The translations under genes were made by a program, and so were the position numbers. Shown here piece by piece: positions 1 through 64,000 of a DNA stretch of 64,000 nucleotides. Every line of letters starts with the position of its first letter. Positions within the stretch are counted from its first letter, which is position 1. The notes below the pieces were generated by a model, which was not told the DNA's origin, did no database searches, and worked only from the letters and a program-made list of their open reading frames with translations. The stretch comes from Klebsormidium nitens (Eukaryota; Plantae; Klebsormidiophyceae), in the NCBI GenBank assembly GCA_000708835.1, contig DF237257.1, forward strand, positions 41,885 through 105,884. Reading direction: 5' to 3'.

Positions 1-449
1 TTTTACAGGCGCCAAGCCCTGAACCCTGAAACGAAATGACCGAGGCAAGCCTGCGCGGCCGCCTTCTCAAACCTGCGCGCGGCCGCGGCAGATTTTGATA
101 CTTCGGATGTGCATGATTGAGAATTTGAGAATTTGAGAATTTTAAATCTAATTCTAACGGCTTCTGTTGCGCCTCCATGGCTACCGGTCCTCAAAATGTG
201 CTCCTTTGGCTGCTTTTGACGGGCAAATCGACTTATATCCATGCAGCTGGTTACCATCCGACTGAACTGTTTGGCACTGGTGGGCCAGTGGTGGCAGCTG
301 CACAGCATCTCTTTTCAGGCTCAGCACTTGCGTTTGGATCCCAACGAGGTATGCGTCAGGTGCTGTTCAGGCCCAGTTTAGCCAGGTCTTTCTTGTCAGC
401 ACAGGTCTTTCGTGTAGCTTCGTTCGGTACACCCTGAACCTCAGCATAA

Positions 450-1914
450 ATGGAGGCGGTTCTGAAAAGTGGGCGGTTGTCAGGCGCAGGGCAGCTCGTA
501 CTGCTGCAGGGCTACAGTCAGCAGCGATTGAGGGGTGTGGAAGATCCGTCAAAACACGTGAAAAGCAAGGTCTGCGCAGCTGCTGGTGGCCCGTCTGTCC
601 AGAAGCTGCTAGCGGAAAGCCTGAGAATGGCGGAAGGAAATGTTAAGGTGTCCCTCGAAATGGCGCAGGATGCTGCGAGCAGGGCATCCGAGGCAGAGAA
701 GAAGTATGCGGAGGCGAACGCGCAGCTGAAGGTTAGCGAGAGCAGCAGGAGGGAAGTTATCAACCTGCTCTTGGACAAGCAGGGCCGCAAGGACATTCGA
801 AGCGCCATTGGTGAGCAGAAATGTGACTTCCACCTTCAAGGAAGGTCTAAGCTCTATTGGAGGGGAAATAGGATGCAGCCCAGAATCTCGGCAGGTTGGA
901 GATTATCCGAAGTTCGGGGCTTTTGCTTTGTTAACCTGCTCTGTGTTTGAGGGTGCGGACTAGTCATGTCCAAGCTGCTACTGTCGCTGAATCGATTATC
1001 GCTTGCAAAAGCCACTTATTGCATGGCACTCTTGTGTGCCTGTAAAAAGAGCACCACATTAAAGGCCATCACCCGAGTTCAAAGAGGGCGTCTGCTTGCA
1101 AGTTGTAGCTTACCAAGTTTCATGGGGCCTTCTGTACCCTTTCCGCTATGTCAGCAGAGCTGGTACATAGCGTTGCCAGACTGCTCCTCTTGTTACCCCT
1201 CTCAATCCCGCTTTCCAGAAAACTCTCTACATGATTGAAAACAAAGTTCCGGGGCATTTTGCACAGACGTCTGCATTTTATCTCTGTAGAAGTGGCGAGC
1301 GAGGTGCCTGCACTCACCAACGTCACCATGTTCAAGGGTGTCCGGGGGCCCCCCGCTGTGATCGACACGCTTCTCAAGGACGCGACGGACAGCCTCGGTT
1401 TCATGAGCCGGATCACCAATGTCTGCTCACAAGCTGCCCTGCGGCCTCAGGACATACACGACAATCTGCGGGACATCTACCACCGGTACGCATCTCAGAT
1501 TGTTATAGCGCTCCTTCATTGACTCGATCTCAGGGTCCGGTTAGATAACCGTCAGTTGGAGCCCCTTTAGAGCAACTTTTTCGGGAGAGCATCAAGGCAT
1601 CCTTTCAATTGCACTCGAGATCAGTAACAGGTTTGTGAACATGTTTGGGTGCAGAACTGGAAGCAAGGGAGCAGCCTCTAGAGCCTATTCTTGTGCGTAC
1701 CTGCAGATTTGCCTCCGGGATGCACGGGCAAGAGTGGCCCGTTGTGGTCATCAACTCCGCTCACATCTCGGAGACCAACCTCCGAGCGGCGCTGGCTATC
1801 TTGTTCGATTTCGCGGGCATCAAATACGTGTATGTGGACAAGGGCACCGTCGTGCATTGCCCTTACAAGCTTCCGGGGGATCCCCTCGTGACCGTACGCC
1901 TTGTTCTCTTTTGA
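450..1914 (+). CDS. Hypothetical protein with short coiled coil (multi-exon; 5' end uncertain)
   Basis: In-phase exons ~510-810, 1290-1485 and 1707-1914 joined by GT-AG introns give ...QGRKDIRSAI|EVASEVPALTNVTMFKGVRGPPAVIDTLL...DIYH|RFASGMHGQEWPVVVINSAHISETNLRAALAILFDFAG...LVLF*. The ATG at 177 could not be spliced in phase with confidence. Confidence 0.65.
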
Positions 1915-3292
1915 GACCCTTGCATCGGAAGTTTTGCTTGGCTTTCAACATACGATTGATGCACAGGTAGTAGGCTTGTCTCGGTCCACCACACGTTCGC
2001 TGTTCTGGGGCTGGTCCATTATGTGTCTAGGAGATTGCTCGAAAGACGTTTTGAATCACATGCTCGCCACAGTTTGTACCTTCAGTGGAAGTTTGATACC
2101 AGATGGTCTTGCCACCCCTCCCTTGCTCTGTCCCATGTCCGAAATTGCACGCTTTTAAGCAGATTGTCCAGTACAATCAATTCGACGACAGTTCTTTCTT
2201 CGCGTGCAGACTGATCTCGGGATGACGCTTGAGGAGATACAACTCTACCTCCAAGACTATCAAAGCGCGACCTTGACCCGAGACCTAACAGTCTAGTGTA
2301 TAGAGCTTTGCAAAAGACGCGTGTCAGACCAAGTATCATTTAAAGGCAGCGGCCTTTTGATGACATTCTTGAATGGTGTTAGGGGCTTTGTAATTGATGC
2401 ATCAACGAAAATGGTTAATGGAACAAGACCTAAGCTAGCAGTCGATTGCACGTCCACCAACCATAGCATTCGATCGGTGGCTTTGATCAAATGAGATTGT
2501 CATAGAAGGTAAGCAACGTCTAAGGTACAGCTTGGTCAAGAAGTCTCGTCTTTAGTCCACACGACACTTCAACGGTTTTCTGCTAACCAGGGATCCCGAA
2601 TTAATGCAACTTGATCAACCCTTGATGCAGTTCTTTTGATCTTTTAAGTAAAGCGTTCGTCCTTACCTGGCCGGCCGTATCTTCAAATTTCTAGCCTTTG
2701 ACTTAGCCGCTTCACATCTACAACACCACGTTGCCAGGAGGTGCATGATGAGCTAGTGCGGGAAGGCATCTTTCAAAAGTCGTGACAAGAAGCATGCACA
2801 AGCCTTAAGACGCTGGCAGTGGTGCAGAGTCCGGAGAAATGCTTCCAACAGTTACTGAGTCGAAAGCTCTGTTGTTATAAGCGAGCAACTGACTATTGCA
2901 TCTGCGCATGGCCCGCGACCATATTACTACATAACAATTAACAACTTGGGATCAGTTTGGCAATTGAATGCATGCATGTATCATATCAATCGTTGCATGC
3001 GCCAGATGTGCCGTCATATTTATATTTCTCTCAGTGGTTAATACTGCGTTGTTGAGGCTGGCCGCAGTGACAAAAAATTTGACCATTGCCAGTATAAGGC
3101 AATGGCGCGCCGTAAAAGCACATGCATGCAATAGATGGTCATGTTGATTCTGCCGCCCATGCAGGACTGCATGTGCAAATATTGCAGCATGCGCACATGT
3201 GTGCGTCCTACACATACAATCAAGTAAATCAAGTATAATTAAGCCGGTATATATGTAATCATTATATAGGGAAGAGGAGGGGTAGCAGTAGT

Positions 3293-4312
3293 TTGAGACT
3301 TTCACTTTGGAATTGCCAGGGTTGGGGTGAAGAAAAGGCCGATGTTCTTTTAGAGCTCAGTTGTAAATTAGAGACTGAGGTCATTCTCTTGACCGAAAGT
3401 TGGGCTAGGCCACAAGAAAAGCTTGTTAAGGTGCGAGGGTTCCAAACATTTGAGCAGCCGCGTGGTTTTAACCATCAAGCCGCCTGGCGAGGAGCGGGGG
3501 GTTTGGCAGTTCTGGTTTCAGAAGCATTGGCATGCAGTGGTGTCTCCCAGTGGAAGGCTGGTCTGGGTGAAAGCCACATGTGGCTAAAATTCTCGGGTCT
3601 TGGGCCAGCGGGCAGAGATCTTTTCCTTTGCTTAGTTTATCTCCCTCCGGAGCAGTCTTCATGGTATCGTCAAGCTGGGATCTCAGTGGAGGAGGTCTTT
3701 GAGCAGCTCAGGGACGAAGTGGGAGAAGCGCTGCTATGTGGAGAAGTCTTGCTCGCAGGAGATTTCAATGCTAGAACGGGCGTTGTTCCTGATTGGATGG
3801 ATTGCAGGGACCTCCATCTCCTTGCTCAAACGCCAGATGCAGAGTGCTTTAGTGAGGTAAAATGCGCAACGCCAAGAATGTCCCAGGATAACGTGGTCAA
3901 CGCATCGGGAAGACTTCTCCTCGAATTCTGTAGGACAATAGATTGCAGAATTTTGAACGGTAGATCGAAAGGAGATGGAGAAGGAAAAGCTACTTGCTTT
4001 CCTGCAAGTGGCGGAAGAAGTTTGGTAAATGTTTTTCTCTGTCCAGCTTCTTTCGTCAAGAACGTCAATCTGTTGAGCGTGTTTGAGGAGCTGCCCGAGT
4101 CTGATCATCGGCTGGTGACGTTGAGCATTAACCTTCGTAGCAAAAGTCGGAGTTTTGGGACCGATCAAGGAGATGCAGGAAACGCCAAAGGGGAAAGCCT
4201 GGCGGAGCAGACGTTTCCAAGAGTACAAGAAGGAGGGATCCCTCGTTTTCAAGAATTGTTGGCTTCTTCTGTAGAACTGCTTCTTCTGGCCCAAAGCTCA
4301 AAAGGCATTTGA
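3293..4312 (+). pseudogene. LINE ORF2 apurinic endonuclease segment
   Basis: EEP/APE motifs. The reading frame switches to the RT frame within 4275-4312 (single frameshift). Confidence 0.9.
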
Positions 4313-6740
4313 TCCTTCGCAAGCAGCTGCAGATTTAGAAGAAGCCATCGAAAGTGCTGCCTTAGAGGCTTTTCCTACGCCGCAATCCAGGAAGGATTTT
4401 GTAGGGAGTGGTAGTCCAGCCTGGTTCGATACCGATTGTCGAACGGCCCGTAGGAGATTTCGAGACGCTTTGAAAGCAGGTGGGCCGTCTCACTTAAGCA
4501 GCCAACTAAAGAAGGAGTATCGAAAGCTTGTCCGGAGGAAGAAACGGGCTTTTAGCAAGTACCGCGCGGCCAAGTTAGAAGATCAAATCCTGAACAGTCC
4601 AGGTCGCTTCTGGAAGCAATTTCGAAAGAAAAGGCAAGGTCTAGGTCTGGCGCATAAGGAAGGCCTTGTCAGGCATTGCCAAAACTTGTATGAGCAGTCG
4701 GAAGTGGAGGAGGATGTCCTTGCAGATGCGACACACGCATCGCATGGTTTTGAGGAGGTCATACAAGCGAGAGGAAGGAGCGAAGGTCTGGAGGGCCGAA
4801 TTTTGGAGAGCGAGGTCGAAGCAGCGTTGAAGGGCCTCAAGAACGGAAAGAGCGCTGACTTAAAAGGTTTCACGGCTGAGTTGCTAAAAGCAGGGCAAAA
4901 GCAGCTCGTAGCGGGGCTAACCCAGGTTTTTAACCGGGCTTTCGAAGAGGGCGTGTTTCCGAGTAGTTGGAACGAGGGTGTGCTGGTTGCCATTTTCAAA
5001 AAGGGGGACCCGTCAGATTATGGCAATTATAGGACGGTGACAGTAGGGCCAATCCTTGGCAAGCTGTTTGCGACCGTCATCAATCGAAGGCTGACGGAGT
5101 GGGCGGAGAAAGGGTCGATTCGGGCGAACGGGCAGGCAGGGTTTCGGAAAGGGTTCCGAGCGGCGGATCATCTTTTGGCGCTGCGGGTTCTGATCGAAAG
5201 ATGGGGTCGAGGTAGAGATCGTCACCTCTTTGCCTGCTTTGTCGATTTTAAGAAAGCTTTTGATTTGGTGCCAAGGCAAAAGTTGTGGCGACGGTTGAAA
5301 GAACTAGGAGTGGGAGAAGAAATGCTGCAAAGTGTGCAGAGCATGTACACTGATGTCCGTTGCCGGGTTAGAGGAGAAGGTTGGATTTCGGAGGAGAGCT
5401 TCAAGAGCAGTTGGGGAGTTAAACAGGGGTGCCCGTTGAGTCCCCTTCTGTTCGGTTTGTACATAGACGGTTTGGAGGAGTCGATGCGCGGGGAGGAAGA
5501 TCCGACGTTAAAGGGGGTCAGATTTCCGCTTTTAGCGTTTGCGGATGATGTGCTTCTTTTGTCGAGGAACCCGGAGGGTGATCTGCAAAGAAAGCTGAGG
5601 CTGTTGGAAAAGTTTTCGAAAGAGAGCGGTCTTTCTGTGAATCTTCAAAAGACGCAGATTGTGGTCTTTGGCGGTCGGTTCAGCAGTCAGAAGGGAAAGC
5701 ACGACTTCGAGTATGGCGAAGAGCTGGTCGAGATTGTCCAAAGCTACCGCTATTTGGGGGTCCAGTTCAATTGCAACGGGAAGTTCACAGAGGCTGTTCA
5801 GCATCTGGTAGAAGCTGGGCGGAAGGCAAGTTTTGCGATGGAAAGGAGGTGTGCCGAGCTGGGGTTGCGCAGAGCGAGCACGAGGGTGGGCTTGTTTGAC
5901 GTTTTGGTTAGCCCAATCCTTGGGAATGGAGCGGAGGTCTGGGGCCCCGGCTACGGTCCGGAGTGGGGTTGGAACGGCGATGGGGACGGTCCTGAGAAGG
6001 TGCATCGCGCGTTTCTAAGGGGTTTGTTGAAAGTTCGGAAATCGTCGCTGTCCAAGGCGGTCTTGGGAGAATTCGGTCGGTTCCCCTTGGTGATCAGACG
6101 TTGGGCGCAGGTCTTCAAGTTTGTCAACCGGACGGCAAGTCTTGCAGAAAACCGGTTGGCCCGCTTGGCATTCGAGGAGTCGAAGGAGATGTGGGCAGCA
6201 AACGAAGGCGGGTGGTATGCGAGGATTGTAGGAAAGGCTTGTGAACTCGTTTCAGCAGATGAGAGTATAGGTGTTCTAAACCTGGCGTTGCTTCAAGAGA
6301 GGTCTGAGATGGCATATATGCAAGATCTAAGAGAGGGGTACGGCAGAAAGTTTTGCACGTACTTTGAGGATGTCAAGGAAGGCTACTCCTTTGAGTCTTT
6401 CATAGATGAAATAGGCGTCTCCAAGTACTTCGACACTCTAGCCAAATTCAGAGTCGGAGCCCACAAGCTTGCTATCGAAACAGGGAGTTGGCAAGGGATT
6501 GCTCGCGAGGAGAGACTCTGCCAGGTGTGCACGTTAGGAGCAGTAGAGTCAGAAAGGCATTTTGTCTATAATTGTCCGGCCTATAGCGACATTTGAAAAG
6601 TCTTTCACATTCTATTTGCGAACAGGGAGAATAGGAATTTGAAAGCTTTCCTTAATTTGCAGGACAAGTATGCGGTAGGTAAATTTCTGCATACTTCTTT
6701 AGAGAGGCGAGCTAGCATAACAGGACAATCGTCGACTTAG
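4313..6740 (+). pseudogene. LINE ORF2 reverse transcriptase segment
   Basis: Open from ~4275 (includes PAWFDTDC) to a premature TGA at 6594-6596 (likely CGA>TGA in CPAYSDIR). The same frame continues to TAG at 6738-6740. Confidence 0.9.
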
Positions 6741-7361
6741 CCAATCATGGCTCCGAAACGACGTTAATCAAACAATTACAATTACGATTAGAGGTAAGCA
6801 CATACCATCATTTCAAGCCAATATATCAAAGTGCCGGTGCCAGCATGTGCATGATCGTCACAAGCCTGTATGCAGCGTTGAAGTAACACTTGTGCTGGGC
6901 AGCGGCAAGAACGATCGAGCAGGTATTTCGAACAGGTGACGGAAGTGCTTGCCCAATGAATGTTTCAACATGCATGCCACCCACATACGTACCTTCATAG
7001 TGTAACGAAAGTTGAATGCACGCGAGGCAAGAACTTACGGAGCATAATCGATGGTCAGGAAAGACTGCGTACCTTTGACAAGAGACTCGATTGTGTGAGT
7101 ACACAAACATCTCATGCAGGAACTTCCAATGTGATTTGCGCGATTGCCAAGCCAACCAAGTTGTGCATTGAGGGTTTCGTGGTCATTCTACGTAATGCAG
7201 ATCAATTGGTTGATATCCGTCCGGTTGTAGATTACCGTACTTACCGCATCTATTAGCTCGCTAGTATCAAACCAGTACGACTAGACAGACTCTCGTCAAG
7301 ACGTGCAATCAGTAGTAAGTACTCTGGCTAGCGGCTCTCCACCTTCGTCCTTGGCGTCAGA

Positions 7362-10300
7362 TCAGGCGTCGGCGTAATCCACGCCCGCCTGGCTTTGATG
7401 GCTACTACCCTCTACACCATTCCACGTTGGCAGCGGTCCACCGTCGCTGCCGACCTCCAACCCCTGGAGCCCCTCCAGAGCTTCCCTCGAAGATATTGCC
7501 CGGTCCAGGAGCACTTCCCAATTTCTTCTGCGTTCCGTTTCCGTCGAAACTGCTACCTCCCCATCGGAACAGCCCTCTTGCTCCTTCTCGCTGGTCCTCG
7601 GCCTATGCCTGACAAACGGATTGTTGCGCCAGGCCTCAGCCTCGAGCCCGGGTTCGACCGAAACCCCATCCCTACGACCGCCCGCCGTTACTTGCTCGAG
7701 CTGCGACTCCGCCGATGCACTTCCTGCCCGCAAATCGTCCGTACTGCCCTTCCGGTCGCGCCCGCGTCCAAAGAACCGGCCCTCGCCCCGAAGCCGGCTC
7801 TTCAACTCCACTCCAAGCGGGTTAACGCTAACCCCCACACCCCCCTTGCGAACGTTCCCGAGTGTCGTCCGGCCCAGCGCACACGCGCCGTCCTTCCCCT
7901 CACCGACGCTCACTTTCGCGACCCGCTCCATGAAGCACGGCGACCGCGCGAGGGCCCGCGCCTGGTTCCGGTCGCCGTTCCGGATGTTCTCTTTGTCGGT
8001 ATCGGGGATGTTGTCGAAACCGCTCAGAGGACTCTGCTCCGCATTGCGAAAACGACGGATCTCTCCCGGGCTGCCGGCCGGCGTTGACGTGGCAGTCGCT
8101 GATTCGACCAGCGCCAAAAGCGCGGGTAACGCAACTGCCGGGCATTCTCTACCGACCGCGGTTCCTGAACTTCCGTTGGCGCTAAGTGGCCCCACCTCAT
8201 TCCATACTCCTGCCCGTAGATCAGGCGTTGTCGCTCTGGCCTTGACAATCACCAATCGCACCCCTTGGCTGGCAGCTTTTGCAGACGCCCGTTCTTTCGG
8301 CCCCGACGAATCTGCTTTTCCTAGAGCCGACGCGCTTTCCGCACTCACTGTTTCTTCAGAAGGAACGCCGTCCAAGCTGCCCCCCTCGCTGGTTCCTGTC
8401 GGGTCACTTGTCAATGCCCCTTCCGCGCTTTCTTCCGTCTCCGTTCCGGGTCGACTTCCAGAGCGCATCAGGCCCTCAGCACCGTCCGTTTCCTCAGCCA
8501 TTGCTTCAGATTCAGGCAAACTACTCTTAGTCGAACTCTCCGCTTCAGCTGGCTTTGGCCTACTCAGTGCACTAGCCTCCTGATCTCTGCCCGCATATCG
8601 TCTGCCCAACCCCTCAATCTCTTCAGCTTCCTTGGCCCGTCCGTTAATCCCTTCTCTTAAGACTTCGTCAGGCCGACCCGACAGTCTCAGAACCGCACGG
8701 ACACCCCTCGCCCCTCGTCTGGAGCCGCTAAAATTGGGAACTTCGTTCGGCCCGGGAACATCGTCCGGCCCGGTTGAGGCGACCACCTCCTCGCGAGCTA
8801 AGGCCTCGCCAGAGCTCCGCTCGAGAAGTGCATCACTCTCTTCGTTGCCCGCTTGTGATGTTTCGTCTTTCAAACCCTCGTTCCCAATACCTCCCTGCAC
8901 ATCTGCCTCTACCACGCCCCTAGTTTTTCCAGGCTCGTCGATCTCGGCCGGCGGCCGTTCTGAGGGGCCCCCGCTCTCCCCCTCGAGCGCAATCACACCC
9001 TCCCGGACCTCGGGGGATCCCTCCGACGCCTCCACGAACTCCTCGTCGCTCTCCGCCGGGCTGTCCGCGCCCGTGTTCGCGCTGACGTCATCCCGCTCCG
9101 GCAGCGCGACCGACAGCTGCTCCAGCACCTGCGCCTCTGCCGCCGGCGCGCACTCGGACTGCTCTCCTCCCGCCACCCCCTCCTGCCGTTCTCGCAACCG
9201 CTTGCCGGTCCCCGCCACTTTCTTCCTTCCCCCCCCGGCTTTCTGACGCGACACCCGCTTCTGAACCAGCGCCGCCGCTTCGTTCCGACCGCGGGAAACG
9301 GGCTCCTCTCCCTCGCCAGCGCGCCGCCCCTCCCTGCTCACGTCACGCCCCTCGCCGCTGACGTCACGCCTCCCGCTGCTGACGTCACGGTCGTCCCACC
9401 CGCTGGTGCCCGCCCTGGATCCCTTGCCTGGGGCGCTCTCTGCCCCGTCCCCGCTGCCAGGTGTCGCGTCCCGGTTGGCCGGCATCTTGCGGCGGCGCTT
9501 CCACCAGAGGGTGTCAGCAATCGCGCGCCGGAGCACGTCCACCTGTTTTAGGGCGTCCGACTTTTCGCTGTCGATGACGACCAGGGCGCGCCGCAGGTCC
9601 TGGCACTGCTGGGCGTACCTGCGAGATTTAGGATTTGCTTTAGGAACGTCAACCAAATATGGATCCAAGTACGACTCTTTGCTGGGCAATGGACGAATGT
9701 TCACCAGCGGCTTCCCGCACAGGATTACCGTGGCATACGGGCTGTATTTTAAAGATCAACAGCTTTGACGGGCTAAGTTCGCCATGACTCCGACGAGGAA
9801 GCCGCACACCAATTGATTTGTCATCAACGAGTCTGCAAGAGCCGGCCAGCACAATCGGCGGATTCTCGGGTATCAACCCTCGAAAGCAGACTCTCAGACG
9901 ATGCTTCAAGAAAACGTTTGTGCGCACATGTATGCCAGAAGCTTGTAAGGAAGGATATAAGCAATAGCTGCAAAACAGTGCTGAAGCCTCACGTGGGCGC
10001 TCTGACGTGGAAGCGTAGGGTGATGACGTCCTCTTCTGGGAGCAAGTAGCCCTCTTCCTTGAGTACCTCCAGTCGGAAGAACCGGTTGTAGCCCCAGCAC
10101 TCGCCGACCTGCGGGTTTAGAGTTGGTTAGGGAAACCGCCGCTAACCATTTCAGTTGGTTAGGAAAACCGCCGCTAATCATTTTGGATTGCGTTTCGCCT
10201 TTCAGACTCGTGCACTCGTGATACAAGAAGCGGCGGCTCGTTGCGACTTTGCTTAAGAATGCGCTCCGTCCTCTTTAAGCTCCTTAATTCTCTATGAAAA

Positions 10301-13300
10301 GGCAGAATGTGTCAAAGTTCAACCCGTGCCTGAAAGTGCCAAAGTTCAACCCGTGCCTGAAAGTGCCTACATTTAAAGAACTGCCGTTTTCTAAACCTGC
10401 AATTTTCCTTAATAAGATGACCGAAACCAGAGGAAAGAGTCCGGTGATGAGCTCTCACCTCAAAGACGGACGCGAACTCTCGTATCACTGACTGGGTGGG
10501 GCGAGTGCGATGCAGCATCTCGATCTTGTACTCGTACTTGGCCGGTTCCGAGCCTCCTTGAACCATCTGCAGCAAGAACAGGACTGCAATATCATCCGGA
10601 AACGTAAACCGGGCGGTCTTAGTGGTCCCCGACGGACAGAATCACGCCGTCAGTGGAAGTTCACGCCTGCAAACCGATGCGAAAGGCAAATTTGCATGTT
10701 CGAAGTTCGAGCTTTGAGAAGGGGCCGAGAGGGGGCCGCAGCGGACTGCGGCCGAAAACTGCTTGTGCACAGATGGAGTCGCAACGAAAAGGTACGCTTC
10801 TGAACTTCTTCTTGACGTCCTTGATCTACTTTTGATTTGACGTGTTCATAAAAGTAGATCTGACGTATTCAAAATTCCGCTTCCGGCTGCTCTCACCTCC
10901 AGAAAGACGGACAAGTAAGAGCCAGCTGCCACTCCGTTTCCGTTCGGGTAGACCTTGAGCCGCCACACGATCCCGGCAGCTTGGATTGGCTGAAAGCAGA
11001 GGAGCCCCGTTGTCAGGGTCTAAGGCCACAGAAATTCGGCATCAATCCTTTCGTACGCACTTTCATACCGGGTTCAGACGACGGTCGGAGCTTGCTCGTC
11101 AAGAGCAGTAATGGCCGACTTCTAACAACAGCTGCGCTTGACTTCCAATGGTTCCCTATGGAGTTCCGGCCCAAGTTGCCAAAACTGAAAGTCGTTAACT
11201 GGGCTCTGACCGTTCGTTGCAACTCTGGTCCCAACAAACTCGGCAGCTGGGCTCCCTGCGCAATTGCGCCCACTACATGCGCCAACCGGAACAAACCGAG
11301 CATTGAGCAAAGTCAATCACCTGACTGTACACAACGCCCGCCCCGTCAGACGCGTCTTCCGACGGATTCACCGCCGCGTTGCTCCCGTGCTGCGGCTCCA
11401 CCGTCCGGACGGATGTGACGCCCCTGGGGCTCGGAGCGGGGACCCCCGCGGCGGACGTCCGTCGCAGCACTCGCTCAAAATCGTGCAGGACAAACTCGCC
11501 TTGGTCGTACGGAGGAACGACCTGTAAGAGGAAGATTTTTGTGTTTGGATTCGGAGTTAAGAAGGTAACATTCTCTAGAAGGATCCTCACTGACCGAGTC
11601 CACAACGTTAGAAAGGACCCTTAGGAGCCGAAGATGGGCGACATTCGGTCGAAGGGGCATGTGGATCGTAAGAGAATTTGATAGTTTCAGGGAATGAGAG
11701 GGCCTGATGCCTTACGGAGTGGAAGCGCGCCGCTCGTTCCGATAAGAAGTCGCGAACAGCTGCGAAATTGGAGGATCTTGGCGCCAGATAGCTCGAGCAA
11801 GCGCTCTCGGGCAGAGTGAAAAGGATCATTGAGAGGTGGCATCCTCGCTGGTGCACGCATCTTTAAGCTGAAGAGGAAGCAGGCACCTTAGCATCGAAGT
11901 ACGCTGAGAATGCTTAGACGCACCAGAGACCGCGAATCCTGATGCACGCTTACGGGCTTACCTCCGAGATGAAGTCCGCAGGCACGGGCGTCCGGTTGAC
12001 GTCCGAGGTCGGTCGCTGCTGGACTTCTTGAAGCATGCTGCAGATACTCGCGCTTCGCCCGACGAGCTCGCCCTTGGGGACCGTGTCCAGCTGGGCGTTC
12101 AGGTCGTGCATCATGGTGTCCAGGCCCTCGATCTGCGGGTTAATGGCTAAACGTGAGATTTTGGATACCAGATAACCATGCCTTTTCTGGGGGACCGTAT
12201 TGAGCTGGGCGTTCAGGCCGTGCATCATGGTGTCGAGGCCCTCGATCTGCGGATCAAGAGGCTAATCGTAAGGTTCTGGACGTTTTTGAAGGATCGATTA
12301 AGAATGGGACTTCGGCTCCCTTTTATCCGCTTCTGAAGTTGGCTTCGAACCGTCGCATGAGGTGTCCGGGCCCTCGATCTGCGGGTTACGAGGCTATAAC
12401 GTGAGCTCTTTAAAAGACAAACATTTTATGTTGGGTTCACATTCCTTGTATCTACTTCTGGAGAATAAGACAACCGTCTTATCTTACACCTTATTTTTTG
12501 GTTAAGAGATCTTTCTAAGGATTGCTTGAGGATGATAGCCGGTTTTGGTTTTGGATGAAACATCGAGGCCCTCCGTCTGATATAAGCAGTCTCCGTACGA
12601 TATTAAAAACGAACTGAGAGCGAGAGAGGCGAACAACAGGAAGACTCCGATTGCCAGCTCACCTCCTGTGTCATCGAACCTTTCTGAGCGAGTAAAGTGA
12701 GCAGCTTCGACTTCAACTGTTGTTCCAAGCGCGCCTGCGGACAAAGCCAGCACGTTAGATATAGCTTCTCCGCAGACACAGTCAGACAAACGGATATTGC
12801 ACCAGAGCTGCATCTCTTTGACGAGCGCAAAAGCGGCGAGGCCAAGAGATTGACGAGGGGATGGGCATCCTTCCGCATTGGTGCGTTCCGTACTTCATCA
12901 AAAAGCAGCGAGATGTTAAAGAGGCACGAGGTCAAGACAGGCGTGCCTGCATGCCCTCAAACGCCAGCTGCAGCTCCATGCCCGCCTCGTCCTTTGCCTG
13001 AAAGCGTGGAGACTTGCATTAGCCTGATCGTAAGCGGGGAACTGTCGACACCTCAACACAGCCGCCAATACGCCTCTGAAGAGCTGCCGAACGTATCCCA
13101 ATCTGGCCGAATGAGCACGCCGGGACATTGATCAACTCTTTCCACAGAGAGGAACCGTTCCGTCAAAGCCGCCGTCGTTTGGAACGTTTTGCAACACTTG
13201 GTGCGGGAAGTGGTGGCTCCAAGCACTCGGACAGTTCGTTGCACCGGGTCGGACAGGTCACTCGGGCAAATAGGGACGAACAAAGCAACGGCATTGTTAG

Positions 13301-15877
13301 AATGATAGTGTAGCCGTCCGAAGCCCGTCCGTACCTTGTGCACCCTTTCGATGTTCTTGTCCTTTTCGGACACCAGCGCACACAGGTCCTTCAAGCGCCG
13401 CCGCAGGCCGACGGCTTCACTGCGGATTGTTTCCACGTGGCGCTCGTATACGGCGGACAGGCGTTCAAAGGAGTGGCCCCGATGTCCCTGGGAGGAGAAA
13501 GAAAAGCACTTCGTAACGTGACCTGAGAAAGTGTTGGCCTGTGATTTGCTGGACTTCGTGCTCTAGGCAGAAATGTCAAATATGGAGCGAGATATTTATG
13601 GACGTCAACACAGCGACTGATTAAACTCGCAAGCAAAGAACAGATTTTGGTTGTTTGTTGGAGAGCTGGAGAAGTCATTTGATCCATCTTAAGGCATATC
13701 ACGTCAAGATATGGTCGGAGGGGGCAGCCTCCCCTGAACTTCTGTACTGATCTTAAGCCTGGTCCCCCAGCAGATTTCTAACTCATCTTTGACGAGCAGA
13801 TTCCAAGGAAGGTGTAGAAAGATAACCTCGACTGAGGACCAGCTAAGAGTTTGTTCCGGAGAGAGTCCGCTTTCGAGCAGCCGCTTGGTTGTTCTAACCA
13901 ACTGGCAAACGGTGAAAACTCAACCTACCTCGCCAAATACTGCACAATCGGAGCACACCGCCTCTGTACACGTGTTGCAGTAGTAGGACATGGGGCTATT
14001 GTGCAGCGAACAGGCCTGCAGACAAACAAAGCTTTATCTCGGAATCTTCCTTTCAAATGGCTGAATTCCGATGGAAAGTAGAAGGACTCTGTCAGCGGAC
14101 AAAAGGTGGCGTGTGCGGAGTTGTCCAGCTTTGCAGTGAGATGACCTTGTTGTTTCTTGACCATGGTAGAATCGCCTGTGCATGGATAATTCAGCTGATC
14201 TTTGCAGTCGACGTTCAAGTGCAACGCTGGTATGCGAAGCTTCCGTCTCTGCGAGTGAAAGCTCCACTCGTGTTGTTTTCCGGGCCAATTTTGTCTCCAG
14301 GTAGGGGTTCATAAGGAAGGCTTACCTTCTCTTGCACCTCTGCCGCTCCGGTCCTCTGCAGCTTCTCTAGTTCCTGCAAAGGCGAGACCCGCTGATGATA
14401 GGTACTATCGAAGGATTTGGCGACATGCAATTTAGCAAATTTTGATTGTGCCTGCACTTGAGCTTGGTCACTTGAGAGACCCTCAGATTCTAGCTTCCAG
14501 AAATCAGAGGACTCAACATTGATCAGCACTCTGTACCAAAGGATGATACATCGCAGTATTGCGTAGGAAAAGACAGACTGCTGCTTACAGTTGAGAGGTC
14601 AGCAATGAAGCGACAATTGACTAGCTGGGAAACTCGCAGTGAGGCTCGGCAGTGGGGACATTGGGGCCGCTGGTCCATCAACCACCTCTGCAACAAACGG
14701 GGTACGGAAATCTGAATAATATATTCACTACCAGGGAGAGAATTGTTGTGTCAAACCAGATTGCAGATGGTGCGCACCAGATGGACCTTGCAGCTGATGG
14801 ATACACAGCTGAGGAACTACAGTACATGGTGCTTGACACTGGCGTGCACTGAAATGAGCAACGGCGCAGCCGACATCCGTGTCTTATCCGTCTCTTAAAA
14901 TATGATCACAAGCAAGCTTCATTTTCCAAGTTGTAGATGCATCGGTTGTTGAACCATCCTTCAATTGTCTGCAAGCAACTCAACATTCTAACACAAATGC
15001 GCTCTGGCATAATGTAGACCTATTATAAAGCATTTCTCACAGGCCCTTTGCCCCAGCCTACCTTGATGCACCGGAGGCAGCAGATTTTTGAGCAGCAAGG
15101 GCACAGCTGGGCTTCCACCACCTGCAAGCCATCACACAAACCCGTCATAAACCCTTTAGAAGCTGGCCAGGAAACCTTCAGCCTTGACTGTAACCCTATC
15201 GTTGCTGTACTTTGACCTTGGTCCACACGGCTAGTGTAGTCTGAGACCTGCCTCTTCTCTCTTGTTGTCTTTCCAATTATTGTTCAACATCAGATACTGA
15301 GCATGCAAAGGAGGGCAGCATTTGGATGAATCTTCCCAGGTGGGGTTTATCACAGTACACTTCATCGCAGAGAGCTCTGGTCATGTTTGTTGCGGGCAGA
15401 ATTACGCCAAGAGGTCGTCATAGTCAGAAAATGAAGTTCAGCAAAAATGCACAATCCTCCTTGCCAGCTCAATTCCAAAGAGCACAAAGAATCCAGGGGT
15501 CTGAGAAGGTGCCTCACCTTTCCGAGACATATGAAACACCTGAAGATTTCAGCAATGGCTGACGATTGCGCGTCCGTGGGTGCGTCAGAGTCCTCTCCAT
15601 CCTCAGGTCCACTGTCATCTATAAAGTCATCATCAGTCTGAGGGCAATCCGCTGCATCAAAGAAGGCTAATCCTTGACTGTGATGGTCCCTCATGGGTGA
15701 CCCTACATACGATGCCAACATTTCGGGCGAGTCAAAGCTAGGGGCTGGGTTCTCATTGTGGTGTCGGTGGTGCAACGGCAGTTCGTCGATCTCTGACCCC
15801 GATTCGTCACCAGCTAAACTCCCTGAGGGGGACGAGAAGTCCTCGGCGTCTTGGTCTAACCACTCCATCGCAAACAT
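7362..15877 (-). CDS. TRIM37: E3 ubiquitin ligase TRIM37 (RING, B-box, coiled coil, MATH, long disordered C-terminus), ~1291 aa
   Basis: 14 in-phase exons: 15877-15518, 15121-15062, 14687-14589, 14373-14326, 14015-13929, 13487-13335, 12997-12947, 12734-12663, 12132-11962, 11521-11321, 10989-10897, 10566-10459, 10108-9993, 9618-7362. Motifs [108 protein letters not shown] match animal TRIM37. Confidence 0.93.
10121..10184. repeat. 32-bp tandem duplication in TRIM37 intron
   Basis: AGTTGGTTAGGGAAACCGCCGCTAACCATTTC followed by a copy with 3 mismatches. Confidence 0.9.
10313..10366. repeat. Perfect 27-bp tandem duplication in TRIM37 intron
   Basis: CAAAGTTCAACCCGTGCCTGAAAGTGC x2. Confidence 0.95.
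12075..12580 (-). repeat. Tandemly duplicated 3' splice site and exon start (TRIM37 exon 9)
   Basis: CGCAG|ATCGAGGGCC recurs with exon-start equivalents at 12132 (real), 12246 and 12378, and weakly at 12576. Confidence 0.85.
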
Positions 15878-16813
15878 ACAGCGTCAGCAGCTTCCAGCTT
15901 GGCGTGTCTCTGACTACAAATCAGGAACTCTCCTGAGCAGGGGACCGCATTTTACAGTAGCATCATAAACGGCTGCACAGTGCAATCTGCTGGCGAGCCT
16001 GCAGGGAGCCCTTGTTACAACTTCAAGCTTTCCAGCTAGCAGGAACTTCGACAAGGGAGCCCTAATATAGGAGTATTTGACAGCTTCCTTTCCCAATCCA
16101 GGCGAGCTGCATGTCATTGTTGTGCTATTTATCTGGCTCTGTGTGTTGGAACAGTAGAGGGCAATTGTCTATCGTACCCTTCTGTTTACCCATGTAGATT
16201 CCGGTGTAACGTACCGAGTTTTGTCGAAAGAATTTGGTTTAACCGGGCTTTCCAGGTTCCCTCATCCCCCCTCATGCTGGCTTGAAAACGCAAACGTGTT
16301 CCACGAATATTCAGAAATGTTCGACATTCGAAAAAGGTTTCATAGCTACGGTCCAACAGCAGAGTCCAATGATCGCCTGCAGGTTCGCCCAGGAGGAATC
16401 ATGGTCCTCGATTCTGAAGGAGACATTGAATGCAGCAGGGCTCCTCATGAACATTGTGACGCTCAATTTCGCAACCTGTATAAGCGTTGGCGCCGCATAC
16501 ATGCTTCTGATGGCTGCAAAAGATGTCTTTACTGAGCCGTTGGCCCAGCTAAAAGGAGAGCTAGCTGGCAAGAGCACGTTGAAAATTAGGGTTTGGGAAA
16601 CATCGAAGTTGCAGATGCTAGTGAGCTTTAGTCGTGAGCATCAGACGTAGCTTAGAAGAACCACCGCTGGCATCAACTCGGAAGGGGCCCGTGAAAGTGA
16701 GAGCATCTGTCTTTCGCATCTAGCAGCATCTCTTGCATAGGCTTAAAGGGATTGCAGCTCCTTTAGCATCTCCCACAGAATACACCCAATCTTTTGCTGA
16801 GAGGGTGTTCAAC
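15878..16813. promoter_or_regulatory. Putative bidirectional promoter and 5' UTR region
   Basis: About 0.94 kb between divergent start codons (15877 on -, 16814 on +). No specific element identified. Confidence 0.4.
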
Positions 16814-19800
16814 ATGGCTGGCAAGCTGAACGACCTGCGGACTCCCAGCTTTGGGAGTCCCAGGCTTGACCCTGCTTTCGAGCTCTCAGCTCAATCAGAG
16901 TTTGTGGACGGGTCCACCCTGTACGACTCGCTGAAGCAGCAGCCTCGAATGCTCTTTAATTCAGACTCTGACAACCAGTCTCGCGGACGCCTATCCTCTT
17001 TTGCTGGTAGCAGAGACAGGCTTCTCTCCAAGGGCCGGGAGTCTACACCACTGGAGGTGTCTTTCCAGAATGATGATGTCATTGGGGTTGCTCACAGACC
17101 AAAGAGGTTTGCTTCCAATCGCACGCCGGAGCTGCACGATACTCAACCGACTCCAACAAGCAATGTGGCAGAGTCAGAGGCGGATATGATCACGCGCCAG
17201 CGGCTGGTTTCACAGAAGTTGCTCGGGAAGAAACCTTCCAAGGGCCCTCCTGGTGTTCAGCAAGAGGCAGGGCAGCTGACTGAGCACCTACTCAGCTCCC
17301 AGTCCCCTCCTCCAAGTAAAGCCAGCTTCAGCAATACGAACTGGCAGGCGGATCAGATACTCATGTCCCAACCAGAGCTGACATCAGCGCCAGCCACTGG
17401 TCCCCAGCCTGCCAGGCAGGAATTCACACCCGTTGGGCCAGGCGCCTTTTCGCACCCCAACCCTCAGCTGCTCCAGAATCTGCTCATGGCTCAGATGCAG
17501 CAACAGCAGTTGCACCCCATCTACTGGCCATACCTGCAGGCGCACCAGTACGCACCTGTACACACTAGTCAATCCAGTACACACCAGTACACGCCTCCTT
17601 TTCCTCCCTGGCCCGCACCTTCCGCCCCAACGCACTTCAATAATGCAACTAGACCGAGTTTCAAAGCTCCCCCCAACCAACCAGAGACTGAGCTAAGGTC
17701 AACAAGCACCACGAAATGGGAGCCCGCCAGCAAAGAAGGCAACTCGGACACAGGAGAGGAAGGCGCGCCGCTAGAGGCCTTGAGCGATCTAGTGGCAAAG
17801 GAGCGGGCAAGTCAGGAGCTCATTGCTGAGCTGAGAAGTGCGTTAGAGGAGGAGAGGCAATCGAAACAGATTGCGGAGAATAAGAACAGGGGCCTGGAGG
17901 AAGCGCTGGCGGGAGCGAGATCTAGGGAGCGGGAGCTAGAAGACCAGGCAAGTCAATGTGGTCAATTTGAAGTTCTTAGCATTGTAGGTTGGCAGTTCTG
18001 TTTGTTTGATTGACATTGCTTCGCTCAATCTTGGGTATCTGAAAATCGAGACAGAAGACAAAACCTGTGAAGCATCGAAACTTGCAGACTGAAGTACCGA
18101 GGCAAGCTGACAGCCTCCCACTTGCGGCTGCGCAAAACTTTGATACGACGTCCCTTTCTCTTGACAGCTCTCTCACGTGAATGTCTGATCATGATCGGAC
18201 ACCCGCTTGCTTTGGAAAAAGTGGACGGGCAACTTAGGAGATCCGCACCACGGTTTCTTGCTACGCTGGTCTTGGCATTTGCTCTCGAACCTCGTGATCA
18301 TCACTTTCGGAGGCTGATGCGTGGGGGCAAAAATGTCTAATCTTGCCAGAGGTCTCTCTGCTATCACCATCGAGTCAAAGTGTGAAACGTGGCAGGTCAA
18401 CTCCTCGTCCTCTGCAGGTCGTCGAAGCTGTAGACCGGGCCCGTCGGTTCGAGGAGGAGGGCCGCCAAGCAAAGCATCGGCTCAAGGAGGCAGAGAAAGA
18501 ACGAGAGGCGGCACGCCGCAAGATGCAGGACGATGCAGAGAAGCTGGTGCGCCTGGAGCGGAAGGACGTGCGGCTGGCTGCAGAGATTGAGGAGATTCAG
18601 GTGAATGCCCCAGAAGTCCTTGGAATGTGAAGTGTGCTTCTCCTCTCGAAATTTCTCGACACGGAGCCAAGACGAGTGAAGCTCGACACTGAAAGGAATG
18701 CGATCTAGTGAACCGCGTCAACAGCTTCAACCAAAAGAATGGCCTTGAACCCCTCAGGAAAATTGGCAAGTTTTACGTCAAACGTGCTTTACAAAGGAAA
18801 CCCTTCGGCAAATGAATCGGTGAACCAAATGGGCTTTCGATTTGGCGCACCCAAGCGACATGCGCGAGCAGACTTGAGTATTGAACCAGCAATTGCTTCC
18901 ACCGTTCTCTCCTCTTCGAGCAGCGTCTGATGCGGCAAAGCTTGTGCTACACAAACGTAAGCCTTTCAACTGTGGACAGATACATCGAAGCAAGATGTGC
19001 TTGAATGAGGACATATGGACGTGAAGCCCACGCAAGAACGCATACCTCGAAAACCCTCAGTCAGTGACATATCTCTTCCTAAGGGAGCACGTCGACGATT
19101 GGTAAGAGACGAGCACGCGAAACGGACCCCCGACGCAGAGGCCTTCTGAAGCTTCAAGCATTCTTTCGGAAAATTGAAACCCTCCAGCCTCTCGATCGAG
19201 TCCACTTCGAAGTTTTAAGGCTTGCTTCCGAAGCCGGGGGCACAAGCCGGGAACTTCTTGAGAAGTAAAGCCTTCATTCTGAAAGAAAATCCTGTAAGTC
19301 GAAACTTATGCTAATCCCTTAATCTCCACCAGGCCCGTGACCAGGCAGAGCTGGAGGCCCTGTTGGAGGAGCGGCGGCGGCTGGATGGCGACCTAACGGA
19401 GCTGCGCAAGCTGCCTGTGGTCACCGAGCTGCTCCGGGAGGACAACGAGGCGCTGCGGGCGCGGCTGCAGCGTGCGGAGAAGGACCGGGCGAATCTGCAG
19501 GAGCTGGTGGGCGGATTCCGGCAGAGCACAGCGGAACTGGAGCAGGCCAGCAAGTAAGGAACGGTTCGGAGAGGGGGCTTTTGGGGCGTCTCGGAACAGT
19601 CGAACCGATTTCTGATTTCTACTTCACCTATGATAGGCGGAAGATGAAGAGGCCTTAGGTAGACCAATCGTATAATCTGGCATATCTAGACAATGCATGT
19701 TCGACTGTTTTTGGGAGACTCTGGACCGTTTGCTGACGGTGCTCCGAAAATTTTGAGATTTCACAGGCCTCGTAAGATCCCTCCCCGCCGGAACTTACTC

Positions 19801-22070
19801 TCGGCGGCCTGTTATGCAGGCGCGCCAACGGCGAAAACGAGGCCCTGCGCAAGGAGTGCAACATGCTGAAGCTGCAGATCGCCTCCAAGGACACTTCAAT
19901 CTCGCAATTACAAGTGGCGCTCTTCGCTGGTCGGGAAGAGCGAACCGACTTGTACCACAATCTTCGGAAACTAGAGGAGGCGGCGCACGCGATGGAGGGG
20001 TCCGCGGCCCCGAGCCGACGCGGCAGCTTCGGCCTCAAAAGCTACAACCCTCAGGGGGAGTCTTTGTCAGCTGCCAGGCGATTGGAAGCGTCGTTTGATA
20101 GCCTATCGTTCGGTCCAGACTCGTTTGACAAGGTTGGACTGGAAACGGGGAGCGAGACACAGGGTGGACCAGCTGATATGGGCAGGTTAGGAGGAGAAAG
20201 CAGCTCAATGGCCGCGCCTGAACCGGTTCCGTTGATCTCCAAGACGGAACGGAATGCGAACCCGAAGCACCGGGAAAATGGGCCGGGCCCAGAGACCCTG
20301 CCCCCAGCTGGTGTGTTTTCCCCGGTTGGTAGAAACCGGGCGCAGCAACTAGCGGGGGATGATATGCGCCGCAGCCTCACGATGGACCAGGAAACTGACC
20401 GGGGCGCCGTGAGTGGATCCCGGCAGGCTGAGCGGATTCCGGCGGGAAGCGAGCGGAGTCCGGCGGCAAGCGGGAAGGTGCCAACGTCAAACGAGAGAGC
20501 GGGGCCTGCGAACGCAAGAACAGCATCGCCCAGCGAGCGGAATGCGCTGGGAGGTGAACGGAATGGCGGAAGAGCGGACGGCCCCGACTTCGGTAGAGGT
20601 GTGTCCGGCTCGGAGATGAGGACAATGGACAGGCGCCACGTGGCAGAGCCTCCGGAGAGCAGCCGCGGACAGGCCCCCACTGTCCGGAAAGAAAGTCCGG
20701 ACCGTTTCGCCACTCAGTCACGTGACCGCCCGAACAGCCCACAACGGACAGTGACTCCGCCACGATCGGCCACAGCGGAACGGATCGTAGCCAGCGGAGC
20801 GGATCGCCGACACGGCCCGGTTGATTCACCCGAGAGCGAAGTTCTTTCTAGCCAACCTAGCCTGGGGAGTGCGAGGGATCCCCCTCGGGCGCGCGAAGTT
20901 GTGCCGTTCGCGACTGAGCAGTCGTTGCGGGAGGCGATGGAAGAGACGGCGGCGATAGAGAGCAAGCTGATGGAGGTGTCACTCGAACGGAGTCAGGTAC
21001 TGGTCTCATATCGCAACCGACCCCTTCATCGGAACGGGTGTGAGTTCTGGATAGTTAGTGTGTTTCGAGTCCTTTGAAGCAGCCCTATGGAAGGTAATGC
21101 CCGGTTCACATGCGTTCTCAACTTCGCTGGTTTTGAGAAACACGTGGGCAAATTAGGCGTTCTTTTCCCTTTGCAAAACTCCTCGTCCGGTTCCCACAAT
21201 TAGGCAGTTTTAGAATTTAGTCGAGTTCCAGCAAGATTCGGTTTGCGATACTCGGCAAACACCGACATCGGTTTTGCTCGGTTTTCAAAAGTGGTGTTCA
21301 TATGCGTCCGAATCTCTGGGAGCTGCCACGTCGGACAAAAACGGCCTCACCATGCCAAAACGGACGTACGCGAACCGGGCATGAGACGGTCGTTGCAGAA
21401 CGAGACAAAGTATAATCGTTAGATTCGTGACTTTCTTGTTGGTTTACAGTATTCACAAACGTCATTCTTGGACCCAAAAGCTTGCGACACGTGGCAACTT
21501 ATCGACTTTGGGCTTCGTCTTCCAACTTACTGTACTCCTTTTTATCGATTCAAAACTGATAACGCGGCCCTCTTTTCTTTAGAAAGACTTGGAATCTGGT
21601 TTGCTCGAAGGATAGGTACGGGGACTAAACAAAAGAGTTGCGGGCCGTCATGTAGAGGGCTTCTTCCCATGTTGGCGGTCGAACGGCATCGACTAGCATG
21701 GAGCTTTGTTGAGCGAGTCCTACTCGCAAAGAAGCTCAGTCGATTGATTTGTCAAGTAGTGTCTCACCTCCTGTCCGAGGACCTACCAACGTCAATACGT
21801 CCTTTCTTTCACAGTCGAAGGCATCTCTGAGCAGCCTTTTGAATCTCAAAAGAACGAAACCTCAAACCGACAGAGCGTGGCTGCTCGTTAAAGGCAGCGG
21901 TCTGCGATTTGCAGCTGGAGTCCGAGTATGCCAAGCTGCCCCAGTCCGCCGGCCGCACCATGACGGAACGGCGGCGGAAGCAGGAGTTGGAGGGGCGGAT
22001 CGAGGACCTGACCAAGAAGATCGGCTGGCTTCGGATGGAGCTTCGGGAGCGCCACGTGTTGCACAACTGA
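16814..22070 (+). CDS. Coiled-coil protein with MPHOSPH9 (MPP9)-like C-terminal motif
   Basis: In-phase exons 16814-17947 (GC donor CAG|GCAAGT), 18418-18600, 19333-19553, 19820-20996, 21915-22070. Gln/Pro-rich N-terminus, E/K/R-rich heptads, Ser/Arg/Pro-rich disordered region. C-terminus EETAAIESKLMEVSLERSQLESEYAKLPQSAGRTMTERRRKQELEGRIEDLTKKIGWLRMELRERHVL*. Start codon uncertain; family assignment is from recall of the MPP9 C-terminus. Confidence 0.75.
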
Positions 22071-23546
22071 GGAAACGAACCATGCGAGCAGCACTAGAAC
22101 GTTAGCCGTTTCGTTCGTTTCAGAACAGCCGGTCCGACCAAGTGGCCTCACTCTCATTAAAACATGCGAGGCTTGCATTGCCTTGAGGCAGGCCCGTGTT
22201 GTCTTTGTCGAGGGACCGTCAGAAGTCCGCTCTCGTATGATTGAAAGGCGATTGAGGCTTGCCAACTTGCAATCAAAGTTTTGACTACATGCTCCGTGTG
22301 AATGATGCATACATTCTACTACCACCAGTTGCAAAAGTGCGCGGTCCATGTATCCATGTAGCTCAAAATCAGACACACATGCGCAGCAGAGTCACGACAT
22401 GTGATGCAACTGGCGCACTGCTTTGATACTTGTATGAAGGTGCCGGCCAGCTCCAGTGACGCGTTAAAGGGAGACTCACTTTGATCCACAATTTGTGGTA
22501 GACCGCCTAGACTAGACCAGAGCTCAGAGCTGGCACCGGCGCCTCATGCATGAGCGGATATGGACTTATATATATACATGTCGGATGGATCTTGCATCTA
22601 GACATTTAGTAACACATCTGCAGGCCAGCCAGACTCGATCATCGATGGCATCGACCGAGTGGATCGCGAGTATACGGCATGTGGACACGTACTTTATCTT
22701 CATGCAAGTTAATAGCGCTATCGTCATGAGCTCTTTGATTATTTGCACGACAAGTACAACGATCGGGGCAGAACGTCCCAAATGATATATAGTATGTACC
22801 ACATGCAGTGGCGCATCCACATGTGCCGGCCGCCGCTGCCGGCCTATTAGTAAGTAGTTCCTATAGGGCACGATCATGCAATATAGTGACCATGGTCACG
22901 CGCTTAGATTTATGAACCCTGAGCCACAGCATGAGCTATTGGGCAACGTTCGCCAGTGAGACTGCATGGGGTACTTCACTTATGATCGATTGACTCTACA
23001 GCTGCCCGGCCAGTCACGCTAATCTGCGATTGCGCCGGGTGGTCGAAGACACTGAGGATGTATCAAACAACTGAGAAGGTCAATACATAGAAGAAGAGTC
23101 GACATTGAGAAGCGTTTTATAGATTAACATGAATACATAAGATTTTGCTACGTGTCTGCTTTGACTGCCTTCATTGTTCCGACAAACAAGTTCTACACCT
23201 GGAAACCTATACTAGTCCCATTGACTGATATGACAGAAGACACGAGCTTTGTCCTTTTGGCCGGCCAAGAACTCTACTTCACCGCACCATCTTTAAAAAA
23301 TGCATATATTGGAGGCTACGTATACAAGATCGCCCCGAGCCGCCAAACGCGAAAGCGTCAACCTATATGCACGAGCCCAGCTAACAGACTCCCAGCCAAC
23401 ACACCGGCTTTTCACACCGCTCATTGACCACGAGACACTTTTTCAATTGGCGTTCCCCGCGCGTGCATCAACAGCCTAACCCGCCGCTTTACTCTACAAC
23501 GAGTTTTAACGCCCGAAAAGACGGGACCCAACTCGATACTTTATTG

Positions 23547-26500
23547 TTATGACGAGTTTGCGTCGTGCAACCGGAGGACGACGGCGCTCATGGACGGGCG
23601 CTCCTCCCCTTGCAGCGATATGCACTGGTACGCAAGCGCCGCAATCTTGAGCACGGAGGCGCGCGTCATGGAGCCCTGGATGCGGGGGTCCACGATTGCA
23701 AGGGTGCGGTCGGGATCCCGCAAGTGCGGCCGGGCCTGCGCAAAACAAATGGACACGGTTTAGGATCGGATTGTCAGGCTTTGATCAGGCGTGGAGAGAT
23801 ACTACGAGCTGAGAGGCTTTACTTTCACGGACTGATTAGCCACTTGAATTTTTTTAAAAAAGGGCCTGCACAAGATTCACGTAAACTGCGCATCTCCTAA
23901 AGAGGCAACGCAAATACTTTGCTGCGGTCTGGAACCGCATCCATGTGCGGAGAGGGGTACAGACGATCCAAAAAGGGAAAAAGAAGAGCTGGACTCACCC
24001 ATTTGGCGAGGCTGCCGTCAGCGGAAGGAAGCGTCTGGTCGATGGGCTTCTTCCCGGTCAGCATCTCCAGCAACACCACTCCAAAAGCGTAAACGTCGGA
24101 CTTTTCAGTCAACCGCTGACCCTCGTAGTACTCGGGGTCAAAGTAACCTGCGGAGCAACAAAAGCAGGCTTAAAGGCTGATCGATGCTCAAAGGAAATCG
24201 CTTGGAAGTCCCTGCAATGCCCTTCCTGGACACTTCATTGATGGACCGGCTCTGGTGCGTCCAAAGTGGGCTTCGCGAGTGCCTCCAAATCCCCCGTAAG
24301 GACCACAAACAATTTCGCACCTACTTCGTCTGCCAATGTTGATATGCAAAACAACTTCAACTGCGGCGATCACGAAAGAGTAACGGAACAGCCTCTGTTC
24401 GTACAGCTCGCAAAGCTCTGCCAGCATATACTCCAAACATTCCACGCTCGAACGACGCACCTGGCGTCCCCCGCACGAAAGTTGACGACGCGGGCTGCGA
24501 CGCATTAGTGAGCGCGGCCTTTGAGAGCCCGAAGTCGGCCACCTTGGCGTTCCAGTCCTCGTCGAGCAGGATGTTGGAGCTCTTGATGTCCCTGCAACCA
24601 CGTTCATTGCCAATAAGTTTCCGCCCCTGTTGCAGCTCATTGAATGTGGCCTGACCTCAAGTCCAGAGGTGATCAGCGAAACGGAGCCTCGAAGCCGAGA
24701 GTCGAGAAGTCTTCCAGTAAAGTCAAGGCAAGTTGGCAGAATTTACCAAGACTTTTTATCTGCGAAGTTGCAGCCTTGTCTCTTCTCGCCCTAGATCTCA
24801 GTCTGGAGTTCACGTATATTTCAAACGAAGCTTGGCTTTAGGGTTTCCTGGTTTTAGGAGGAAGTAGAATAGTAGCGCACCTGTGGATGACAGGTGGCGT
24901 TGCGATGACGTGGAGGTGGTCCAGGCCCTTGGCAGCACCGATGGCAACCTCCAGGCGCATCCGCCACGAGAGGGGCTTGTGGGGGCCTGGCGGTCAGGGA
25001 ACAACAGGTAGGGTTTGTTAAGCAAAAAAGTGAAGGTTTTCAAAAACGAGGAACCCGCACGTAACGAAGACAAGAGACGGAGAATCACGCCTTGAAAGCG
25101 GAGAACGCGAATACCTGGTTGTACAAAGCGAAGGCAGAAAGAAGCAAGCCTCGCGCCCGCATCTGGGGTTCAAGAGGCTTACCAGAAGGCGTGAAGCAAC
25201 GCAGCGAGTCCAAGAACAGGCCTCAAACTATCTCAAAGACACTCTTTAACATGCTGCGCGCATATCGTAGTCAGCTGTTATCAAAAACAGACACGACCAG
25301 AAATCTACTTTGGCCGGCTTACCGCGGAGGTGCTGCGCGAGGTTCCCGTTGGGCATGTACTCGTAGCACAGCAGCTGCTCCTCATCCGTCGCGCAGAAGC
25401 CGATGAGGCGAACTAGGTTGGGGTGCTTCAGCCGGCCCAGGAGCCGCACCTCGTTGATGAACTCGCGCATGCCCTGCTTGGACTCCTTCTTCATGCGCTT
25501 CACTGCGATGAGCGAACCGTCGTCGAGAAGACCTTTGTAGACCTTGCCGAACCCGCCGCCGCCGAGGGCGCCCTGCGGATGGAAAGGCCAGGAAAGATGA
25601 GGACGTGATATAACACGCTTACGGTGAAACGATCGAGATGCCTAAACTCTAAAACTTTAGAAGCTCAGAGCTTTGCTCCGAGAACTCTGATCGGTTCTTT
25701 TCTAAGAATCAGCACATTCGTTGGAAGCAGAGAAAAAGACAAACGTCAGCAAACGAGACGGGAAGCGACTACAACCGAATCTGACTTTGATAGATTACTA
25801 CAACCGAGCCTGAGTTGTCCACATTGGCATCGACTTACATGCAAGCGACTTCCTATTGCTCGTACTTCGGGACTTAGATCTATCAGAACTGTCTCTTCTC
25901 GTCTCAACTGGCCTGGGATTTCGCAAAGATTTTGAATGGACAGGTGTGTGCTCACGTTCTCGTTGAAGTAGTCGGTGGCCACCAGGATCTCGCGCAGTGT
26001 GAAGCTGCGGCTCGTGACTGTCTCTCCGGCAAACGGCATCGCCGAACCGACCGTCGATGTACTGCAAACCAAGCAAAATCCGAATCGTGGGCACGAGAAA
26101 GGATCGCCAAAACTGAACGAGACTAGCGGCTTGAGAAGCAAATACACAGAGCCACTCCCTTTTGATCGGAACCGAAGTCGCTGCTAGAGCTTAGCAGTCC
26201 AGAGCGAATCGCGGACATTGCACCTCGCGCCAACAACCACTGATACTGCGACTTGCAGACAATCAAAGCAATTTGATTGGTAACATTAATCAACCAAACT
26301 CCCTTCCCATCCTCTCGGAATAGCTCCAAAATGATGATCCTTACGAAGAAACGGTCTTGCCCCCGTGAGTCCCGGTCAGACCCCCGCTCGTCTGTGCGCG
26401 GTCGTGGCTGGTCGAGCGGTCGGAACTCGCCGTCTTGTCGGCGTAGTGCAGCTCTCCGCTGGATCGTTCGGACGAGCGCGAGCTCATGCCGGACTCTTTG

Positions 26501-29500
26501 GACGCGCGAACGTGTCCGACGTTGGACGTGCCCTCGGGCATGCTGATCACGACCGACTGGGGGGGGGACTTGGAGGAGTGGATGGAGGGGGGGGCTGCGC
26601 AGGAGAAGTCACGAATTTACTTTTAAGGGAAAGGGCCGTTCAAGTGAACATTGTGGTGTTCCAAATAGGTCGACAGAGATGCAAACGAAGAGAAAGCCGT
26701 TTGGGAAGATGAACTCGATCAAAGGTCATGCGACTAGCATGTCTGGGTTGAGCCACTTCCAATACGCTTGCAGCAAGAGCAACTCGAAAGGAGAAGAAAG
26801 CCAAATCGACCGCTTGATAATGGAGGCAGGAGTGTCTCGAAAGTGGTACCAAATTGGCCCCTCTTGCCGTCCTTCCTCTTTGGCACAGGCCGTTCGAAAC
26901 CCCGAAGCGGAAGGGTCTGTCGAATCGCAAGAACTCAATAGCAAACGCCTCCACCTGTCTTTCCCAACAACTTCGAAGAAAGCAAGTCGAACACAGTTTT
27001 GTACTTTCCGCTGCTGCCGACTCACCTGCCGTTGGCAGAACCTCCTGGTTCGGGTTCCAGTCGAACCACTTCCTCGCAAGCGCCGTGTGATCCTTTGGCT
27101 TCGCACTCTTGGACCGTCGCCAGAGGCAAAAAGCAGCACACGCGGCAACAAAGAGGAGCGCCACGACGCAGAGAACGACGACAATGATGATGATAGTGGT
27201 CTTGTTGCTGTCGCTGCTGGGGGACCCGACGGGCGCTGCAAAATGAGAAATTGTCTGGTTCGGAAGCTGTGGGATTGGCGTGGTGGGCATGAGTGCTGCT
27301 TACAGAGTTGTCCTATCTCTGTGCTTCAGGATAGACACCAATCAGAGGGACTCTTCAACCAAAGAAGGACGTTGCAAGCAAACAGAAGGCGGGAAGTAGC
27401 AACGCTCGAAATAAGAGGTAGAGGGATAGCAACGGGACAAAAAGGGAAGGGTGGAACAATTTCGCACCACAGCTTTCCTAGGAACAATAGGTATGCGCAC
27501 ATGTCATTGTCACTGGAGTTCAAAGGCACTTACCAGGAGGCGTGTTCTGCCTCAGCAAAAGGCTCTGCGAGACTTGGCCTTGGCCAACTAGCTGCGTGGG
27601 GAAAACATGACCAAAGGTCAGTACTCGGGCAAATGCTGGGCACTTCTACGCTTGACAAGTGGATTGGGCCCACTTTCTGATGGGCCTCAGAAGGTCTTCA
27701 GACAAAGCTCAGGGCTGTTTGAAGGTGCTGCAGACCGTTTGTGAACGAGGCAAGCGATGCCTGACAGACGAGAGCAGCATCCAATCAGGCCTTCAGAGAT
27801 ATCAATTGGTGGCCAGAGTTCATTTCCGAGTCGAATGCCTGACAGCTATGCCTGATACCCATAAGCAGAGTGGGCGTGCGAGTGTTGCACTGGTAAATTC
27901 TGCGAAACGCTTGCCATGCCCCTCACCTGTCCCCTAGCCGCCCCGCTGGCGTAATCGTTCGTCAGCAGGTTAACGTAGCGGTTACCACCCGGGTTAAGAA
28001 TCTGGTAAATCACTTCTACATTGGGCACGACAACACAGCCCCCCGTGGGGAACTTGGGCTGGCCGCCGGAACTAAAAGTAACTAGAGTGGGCCCGTTTTG
28101 GCCGGCACTTCCGGAGTTGATGGTAAGGCCTGCTGGGGGGCTCTGTAGGCCAGAAGTGGAAAGTCTCCAGAAGCAAACGGTATTGGTGCCGAGCACGTTG
28201 ATCATGACCTGGCCGTTGCCTGCAAGAAGAGAGATTGGCGTTTCGATCAGACGTGGATCAAGATAAGCTGCAAGTGGTTAAGCCTGAGTTAGGCGGGTTT
28301 GCAGAACGTAGGCCCTGGGTTGCTAATAAGGGCTCAATGGGGGCAGCAAAAAGGGCTTTCTCAATCAAGGTGGTTGTATGGCACAGTTGACAGAACAGAA
28401 TGATCACAGGCTGTAGTGTAGTTCTCGCTGTGTCTGAGATACAAAACTTCAGTGGTGACCTAAGATATGCATCTAAACCTGAATGCGGCACAGTCTTATC
28501 AACGTTTGAAGTAACTATTGTATATCAAGTTCCATGCCCCTGTGCCGTACCTAAAAATATCCGACGGCAGACTTTCGCGGCAAAGGACAGCACCATCCTA
28601 GGCCTGGAAGAGAACCAGATAAATCACATACTGCCACATACACTCAATCTAGATACACACAGAAGAGCTGTCGCATCTAGCTGCCCTTCATGCATAAGAT
28701 AGATTGACCACTCACCGAAACAACTAGCAAGGCCCACACAAACAATGCGTTCGAAACACTCACCATCCCCAGCAATCGTCGGCACCTCCTCGGTACCTTG
28801 CAGTCCCACACGCGCCACCGCTGTGTTCAACTGATTGCGCACCAATCCATAGTTTACATTGTTCAAGTCGTGAATGTTGATGTAATACTCGCTCATGTTC
28901 CCCAGAATCCCTTGGACCGCTTTCGAATCTACAGCGGTGCATGCCGGCTGCGTCGGGTCGTTCGTAATCGGAAAGAAAACCGTCACGGGCCCCACTTGCG
29001 TGGCCTCCCCAAAGTGAAGGTGCGCGCCCGACAGAATGTACCCATCCGGCGTTTGCAGGTTCAGGTCTGAGAGGCATACTGCGTCGTCAGCAAAGGTTAT
29101 GATCGCGGAACCGTTGGCGGGGGTGTTGATAGCCGGAAGCTCGTTTGCGCTGTCCAGCATGACCTTGGCAACTAGAGTGGGGAGCTGGCCCCTCAGAATG
29201 CCAGCGTCCGGATAGTCTTCATTGTACACTGTAATGTAAAAGTTTGCGGGGTCGGCTAGGATCGACCTGAACACTGAGGGCGCCACCTGAACCGAGCCGC
29301 TAACGGGGAGCAAGGACGACACGCCGAAGTCTACAACCACCCTTGCGGATGCCGTGTTTGCTGCGCCGGCGAATAGGCGGATCCCCGTGATTGGCTGAGT
29401 GATGGAGTCATCGAGCTGGAGCTTGTCAAAGAAGATAGGGAGGGGGGAGGTGCTGGTCAGGGGGTCCACATTCTCTGGGAAACTGAGGTGGATGCTGCCT

Positions 29501-30407
29501 TGCGCAAGGGGGGTGCCGCTCAGTGGGGGGGTCACCTTGGCGCTGTTCAGATACACAGTCATGTTCACATTGGCAGAGGCCCCTGTGACAGAAAACGTAC
29601 AACATGAGTTTTGTGACATTTGCAGAGGCACCTGAGTAAGGAAAAGAGCATGTTGAAAGCTTATAGTGTCCTCTTGCGAGGTATCAAATGCACTGATTCT
29701 CAAGACAAGCAGACTCAGCCCATGCATTCGAGCAAGACGTCCAGAAGGTAAAGAGCTAGCTGGTACCCAGAATGTTCTTTCTAGGCATGAAACAGATTTC
29801 TTGGAGCTTGAAAACAAGAAACGGAAATCTGCCAGCTTGCAACCGAGTTAATCACCAACAGCTACCAGAAGGGGCACTTTTCGAACGTCAGCCAGGGCAT
29901 TGAGCTAGCAGTAGGTATCCGAAGCCCAAGGTCCAAACCAAGAGATATTGACCATCCCAACGGAGTAGTTTTAACTTTGAGCAAAGTTCTACGGTTTTCC
30001 ACGGGCTTGACTAAAGCCCGTGGCCTTCTTTGTGAAAGAAACCTTAAAGAATGTTTCCCCCAGTTCTTGGCAAGATTGAGTCCCAACATTCCCAGTCATA
30101 CCGTAACTAGAATTGTACACTTGTGCGGAGAAAGGAGAATTGCAGTTGCAATAAGCTTTGTTTCTGTGTATCACCAAATTGCAAAGTTTGCAACTTTGTA
30201 CACTCTGGCTTGTGTGAGAATAAGCCACGACCAATATGGCTGCAGACGGCGCTTCCACTGTTCATAAAAGAACCGACAAACAATAAGTTGGGACGTGCCA
30301 GATTGAATTGTGGACCCAGCATCATCCAACTATGGCTCACTAGGCAGTCGAGCAGACTTCTTACCTGACATGAGAAGTGCAAACACAATGACAAGCAAAG
30401 CTTTCAT
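23547..30407 (-). CDS. Receptor-like kinase (RLK/Pelle, RD type) with three extracellular CHRD domains, ~867 aa
   Basis: 12 in-phase exons: 30407-30365, 29582-28764, 28219-27927, 27591-27534, 27235-27026, 26594-26345, 26061-25956, 25572-25323, 24986-24881, 24591-24461, 24147-23999, 23735-23547. Signal peptide [18 protein letters not shown]; three repeats ending ILRGQL, LVRNQL, AARGQL; [27 protein letters not shown]; kinase [64 protein letters not shown]. Confidence 0.9.
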
Positions 30408-31207
30408 CGTCCATTCTTGCTGCAAACTATCCCGCCAAGCACTGGCGACCCGATGCCCCATTTTTTTGGCAACACAACTGCAGGCCCTTGATAAAACCTA
30501 GAAACAAGGATGTTGGCTTCCGCACAACTTCCTGATTGCACTGGCAGATCACCAAATATGTGTATCTCTCAGCTCGCTTCTGTATACTCAGTTGACTGTA
30601 CTGTTGATCGCTGTGACCTTGAAAGCAACTGGAACCTGCAGGTTGTCCCTCTTTTTCTTCAAAAACGTCCAAGGGCAGTGTCAGGTATTGTCTGTAATGG
30701 GTAACCCTTGACAGGACCCTCGCACGCCCGTCGACAAGTCGGTCACTCCTAAGCGCTCTGCACAATTCTGCTTCTCTTCCAAAAGCTCAAATGAGCGGCT
30801 CGTCACACAAGCCTGAGAACAAAGGAGAAGCTTTGTCCTGTACATGTGCAGCTTGCTTAAAGTTCGAGACGGATGGCCTCTTCCCACAGGAGGAGGCTTG
30901 CTCAACGAAGTCTTGAACAGCCCCAATTTGCATGGCGCTCAATCTGGCCAAGTGCATGACGACTCTGACTGTCACATGGGGATGTACACACAAGGCGCAA
31001 ATCAAGGAGCACTTCCTGCCAGAACGAAGATTTCGCGAAAGATACACGTTCATTTACTGGTCCCGAAAGTAGCGTGCGCTCTTACTGCCGTCGGATGGAG
31101 GGTTTGAAAGCGAACCAGCCGTCAGATGGAGAGTTTCACAAAGGAAATCTGAAATGGGGCTCCTAAATTCGTCACGACCAGGCCGCCAGAGGAATGAGTA
31201 CCACTCC

Positions 31208-31396
31208 GGCAACGCTAGCTTGCACTAAGAGCAGCTTGCACTAAGATAGGCACCCGGGGGACGGGTGGGGTTAGTCTGGGGGTTAGGGTGGGTACGGGTG
31301 CGGAGCGTGTTGTTTGTTGTGTTAGGGTTTTTAGTTTGGGTGCCCGGGAGCTTCGTATCTTAGTGCAAGCGGCTCTTAGTGCAAGCGAGCGTTGCC
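31208..31396. mobile_element. Small fold-back element (41-bp inverted arms) around a G-rich core
   Basis: Arms 31208-31248 and 31356-31396, each with two GCTTGCACTAAGA-type units. Confidence 0.7.
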
Positions 31397-31402
31397 AGTA
31401 TA

Positions 31403-31681
31403 CCATACCAACACGCCGGTTGGGCATCAATTAATTATTTTCGATTTTGCCCAAAATTTTCAATACTATTTATATTCCTTTTTTCATTCTGCCCAAATTT
31501 TCAAATGAATCAAAATTCCAATATTTGATCTTTGATCATTTTTGGCTGCTGGAAAAAGGATTTCTGAGCATATATTCCAAAATTTCAATTTCTCAAAAAT
31601 TCCAAAATGAGTTGCTCAATTTTCAAATCGTACGTAATTAATTATTGGGCAAAAATCTGCCCAACCGGCGTGTTGGTACGG
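31403..31681. mobile_element. AT-rich MITE, Tc1/mariner (pogo/Tc2-like)
   Basis: 24-bp TIRs CCATACCAACACGCCGGTTGGGCA / TGCCCAACCGGCGTGTTGGTACGG (1 mismatch), flanked by TA on both sides. Interior is far more AT-rich than the surrounding DNA. Confidence 0.85.
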
Positions 31682-31813
31682 TATGAGTACCTTTTGCGGG
31701 TTAAACGTGGCCACTTTACTAGCTTCACTGGAATCATTGCACACTTGCACGTCGGAAAGCGTTAAAGTGAACTCGGAGTCCGGACTAATAGGAATAATAA
31801 GCGGCAGGCAGGC

Positions 31814-32065
31814 GGACCGCAGAACCGCAGAATAGCTGGGGGACGACCAAGAATTGCAGCGCTACCGTCCAGATTTTGACGTCAAAAAATGAACGCTCAA
31901 GATCTTTCGTTTATTCTTAGTTAGACCCGGTTGGTCCAAACCCTAGTATCGGAACCTGTCCTGCCCAAGTTGGCGACCCCCTAGCTAAACTTGGCAGACT
32001 GGAGTCCTTATTTTCAGATCGGACGGTAGCGCTGCGATTTCGTCCATCGCGAAGTTCTGCGGTCC
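31814..32065. mobile_element. Non-autonomous element with imperfect ~57-bp inverted arms
   Basis: Perfect inverted pairs GGACCGCAGAAC (31814-31825 / 32054-32065) and GCAGCGCTACCGTCC (31856-31870 / 32021-32035). Confidence 0.65.
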
Positions 32066-32069
32066 CCTG

Positions 32070-32195
32070 CAGGTATAATAAGCTCGCCAGCCTGGGACGG
32101 GTGGGGTTAATTTGGGGGTTAGGGTGGGTACGGGTGCGGAGCAGGTAGATTGTTGGGTTAGGGTTTTTAGTGTTAGTTGGAGCTTATTATACCTG
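32070..32195. mobile_element. Second fold-back element around the same G-rich core
   Basis: Perfect 16-bp inverted repeat CAGGTATAATAAGCTC (32070-32085) / GAGCTTATTATACCTG (32180-32195). Core 32094-32171 matches 31258-31335. Confidence 0.7.
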
Positions 32196-32230
32196 GCTCT
32201 TATTTTATCTAAACTAGTCCGTCATAAAAA

Positions 32231-32385
32231 AGTGGGCGTCTGCACTCGCGAGTGCACCTGGACATCGGACGGTTTAACTTCCGAGTTGAATCTATCGGAC
32301 GGCGCAGAGTTGGCCTTCTCGAGGCTCTCCTCAGGACTCAGACTCACTAGTGTGCATTTCCCGGCTTTGAAATCCGACGCCCACT
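32231..32385. mobile_element. Kolobok-like MITE, older copy
   Basis: 10-bp TIR AGTGGGCGTC/GACGCCCACT; interior homologous to 32671-32816; TTAA flanks not preserved. Confidence 0.65.
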
Positions 32386-32670
32386 CCTCTTCGGCAGCAA
32401 ACGCCTTTCCCGCAAGATTCGTAGATCGTACGCAAATTTAGCCAGTTGACCAGCGCGCCAAATTAAATGTCCAAGTGGCAGCATGATATTGGCCGTTGCC
32501 GGTAGACATATAAGTACCGATTCTGTACGGTACCGTACCGTGGAGCATGTTGGTAGACCATGCATGACGTAAGCAGGCAGTAGGCCTGCACTCGGTCACA
32601 CGCACGCGGCCGCCAAGCGGCCGCCCGCCGACGTCCACAACTCTGCAGTGTCTGGCGGCACCACGTTTAA

Positions 32671-32816
32671 AGTGGGCGTAGGGCTCGCGAGCTCATATGG
32701 AAAATGGACGGTGCTAACAGCTGAGTTGCATCTATCGGACGGCCCACAGCTAGCCTCTACAACCCGCCCTCATGACTCAGTCTCACTAGTGTGCTTACTG
32801 AAATCCGACGCCCACT
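32671..32816. mobile_element. Kolobok-like MITE with TTAA target-site duplication
   Basis: TTAA|AGTGGGCGT...ACGCCCACT|TTAA. Purine-purine 5' termini with TTAA fit Kolobok rather than piggyBac. Confidence 0.75.
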
Positions 32817-33358
32817 TTAAGTACGTTCCACGTCGACGTTGAGCTCAGTCGCGCATGCCAGGCATTGCCGGGCCCGATGCATGTATATACCATTCACAGC
32901 ATCATTGTGTCATGCTTGACGTACTTGGCCCTGTATATACTTGCCGACAGCTGAGGACCCCACAATGGCAGTCACCCGAAAAGAGGCGCGTATACCGGTA
33001 TTATAAGAGAGTCTTTTGGTGTTCGATCCAGACTAAGTTAAGGTGGCCGCCATCTTACAACGCCATGCAGAGCTTCTGAAAGCGGCGATCTGCACCGAGC
33101 AATTTCTACAAACCACTGCTGCCCGCGACATGCAAGCGCATAGATGTGATGCTAAGGGCCAAGCGGACTGCCGGGCAAGGCGACAAGGCGGCCTGCATGT
33201 ATACGTAGTTATCGAAGCAATCGCGCCAAAGATTTATATAAGACTGGACACAACCTAGATGAGATGAATTAGACGCAAATAAAATGCAGACACGTAGTAA
33301 TGCTTTCCGCCCACAGACCAGTCTCCGGACTGCACTTAACCACTTATCTGAGAGTCGA

Positions 33359-36300
33359 CTATCTGACTTCAACAGAAACGCCGTTGCCAACAGCGTTTTG
33401 TCCACTGCCCTCTGTTGTCGAAGAGGGGTAAACGAAAATCTTTGCGTTGCCTTGCGTTGGATTTAACTTCGCGCCGTGCCGAACAGTACTGAACTTTATC
33501 TGAGGGAGCGTCAAGAGCCCCGCCTGGATCGGAACGAGCTCGTACAAAAGCGCTTTCACCGAACGGGGCAGGACAATCATCTGGCCGTTGTGACTCCCGC
33601 CGAGAACGAAGCTGGGGGAGTCCGTCACACTAAAAGCAACCTCTTGCAGCAGTTCCGTCGCATTGGTTATCCTCACCGCGACGCTGAACGGCTTCCCCAG
33701 AGTTGCGCAGGCGGGCAATTCCGTTTCCACGAGGACGTGCGAGCCCTCAACGGACACCGGAGCAAGCGGAAGAACGGACACTACTGGGGCGGGGTGGGTG
33801 TCCCACGTGCCAGCTGGCACTTCCACGTGCCTCTGCCACGTCACCTCGAGCACGCCCAACGAGACCGACTCCCCCGGTTGCAAAGGACGCACTCGGAAGA
33901 GCTTCGAAAACGCCTCGCCGGGCCCCAGATCCCGAACCCCGTTCTCTTTGCCCTCCGCAGAATCCGCTAGGAGGTCCGCCTGGCTAGATTGCCCCGCGGT
34001 TCCAACTTCTTCCGCCAGGTTTTGTTCCATCCGCAGCGCCAGTCCGCTGACTCGGACCGGAACGGACGAGCTGCTCCGGACGGAAACGGAGAGCAGCACT
34101 TCCTCGTTGAGGGGCAGCTTTGCGGACGCTGTCGAGGGGGAGGGGAGAAGCGCATCCTTCCGGAACGGGGCGAACCAGCGGTGCGACACGGAGAGGGGTT
34201 CTTCCCCACGCATTGGCACGACCTTTCGCACCTGCGTCGTCGATTTGGAATGCTTTAGGACTTCAGAATGTTGGGGATTTACCCTAAAGTTAGACCTCGG
34301 TCTTACTCCCATGCGGGCCAGTTGGCGAGCACGCAAAAAAGTCTGCTAGACCGAGTTGAGGGTCGGCTGCTTTTTAAGTCAAGTCCTCCGGGTCCAAGTT
34401 CTGTGCTGAGTAAACATTGCCAGTGGTTTCTTGTCTGCATTGCGGGTAGGCAAGAAGTCGCAGGTCGCGTCGGAGCCACAGTTAGCAGCAGATGCCAGAA
34501 AGTCGCTTTCTCAGGGACATTGCTGGAGGGCACTGGACCGTTGCAGATCTAACTGGCATTTCTGGCACCCACTCGATTTTCCTTGCATTGGTCCAGAAAA
34601 GCTGTAAACGCGACCATGAGGCAAGCACCGGGGCCTTCTCTGTTCGGATCCATTTCATTGTGAAATGGCGCCCCCTCGTATCATACCGTGGGTTCATACC
34701 GAAGAACCCGCTAGGTAGTTTGTTGACCACCTTCCAGACCATTTCAAGTTCTCGAGGCAGCCGGTTGCTACATAAGCAATGACAGAGTAGAAGCAGGATC
34801 CCTCACCTTCGACTTTCGGGGGGCCCCGCCGCCCTTCTCCGCCTCATAGCTTACGGTCACCGCAAGCCCCGCATCCGCCGCCTGTGCCCACCGCAGAAAC
34901 ACCACTGCAGCCCACTCCCCGCCCGCATCGATCTCCGGGACCGCCAGCTGTCCCGAGAACTTCTCGTACGCGCCACTCCCGCTCGACTCCGCCGTTTCCG
35001 TTCCGCTCGTCGCCATATCCGCTGCACCTGCGGCCGTGACGTCAGCCGATTCCCGTTCCGCCCCTTCGGAGCCCTTGTTCACCAGAAGCTCCGCCGGAAG
35101 CACCTCAACGACGGGGACTTCGGACCCCAGATCGACGAGCGAAGCGTCCGAAACTGCGGCGGGGGGTTTGGGCGCCAGGCTCTCCGGCTCCAAACTCAGC
35201 TTGCCGCCCGACACTTTATCCCCCCGGGACGAAACCAAAATCCGCACCGGCAAAACCTCTCCCACTAACCCGGGTTCTCCGCCAAACTCCACCTGCACGT
35301 CGACGTCGGCCGGCGCCTCTCCGACCTCCAAAACGTGCAAACCTCCGAGCGGAATCACCGGTTTCGGGGATCCCTCGCCTCGGGGCTCGTACATCCAGAA
35401 GGGCACTAGTATCTCGCCACCGACTAGGGACTCGACCTGGCACCGTAACCGCGAGTTAGCGCCGAGGGTTAGGATGACCGCCTGGCACTCAAGGCGCCCA
35501 CTCGTCTTGGGTGTTACGTCTACTGAGAGCTTCCGCCACTCTAGAGAATTCAGCGTCAGCTCTTCTGGACTCCGCACGCTCTCTTTAGTGGGCGCTGCTG
35601 ACGTGTCGTCCATCAGGTTGACCACGGGCTGGGATGACGTGAGGGTGACGTTGCACGCCGGGTCACTGAAAACCACTTCAATCGAAGTTGGGCTCAATGC
35701 GGACGGAAGTCGAGACAAGAGGGCGACTGTCAGCTTCGTCGGCGTTCCGGGCTGCGCACTTCTCTGCTCAAAAAGCGCAGTACACGAGAGGACGGTTCGT
35801 AACGGAGACGCGTCGGCGAACGAGAGCAGCACGGGAGCGGCGGGATCAATAGCTAACGCCTCCGCCGGCTTCTTTTCCGCCTCCTCTTCCTCCACGCCCG
35901 AATCAATCCGATCTAGTTTGAGCCCGCTCCCCGCCAGGATCGCCATCGCCTCCCCTTGCGCGTGCTTCCGGAGCTCGATCCCCTTGCCCCCGTCCCAGCT
36001 TGTGCTTTCGTAACCGTTGCCGCCACCATTACCGCCGTTCAGGGGAAGAGACGCAAGCTCGAGCGAGTACTCGACGAACGCCTGGACGAGCCCCCCTTGG
36101 CGGGTGCACTCGCGAAGCCGCTCGAGCGTGGCGGCCAAAAGAAGCGCCCACGACTCCTTGCGGTAGACGGCCGCGACACTGTCATAGAGGCGGCGCGCAT
36201 TGGAGAGGTCGTTGGCGTGCAGATACTCATCGGCCATCTCGCCCCCAAGCTGAAGAGAAAACGGGTTTCAGAGGTTCAGCGTTTAAGCAGAGACCGGGTT

Positions 36301-39300
36301 CCGGGACGTCAAATTGGAAAAAACCCAATTGCACAAGTCTGGACTTTTGAGGTGGCGAGATTTGATGTTGCGCCCGTCCTTTTCATGGCTCTCTTCGTTT
36401 GCAGGGGATAGATTGGTTCAGAGAGTCGCAGGCTGTGAACTGTTGCTGACAAGTGCGACTAAATTCAGAAAGCGACTGAGGAAAGGCTCTACTGATGTCT
36501 TCGAGGACGATTGGATGCTTCCGGCCACCACAGATTCTGACCAACTGAATGTTGTTCAGCACAAGGACAAAACTTTAGCGCTATAAAAGGTTATTTTGGT
36601 AAAAGGATCACCTCACTATGCAAGATGTAGCTCATGCAGTGCGCAAGAGACCATCAGGCAAAAAACGAACAAGAGGGGAGGGCAGAACGTCTGCAACCTT
36701 TGATACGAACGACGACCGGAGAAGAAGAGGTTTGCGAAGGTGAGCAACCGAAAGTTGCCCCTATCGATCCCGTCGGATGCCTTTCTATTCTGGACAACGC
36801 AAGACCGCGGTGGAGCAACCTTGACAGCCCACGCAAGCAGAACAACGGAAACAGCCCTCACGTACGACTGTCCAGCCCTGGGGTGACGCACTTGACGGTC
36901 CCTTAAGGTGGCGCAATGATCACTGGGCAACGGTTCCGACAGCCCCAAAAAAGTTCGTTGCTTCAGCTTGACGATAAATCAGAGTGGCTTCAAAACGCAG
37001 CAACTTCTTATACTGCACTACTGGTTGCCTCTGTAAAACTCAAATGGACTTAGGGTACTCGGATTGCGTCCTTGAGCACACCTTGATCAAGCGATGATAC
37101 CGAACCGCTTGCAGCCAAAGCAGCGAGTCTGGAAAGTTCCTCTTGACGGCACAAATCAACGCACAGACAAGTAAAAGCGACACCCAAAGACGGAGACGCC
37201 TGAACCTGATACGAACCCGCTACTTGATCCGCTACTAACCCACCTGGTAAATGATCCGCCCCGCATGCGGCATCCGCTTATACTGGTCGTGCGCGCGCGT
37301 CAGCAGCGCAATGGCTAGCTGAGAGTGCGCCACGTGGCGCTCCTGGAGCAGCGCATGACGCACGAACTCCGCCTCCGTTGGGCGCTGAGTTTCCGGCGTT
37401 AACCCGCGGTTCAGAATCCGGGGCGCTTGGCCGATGTACAGCGGAGGGCCGATCTTCTCGGCGACCCCTGAGAGCACGTCCTCCTGTTCCAGGTCGCCAA
37501 ACGCCTGGGCGATGGAGAGGGCGGACTCAAAGGCCTGGCGGCGCTTGACTGCGCACGCAGCGGCCAACTGCGAGAAGGGGTTTCAGGTGTCAGGACTGCG
37601 GTTTCACTTTGCTTGGATACAAGGTGAGGCCAACGCTCCTCGTTTTGGAAGCGAAGAAGCCCCCTCGGCGTAGGAGTAAAGAGGTTGTTTGGCTGACCTT
37701 TCTCGAAAGCGTTTCTTTTTTTGCAATTAACTGGAAGGGTCTTCCATCAGTTTAACCTAAAACTCCGTGGATGACCTTGGGACCCCGTCTGCTCTCAATT
37801 GGTCAAGGTGCCGTCGAGCATATCTGATGAAGCGTTAAAGGGCTGCCCAACGGAGATATATGTTATCGAGCTTCGGCTGCCAATGCAGGAAATCAATTTA
37901 GTTCAGTATGCGGCAAACAACCTCCAAATCAGATTACTTTAAGCGACCACTAGTGCCTAACCGGGACCTGTTTGCGTCAATTTCCATTCGAGGTGCATTC
38001 CAACTCTAAGGGCGGGTCGTGAAAGCTTGGGAAACACTGCTAGCGTCTGAAGCACGACGTCATCATTCGGCGTTCGGAGGCAAAGCTTCTGTTTACCAGA
38101 AGCCCAGTGACTATCACCGAGCGTCTTTGAGAAACTACCGGACTGAACACAGGACTCTGGCCTTAACAGAGCTTCGCGGCAATCAGCACTTTTAGACCCT
38201 GCCCTGACTTCTTCAGGTCACGGACGGGTATCATTGCCTACGAAACCCCAACCGGACGCAGTTTGCTCAAACGTGCTGCAGAAAGAGATTCACAGTTGGC
38301 AATCTTCCAGGCATCGCCGAATTGAACGCAGTTTCGCAGAGTGGATGACAACCACATTAGATTAGTAAGCAGACGGCCGAGGGGAAGTTGCAATATTGAT
38401 CGGAAAAATGACCTATGAAGCACGGCTCTATCCCGCACTGGCAGCCGGAAAAGGTTGTCTCGTCTTTAGCACATCATGAGTTTCGCAATCCAGGATATGG
38501 TGGCTCTAAGGAGGATTGCGCATTTTTCTCACGACTTGTAGACTACCTAGACGAGAGGCTTGGAAGAAATGGTGCGACAGAAGCTTCCGACGAAGACGGT
38601 TCCACAGCCAGCTATTGTGCTTTGGGAACGAAGATCCGAGAAGAAGGTGAAAGATGGCAATCCGAAAGAAACCCTATCGGCAGCAAAGCTTCCACGGGCG
38701 GTGGTCATCGTCGCCACCCACAGCTTACGGGACAGATCGACGGTAGAGACCTGAAAAGGGGGGCTACATCCGACGCGGCTTCACTGCACCGTCGGCGGCT
38801 CTGAGCAACCACAACTTGGCATGCTCACCAAACGCCGCGTCATCATCGCCGCGATCTGTGACAAAGTCCTCCTCACTCGAATCTAGGCCTCAATGACCGA
38901 ACAATCGCATACAAGACTTGCATGCATGGCGTCGCAAACGGTCCACTTCGGCGAAATGTGCGACATTGCCAAAGATTACATCTCATGGCCAGCTGTTTGC
39001 GGGCATGGCAGAAAGGAGAAGCAGGCTTGAGTCGGAACAACGCGACCACCATCAAGCTTCAGAAAAGTTACATATTTGACGTCTGATTTGGTCAGTGTAT
39101 CCCCTTAGCATCGGAACGCCGCCACACAAATGGGGCGGATTTCAAGGTCGAGTGCCCGCATCGCTTCGCTCCCGCCAAATCGGTGTTCCTTAGTGGACAA
39201 AATACTTATGTCGAAAACGTTCGGTAGCGCAGACTCAAAGCAATGCAAGGAGCCTTGTCCTCAGCGCTGAAAGACCTTAACCCTGATGAGCTTCTCAGAG

Positions 39301-42300
39301 ACGACGGTCATTATGTTGCTCACTAGAAGGTCAAATCGGCTTCGACGTGAGCTTGGACTCTTCCTGGAACGACCACAAAAGGGAAGGGAAGAAACACTCT
39401 CTGTGTGTGATAACGGGCGGAAAACACCACATTTGGTTGTGTAGGAGGGTGCGAAAGGCGTTCAGGAACAGTCGGCTAGGCGGCAAGGGGTTCTGTTGAA
39501 AGAACGGCAGCTCCGAGGCCAAGCTTCATTTGGTATTCCGCAAGATTAGCTGACCGCTTCGGTCAAACACAACTCCAATCATTGCTCGTTTTACAACCAG
39601 AAAGGACTCACAAGACCGCAGCACCTACCAACACTTTCAGACGTCCTGGGCTCGAGACCGAACGCAACTCTGCGTGGTTTGGCGGAACTTCAAAACGAAG
39701 GAATGGCCGAAGCGCGCAGGCGGAGACGTGACTTGTAACCTGAGTCAGTAAATTACCAGCGTGCAATGATTTCCAAGCGTTGGCACCTCGTTCATGACCG
39801 CGTCCCCTTGAAAAACCACGTCACGAGTTCGGACGGCCAACCTGGCTATTGAGGAAAATGGAGCAACACCAAGTTGCGATTATAGTCGTTCGCGTTGTTT
39901 CGAGAATGTGGGCAGGTTCGGTGGCAGTCCGTGCTCCTCCTGAAGGTTGGGCTCGTTGGCGCCCAGCGCATCGCATATCATCATTGCCGCATTGCGGGGC
40001 TTGACATTAAACGAAACAACTCGTTCGCGCCAGAAGCACTATCTGCTATGAATCAAAAGATTGATTAATAGATGGTCTCTACAGGACCAGGAAGCGGCCT
40101 AGATAAGGTCAAGCCGCCTAATCAAGTCGTAAAAGAACTGATGAAGAACTCGGGGGGAGATCCACGCTGCCTGACATGCTGATGTCACGACCCCGGGGAT
40201 CTCAAGTCTGTAAACTTAATGCAGCCAAACCCCAAAGAACGAGATGCCCACTGCGACGCAGATTGTCGAAGCCCAGACCTTAAGCAGAGCTTATAGATCG
40301 ATAAGACCAGATCAGGAAATTCAAGGTGGTTTTTTCAGCATTCGTGTCGTGCTCCTTTAAAGCCAGAAGAGACGCACTCTCCTCAAGGTTGCAACGACTA
40401 GAAGGCGCCCTAGGGTCACCAGTTGTCTACCACCGGAAAATCGTAGGTATCGAGGTGGTTATACAAAAGATCAGGAGCGTGGGCTCTGGCGGTTCAAAGA
40501 AACTTGTTGTGGTTGACATTGGCGTAGCAAAATGGAGAACGAGTCTTGTGACACAAACATCGGTTTCTTTGGTACCAGGAAGCGTAACGGTCTGTGCCGC
40601 TCAAGGCAAAGTCAATCAGTTTTGCAGTTAAGGGACGGAAAGCGCGAGGGAAAAGGCAAACAAACGGCTAGAGAACGCAAAGCGGCAGGGCGGCTGCATT
40701 GCCGTGCGTAACCCATGGTCCAGGAACTTGCGGAAACTGGCGGTCACAGCAGACAAATCCCAGTGGCAGCAATGGCTACCCTGTCAATGGTCATCACGGC
40801 CAGTGAAAGGCATCAGCATGAGACGTGAGCCCAAACAGAAACAGCAAAAACAGAGTGCTGTCAGCACATCGGTTTTGATGGCAAAGTCCACCGGAATCTC
40901 AAGCGTGCGAAAAGAGCGGCTCTGGCGATGACCAATGCAAGTGGCGACAGCAGTCCCGGTCGTTCGAAAGGACGCGGTGAGCCCGCCAAAGGCCTCGTCA
41001 ACATAGCCGCAGGAGGTTGAGACAATCTTAGCAACAAAAATCAGCAACGTCGTTGTTTTTGCATCACCGGTATGACCATCTGGCATTCTATTACTGCAGG
41101 AGTTTGAGCGCTCGAGTCTGACTTCGGACGGCAAACAGTGGATCACTCTTGGCGGTCATGGACCAGTGGCAGTGGCAAGATACTGTCAGCCAGATGCACT
41201 GCTTATTCCATTCACGGCCAAGTCTGCATACCCAAACTTACAAAAAAGGATATCTGTTACAAAAGTAGCACTTTGGCCACAGGAGTTGCTCTATCGTAGA
41301 AGCATTCCACGGCTTAACCAGAAACCTCACTCGAGGCTTGCCACTAGCATGCTCAGTCCACTGATAGCACTTATTTGTCATCCAGTAGCAAAGATGAGTC
41401 GGAATGCGTCGTAAGAAACAAAAAGGGGCTCCTGGCATCTTTGTACAAACTAAGCAGACAGGAATTGATAAAAGGTCGAAAGGTTTGGACGCACTAAGAC
41501 CCTCTTGCAAGGTAGCTCTAGACCTTGAAAACGGATAACTGAAACAAGGTACACCTCTCGAGGACATTGATTGGCGTCGGAGGCATGTCCTCACCGTTGC
41601 TGGACGCCAACAATGGGATGTCTCGTCATTACCATCTCAACCTTGTTTCAGACCAGAAGAGATCAGAGAGCATCAGAGTGCCAGACCTCAGAAATTTCGA
41701 ACCAGTGCCTTGCATCTCTTTGAAATGACTCCACCCACAGGTGAATCGACTTCTTAGCTTCAAACGACGGGCGTGCGTTTCGGGTTTGCAGGAAACCAGG
41801 GTTACAACGTAAGGCTTCAAAAATCCTGCTCCTGTAAGAAGCCCGCAAAACCAGCGATTGCAGAATGGCAGGTTCGACGCAAAATGGACACGAATTGCGC
41901 TGACAGCCCCCCAAGTCACAAAACTGCAACGGGTGTCGTCGTTGGACGGACCGGCCGCAAGGCAAACGCGCAAACGGAGGCAGTCTTACCTGCAAAAGGA
42001 GCAGAAGGCAACGTCAGGGTGAGCGTTGGTTAACATGCCAAAAAGCGGTCAGGAGACGTTCAAGTGAGTGCGAACTCAACGTGAAGAGCTCCAAAAGGAA
42101 CTACCATCTCGCATCTCGCCAAGTTGCCGCAATGGACAGCAAAGGGAAGCATATTAAAAATATGGGGTTCTGGTTGCCGCTCATCTCATAGCGCACTGTT
42201 TCGAGTCAGCGCATCAGCTCTATGCAGCCTCCTATCGTAGGGGGCAGATGAGACGGAGTGCCACCCGTGGCGGAATGAGCTTTCTGGCGGCACCGCCAGG

Positions 42301-45300
42301 CCTAAGTGCGTCCTTGGCAGAGAAAGCGCTTTGGATTCCCACTCAAATCCTGCATACTCTACGATTGAAAAAGAACTGCGAGCTCTCTACTCGGAAAAGG
42401 TGCAGGCCATCCACGGATAATGAAAGGGCCGTCAGCACTTCCAACACAAGATGAGGGCAGCAGACGAACTCGGACGAGGGCAGACTGTAAGACAAGCAAA
42501 AGTCTCAAAATGAGTCCTCGATACCGCAGGTACCTAGCCTTAGACACTCAATTCCTTGGATGCTTTATTGGATTCGGGAAGGCGACCTAGGGTAATCTTG
42601 CTCAACGTGTGAAATCTGAAGACCCCATATTTTGATTGGCTCCTTCTCAGTTTGACACGGCTCACGTTCTCCATTACGGCTCAGACTTTCAACACGTGGC
42701 AATCAAGAGCGAGCAGGTGGCAAGGACATTACGGCCACACCATACTGTCGTCATTGCCATGGGATATGGATAGATTACTCCTGCTTTAAGACAAAGGATT
42801 GACGTGGTCGATATGCGTTCGTTATAATCAAATTCGGGTGACAGAGACCTACTGTGCCAAGGATGCCACGCGTTCAGCAAACAAAGTCCTGACACAAGCT
42901 GCACGTCCGGCTGGCGATCGGTTTCAGACTAGAGAGTGCTGGCAGAACGGGCCAGGGAGGTTTGACGTCACTGCCATTGCCGACCTTACGAAAGGTTGTT
43001 ATCGCGTTTCGCTTCTCCCTTCTGATCCGATGAAGTTAAAACGGTCGTGGCAATCCAACAGAAACATAGCACGTACGAGTTAACTTTTTCGGAAGGGGTC
43101 ATATCAAGGCGGAGCAGGCTGGCAAACTACAACAGCGCAGAGACACGGCCTCACATTCAACAGTGCACTGCCGAAAGTGGCAATCCTCACAAGAGTTGCA
43201 ATTACGCAGAAGACAGCCTGCAGCGCACCTAAGTACTGCAATCGTCGCCGCTTGTTCGGTCAGTTCAAAGAGCTGATTCGACCAGCTTGTAGTGGCAAAA
43301 TCTACCGTTGCATGTGAGAGCAAAATCGTGTTCGCTTCGCGGACATCTATTCTTCAAAAGGTTGAGTCCAGCCACCCTTGAAAGTGGAGGCGTCACGGAA
43401 GAACAAGTCCTTGTGAGCCTTCATAAGAGGAGGACAGGGACGGCAGATTACAGTGTGCCAAGGTTGAAGGCAAGGATGGGGGTATTTCCAGCAAGGGAAA
43501 ACAAATCAGGATTTCCAAGACCGGCTTCAAGATACACCAGCTTACTGGCCGAGCCCCTTGAGACTGCCAGGTTCGCTTCTTTCACAGCCCAGGTGCTTGA
43601 TTCCCAGCAAACAGTCATCCAAAGCCGCCAACAACCGGATCAGGCTCCGGCACTACGTGGGTATTGAACCGAAAATTGCGTCGATACATTAGACAGGATA
43701 GGACTCCTCAAAGTCTACTTCCTGACAGGGCAAGAAACGACGTCGACACTGATGCAACACCTGCTCCAGTATTCTCCAACAGTTTCAGTCCGATTGGGCG
43801 GACGTGCAGTCCATGCGCGGGATGCGAGCTGGTATATGTTCAACATGCAGCGTGATTAGGCACATGCACGAGTAGATCCAGCCAAAGATAAGCAGTGTTG
43901 AACAAAGCGGAAAGCGAGCAGACTTGGCATTGAGCATGAAAACCGACTATCGATGGGAGAAGACTATCCGTGATGGATATCCCCCAGTCAATTCAGGATG
44001 TCTTCACTGCCATTTGTGACCCAATCATGATATATGAAACAGCAATCCTTCATCCACTCGTTGCGAGCAAGACAGCAATGCAATCTACAATCATGCAAAC
44101 CCGAAAGATGAAAACCAATGCATCCCAAACGTTTATCATCACAGCATCCTAAATTGGCAACAGATGCTTCGTCACATGAAGATGATTCTGCAAGATGGCC
44201 ACAGAGTGCCTGGAGAGCACAACTTAGCCTCGCTATGAGTATTAAAGGAGGGTGGAAACAAAGATCGAATCCATCCTTGCAGCCGGCACAGGCCCCAAGC
44301 TGCCTCTTACAAAGATGAGCAGACCCTCTTTCAAGCCGTTGAAAATTCTGAGGCGGGCTCTTCATAACATCTAGATTTGCGGAGTCCCGATCTTACCTAG
44401 CTTTCAATTAAGGATTTGCAAAGAACGAGTATTTTCCATTCTCGACGTCGATTGAACATCGCTTTTTGTTCGACAAAGCGGCCTTGAAAAAGGTTTCGAG
44501 CTAGTTTGCCATCGGTGGCGAAAGACGGCTACTGACCACACAGCCAGGCAGCTTCACGTCATCATAGGCACGGCATTCCGAGGACGCAATTGAGCAGGGC
44601 AAACCAGTCACAACAGAGCTCGGACGCACAGACAACAGCAGTGTTACGAGTCCCTTCGTCTCACGTCAGAAGCTAAAGCATCACCTGTGAAAAGAAGGCT
44701 GCCGCTGGGTCAAAAACTATGGCGCAAAATAGCGCAAACATGAGAAACTTCTGAAGCAACGCCGTTGGCGAAGCGGCAACGACTTCTGCGGACAGGGCTA
44801 TTCGCAATTTATGTCGAAATGGACGCCGCTGTTTGTCTGGGCGGTATGGAGTGCAGAAGGACCTTCCGGTGGAATCAGAAAGTGTTTGGTCCAGCGGAGT
44901 AGAGGCCGCCTTCCACTTCCCTCGAAGTCTTCTTCCAACGGGGACGCCACGTTCTTCAGGAAGCGAGAGCTAGAGACCCCACAAGGGATTCCCAGAAAAC
45001 GAACTGGACTGAAAGAATGAACAATAACCCTGGTAACCAGTCCGAAGATGGCTCAGTAACGGTCGAAAGTCCAAGAATAATGATGAAGCGAGCAATCAGA
45101 GAAGGCATTTTGGTGGCACATTTTCTACCGATAAATGCGATCATCATAGCCAATGATTCGAAGCACATGTCTTTGTCAAGCACCCAAAAGTCCTCTTCGG
45201 ACTTTGTCGTTCTGTAACCGCTCAGTACCCCTGATGTGCGGGCAAAGCAGATCGACGGAGGATGGAAGGAGAAGCAACAAGGAGTTGCCGCGCCGCTGAC

Positions 45301-48300
45301 CAGAAGGTTACGCGAAGGGACAGGGAAAGAAGTCGACGAAAGAAACTTGAGGAAAGTGTGCCCATGCGCGAAAGCAGATTACTATGAAATCGCGTTGCGG
45401 TCGGATCGTGAACGTTCTCGATTCATACAAAAGCCCCGGAACCAAGTCACCTGCTCCACCATTCTGGAAAACATAACGTGTAGCATATGACCAAAAAAAA
45501 AAAATACAGCCTTCGTGCCAGTCAGAAACGGAATGCCAGACATGAAGACATGGCGACAGGGCCAGGTTTTGTTTGTCATAGGCGGGCCAGCCAGTGACAA
45601 GAGCAGAGGAGCGGGCGCGAGCACAAAGCTGCTGAAAAAAAACTATCCATGCCACAAAGGTGCCTTCGAAGCTAGAGTATGTTGCCGGGCTGGGCTATTA
45701 CTGTGCGTAATGACAGTCTCGGCACTCTGGAGTCGTCACAACAAGATAAGATGCAGCAGAAGAACGGAATTTGGGGCAGCATGTGCTTCAATCAGAAGTG
45801 CGCCACGAGCCACCGTGGCCTACAATGGATGGGGCTCATTTTCGTGGCAAATGCCATGGATCCCGTCAAGGCCCGCATTGTTTTTCGGAGTATCTCAGTG
45901 ACTTCCAAATCACGACCCGTTCGCAAAACACTCCAAGCGGGCAGGTTGCAAAAAGTAAGCGGCAATCTGAGCGGAACTTGTGAGGGCCCTTCTTGCAACT
46001 GCCAATTACAGAGGGACAACCAAACCCTGAAACCCCGAAGGAGAAAGTCTGAGATAGAGTCACCACATAGATCGCCCGAAAATACGACTCGGCGTCAGGA
46101 CGGTTTTCACATCGCTGCTGGTACGCCAACATCGGGGAGTCTCGTCACTGCCGTTCCAACTTCATTTGAGAGCAAAAGGGGTCATATGTTCCATTAGAAT
46201 GCACGTCCTGGACCTCATCAGGTGATTGCCTTGAACGTTCAGCAGGACTGCACAAACCAAGAATCCCCCTCTTTGAAACCCGAGTTTTAACAATAAAGAC
46301 GAAACCTTGGCCTCGAAAGAGACCGAAGATCCGAAGCGAGACTTTTGAAAGATGCTCTACAAAGCAGCGGCTGCAGACTGGCCTACAGGAATCTCTTCCG
46401 TCAACAAAATGAGTCGCGCAGGCAGCCCCTCAAGTGACAACCTTACCACCTGTGTCGCGCGTGGACGGAACGAACTTCAGGTAAGTGCGCAAGCGAAGGC
46501 GATCTTACCTGCAAACGGAGCACACGACAACGTTAGAGACGAGCGTCGGGTCTTCGTCCAGAGCGATTTAGAGGATCTCAACGCATAACGACCTAACATT
46601 TAGGAGCCTTCGAGATGACGCCTTCGTCGAACACCGGTGATCTGTTGCAATTGGCAATCAAGAGAAGCTTTCCGTAGTACTGGGTCCTGATTTAGGCTCA
46701 GTTCAAAGTAGCGCACTGTCCCAGTACCGGGAAAAAGCTTTTTCATATTTTCCGTTCTAAGGACGATCGGACATTAGTGCCATCCGTCGTCAAGAAACTA
46801 GGTTTGGGGGCACCGCCAGGCCAGAATATATCATTGGCACAGCAAGCGATTCGGGTTCCCCTTAACAAAATGCAGATTTATGCTGAGAAAATTGCACATT
46901 CATCTTTACAGAACAGATGCAGGCCAGCCACGAGAAATGAGCGGATCTGATACGGGATGAGGGCCGCAAAGGTGCTCGGACAATGATCGAATGTAAGTTC
47001 AGTGGAATTCACGATACTTCAGTATTCGCTTCCGAGAGTTGCATGCTTTCAGAATAAAGACGAAATCCAACACACTGACGCAGTGGACAACACAACCGAG
47101 GACAAAATTTTCGGTTCTGCATCCTTTGGGACTTTTGAGTCCCAGAACCTTGTCTGGCTGCTTCATCTGCTTCTTTGCTCTTGCACAACATACGCGCCTC
47201 CGACTGGGCCCGCACCTCTTAAAGCTTGGTTCTGAAAAAGAGCATGTCAAGCGTGGCATGAAAAATTTAGCGACGCAATCATCTCGTCATCGCCACAAAA
47301 ATAGGGTTGCAATACTTATTTGGCATCGAAGAGGGGGGCCCTGCGATGTCGATCGAGCTGCGTTTTGTTGTTCGATTATTAAGATACTCGGACCTGCTGT
47401 GCCTAGAATGCCAAAGTTTACAAAAAAGGAAGTCGTAAACCTCAGCTGCCGCTTGTGTTGGCTCTCATTTGAATGTCCAGCTACTGCTTCTGGCAGAATA
47501 AGCCATGTAGAATTGACATCACTGCCACCGCCGACCATAATAAAGCTATTTTCGCTTCTCGCTTCTAACTTCCTCTTTCCGACTGAAAGAGGCCCGAAGA
47601 ATCAACAAAGACACAAGCGAAGGCGAAATGGCTACTCCCGAAGCGGAGTAAGTTAGGGCGGAGCTAGCCGGTATACGACAACAAAGCAGAACCACGTGGC
47701 TTCACATCCTAGGACCCGCTGGCCAGAAGCGACACAACTGGGCTTTGACTCCGGTGCTACGGAAGAGGCTTGGTTTTACCAAGATAAAGGAACATAGTCA
47801 CAACACTACACTTCTGACTGGCAAACTTTTCAAATCAGAAATCCGACCCTTGCGAAAGTGCGCTTCAGAAGGTTACGGGTCAGCCCTGTCCCAAGTCTTG
47901 TTTCGATTGGAAGGCGGACCGACTGCGGTGTAAAAAGTCGACAAGGACGAGAGTTTTTAATGGTTGGCTGTCTTCTAAAACCCCGAGTCTATGTGTGGCA
48001 GGAGACGGCCCAGCCAAAACCCTTGTAATCATCGCCGCTCTCCCAGTCATCCTGAAGCTTGACCTTCTACATTTTCTTATGGTTGCATATATGCGTATAC
48101 GAGGAAAGGTCCGGCCCAAACGGTCGGATTCACCCTGAAATGCGAACGTCCAGCCACCCTTATCGAGTCGAAAGAATACACGACGCCGAGTCTCTACCAT
48201 ACAGCAAAAGAAGCGGATAATAAACACGGCCATTTCATATCGTACCAAGGTTACAGGCAAGGACTCCGGGAGTCCCAAAGCACATCAGGCTTCTCCGAGA

Positions 48301-51300
48301 TCAGCTCCAACCCACAGAAGCAGTAAGTGGACGAGACCCTTAAGAGTGCCAGAATTACTTCTTTCATGGATCAAGTGCTTGATGCCCACCGACCGGCGTC
48401 CGATGTCGCCGGCCATTAATCAGGCTCCGGCCCAACGTCTCACAAACGAAGGGAAACGATCGATTAATTTGACAGACAGTTGGGAAGGGCTGACGGTTCG
48501 ATGCCCCTCCGACGTCCTTTGTTTTACAGCCTGATGTCCAGAACGACTTGCAATATTCACGCTGCATCTGCTCGTGGACAGGTCAAGAATTCTTGGCATC
48601 GATTGGGGCTTCATGGAGTCAAACGCAGAGGAGGAAAGCAAGAACAACTTCAAATCGGCTCGATTCAGGGAAGTACGGACGCTGCGCACGCACCTCGACC
48701 TAGCTTACGGAGACCGCGGAGAGCGCGCAGACTTGGCATCAAGAATGTCTACAAGCTCAGTGGGACAGATGATCGATGTCCCCAGGATAATCTCATGTCG
48801 TCACTGCCACTCAAGACGGAATTGAGGGATTCTTCGAGCATGGCGAACCAGATTGGATTGACCACCTCACTCTCTTACTCTCCACGATTGAAAAAAGCGG
48901 TCCGTTGCAAGAATGGCCGCTCACACACGCAATCTACAGCAAAATTAGAGTCTTTGCCGACGCAACGTGGATTCTTCCAAAAAGCTTAGGGTACCTAAAG
49001 ATTGGACCAATCCTCCTCCTTGGTAGCGAAGGAGGGCCGAAAAAGGAAAGCCATCGGTTTTTACACCGGCGCAGCGTCCTGTCCGCATGAAAAGAGGCTT
49101 GGCATCGAGTTGGTCCCAAGGATTAACATTTATGAGCGGGCATTCCTCCCGCCAAACTTGCTGGTTCCCAGGCTTAGCTAGATTCAACGGAGAGTCCGCA
49201 AAAAGCAAAAACAAAATGTCTTTTCTGGAACGAAGTCATTCACAGTAAGAGGGAAGCTTGAGCGACAAGCTCAAGCCGATTGCCGTCGTTTGGGCCCTGG
49301 TGCTACTGACCAAACAGCCAGGCAGTGAACTTCATCATAGGCACGTCATCCAAGCAAACGCAAGAAGGACAGTACAACAGGCACAACATAGATCAGAAGG
49401 ATGGAGAACAACAGCGTCACGAGTGCCTCCGCTTCCTGTCAAAGTCTGATGCACCGGGTTCAAAGCAGTATTCGGTACTCATGATTCTGGCGCATAACAG
49501 CGGACATATGGGAGACTTAAGGCAACACCCTTGATGAAGCGGCAACTACTCTGGCAAATCGAGCTGCCCGTAATTCACTGATCTGTACTGATGCCGCGCG
49601 TAGCTTTGGGCGGTATGAAGTGCGACACTTCGAGGAGAAGAAGCGAAAGAAGACCTTCCAGCCAATACATGACAACCTTCAGTTCAAAAGAGCTAAGGCA
49701 AGTGTCGAACGCCACTAAGTACAAATCAAAGAGGAAGCTTCGTCTCTTAGAAAGTAAAAGTCAATGGCCTCTACAGGAACTTTCAGAGGAACGAAGTGCT
49801 CAAACGATGCACCAAAATCCGGTTGACAAGATTGGACGATGCCTCACCAGCAATCAGAAGTCCAAAGTTCAAGATCCAGCGAGCAATTAGAACAGGATGT
49901 GGACTTTGATGGCTCCTCATTGCCACTCAATGAGCACGTGAATCCTTCAAGCCCCCAGAATCATATTTGGACTTTGTCGTTTCAGGGTACAGCGAAGTTA
50001 CGGGCAAAAAACAGACCAAAGAAGGATGCAAGGGGACACAATGGATGTTGCCGGGGCTGACCAGAAGGCAACGCGAAAGGACAGAAGCACTTCCTCGACC
50101 AGAAAGTCACGAGGAAAATGTTGCTTATGGGCGAAAAGCAGAAGACCATGAAACGGCCTTGCATACGATTCTTGAACGTTCTTGGTGATATAAAAGCCCC
50201 GGAACCAAGGTTACCGCTCGATTTTTCTGGAAGCCTCGGCAACTCACAACGTATAGCAAATGATTGGAAAATGTCAAACTGTCCAGCCGTTGTGCCAGTT
50301 AGGAACCAGAGCAGACGACATGGCAACAGGGCCAGTTTTGTCTCGTCATGGGCGGGCCAGCCAATTGATGGAGCAGAGGAGCGGGCGCGAGCGCAAAGGT
50401 GCTGGAAAAACATCCACCCATGCCACTAAGGTGTTTCCGAAGCTAGATATGTTGCCGGGCTGAGCTTTTACTGTGTGCTATGACGATCTCGACAGTCTCG
50501 AAGTCGGCGCAGCAAAATAAGAATGCAGCAAAAGAAACGGGATAGGGGCAACATGTGCGTCAGATTTGAAGTGCGCCACGTGCCCCCGTGGCCTACAACG
50601 AACGGGGCTCCTTTTCGTGGCTAATATCAATGGGTCCTGTTAAGGCTGGCTTTTGTTTTCTGAGTACCTCAGCGACTTCCAAATCACGATCCGTTCGCAA
50701 ACCACTCCAAGCGGGCAGGTTCCAGAAAGTCAGCGACAATCCAAGCACAACTTGCGAGGGCGCTACTTGCAAGCCCCAAATAGAGAAAGACAATCAAACC
50801 CTGGGATTCTGGAGCCTGGAAGTCTGAAACAAAGTCACACTACACATCGCCGAAATTGTAACTTGGCGTCAGAAATTTTCCAGGCAACGCTGCTGGTATG
50901 CCAACAGCGAGAGGTCTCGTCACTGCCGTTCCAACTTCAGTTTGAGAGCAAACCCGGTCACATGTTCCATCAGAACGCACATCCTGAAAATTATTAGGTG
51001 TCAGGCCTTAAACGTTCAGCAGGATTGCACAAATCAAGGATCCCCCTCTTCAGGACCCTAGTCCAAATGATAAAGACTAAACCCTGGCCTCGACAGAGAC
51101 CAAAAACTTAAAGCGAGACTTACGAAACATGCTTCACAAAGCAGTGGCTGCAGACTGGCCGATGAGCTTCCTTCCGTCGACAATATGAGTCTCGCAGGCA
51201 GCCCCGAAAGTGACCATTTTACCATCTGTGTCCCGCGTGGACGGTACGAAATTCAGGTAAATGCGCAGGCGAAGGCGATCTCACCTGCAATAGGAGCACA

Positions 51301-54300
51301 CGACAACGTTACGGACGAGTGTCGGGTCTTCGTGAAAGCAATTTGGGAGATCTCACCGCAAATTGGTAGATCTCACGACATAACACCGGTAACTTGTTGC
51401 AATCGACAATTAAAGGAAAAATGTCCCAAGTACTGGGTCCTGATTGAGACTCGGTTCAAAGTACCGCACGGTCCCAGCACCGGGAAATAGCTGAATCGAA
51501 TACCCGTTCTAAGAACGATCAGACTATGGTGCCATCCGTCGTCAAGGGACTAGGTTGGCGGCACTGCCAGACCCAACTACATCTTTGGCAAACAACCAAT
51601 TCAAATCCCCTCAAAAGAGTGCATACTTATGCTGAGAAAACTGCATCTTATCGTTTTAGGAAACGATGCAGGCCAACCACGAGCAATCAGCGCACTCAAT
51701 ACGGGATGAGGGCCGCATGCAAAGGTGCTCGAACAATGATGGAATGTAGATTCACCGGATTCACGATCCTTCAAATTCGATTCCGGAATTCTTCAAGAAG
51801 GAGCAGCACATCCAACGCTTTGACGCCGTAGACAACGCAATCAAGAAGAGAGCTCTCAGTCCTGCATTCCTGGGATTTTTGACTCCCGATATCTTGCCTG
51901 GCCCCTTCTATTCTCTTACACACTATACGTGCCTCCGATTGGGCCCGCAACTCTCAAAAGCTTGGCTCTCATAACGAGAATGTCGATTGTGGCACGAAAG
52001 TCTGAGCCACGCGGTCCTTTCGCCATTGCCACAGGAAAAAGGTTATAAAGACATAGTTGGCATCGAAGAGTTGAAGGGGGTCTGGCAATGTAACGATCGA
52101 GCTGCGTTTGGTTGTTTAAAATCCAAGGGACTCGGACGCTGAGCATAGGATGCCAGGGGTACAGAAGTGGGAAAGTCATAATACTAAGAAGCCGCTTCGG
52201 TTGGCTCTCATTTCAATGTCCACCTACTGCTTCTGGCAGAATAAACTATGAACAATTGACATCACTGCCACCGCCGACCTTATCAAAGCTAATTTCACTC
52301 CTCGCTTCCGACTTCCTCCAAAAAAATCAACAAAAAACATAAGCGAAGGCGAAATGGCTCCTCCAGCAGCGGAGTAAGTTAGGGCGGAGCTAGCGGGCAT
52401 ACAACAACAAAGCAGAAACACAAGGCTTCACATCCTACGACCTGCTGGCCAGAAGCGACACGACTGGGCTTCGACTCCGGTGCTGCGGAAGAAGCTCGCT
52501 TTTCTCGAGACAAAGCTGCATGGTTTTGAGGCTATAGTCCTGACTGGCAAAGTTTTGAGACTCAGAAAAGCTGACTTGCGAGAGTGCTCATCAGAAGGGT
52601 ACGCGTCAACCCTGTCCCGATTCTTGTTTTGACTGGAAGGTGGACCGACTGCGGTGTAAACGAAGGACGATAATCTGTTGGAGTTGGCTGTATTATTGAC
52701 CGGGTGAATCTTTGGCAAGGACGACCCAGCCAGAATCCCTGTCATCATCGCCCCTCGTCAGTTCATCCTAAAGCTGGATTGACCATCTAATTTTTCTTAT
52801 AGTTGCATGATTGCGTAAGAGGGTAGAGGTCCGGCCCAAATGATCGCATCCTATCGTCCTAAAATGCGAACGTTGAGCCACCCATCGGGGTGAGATGGTC
52901 ACAGGACGCCGACTCGTTACAATCCAACGAAAGAAGCGGACATCTGACACGGCCACTTCACATCGTACCAGAGTCACAGGCAAGGACTGCGGGAGTCATA
53001 AATGAAAGCATACCAGGCTTTTCCAAGACTAGCTCCAACATACAGAAGCAGTCACTGGACGAAATTAGCCAAACTTGCTTCTTTCATGGCCAAATGCTTG
53101 ATGCCCCCCGATCGGCGTCCAACGCGCCGACCATTAGATCAGGCTCCGGCCCAACGTGAATACAGCTCACAAATGAAGGAAAAAGATTGAAAATGTCAAC
53201 AGACGGTTGGGTAGGGCTGACGGTTCGATGCTCCTCCGACGTCCTTTTGATACAGCCTGATGACCAGAACGACTTCAATATTTATGCTGCAACTACTCGT
53301 GAACAGGTCAAGAACTCGCAGGATCGGTCGGGGCTACACGTTGTCAAACGGAAGGGACGAAAGCAAGAACACAACTAACGTGCGGCTACGTTCACCGGAA
53401 GTACGGACGCTGCGCAAGCATCCTCGACCGAACCTACAAGATTCAGTGCAGAGCGAGCAGACTTGGCATCAAGACTACTTAAGAGACCGTTGGGACAGCA
53501 CCCAGAATAATCGTATGTCTTCACTGCCGTTCGCAGATGGTTTGGACAAGACTTGAAGGAGAATTTTCGAGGCCTACAGGAATCACTCTAGTCTTGCGCA
53601 CCCAATTTGCACTTCGATGCAAGGGCGGCCGCACCCGCGATCACAAGAGAACAAGTATGTCGCCAGCACAAGAAGGATGTTGAGAAGGCCTCGGGTATCC
53701 AAAGAGCAAACCTACCCTCCTTTCTGATTTCGAAGGAGGGTCGGAGAACACGAAGGAGGCTCGGAAAACTGACGGAATTTACTCTACGAAGAGCATAGGC
53801 CCCCTTTTTTAGCTAAAGAGGCCCAGCAGAAGGTTGATCCGAGGCCTCGAGAGGCTTTGGAGCTTTGGAGGCTTTGGGTTTATTCTGTTATCTTAAAACC
53901 GGGTTCCCAAACTTAGCTAGCCTCAACGGAGCCTATGCAAAGGCAAAGTGTCTAAATTAAAATGGAATTCTGATTAAGCGTTACCAGAAGTAGGAAGCTT
54001 GACACCCAGCTTCAAGATGATCGCGCCGATCATCATCCCTGTCACTGACAAGCAAGCCAGGCAATAAAACCTTATCACAGGCACGGCATCCGGGAAGAAG
54101 GGAAACGCAAGAGGCACAACAAAGCTGGGAAGGACAGAGAACAACAGCGTCAAGGATATCTTCGCTATCTGTCAACTCTGATGCATCAGACTTGGAGCGA
54201 ATCTTGGTCATGACTGAAACACTGGCGCGGAAGAGCAAAACCGTGGGAACGTGGGCGACGAAGCAGCAACGAATTTGCAGGACAAAGCCTGCCCTCAGAT

Positions 54301-57300
54301 TCACGAGTCCTCTGTCATGACCGCCGCCCCTCGTTTTTAAGCTCGATGGGGTGCGACACTCCGAGCTGAAGACGGACCTTCCAGCAATAGTTTGAAGACC
54401 GTGCTCAATTGAGCACAAAATAAGAAAGGGTTCAATGACTTACATCAAACCTATTGAATTAAAGGATGCCCCATCCCTTAAGAAGCGATATATTACCAAA
54501 GGAAAAGCCGAAAGGGAGAAAAGCTCTATCGGGCACCGCCTCAACTGGCAGTCGAAATTTGAAGGATGATAGTGAGGCGAGCGATCGGACGCAGGAGAAA
54601 TCCACTGATGTATTTTCCGTCACTGGACGTGTTCCTCATTGCCACTTGATTTGAAGCACATGTTTTCGTCAAGCACCTGCAATTGTATCTCGACTCTCGT
54701 TGTTGCATAGCGGCTTAGGATTACAGTTGACATGAGGGCGAAAGCAGATCAAAGGATGAAAGGAGAAGCAACAGGAAGTTGCTGGAGCTGACCAGAAGAC
54801 AAATGCGAAGGAATGGAAAGCGCTCGACTCTTATAAATCTCGAGTGAAACAAAATTTTGCCCATGGGCAGAAGCAGAAGACCAGACTTGCTAACTCCCTG
54901 CTTAGAGATCGTGAATGTCCTCGATTAGTAAAAGAACCCCGAAAGAAAGGCCTCAGCTCGGTCGATCCAAACGCTTCAGCAACTTACGAGGTATAGCATG
55001 TAACTCGTTGTGCCATTCAGCAAAGGGACACGGACATGGCAACAGAGCCAGAAGTCTCGTCATGGGCTGGGCAGACTGTGCATAAGAACTGAAGAACGGA
55101 ATCGAGTGCCTACATGCTAAGAAGAGACTCAATCAATCCAGATGGATGTCAGCCCGGGGTTGTACTGCGCGCAAAACGATCTCGACACTCTCGAAGTCGT
55201 CACAACAAGACAAGATGCAGCAAAATAGACCGGATTGGGGCAGCATGTGCGTCAATCTTGATCAAACCTTGACTACAAGACCGAGGACCTTGCTAACCGA
55301 TGACGAGCTTGATCGCACAATTTAAAGCAATTCCTTACGAAGGTTCGGGTGAAGCACTCGGTGCCCTTTCCCCCGGTGTGCAGATGCAGCATAATCGATC
55401 ACCACATTGTCAAAAGCAAGGCGGTTGGCAAGCATCGTTTCTGCTTCCGACGAGGGCCTGCGGATTAGCGTTCCGCTGAGTGCATCCACCAAAAACGATC
55501 CGTTATGGCATGCGTAGGAAGCTCGTTGTATCAATGGTGAAGATTGACTCACACTCATCTTTCGTAAACTCCGGCAATCTGTGTTACACACTCTTGTGGC
55601 AAGTCTCGCCACAAGAAGATGGTCCGTCATTACCGGTGCCTGTACAAGACTCTACACTAAGAAGCCGGAAAGGGAAGAATAGTCTTTGAACATTTTTTAG
55701 TGATAATCCTTCGAGATAGTCCGATTCGCAAGTGACGGTCGCCTTTTGTCTACCATTCTCTCACGCGTCGGTCGTAATCTAGTTGCCTGAATTACGACCG
55801 ATGGCAAGGCGGCATTTGAGAGTTGCGAACTTCACAAAGGCTGGAGGGGCCCGAGACTTGCAACAAGGAGTGCAGAGAGAAGGGGACAGATGAACAACCC
55901 GAGGCAAAACTCGGGTGGCCGACTTAGCCGACTTAGCCGACTTAGCCGACGTTAGCCCACCCGAGGCAAAACTTAGCCGAGAACCAGGTGCTCAATCTGG
56001 AATAGCAAAAGGGTGCTACCTTCCGGTGGCAATCATCTGCCCATGCTACACCCCAGTTGATAGGCATACACTACCAATGGCAAGACCTACATTGCCACCG
56101 AGAGGGCGACCAGAGTGCTCCTACCGAAAATATTAGAGCTGGGGGGACGCAGGAGAAGTCTGAACCTTGAAAGCCAAATCAAGGAGTACAAACCTCGCGT
56201 GTGCAGGTGTATTTGAAGAATCCGTTCGACGGCTGTGGACAAGCAAACCAATGACGTCTCCAACACGTTGGTAAAATTTGGTCTCCAACAGCGCGGATTC
56301 CAATCATTGCTATTCATTGACCTCTCTCAGTCGCAGACTACCAATCTGACAAGCTGCATCATTTGTAAGCCCAGACGAAGATAATTAAATGCTGACAAAG
56401 TAAAAGCAACGTGATGCGTGAATATGCAGCAGGTTTGCAGGGTTGCAACCCGCAAACACTTCGCTCCGAAGGACAGGGCCTCATAATCCCAACAAAGAGA
56501 GCAAATACTATCATTCTGAGCGTAGGACTCTGCAGGATGGAAAGACGAAGCAGGAAGGGCTTCGTTCTCAAGAGCAGTGGCAGTCCTGTTCTCTTACGCT
56601 TGGAGCAAGTTGCCCCAATATCGTCATCGCCTGCGCTGCACTGGTCAAAAGGTTGCTTCAAAACATTCGCAGACAGCACTCTGGAGCATGCTTTTGTCTC
56701 TGCATGCTCACGACCCAGAACCAACCCTTGAGAACCCACGAATCAAAACGGAGCTTTACAAATGCCAAGATTGGAGATCCCGCTTCGACAACGTACAAAC
56801 TTAATTTAAGGAGCCTTTGCAAAATCAGAAACGGTTCGGAAACGGTTCATGGGAATGAAGCAACTGCCAGCCCCCCCACCTGGAAGTAGAAGGCCGGCTG
56901 CTGCTCCCGCTCCCCCCCGCCCGCGCTCGCTGTTACCGCCGCCGTTACCGCCGCGACCACGCCACCCGTCGGCTTCTCCCCCGCGACCGCCAGCCGCGAC
57001 TGGAGCAGTTCCCCGAACACTTTGTACTGCTTGCTGACCCAGGCCCAGTGCAGAAACGCGCCTTCGGGGGGTCCCTCCCGAGCGCGGTACCATGCCAGGT
57101 GGCGCCGCAACTGGGTCACGGCTTCGAGCGTGTTGCCGGAGTGGAGCAGCAGGGTGACCAGCTTGAGGTGCAGGATTTCGGCCACGGACTTGGCTTCGAC
57201 GAGCCGTTGAACGGGTTGGAGTTCCTGGGAAGAAGCTTGCTTCGTTAGCAAGCCGGTCACGGGGTTCGGGGACTGGACAACCATGTAAACACAGGAAGAG

Positions 57301-60300
57301 CAGGAAGATAGATAGTCTTAGGTGGAGAGACTTCGTGATGGACTTGGCTTCGACGAGTCGTTGGACGGGCTGGAGTTCCTGTGGGTCAACGTCAAGAAGA
57401 GGTTAGTGAAATCAAGATCTAAACCCAGGTAATCACAAGGAGAACAGGAGGGTGAATGTTTCAGGTGCAGGACGTCCGTGACGGACTTGGTTCGACGAGC
57501 GTTGCAGTGGTTCGAGAGGAGTTCCTGTGCATCGACCATACTTCGTCAGCAAGAGAGTTAGTGGAACCAGGATCATATTTCACTGAGCACAAGACAGCAG
57601 GACACTGACTGGTTTGAAGTGAAGGAGTCCAACGACTGACTTGAATTCGGCGAGACGGTCGAACCCGTTAGCGTTCCTGTATTCAGTCCTCCATTCGGTG
57701 GGGAGTTTGTGGGCGATAACCGAAATAGAAAACCTAGGCAGTTGCCAGAGTGATCCAGGGGAAAGCGGCCACTTTGCGGTGCAGTGTCTCGGCTACGATC
57801 TTGGCCTCGACTAGGCGTTGAACGGCTGGCAGTCCTGTTGACAAGCAGTGCTCTGTCAGCACAAGATTTATGAAGCGCACAGTAAAAAAACGGAATCTAT
57901 CCAGGCGTCTTTTATTTTCAGCCCGTTCAATGCCTGTTCAGCCCGTTGCCGAAACCCTGCACTTGGGACTTCGTCACTTCCGAGCTCTCCTTGGGCAGAA
58001 CGAAGCCTCAACTCTCAACAAATGTGCTCTGTCTCCGTCCATCCGCAGACTTTAGCCCGTTCAAACAGGCTAAAGGAAGGAAACTACGAGAGGAGAGTCG
58101 AGAATGCATTAGCTGTTCTCACCTGAGGTGGTGTGGGCACTTCGTGCAGCAGAGTATACGCGGCATTGTAGTACTTGACGGCCGCCACCCAGTCACGACG
58201 GAACTCCGCATACACAGCAATCTGCGCGGAAGGAAACGGACGCAGACTTGAAGCGTGCATTGAATAAGCGCAATCTGAGAGCGTGGAGGACAAGCTGATG
58301 TTGCACGTACGTAAGGCCTGGTGAGTTTGGGAGTCCTCATACTTTTCTGAACTTCGTTTCGAACGACCCGTGACGGAAATAAGTGGCGTCCGCCTTTTTG
58401 GAAAGGCGAGGTGTGCTCAAATAGCGAGGACCCTCCAAGGAACGCCTCGTGGAAAACAAGCTCGTTCTCAAATCCGAACGTTGCCGCCTCCGCTTTCCTT
58501 CACGGTTTTCTCCAGGGCGGTCGAGTATGGGGAGTGACCTTCCCTCTTTGCAGTCCGACGAAGTGCAACCATGTTGTGAAGCAAAAACAACAAACAAGCA
58601 ATCCCCTCGCTCCAGCCAGCAGGAGGACAACGGTTCGTACCTTGAAGTTGTACCGGACCGAGAACTCGGGCGAGCTGTAGGCCTTCTTCTCGACGCGCGT
58701 CTTGATGCGGCGCCCTTCCTCCCGGTAGAACGTGGCGGCGAGCTCGCCGACCAGCTTCGCCAGGCTGCACAAGAGAGCGACACGTGGCACTCTTTAAGCC
58801 CGCTCGCTCTCAACAAGTCTCCGCGGCAACTCAAATACCACGAACCGCCTCGAATGCATCGCCTGCTCAGAAAACCAAGTCACCAGAAAGACTGCAAGGC
58901 GTTTCAAGAGCCGTCCTGCCACGTGTCCAAATCTAAGCATGCGAACCACCGTTCGTGATCCTCGTTTCGAGAAGCATGCGCCGCTAAGGCTCACTTTGCG
59001 AGGGACGTGCGCAGCTGCGCGACGTCGCCCGTGACGAAGGGGACGCAGCAGCGGGCCTCCGTCTCCACGCGCTTGCGCAGCGCCTGCAGCCGCTCCTCGC
59101 TTGCGTCGAGGGCTGCGCCGGAATCGAACCAACGTTATGAATGGATGCGAACAATCGAGAGAAGCGCAACCAGGAGGTTTCACACCGTTGCTCGATAATA
59201 AGGTGGACCTCCTGTCAACCGTGAGAAGCGGATTATTCTCCGGTTTGCAACTGGAAAGCATTCAAGAGAACCAGGACGAGTTTTTCGCTCGCATCAAGGG
59301 CTGCGCCGGATTAAGCAACGTTTAGGAACGATGTGCATGATCACAGAAAGCACAACCAGGTAGTCTTGCACTATTTGTGTCTTCGATAGATGGACTTCCT
59401 GTCAACTTGGAGAGATAGACTGTATCCAGGTTGGGTACTGAAGATAGTTAAGGTAACGTTCCTCGCTGGCACGTAGAGCCGTTTCAAGATTCCGGTACTG
59501 GCATAAGTATCACTGGATGAAGGATGGGCAATCGCCAAGATTCAATACGTGCAATATAGCAGCTGGGACCGTTCCAGACATGGGGTTGGGGAAGCAAGCA
59601 GTGTCTTGAAGAATCCAGACAGGAACCCAGTTCTGAATTCCGATTGTGCGGAGTTTCAGCGCATCCACTTGGCAAAAAGCTGAGCAAAGGCAGAGACGAG
59701 TCTGAAACGCGGAACCTAGACTGACAGACTGCAGCGAAGCCAAAACTGACGAATTTGAGTGTTTGATTCGCAGCACATGGACTTCCAAAGCAGGAGTATT
59801 TAGGGAAGACTGTGACCATAAGAGGAAGGCTTAAGAATGAAACAACCAAGGCGCTATGGACTCACGTGCTGCATTTGCTTGGGCGATAGCAACCACCACT
59901 TTGATGTTGCGCCCCCGGATCGCAGCCCTGGACGGAGTGAAACCAATCTGGTCACACTGATGCACCTAAACTGCCGGTTTCGTTTCTTTTGGAGAGATTT
60001 GAAACCACAACACAGTTTGAATTGCAACAACGCAGCCGATTGAAAGAAGCCAAAGGTGGAAAACTCTCTGCCGATCAGACCGGTAAGGTAGTTCCAAAAA
60101 GACAGTACACCGAGGGCAAGCCCTTCCAGGTTTCGAGTGAAACAAACGACGCTATTAGCTAATACCTGGATACAAATGTCAATACCAGACCGGGAGTTGC
60201 ACGAACACTGACGGCAATCAACTGTATCCGAAGTCAGGAAAGCCGCTGCCGTTTTCACTAGCTGCATTCGTTCATTTTCCCCAATCCGAAAAGGCTTGAC

Positions 60301-62321
60301 CGTGCGAAGTCCGGCTCTCACTTGATTGCATCAATCTGGGTGCAGACGGACAGCCACTGGTTGGGGTCGCCGAAGATTTTCTCGCGCGGAAAGAACGCCA
60401 CTGCCACGCTCGCCGCTTTTTGGCGATGCTTAGCCAGCCAGCCAGCCTGCAAGGGCCATCTCGTGGGGTTTACGAAGGCTAGCAGTTTCACGGAAGGTTT
60501 TCGAAACAGCGCTTGCAAAAAAGTCGTGCTTTCTGCCACCCCAGAGCAAGAAACGATTCGACAGCAAGAAGCACAAGCTGAGGAGCATGGTGAATAGTGG
60601 GTCCGTTAAGGTAAAGTTGAGCGTTTCTTCAAGATCAACAAGAGCTCTCTCGTCGTTGGTGAAAGAAATCCCCCGCGCAGCTCCGGTGCTCTGAAACTGT
60701 TTTGCCCCTGTCGGAAGGTTCTACCTGATTTGTTTCGAGCATCTTGTTTCCTTTATGAAACTTCGACGTTCACCCCTTGCGCATTGCCTCCGACTTCTTC
60801 TCATGGCAAAACCAGACTTCCTTCTGCTCAGACTCTGAACTCGAGACTCCTCATTCTGAGACTGAACACTTCAAGATCCGACGGCTTTCTCTTGGTTCCC
60901 CACCCTGATACCATCCCAGACACCCACCTTCAGGACTCCCAGAGGGGATGGCAGCTTCGCATCCGGCGGCCGCCGCTCCTTCCCAGCCAGACTTGCCGCT
61001 CCAATTGCATCGGGGATGGATACAGTCGCCAATGGGGGTTGCTCCGCTCGCAAATAGTGGGTCACCTGAGGGGACCATAATAACAGACGTTAGAATGGGC
61101 GTAAGACATGCATGTGTTATGAAGATGAGTGCACGGCACGAGCTTGCATTCAATATCGTGAACGTCTGGATGTTGACGCCGTAGCCCAATACCGGCAGTC
61201 CCGTTAAAGCACGACGGCCACTTTAAACCCTTTCAGTAGGCCTGCCCCTTGAACCAAATTTGTCGGCCACCATGACACACTTTGAAGTTATAAGTAAGCC
61301 AAGGAATTGGGAAAGGGACTTTTTGAAACTGATGGAGACCATTGGAATCTGATGGGGACTCTTGGAAACTGCTTGGACTTCATGAGAATTCTCCAGTTCC
61401 TGGTCACTTTCACAGACTTGTCAATGTCTGATTGGAGGATAGTCCTCGTCAGAAGGCCTGATTAATGTGCATTTTGGCGATGACTGCATCGTGGAAGTGT
61501 TAGGTTGCATGTCTCTGAGCCCCACAAAAACAACATGTGGGTCATGTGTTGACATTGACAGCCAAATGGTAGCGCGAAGCTTTTGTGACTTTTGAAAGTG
61601 AGGATACATGTTTTGGGATTCTTGAATAGATAGAACACACATTACTTGAGCCTGTAGCTCTTTATCAAGCTGAGCTATAGGGCTTCTACATATCATGCAC
61701 AAAGAATGCTTTGCGAATAGGGGGACGAAACAAGGAACTTGATGTGGGTTCCGAGAAAATGGTTCAATGTATGAAACAAGGAGTACCACTGCCTCGCTTT
61801 AGCAGGGCTGATGGGGCTAATGGTGTCCAGGGGCAGGGAGGTTTTGCCAGGCATGAATTAACGCCAAGGCTTATGTTCCTAAAGAAATTAGGAACAAGCC
61901 TGAGTAGGAATAAGGATCACGGCCACAACTAGATTGCTTAAGAAACCCATTCAAAAGAACTCCACTGGCCCTGTGTAGCTGGGATATAGATCTTAAGATG
62001 CCCTTTAACGGGGAAATATCAGCTACCGAGTGCGGTACTTATCCAACGCTTCTAATCAACTCTCCAATTGGATGGTCACTTGTTCCAAATTCCATTCTGA
62101 GAGAAACTCTTTGATTATGTATGTCTCTTAGCCTTAATGGCTTCGTAAGACGTGTCAGCCCGGCATCAATTCCTTCGCTCCTACAAACCCTGGAAAGGGA
62201 AGCCAACCTCTAACCGTACAGCCGCTGACAAGCTGCTTACCTGCAGATGGAACTCGGGAAGCCCTATGAAGGCCACGAGCGGCAGCGGAGGCGTGCGGAA
62301 CTCCTCCGGGTATTCCTCCAT
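33359..62321 (-). CDS. TRAPPC11: Trafficking protein particle complex subunit 11 (foie gras and gryzun domains), ~1243 aa
   Basis: 11 in-phase exons: 62321-62241, 61065-60928, 60446-60322, 59927-59866, 59112-58995, 58764-58641, 58221-58123, 57224-56880, 37567-37244, 36249-34807, 34231-33359 (3732 nt). Motifs MEEYPEEFRTPP, GWLAKHR, GDPNQW, FYREEGRRIK, RYNFKIAVYAEFRRDW, QRLVEAK, FLHWAWVSKQYKVFGELL, PAFYFQLAA, YRKESW, LVPIQAGLLTLPQI. Confidence 0.95.
40700..55260 (-). pseudogene. Tandem array of 3 full and 1 partial decayed gene copies (~4.5-4.8-kb period), probably encoding a membrane protein
   Basis: Shared anchors: TGCAGGCCANCCACG at 42401/46918/51667; ATCAGGCTCCGGC at 43639/48419/53138; CTGACCAGAAG at 45296/50057/54788. 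Minus-strand frames show synonymous third-position variation and hydrophobic helices, but are broken by many stops and indels. Boundaries approximate. Confidence 0.65.
55897..55980. repeat. Hairpin plus 9-bp tandem repeat
   Basis: ACCCGAG-gcaaaa-CTCGGGT hairpin (55897-55916); GACTTAGCC x3 plus one variant (55921-55957); second ACCCGAGGCAAAAC at 55959-55972. Confidence 0.8.
57165..57840 (-). repeat. Five-unit ~150-bp tandem array of the TRAPPC11 exon 8 acceptor and exon start
   Basis: Real exon start at 57224; decayed copies at 57378, 57524, 57676 and 57834, each preceded by CAG. Confidence 0.85.
59095..59420 (-). repeat. 188-bp duplication of the TRAPPC11 exon 5 acceptor region
   Basis: TCCGGCGCAG|CCC occurs at exon start 59112 and again at 59300; upstream intron sequence is also duplicated. 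Confidence 0.8.
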
Positions 62322-64000
62322 TGTGGCACTTACAGCAGCGCCCACTGATCAAGTGCTCGTCCGGGGATGGAAGAAGACACGCATTGCGTGCGCAACAAGT
62401 ATTCGACGATCTCATGCGATTGGCAACTTAGCACATCGTGGCGTGTTCCCCTTGCAAGCGCAGCCCGGCCCCAAGCTCTCTCTCTCATGCAGGAAGTTCC
62501 TGAGGAACTTTTCTCGAGGAACTGACAAAAGAAGGGCAGCTTTCTCATTTTTGTACCTTAAATTTGCAACCTGGGCGCTAGCAGTGCGCGCGCAAAAGGG
62601 GCGTCTGGTTCCTCAGGGTTTGCAGTTTCCCCCGCAACTGCCGTCGATCCGAGCGTACCATACCGGTACGTCGATCCGGCGACACAACCGGTCCCGGGCA
62701 AATGGTTCGATAGACTTTTCCGTCATCGTGCGCCGTCAAATCGTTCATCGCACGGCCGGATTTCAATTTAAACCATTACATCGCAAAATTGGACCCGTCG
62801 AACGAAACTCATTAAGCTTTGCCTTAGGACTCAGGTGCAAAAAGTGCGCGTCACTGTACTCGGGTATTGTCGTACTGCCCGGCTGAAATATGGAAGTGAT
62901 CGGGAATACCAAATTTTTGTGCGGCCGAGTGACCGCGGGACTGCATCCGGTAGGTACTTTTCGAAATTTAAGATTCTTCACGGAACTCGGTGATTTCCGA
63001 CTTGCCGAAAGGCCTTGTTTCCACTGAACACTGAATTACACTCACTGAACTCCGAGGCTAAAAGCCGCGCACGAGGCCCGTAGGGGGCCGTAGCCCCAAA
63101 TTCGCCGGCGACTCCGACTTAAATCGACCGGGCCTCGCGCGGGAGGCTGTACTACTGTTCTACTAGTAAAATAGGCTGCGCCGAGGCTGCAGTGGCCAAT
63201 ATCCGGGCCTCCGAAGCGTTACATAGCTGAGACTTCAGACTTGCTGTTCGATAGCCTCTCGTGAGTTGGATTTCCTAGGGTCCGAACCGCTATATAGCGC
63301 TGAGCGTCGATCCGAGCGCGCTGCCGCCGCATGACGACTCCTCAGTATGTCGAGTCACGTCGGGCCGAGTCCGGCGCGGCCGCCGGCCGCCCGTCGGCCC
63401 ACTTGGGGCCCGCCAGCCGCGGCGCACTGAGCCACGATTAGTGCCACTCAACCCAGCCTCACAGATTTTATCTCTCATATTACCCAAATCTCGGAAATGG
63501 TATTGAAGGCATAAGTCATGACAAAAGTTCCATATTGGTAGGGTTGAGCTCTGCTTTTTTAGGGCTATCTTCCGGTCCAAAGTGCCCGGGGGACCATCGG
63601 ACGGCTCTGAATTGAAACTGAATTATCTAGCATACGACCTCCCAGCCTATCCTAAAAACTAGGTGCCCCCCCGAATGAAAATGGAGGACGGGCAGTTTAC
63701 CAGCACTCTAAATAAAATGTCTGACCCAACCTCTGCTTCAGTCAAGCCAGTCTGCAACCTAAACCGAACGTGGTTCCTCTCACAATGGCAAGCTGATTGC
63801 TAGCATCAACTGGGAGCAGCACCACGGATCGAATACTTAAGGCAAAGATCACGTTCCATGGTTGCTGGAGGCTGCACCACACACTGGGAAACGCATTTCA
63901 CAGTCATGGCAGGCAACGCCGGGCCTGTAGAGCTCTGGGGCAGCATCCATGGCTCAGAAGGGACACCATTTGTAAAACAAGCTCTCTTCTGGTACACTGA

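Follow-up and report, generated by a model that had tools for sequence, protein, structure and literature searches.

At their cell surface, land plants sense chiefly through RLK/Pelle receptor kinases, and the ectodomains that were tried in their algal relatives are central to the origins of plant signalling. The ectodomain classes listed for plant RLKs comprise LRR, LysM, malectin, lectins, S-domain, WAK, DUF26, PERK/extensin and others, and chordin-type CHRD modules are unlisted in the RLK reviews and surveys that we examined. CHRD modules have been described in chordin/Sog, which antagonizes BMP as a soluble protein and has neither membrane anchor nor kinase; its four VWC domains flank a central region of four tandem extracellular CHRDs with a Cu,Zn-SOD-like beta-sandwich fold (9IGM, 9RD6, 9QVV; PMC13382577). 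The four chordin CHRDs pack as one globular assembly, and the CHRD region binds heparan sulfate via clusters of Arg, Lys and His residues between CHRD1 and CHRD4, the sole experimentally assigned CHRD function (PMC13382577). CHRD modules are also found in K. subtile P0007 (a secreted protein with 4 CHRD), Pelagophyceae KAJ1457926.1, Chlamydomonas Cre12.g533100, Fusarium FonCHRD and bacterial multi-CHRD proteins, in which a signal peptide is followed by one to many CHRDs bearing a His-containing family signature. In many of the bacterial proteins, CHRD is joined to modules of cell-surface or adhesin type, among them Big_7, TIG, PKD and SpaA. The gene analyzed here carries three homologous CHRD modules in tandem like those of chordin; however, it places them on a membrane-anchored protein with a kinase, in one of the earliest-branching streptophytes with true receptor-configured RLKs. 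To our knowledge, plants have no BMP pathway.

The gene is located on Klebsormidium nitens contig DF237257.1, of which a 64-kb stretch (the window, whose numbering is used throughout) was analyzed. Its coding span occupies 23547..30407 on the minus strand, as do all features below, and runs from a start ATG at 30407..30405 to a stop TAA at 23549..23547, giving 12 exons, a 2604-nt CDS and a protein of 867 amino acids. All 11 introns are GT-AG and the reading frame is unbroken across them. Spliced RNA contigs of 2.5–2.7 kb from four runs in four studies reproduced the joints from exon 1 to exon 10, with a single contig per run covering exon 1 to the HRD-encoding exons, indicating that the ectodomain and the kinase are on one mRNA. 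The joint between exons 10 and 11 is supported by the loose end of an RNA contig, while that between exons 11 and 12, beyond the RNA-covered stretch, is taken from the GT-AG model and from the conservation of both exons in orthologs. An alternative acceptor of exon 5 at 27295, which would have given an 887-aa protein, was excluded by the RNA joints because they place the acceptor 60 nucleotides downstream at 27235, and thus the 867-aa form was adopted. Searching the window with the protein by tblastn revealed no paralog. Inspection of the sequence also showed an out-of-frame upstream ATG (30412..30414), 7 nucleotides ahead of the start codon, that starts an overlapping ORF, some 70 codons long, extending into exon 2; given that the RNA contigs extend to at least 30425, this ATG is present in the mRNA.

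The encoded domains are, from the N-terminus, a signal peptide, three CHRDs, a 30-aa Ser/Pro stalk, one transmembrane helix, a Ser-rich juxtamembrane region and an RD kinase. Exon 1 (30365..30407), defined by the RNA joint 30365/29582, contains the start codon and encodes the greater part of the signal peptide with its hydrophobic N-terminus. Exon 2 (28764..29582), assigned by Pfam, an AF2 model and orthologs, contains the end of the signal peptide, CHRD1 (aa 17-149; 29179..29577), CHRD2 (aa 148-267; 28825..29184) and the first strand of CHRD3, and the body of CHRD3 (aa 266-386, interrupted by intron 2) is encoded by exon 3 (27927..28219) according to Pfam and the RNA joints. Exon 4 (27534..27591) is a 58-nt mini-exon contributing the final CHRD3 residue and the start of the stalk, with both of its joints seen in the RNA of all four runs. 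The Ser/Pro stalk, the transmembrane helix (27200..27129) and a WRRSK stop-transfer sequence follow in exon 5 (27026..27235), delimited by the RNA acceptor and by hydropathy. The 867-aa protein has hydropathy peaks at aa 2-22 and aa 413-445 only, and the helix at aa 417-440, where the Kyte-Doolittle mean over 19 residues reaches 3.57, is followed by the basic WRRSK, as in a type-I protein. A Ser/Thr-rich juxtamembrane region that matches no Pfam family is encoded by exon 6 (26345..26594, from RNA joints). The kinase domain (aa 586-860; 23571..25979), recognized by Pfam, PDB matches and motifs, lies within exons 7 (25956..26061), 8 (25323..25572), 9 (24881..24986), 10 (24461..24591), 11 (23999..24147) and 12 (23547..23735). 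These exact coordinates, the complete frame, the motifs and the RNA joints establish the intact gene with signal peptide, CHRD ectodomain, Ser/Pro stalk, transmembrane helix and RD kinase that an initial annotation had read from the sequence.

Pfam, fold and database searches were run exon by exon or on pieces of the spliced protein. Exon 2 scanned as a whole matched CHRD at 7.2e-14 in two stretches, the second of which adds CHRD1. CHRD2 matched PF07452 at 3.6e-9 (37.9 bits) and CHRD3 at 2e-8 (35.5 bits), against a gathering score of 24.1 bits, and CHRD1 submitted by itself gave no Pfam match at E up to 1. An iterated CHRD profile recognized all three modules, including CHRD1 over its full length (i-E 3.9e-13 against 269 local sequences). 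Chordin was reached only by profile: exon 2 as a lone query against the PDB returned nothing relevant, and a profile of 71 relatives matched the chordin chains 9igm, 9qvv and 9rd6 across two modules (E 1e-20). The lack of a significant CHRD HMM match had been named beforehand as grounds for abandoning the reading; such matches were found both with Pfam and with the chordin crystal structures. No exon matched the VWC domain in Pfam. The 71 CHRD segments compared share an invariant H-x-H / Y-x-N-x-H / R-x-Q signature, and among the receptor's modules only CHRD2 has it complete, with H202/H204 (GAHLH), Y248/N250/H252 (YYINIH) and R263/Q265, together with Cys 184 and 229. By contrast, the His positions read GIRLFAG and FYITVYN in CHRD1, which has no Cys, and GLTINSG and RYVNLL in CHRD3, which has Cys 303 and 349, both modules retaining R-x-Q and Tyr without the His residues. 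The receptor thus differs from the secreted CHRD proteins in having lost the signature in two of its three modules, and CHRD2 differs from chordin, which is without the H-x-H..H signature. The quoted hallmarks of the initial annotation were all found (LQGTEEVP opening CHRD3, YYINIH in CHRD2, RGQL ending CHRD1 and CHRD3), and its count of three CHRDs was borne out by Pfam, by the iterated profile and by the fold, although only one of the modules is canonical and the other two are degenerate.

Structure prediction recovered the SOD-like CHRD fold. The models cover the exon 2 modules CHRD1 and CHRD2 (AF2, pLDDT 88.5), and in both the strands follow one another in the same order. CHRD1 aligned with Cu,Zn-SOD at Z 9.3 (model residues 5-135), and CHRD2 is likewise SOD-like at Z 8.3. 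The best 15 structural matches were all SOD, CCS or SOD-like (Z 6.6–9.3), the closest being Cu,Zn-SOD, Cu-only SOD5 and CCS domain 2 (Z 8.3–9.3, rmsd of about 3 A, 103–112 residues), and the best Foldseek match was an SOD1 tandem with a probability of 0.97. However, it is the fold alone that the receptor has in common with SOD (PF00080). The sequence of the window gave no Sod_Cu match in Pfam, the CHRD modules are without the zinc-loop or electrostatic-loop signature, and Sod_Cu matches in 2 of the 71 CHRD segments constitute a weak link to SOD. The ectodomain does not belong to the SOD family, and nothing here implies catalysis. In CHRD2, the H-x-H is on strand 4 and the other His on strand 7, which we take, from SOD1, to be the strands bearing the SOD copper ligands. 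Alignment of the CHRD profile with E. coli SodC by hhalign paired TaaHIH with GFHIH at a probability of 0.7%, which is not significant. From the modelled strand order and this non-significant pairing, one might guess that the CHRD2 His triad is equivalent to the SOD copper site.

The kinase matched PK_Tyr_Ser-Thr/Pkinase in Pfam and is predicted to be catalytically competent, given that all catalytic motifs are present in this RD kinase (GGGGFGKV 597, K618, E630, HRDIK 711, DFG 731, GYFDPE 756, RPSM 851). When pieces of about 80 aa (exon 8, and exons 9 and 10 together) were compared with every PDB chain, the top ranks went to plant RLKs and RLCKs at E 1e-22 to 1e-15, with Pto, BAK1, LecRK, BIK1, BRI1, SymRK, FERONIA and CERK1 above IRAK4, a result to be read as a ranking of matches and not as a phylogeny. 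By this ranking, the kinase is RLK/Pelle-like and closer to RLK/Pelle/IRAK members than to other kinase groups. The type-I topology and RD Ser/Thr kinase are shared with plant RLK/Pelle proteins such as Pto, BAK1, BRI1, SymRK, FERONIA and CERK1, to which the kinase pieces gave their best matches (E 1e-22 to 1e-19). The end of the activation segment, GYFDPEY, presumably resembles that of the CrRLK1L, SymRK and WAK groups.

Exact look-up of ORF fragments located four metagenome contigs (L001–L004) in which the CHRD, transmembrane and kinase exons are colinear and the coding matches are free of stops. Two pattern scans of metagenomes, one with exon 2 and one with the ortholog alignment, gave zero confirmed loci. 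Ortholog identity was 66–78% for exon 2, 57–72% for exon 3, 52–69% for exon 5 and 40–68% for exon 6, and dN/dS, at a saturated dS of 1 or more, was 0.19 in the ectodomain and 0.04 in the kinase. These values show that purifying selection keeps the architecture in at least three related lineages. Across orthologs, the CHRD2 signature is invariant, while CHRD1 has drifted at the equivalent positions and CHRD3 has lost them. The N-terminal face of CHRD1 is strongly conserved: of its first approximately 30 residues, about 28 are seen on inspection to be invariant in the four orthologs, compared with 65–79% for whole modules. The first, second and third modules each grouped with their counterparts at SH-aLRT 99–100, showing that the three-module order is older than the split of the three lineages. 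The donor of the ectodomain was not resolved by a tree of 186 single CHRD modules. Its nearest relatives among the matches listed were secreted microbial and algal CHRD proteins (27–39% identity over the matched stretches), and exon shuffling from secreted multi-CHRD proteins of the same alga is the probable origin of the ectodomain.

No CHRD protein with a transmembrane helix followed by a kinase occurred among the 260 nearest matches listed, and no full-length CHRD-kinase protein was among those listed by an exhaustive representative search or by word searches that included proteins of 449–1428 aa. ESM Atlas, queried by features and by shape, returned bacterial CHRD clusters only. Nor was any link of CHRD or PF07452 to RLKs, Klebsormidium or streptophytes found in 8.4 million searchable texts, a scope exclusive of the tables of Dievart 2020 and of Gong and Han 2021. 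Within the reach of these searches, no organism offers an earlier example of a CHRD module linked to a kinase. The initial annotation had proposed a little-studied or undescribed algal receptor class; the absence of a prior description agrees with what we found, but "class" is generous because the architecture is found only in the K. nitens genome and three related metagenome lineages. We regard it as a real, lineage-restricted and newly recognized ectodomain variant of RLK/Pelle receptors. Given that surveys have counted 91–94 RLKs in K. nitens/flaccidum, the architecture may have been catalogued already among those of "other or unknown ectodomain". We consider this rather doubtful, since a receptor survey of 350 genomes, K. 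nitens among them, has neither CHRD nor PF07452 in its supplements, and no text was found with both CHRD and RLK.

We regard it as very probable that the gene encodes a genuine, expressed and selectively maintained single-pass RLK/Pelle receptor kinase whose ectodomain consists of three tandem, chordin-homologous SOD-like CHRDs. Had two adjoining genes been merged in the model, a secreted CHRD protein and a kinase, or had a bacterial CHRD contaminant come to lie beside an algal kinase, one would expect what prokaryote-style gene calls on the related contigs indeed give, namely small proteins listed separately for the CHRD exon and for the kinase exons, and the window's own full-length protein is absent among the matches listed from protein collections. 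However, such a merger is scarcely credible, because exons 1–10 are joined in one spliced contig per run in each of the four studies, a spliceosomal intron lies inside CHRD3 with the frame continuous over 11 GT-AG introns, and the colinear arrangement is repeated in four other contigs; the separation of ectodomain and kinase into two genes, against which the initial annotation had cautioned, was therefore not observed. The intact 867-codon frame with all catalytic motifs kept likewise argues against a functionless chimera, decaying or neutral, that arose by a recent accident of domain shuffling and is still transcribed. The loss of the family His signature from CHRD1 and CHRD3 and the out-of-frame upstream ATG would fit such an accident, but the low dN/dS of both the ectodomain and the kinase, saturated as dS is, and a module order predating the split of three lineages make it very improbable.

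For the receptor kinase that we favor, binding of a ligand outside the cell would lead to homo- or hetero-oligomerization and phosphorylation of the activation loop, as in other RD-type RLKs, and the signal would be put out from the phosphorylated Ser-rich juxtamembrane region and the kinase. The ligand site may be the His-lined pocket conserved in CHRD2, while CHRD1 and CHRD3 would serve as scaffold or partner-binding modules. For the chemistry, metal-dependent binding, or metal or redox sensing, is the likeliest guess, though a tentative one. Its specific form, in which CHRD2 retains a copper-site-like His triad of an SOD-type ancestor and the receptor directly senses extracellular copper/zinc or superoxide-like redox species, seems distinctly unlikely. 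By analogy with chordin-heparan sulfate and extracellular SOD, the ectodomain could instead read a carbohydrate polymer of the wall or extracellular matrix, making the protein a wall-integrity sensor; glycosaminoglycan binding is the only measured CHRD activity (PMC13382577), and the frequent fusion of bacterial CHRDs to surface modules is in keeping with this. However, chordin binds via basic clusters, and these patches are missing from the algal ectodomain, which is acidic (pI 4.6; 16 K+R versus 27 D+E), making polyanion binding unlikely but leaving neutral glycans as candidates; a carbohydrate ligand is on the whole rather improbable. A protein or peptide ligand, such as the alga's secreted multi-CHRD protein engaged CHRD-to-CHRD through the conserved N-terminal face of CHRD1, agrees with the near-invariance of that face in the four orthologs, with the secretion of 4xCHRD proteins by Klebsormidium (P0007) and with the single globular assembly of the chordin CHRDs (PMC13382577). 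We nevertheless consider it unlikely, since the selective retention of the signature in CHRD2 only points to the CHRD2 pocket.

If direct sensing by the CHRD2 His triad were true, the protein would represent an SOD-derived redox or metal sensor on a plant-type kinase, and would be relevant to the way in which early streptophytes sensed oxidative or metal stress at the cell surface. Being lineage-restricted, the CHRD receptor is an example of domain shuffling and does not represent a pathway conserved in plants. The receptor also represents a read-out for the function of the very widespread CHRD domain, and a ligand found for it, for example with a chimeric receptor, would inform thousands of orphan microbial CHRD proteins.

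The receptor-kinase gene is a eukaryotic gene with spliceosomal introns, comprising 12 exons on the minus strand from an ATG at 30407 to a TAA at 23547 when open segments of the reverse-strand reading are joined between GT/AG sites. The final model has a coding sequence of 2604 nt for 867 amino acids, with no internal stop. Contigs from four public runs, each from a different study, were placed on 24430-30425 (5996 letters), and in every run a contig of 2.5-2.7 kb omitted exactly the predicted introns. The ends of the skipped introns read CT..AC on the plus strand, and thus GT..AG on the gene strand, in all cases. Because these joints lack introns, the four runs derive from spliced RNA, the run label 'RNA?' being itself a guess. 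The RNA joint places the start of exon 5 at 27235 rather than at 27295 as in the initial model, removing 20 residues while keeping the frame. A loose contig end at 24459 continues into exon 11. The joint of exons 11 and 12 falls beyond the placed stretch, and its support is the GT-AG model plus exons conserved in the orthologs.

Low-depth contigs were also seen inside introns (26713-26955, 27288-27550 and 25056-25308; depth 2-4.5 versus 24-122 for the spliced form), and look like unspliced pre-mRNA or minor genomic DNA in the runs. Inside the mRNA, an out-of-frame ATG (30412-30414, minus strand) lies 7 nt upstream of the start codon; read by hand, its context is strong, with A at −3 and G at +4. 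In the spliced message it would begin an ORF of roughly 70 codons that overlaps the receptor frame and runs into exon 2, and it may reflect translational control or leaky scanning. The end of intron 1 (29585-29640), immediately before the acceptor of exon 2, carries a near-copy of the exon 2 start (gtgcctctgcaaatgtcac versus gggcctctgccaatgtgaac) preceded by a second AG. The arrangement resembles a small duplication by which a decoy acceptor arose; the RNA uses the downstream acceptor only.

The encoded protein starts with a signal peptide (aa 1-17), followed by a degenerate CHRD1 (aa 17-149), a canonical CHRD2 (aa 148-267) and a degenerate CHRD3 (aa 266-386) split by intron 2. A Ser/Pro-rich stalk (aa 387-416) leads to a TM helix (aa 417-440) with WRRSK next to it, a juxtamembrane region (aa 441-585) in which Ser and Thr make up 29%, and an RD-type kinase domain (aa 586-860) bearing the G-loop GGGGFGKV, K618, E630, HRDIKSSN, DFG, GYFDPEY and RPSM. 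The ectodomain is acidic (pI 4.6), with four N-x-S/T sites and four cysteines, one conserved pair each in CHRD2 and CHRD3. CHRD2 and CHRD3 match Pfam PF07452 above the gathering score (3.6e-9 and 2e-8, respectively). CHRD1 scanned alone gave no Pfam match, but it adds a second PF07452 stretch when the whole of exon 2 is scanned and is recovered full-length by an iterated profile built on fetched CHRD proteins. A profile of 71 relatives matches three crystal-structure entries of the human chordin CHRD region (E 1e-20). The AlphaFold2 model of exon 2 (pLDDT 88.5, pTM 0.83) consists of two beta-sandwiches sharing a strand order, with one helix. Cu,Zn superoxide dismutases (SODs) are the best structural matches of both (Z 9.3 for CHRD1, 8.3 for CHRD2), all top 15 structural rows are SOD, CCS or SOD-like, and Foldseek ranks an SOD1 tandem first. 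This agrees with the chordin CHRD fold, termed SOD-like in a 2026 structure paper (PMC13382577). The triple-CHRD reading of the initial annotation therefore stands with one divergent module, by Pfam for CHRD2 and CHRD3 and by iterated profile and fold for CHRD1.

An exhaustive exon 2 search of 1.84 billion representative proteins gave 674 matches; among the best 150 of these, the sole close one (66% identical) was P0001, an ORF called in prokaryote style on a metagenome contig of 43.5 kb. A word search with exon 2 added P0261 (78% identical). Each of the contigs behind these matches, L001-L004 (samples JGI 3300060284, JGI 3300060285 and ENA ERZ26165376), carries exons for CHRD1-2, CHRD3, TM, juxtamembrane region and all kinase exons, in order on one strand, and no stops were found inside their coding matches. 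Relative to L001, whose sequence is also syntenic with the downstream flank, the ectodomain has a dN/dS of 0.19 and the kinase one of 0.04, dS being at least 1. In a tree built from 186 individual CHRD modules, all three modules cluster with their respective L002 and L001 counterparts (SH-aLRT 99-100 for each), and therefore the three-module order is older than these lineages; the deeper origin of the ectodomain was not resolved by this tree. The gene is thus real, expressed and conserved, and architecture, expression and constraint bear out the CHRD-ectodomain receptor kinase that had been read from the sequence. The intron at 24592-24880, which splits the HRD codons between exons 9 and 10, is missing in all four related contigs, exons 9 and 10 forming one uninterrupted exon (L001:10645-10884, L002:6353-6622, L003:16559-16798); the intron was either gained in the window lineage or lost in the others. 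Upstream on the same strand (33362-36237, minus), long open segments match Foie-gras_1, Gryzun-like and TRAPPC13_C domains, probably representing a TRAPPC11-type trafficking gene. The plus-strand open segments 16733-18010 and 19863-21074 (426 and 404 aa) matched no Pfam family at E 0.001.

Kinase queries against all PDB chains were exon 8 and the uninterrupted exon 9+10 piece from L001, 100% identical in protein to the window gene. Pto, BAK1, lectin RLK, BIK1, BRI1, SymRK, FERONIA and CERK1 ranked top, followed by IRAK4, an RLK/Pelle pattern by ranking of PDB matches rather than by phylogeny. RD-type RLKs undergo ligand-driven oligomerisation and activation-loop phosphorylation, and by analogy the CHRD receptor kinase likely does the same.

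Across 71 CHRD segments, H-x-H, Y-x-N-x-H and R-x-Q are invariant. CHRD2 keeps the first two as GAHLH and YYINIH and also retains VRNQL, while the corresponding positions read GIRLFAG and FYITVYN in CHRD1 and GLTINSG and RYVNLL in CHRD3. The CHRD2 signature is strictly conserved in orthologs, whose CHRD1 varies at these positions (R, H or Q; F or H; Y or H) and whose CHRD3 lacks the His-signature positions. Since selection retains the family signature in CHRD2 only, we place the putative ligand site in its conserved pocket. A metal-dependent or redox-related site there is our first guess, and a tentative one: the modeled CHRD2 carries H-x-H on its fourth strand and a single His on its seventh, the strands that bear the copper ligands in SOD1. 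Weak Sod_Cu matches in 2 of 71 CHRD segments, and an hhalign pairing of CHRD and SOD motifs that lacks significance, point the same way. A protein partner is a live alternative: the best-conserved ectodomain stretch by inspection is the start of CHRD1, with about 28 of its first 30 or so residues invariant across the four orthologs. Polyanion binding would follow the sole measured CHRD function, in which basic patches of chordin bind heparan sulfate (PMC13382577), but fits poorly with so acidic an ectodomain.

Among the matches listed, the next relatives are multi-CHRD secreted proteins (27-39% identity over matched stretches), including pelagophyte proteins and a Klebsormidium subtile 4xCHRD protein; among relatives of the ectodomain that carry a species name, the best is from K. 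subtile. None of 260 fetched CHRD proteins from the best-listed matches has a kinase, and the full-length protein was not found in protein collections among the matches listed. Of the 628 members of one bacterial CHRD cluster (ESM Atlas), 19% also carry PF18092 (DraK_HK_N), which serves a histidine kinase of Streptomyces as its extracellular sensor domain; this co-occurrence hints that bacterial CHRD-like modules may already be kinase sensor domains. The searchable literature, with Gong and Han 2021 and Dievart 2020 outside its coverage, holds no text joining CHRD or PF07452 with plant or algal receptor-like kinases, Klebsormidium or streptophytes, and this supports the earlier view of a little-studied or undescribed algal receptor class. 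CHRD is likewise not mentioned in a Chlorophyta RLK survey or a 500-genome RLK preprint, nor does it occur in the supplements to a survey of receptors in 350 genomes, K. nitens among them. Taken together, the CHRD receptor kinase, found only in Klebsormidium-like lineages among the matches listed, belongs to a known receptor type and differs from it by a new kind of ectodomain.
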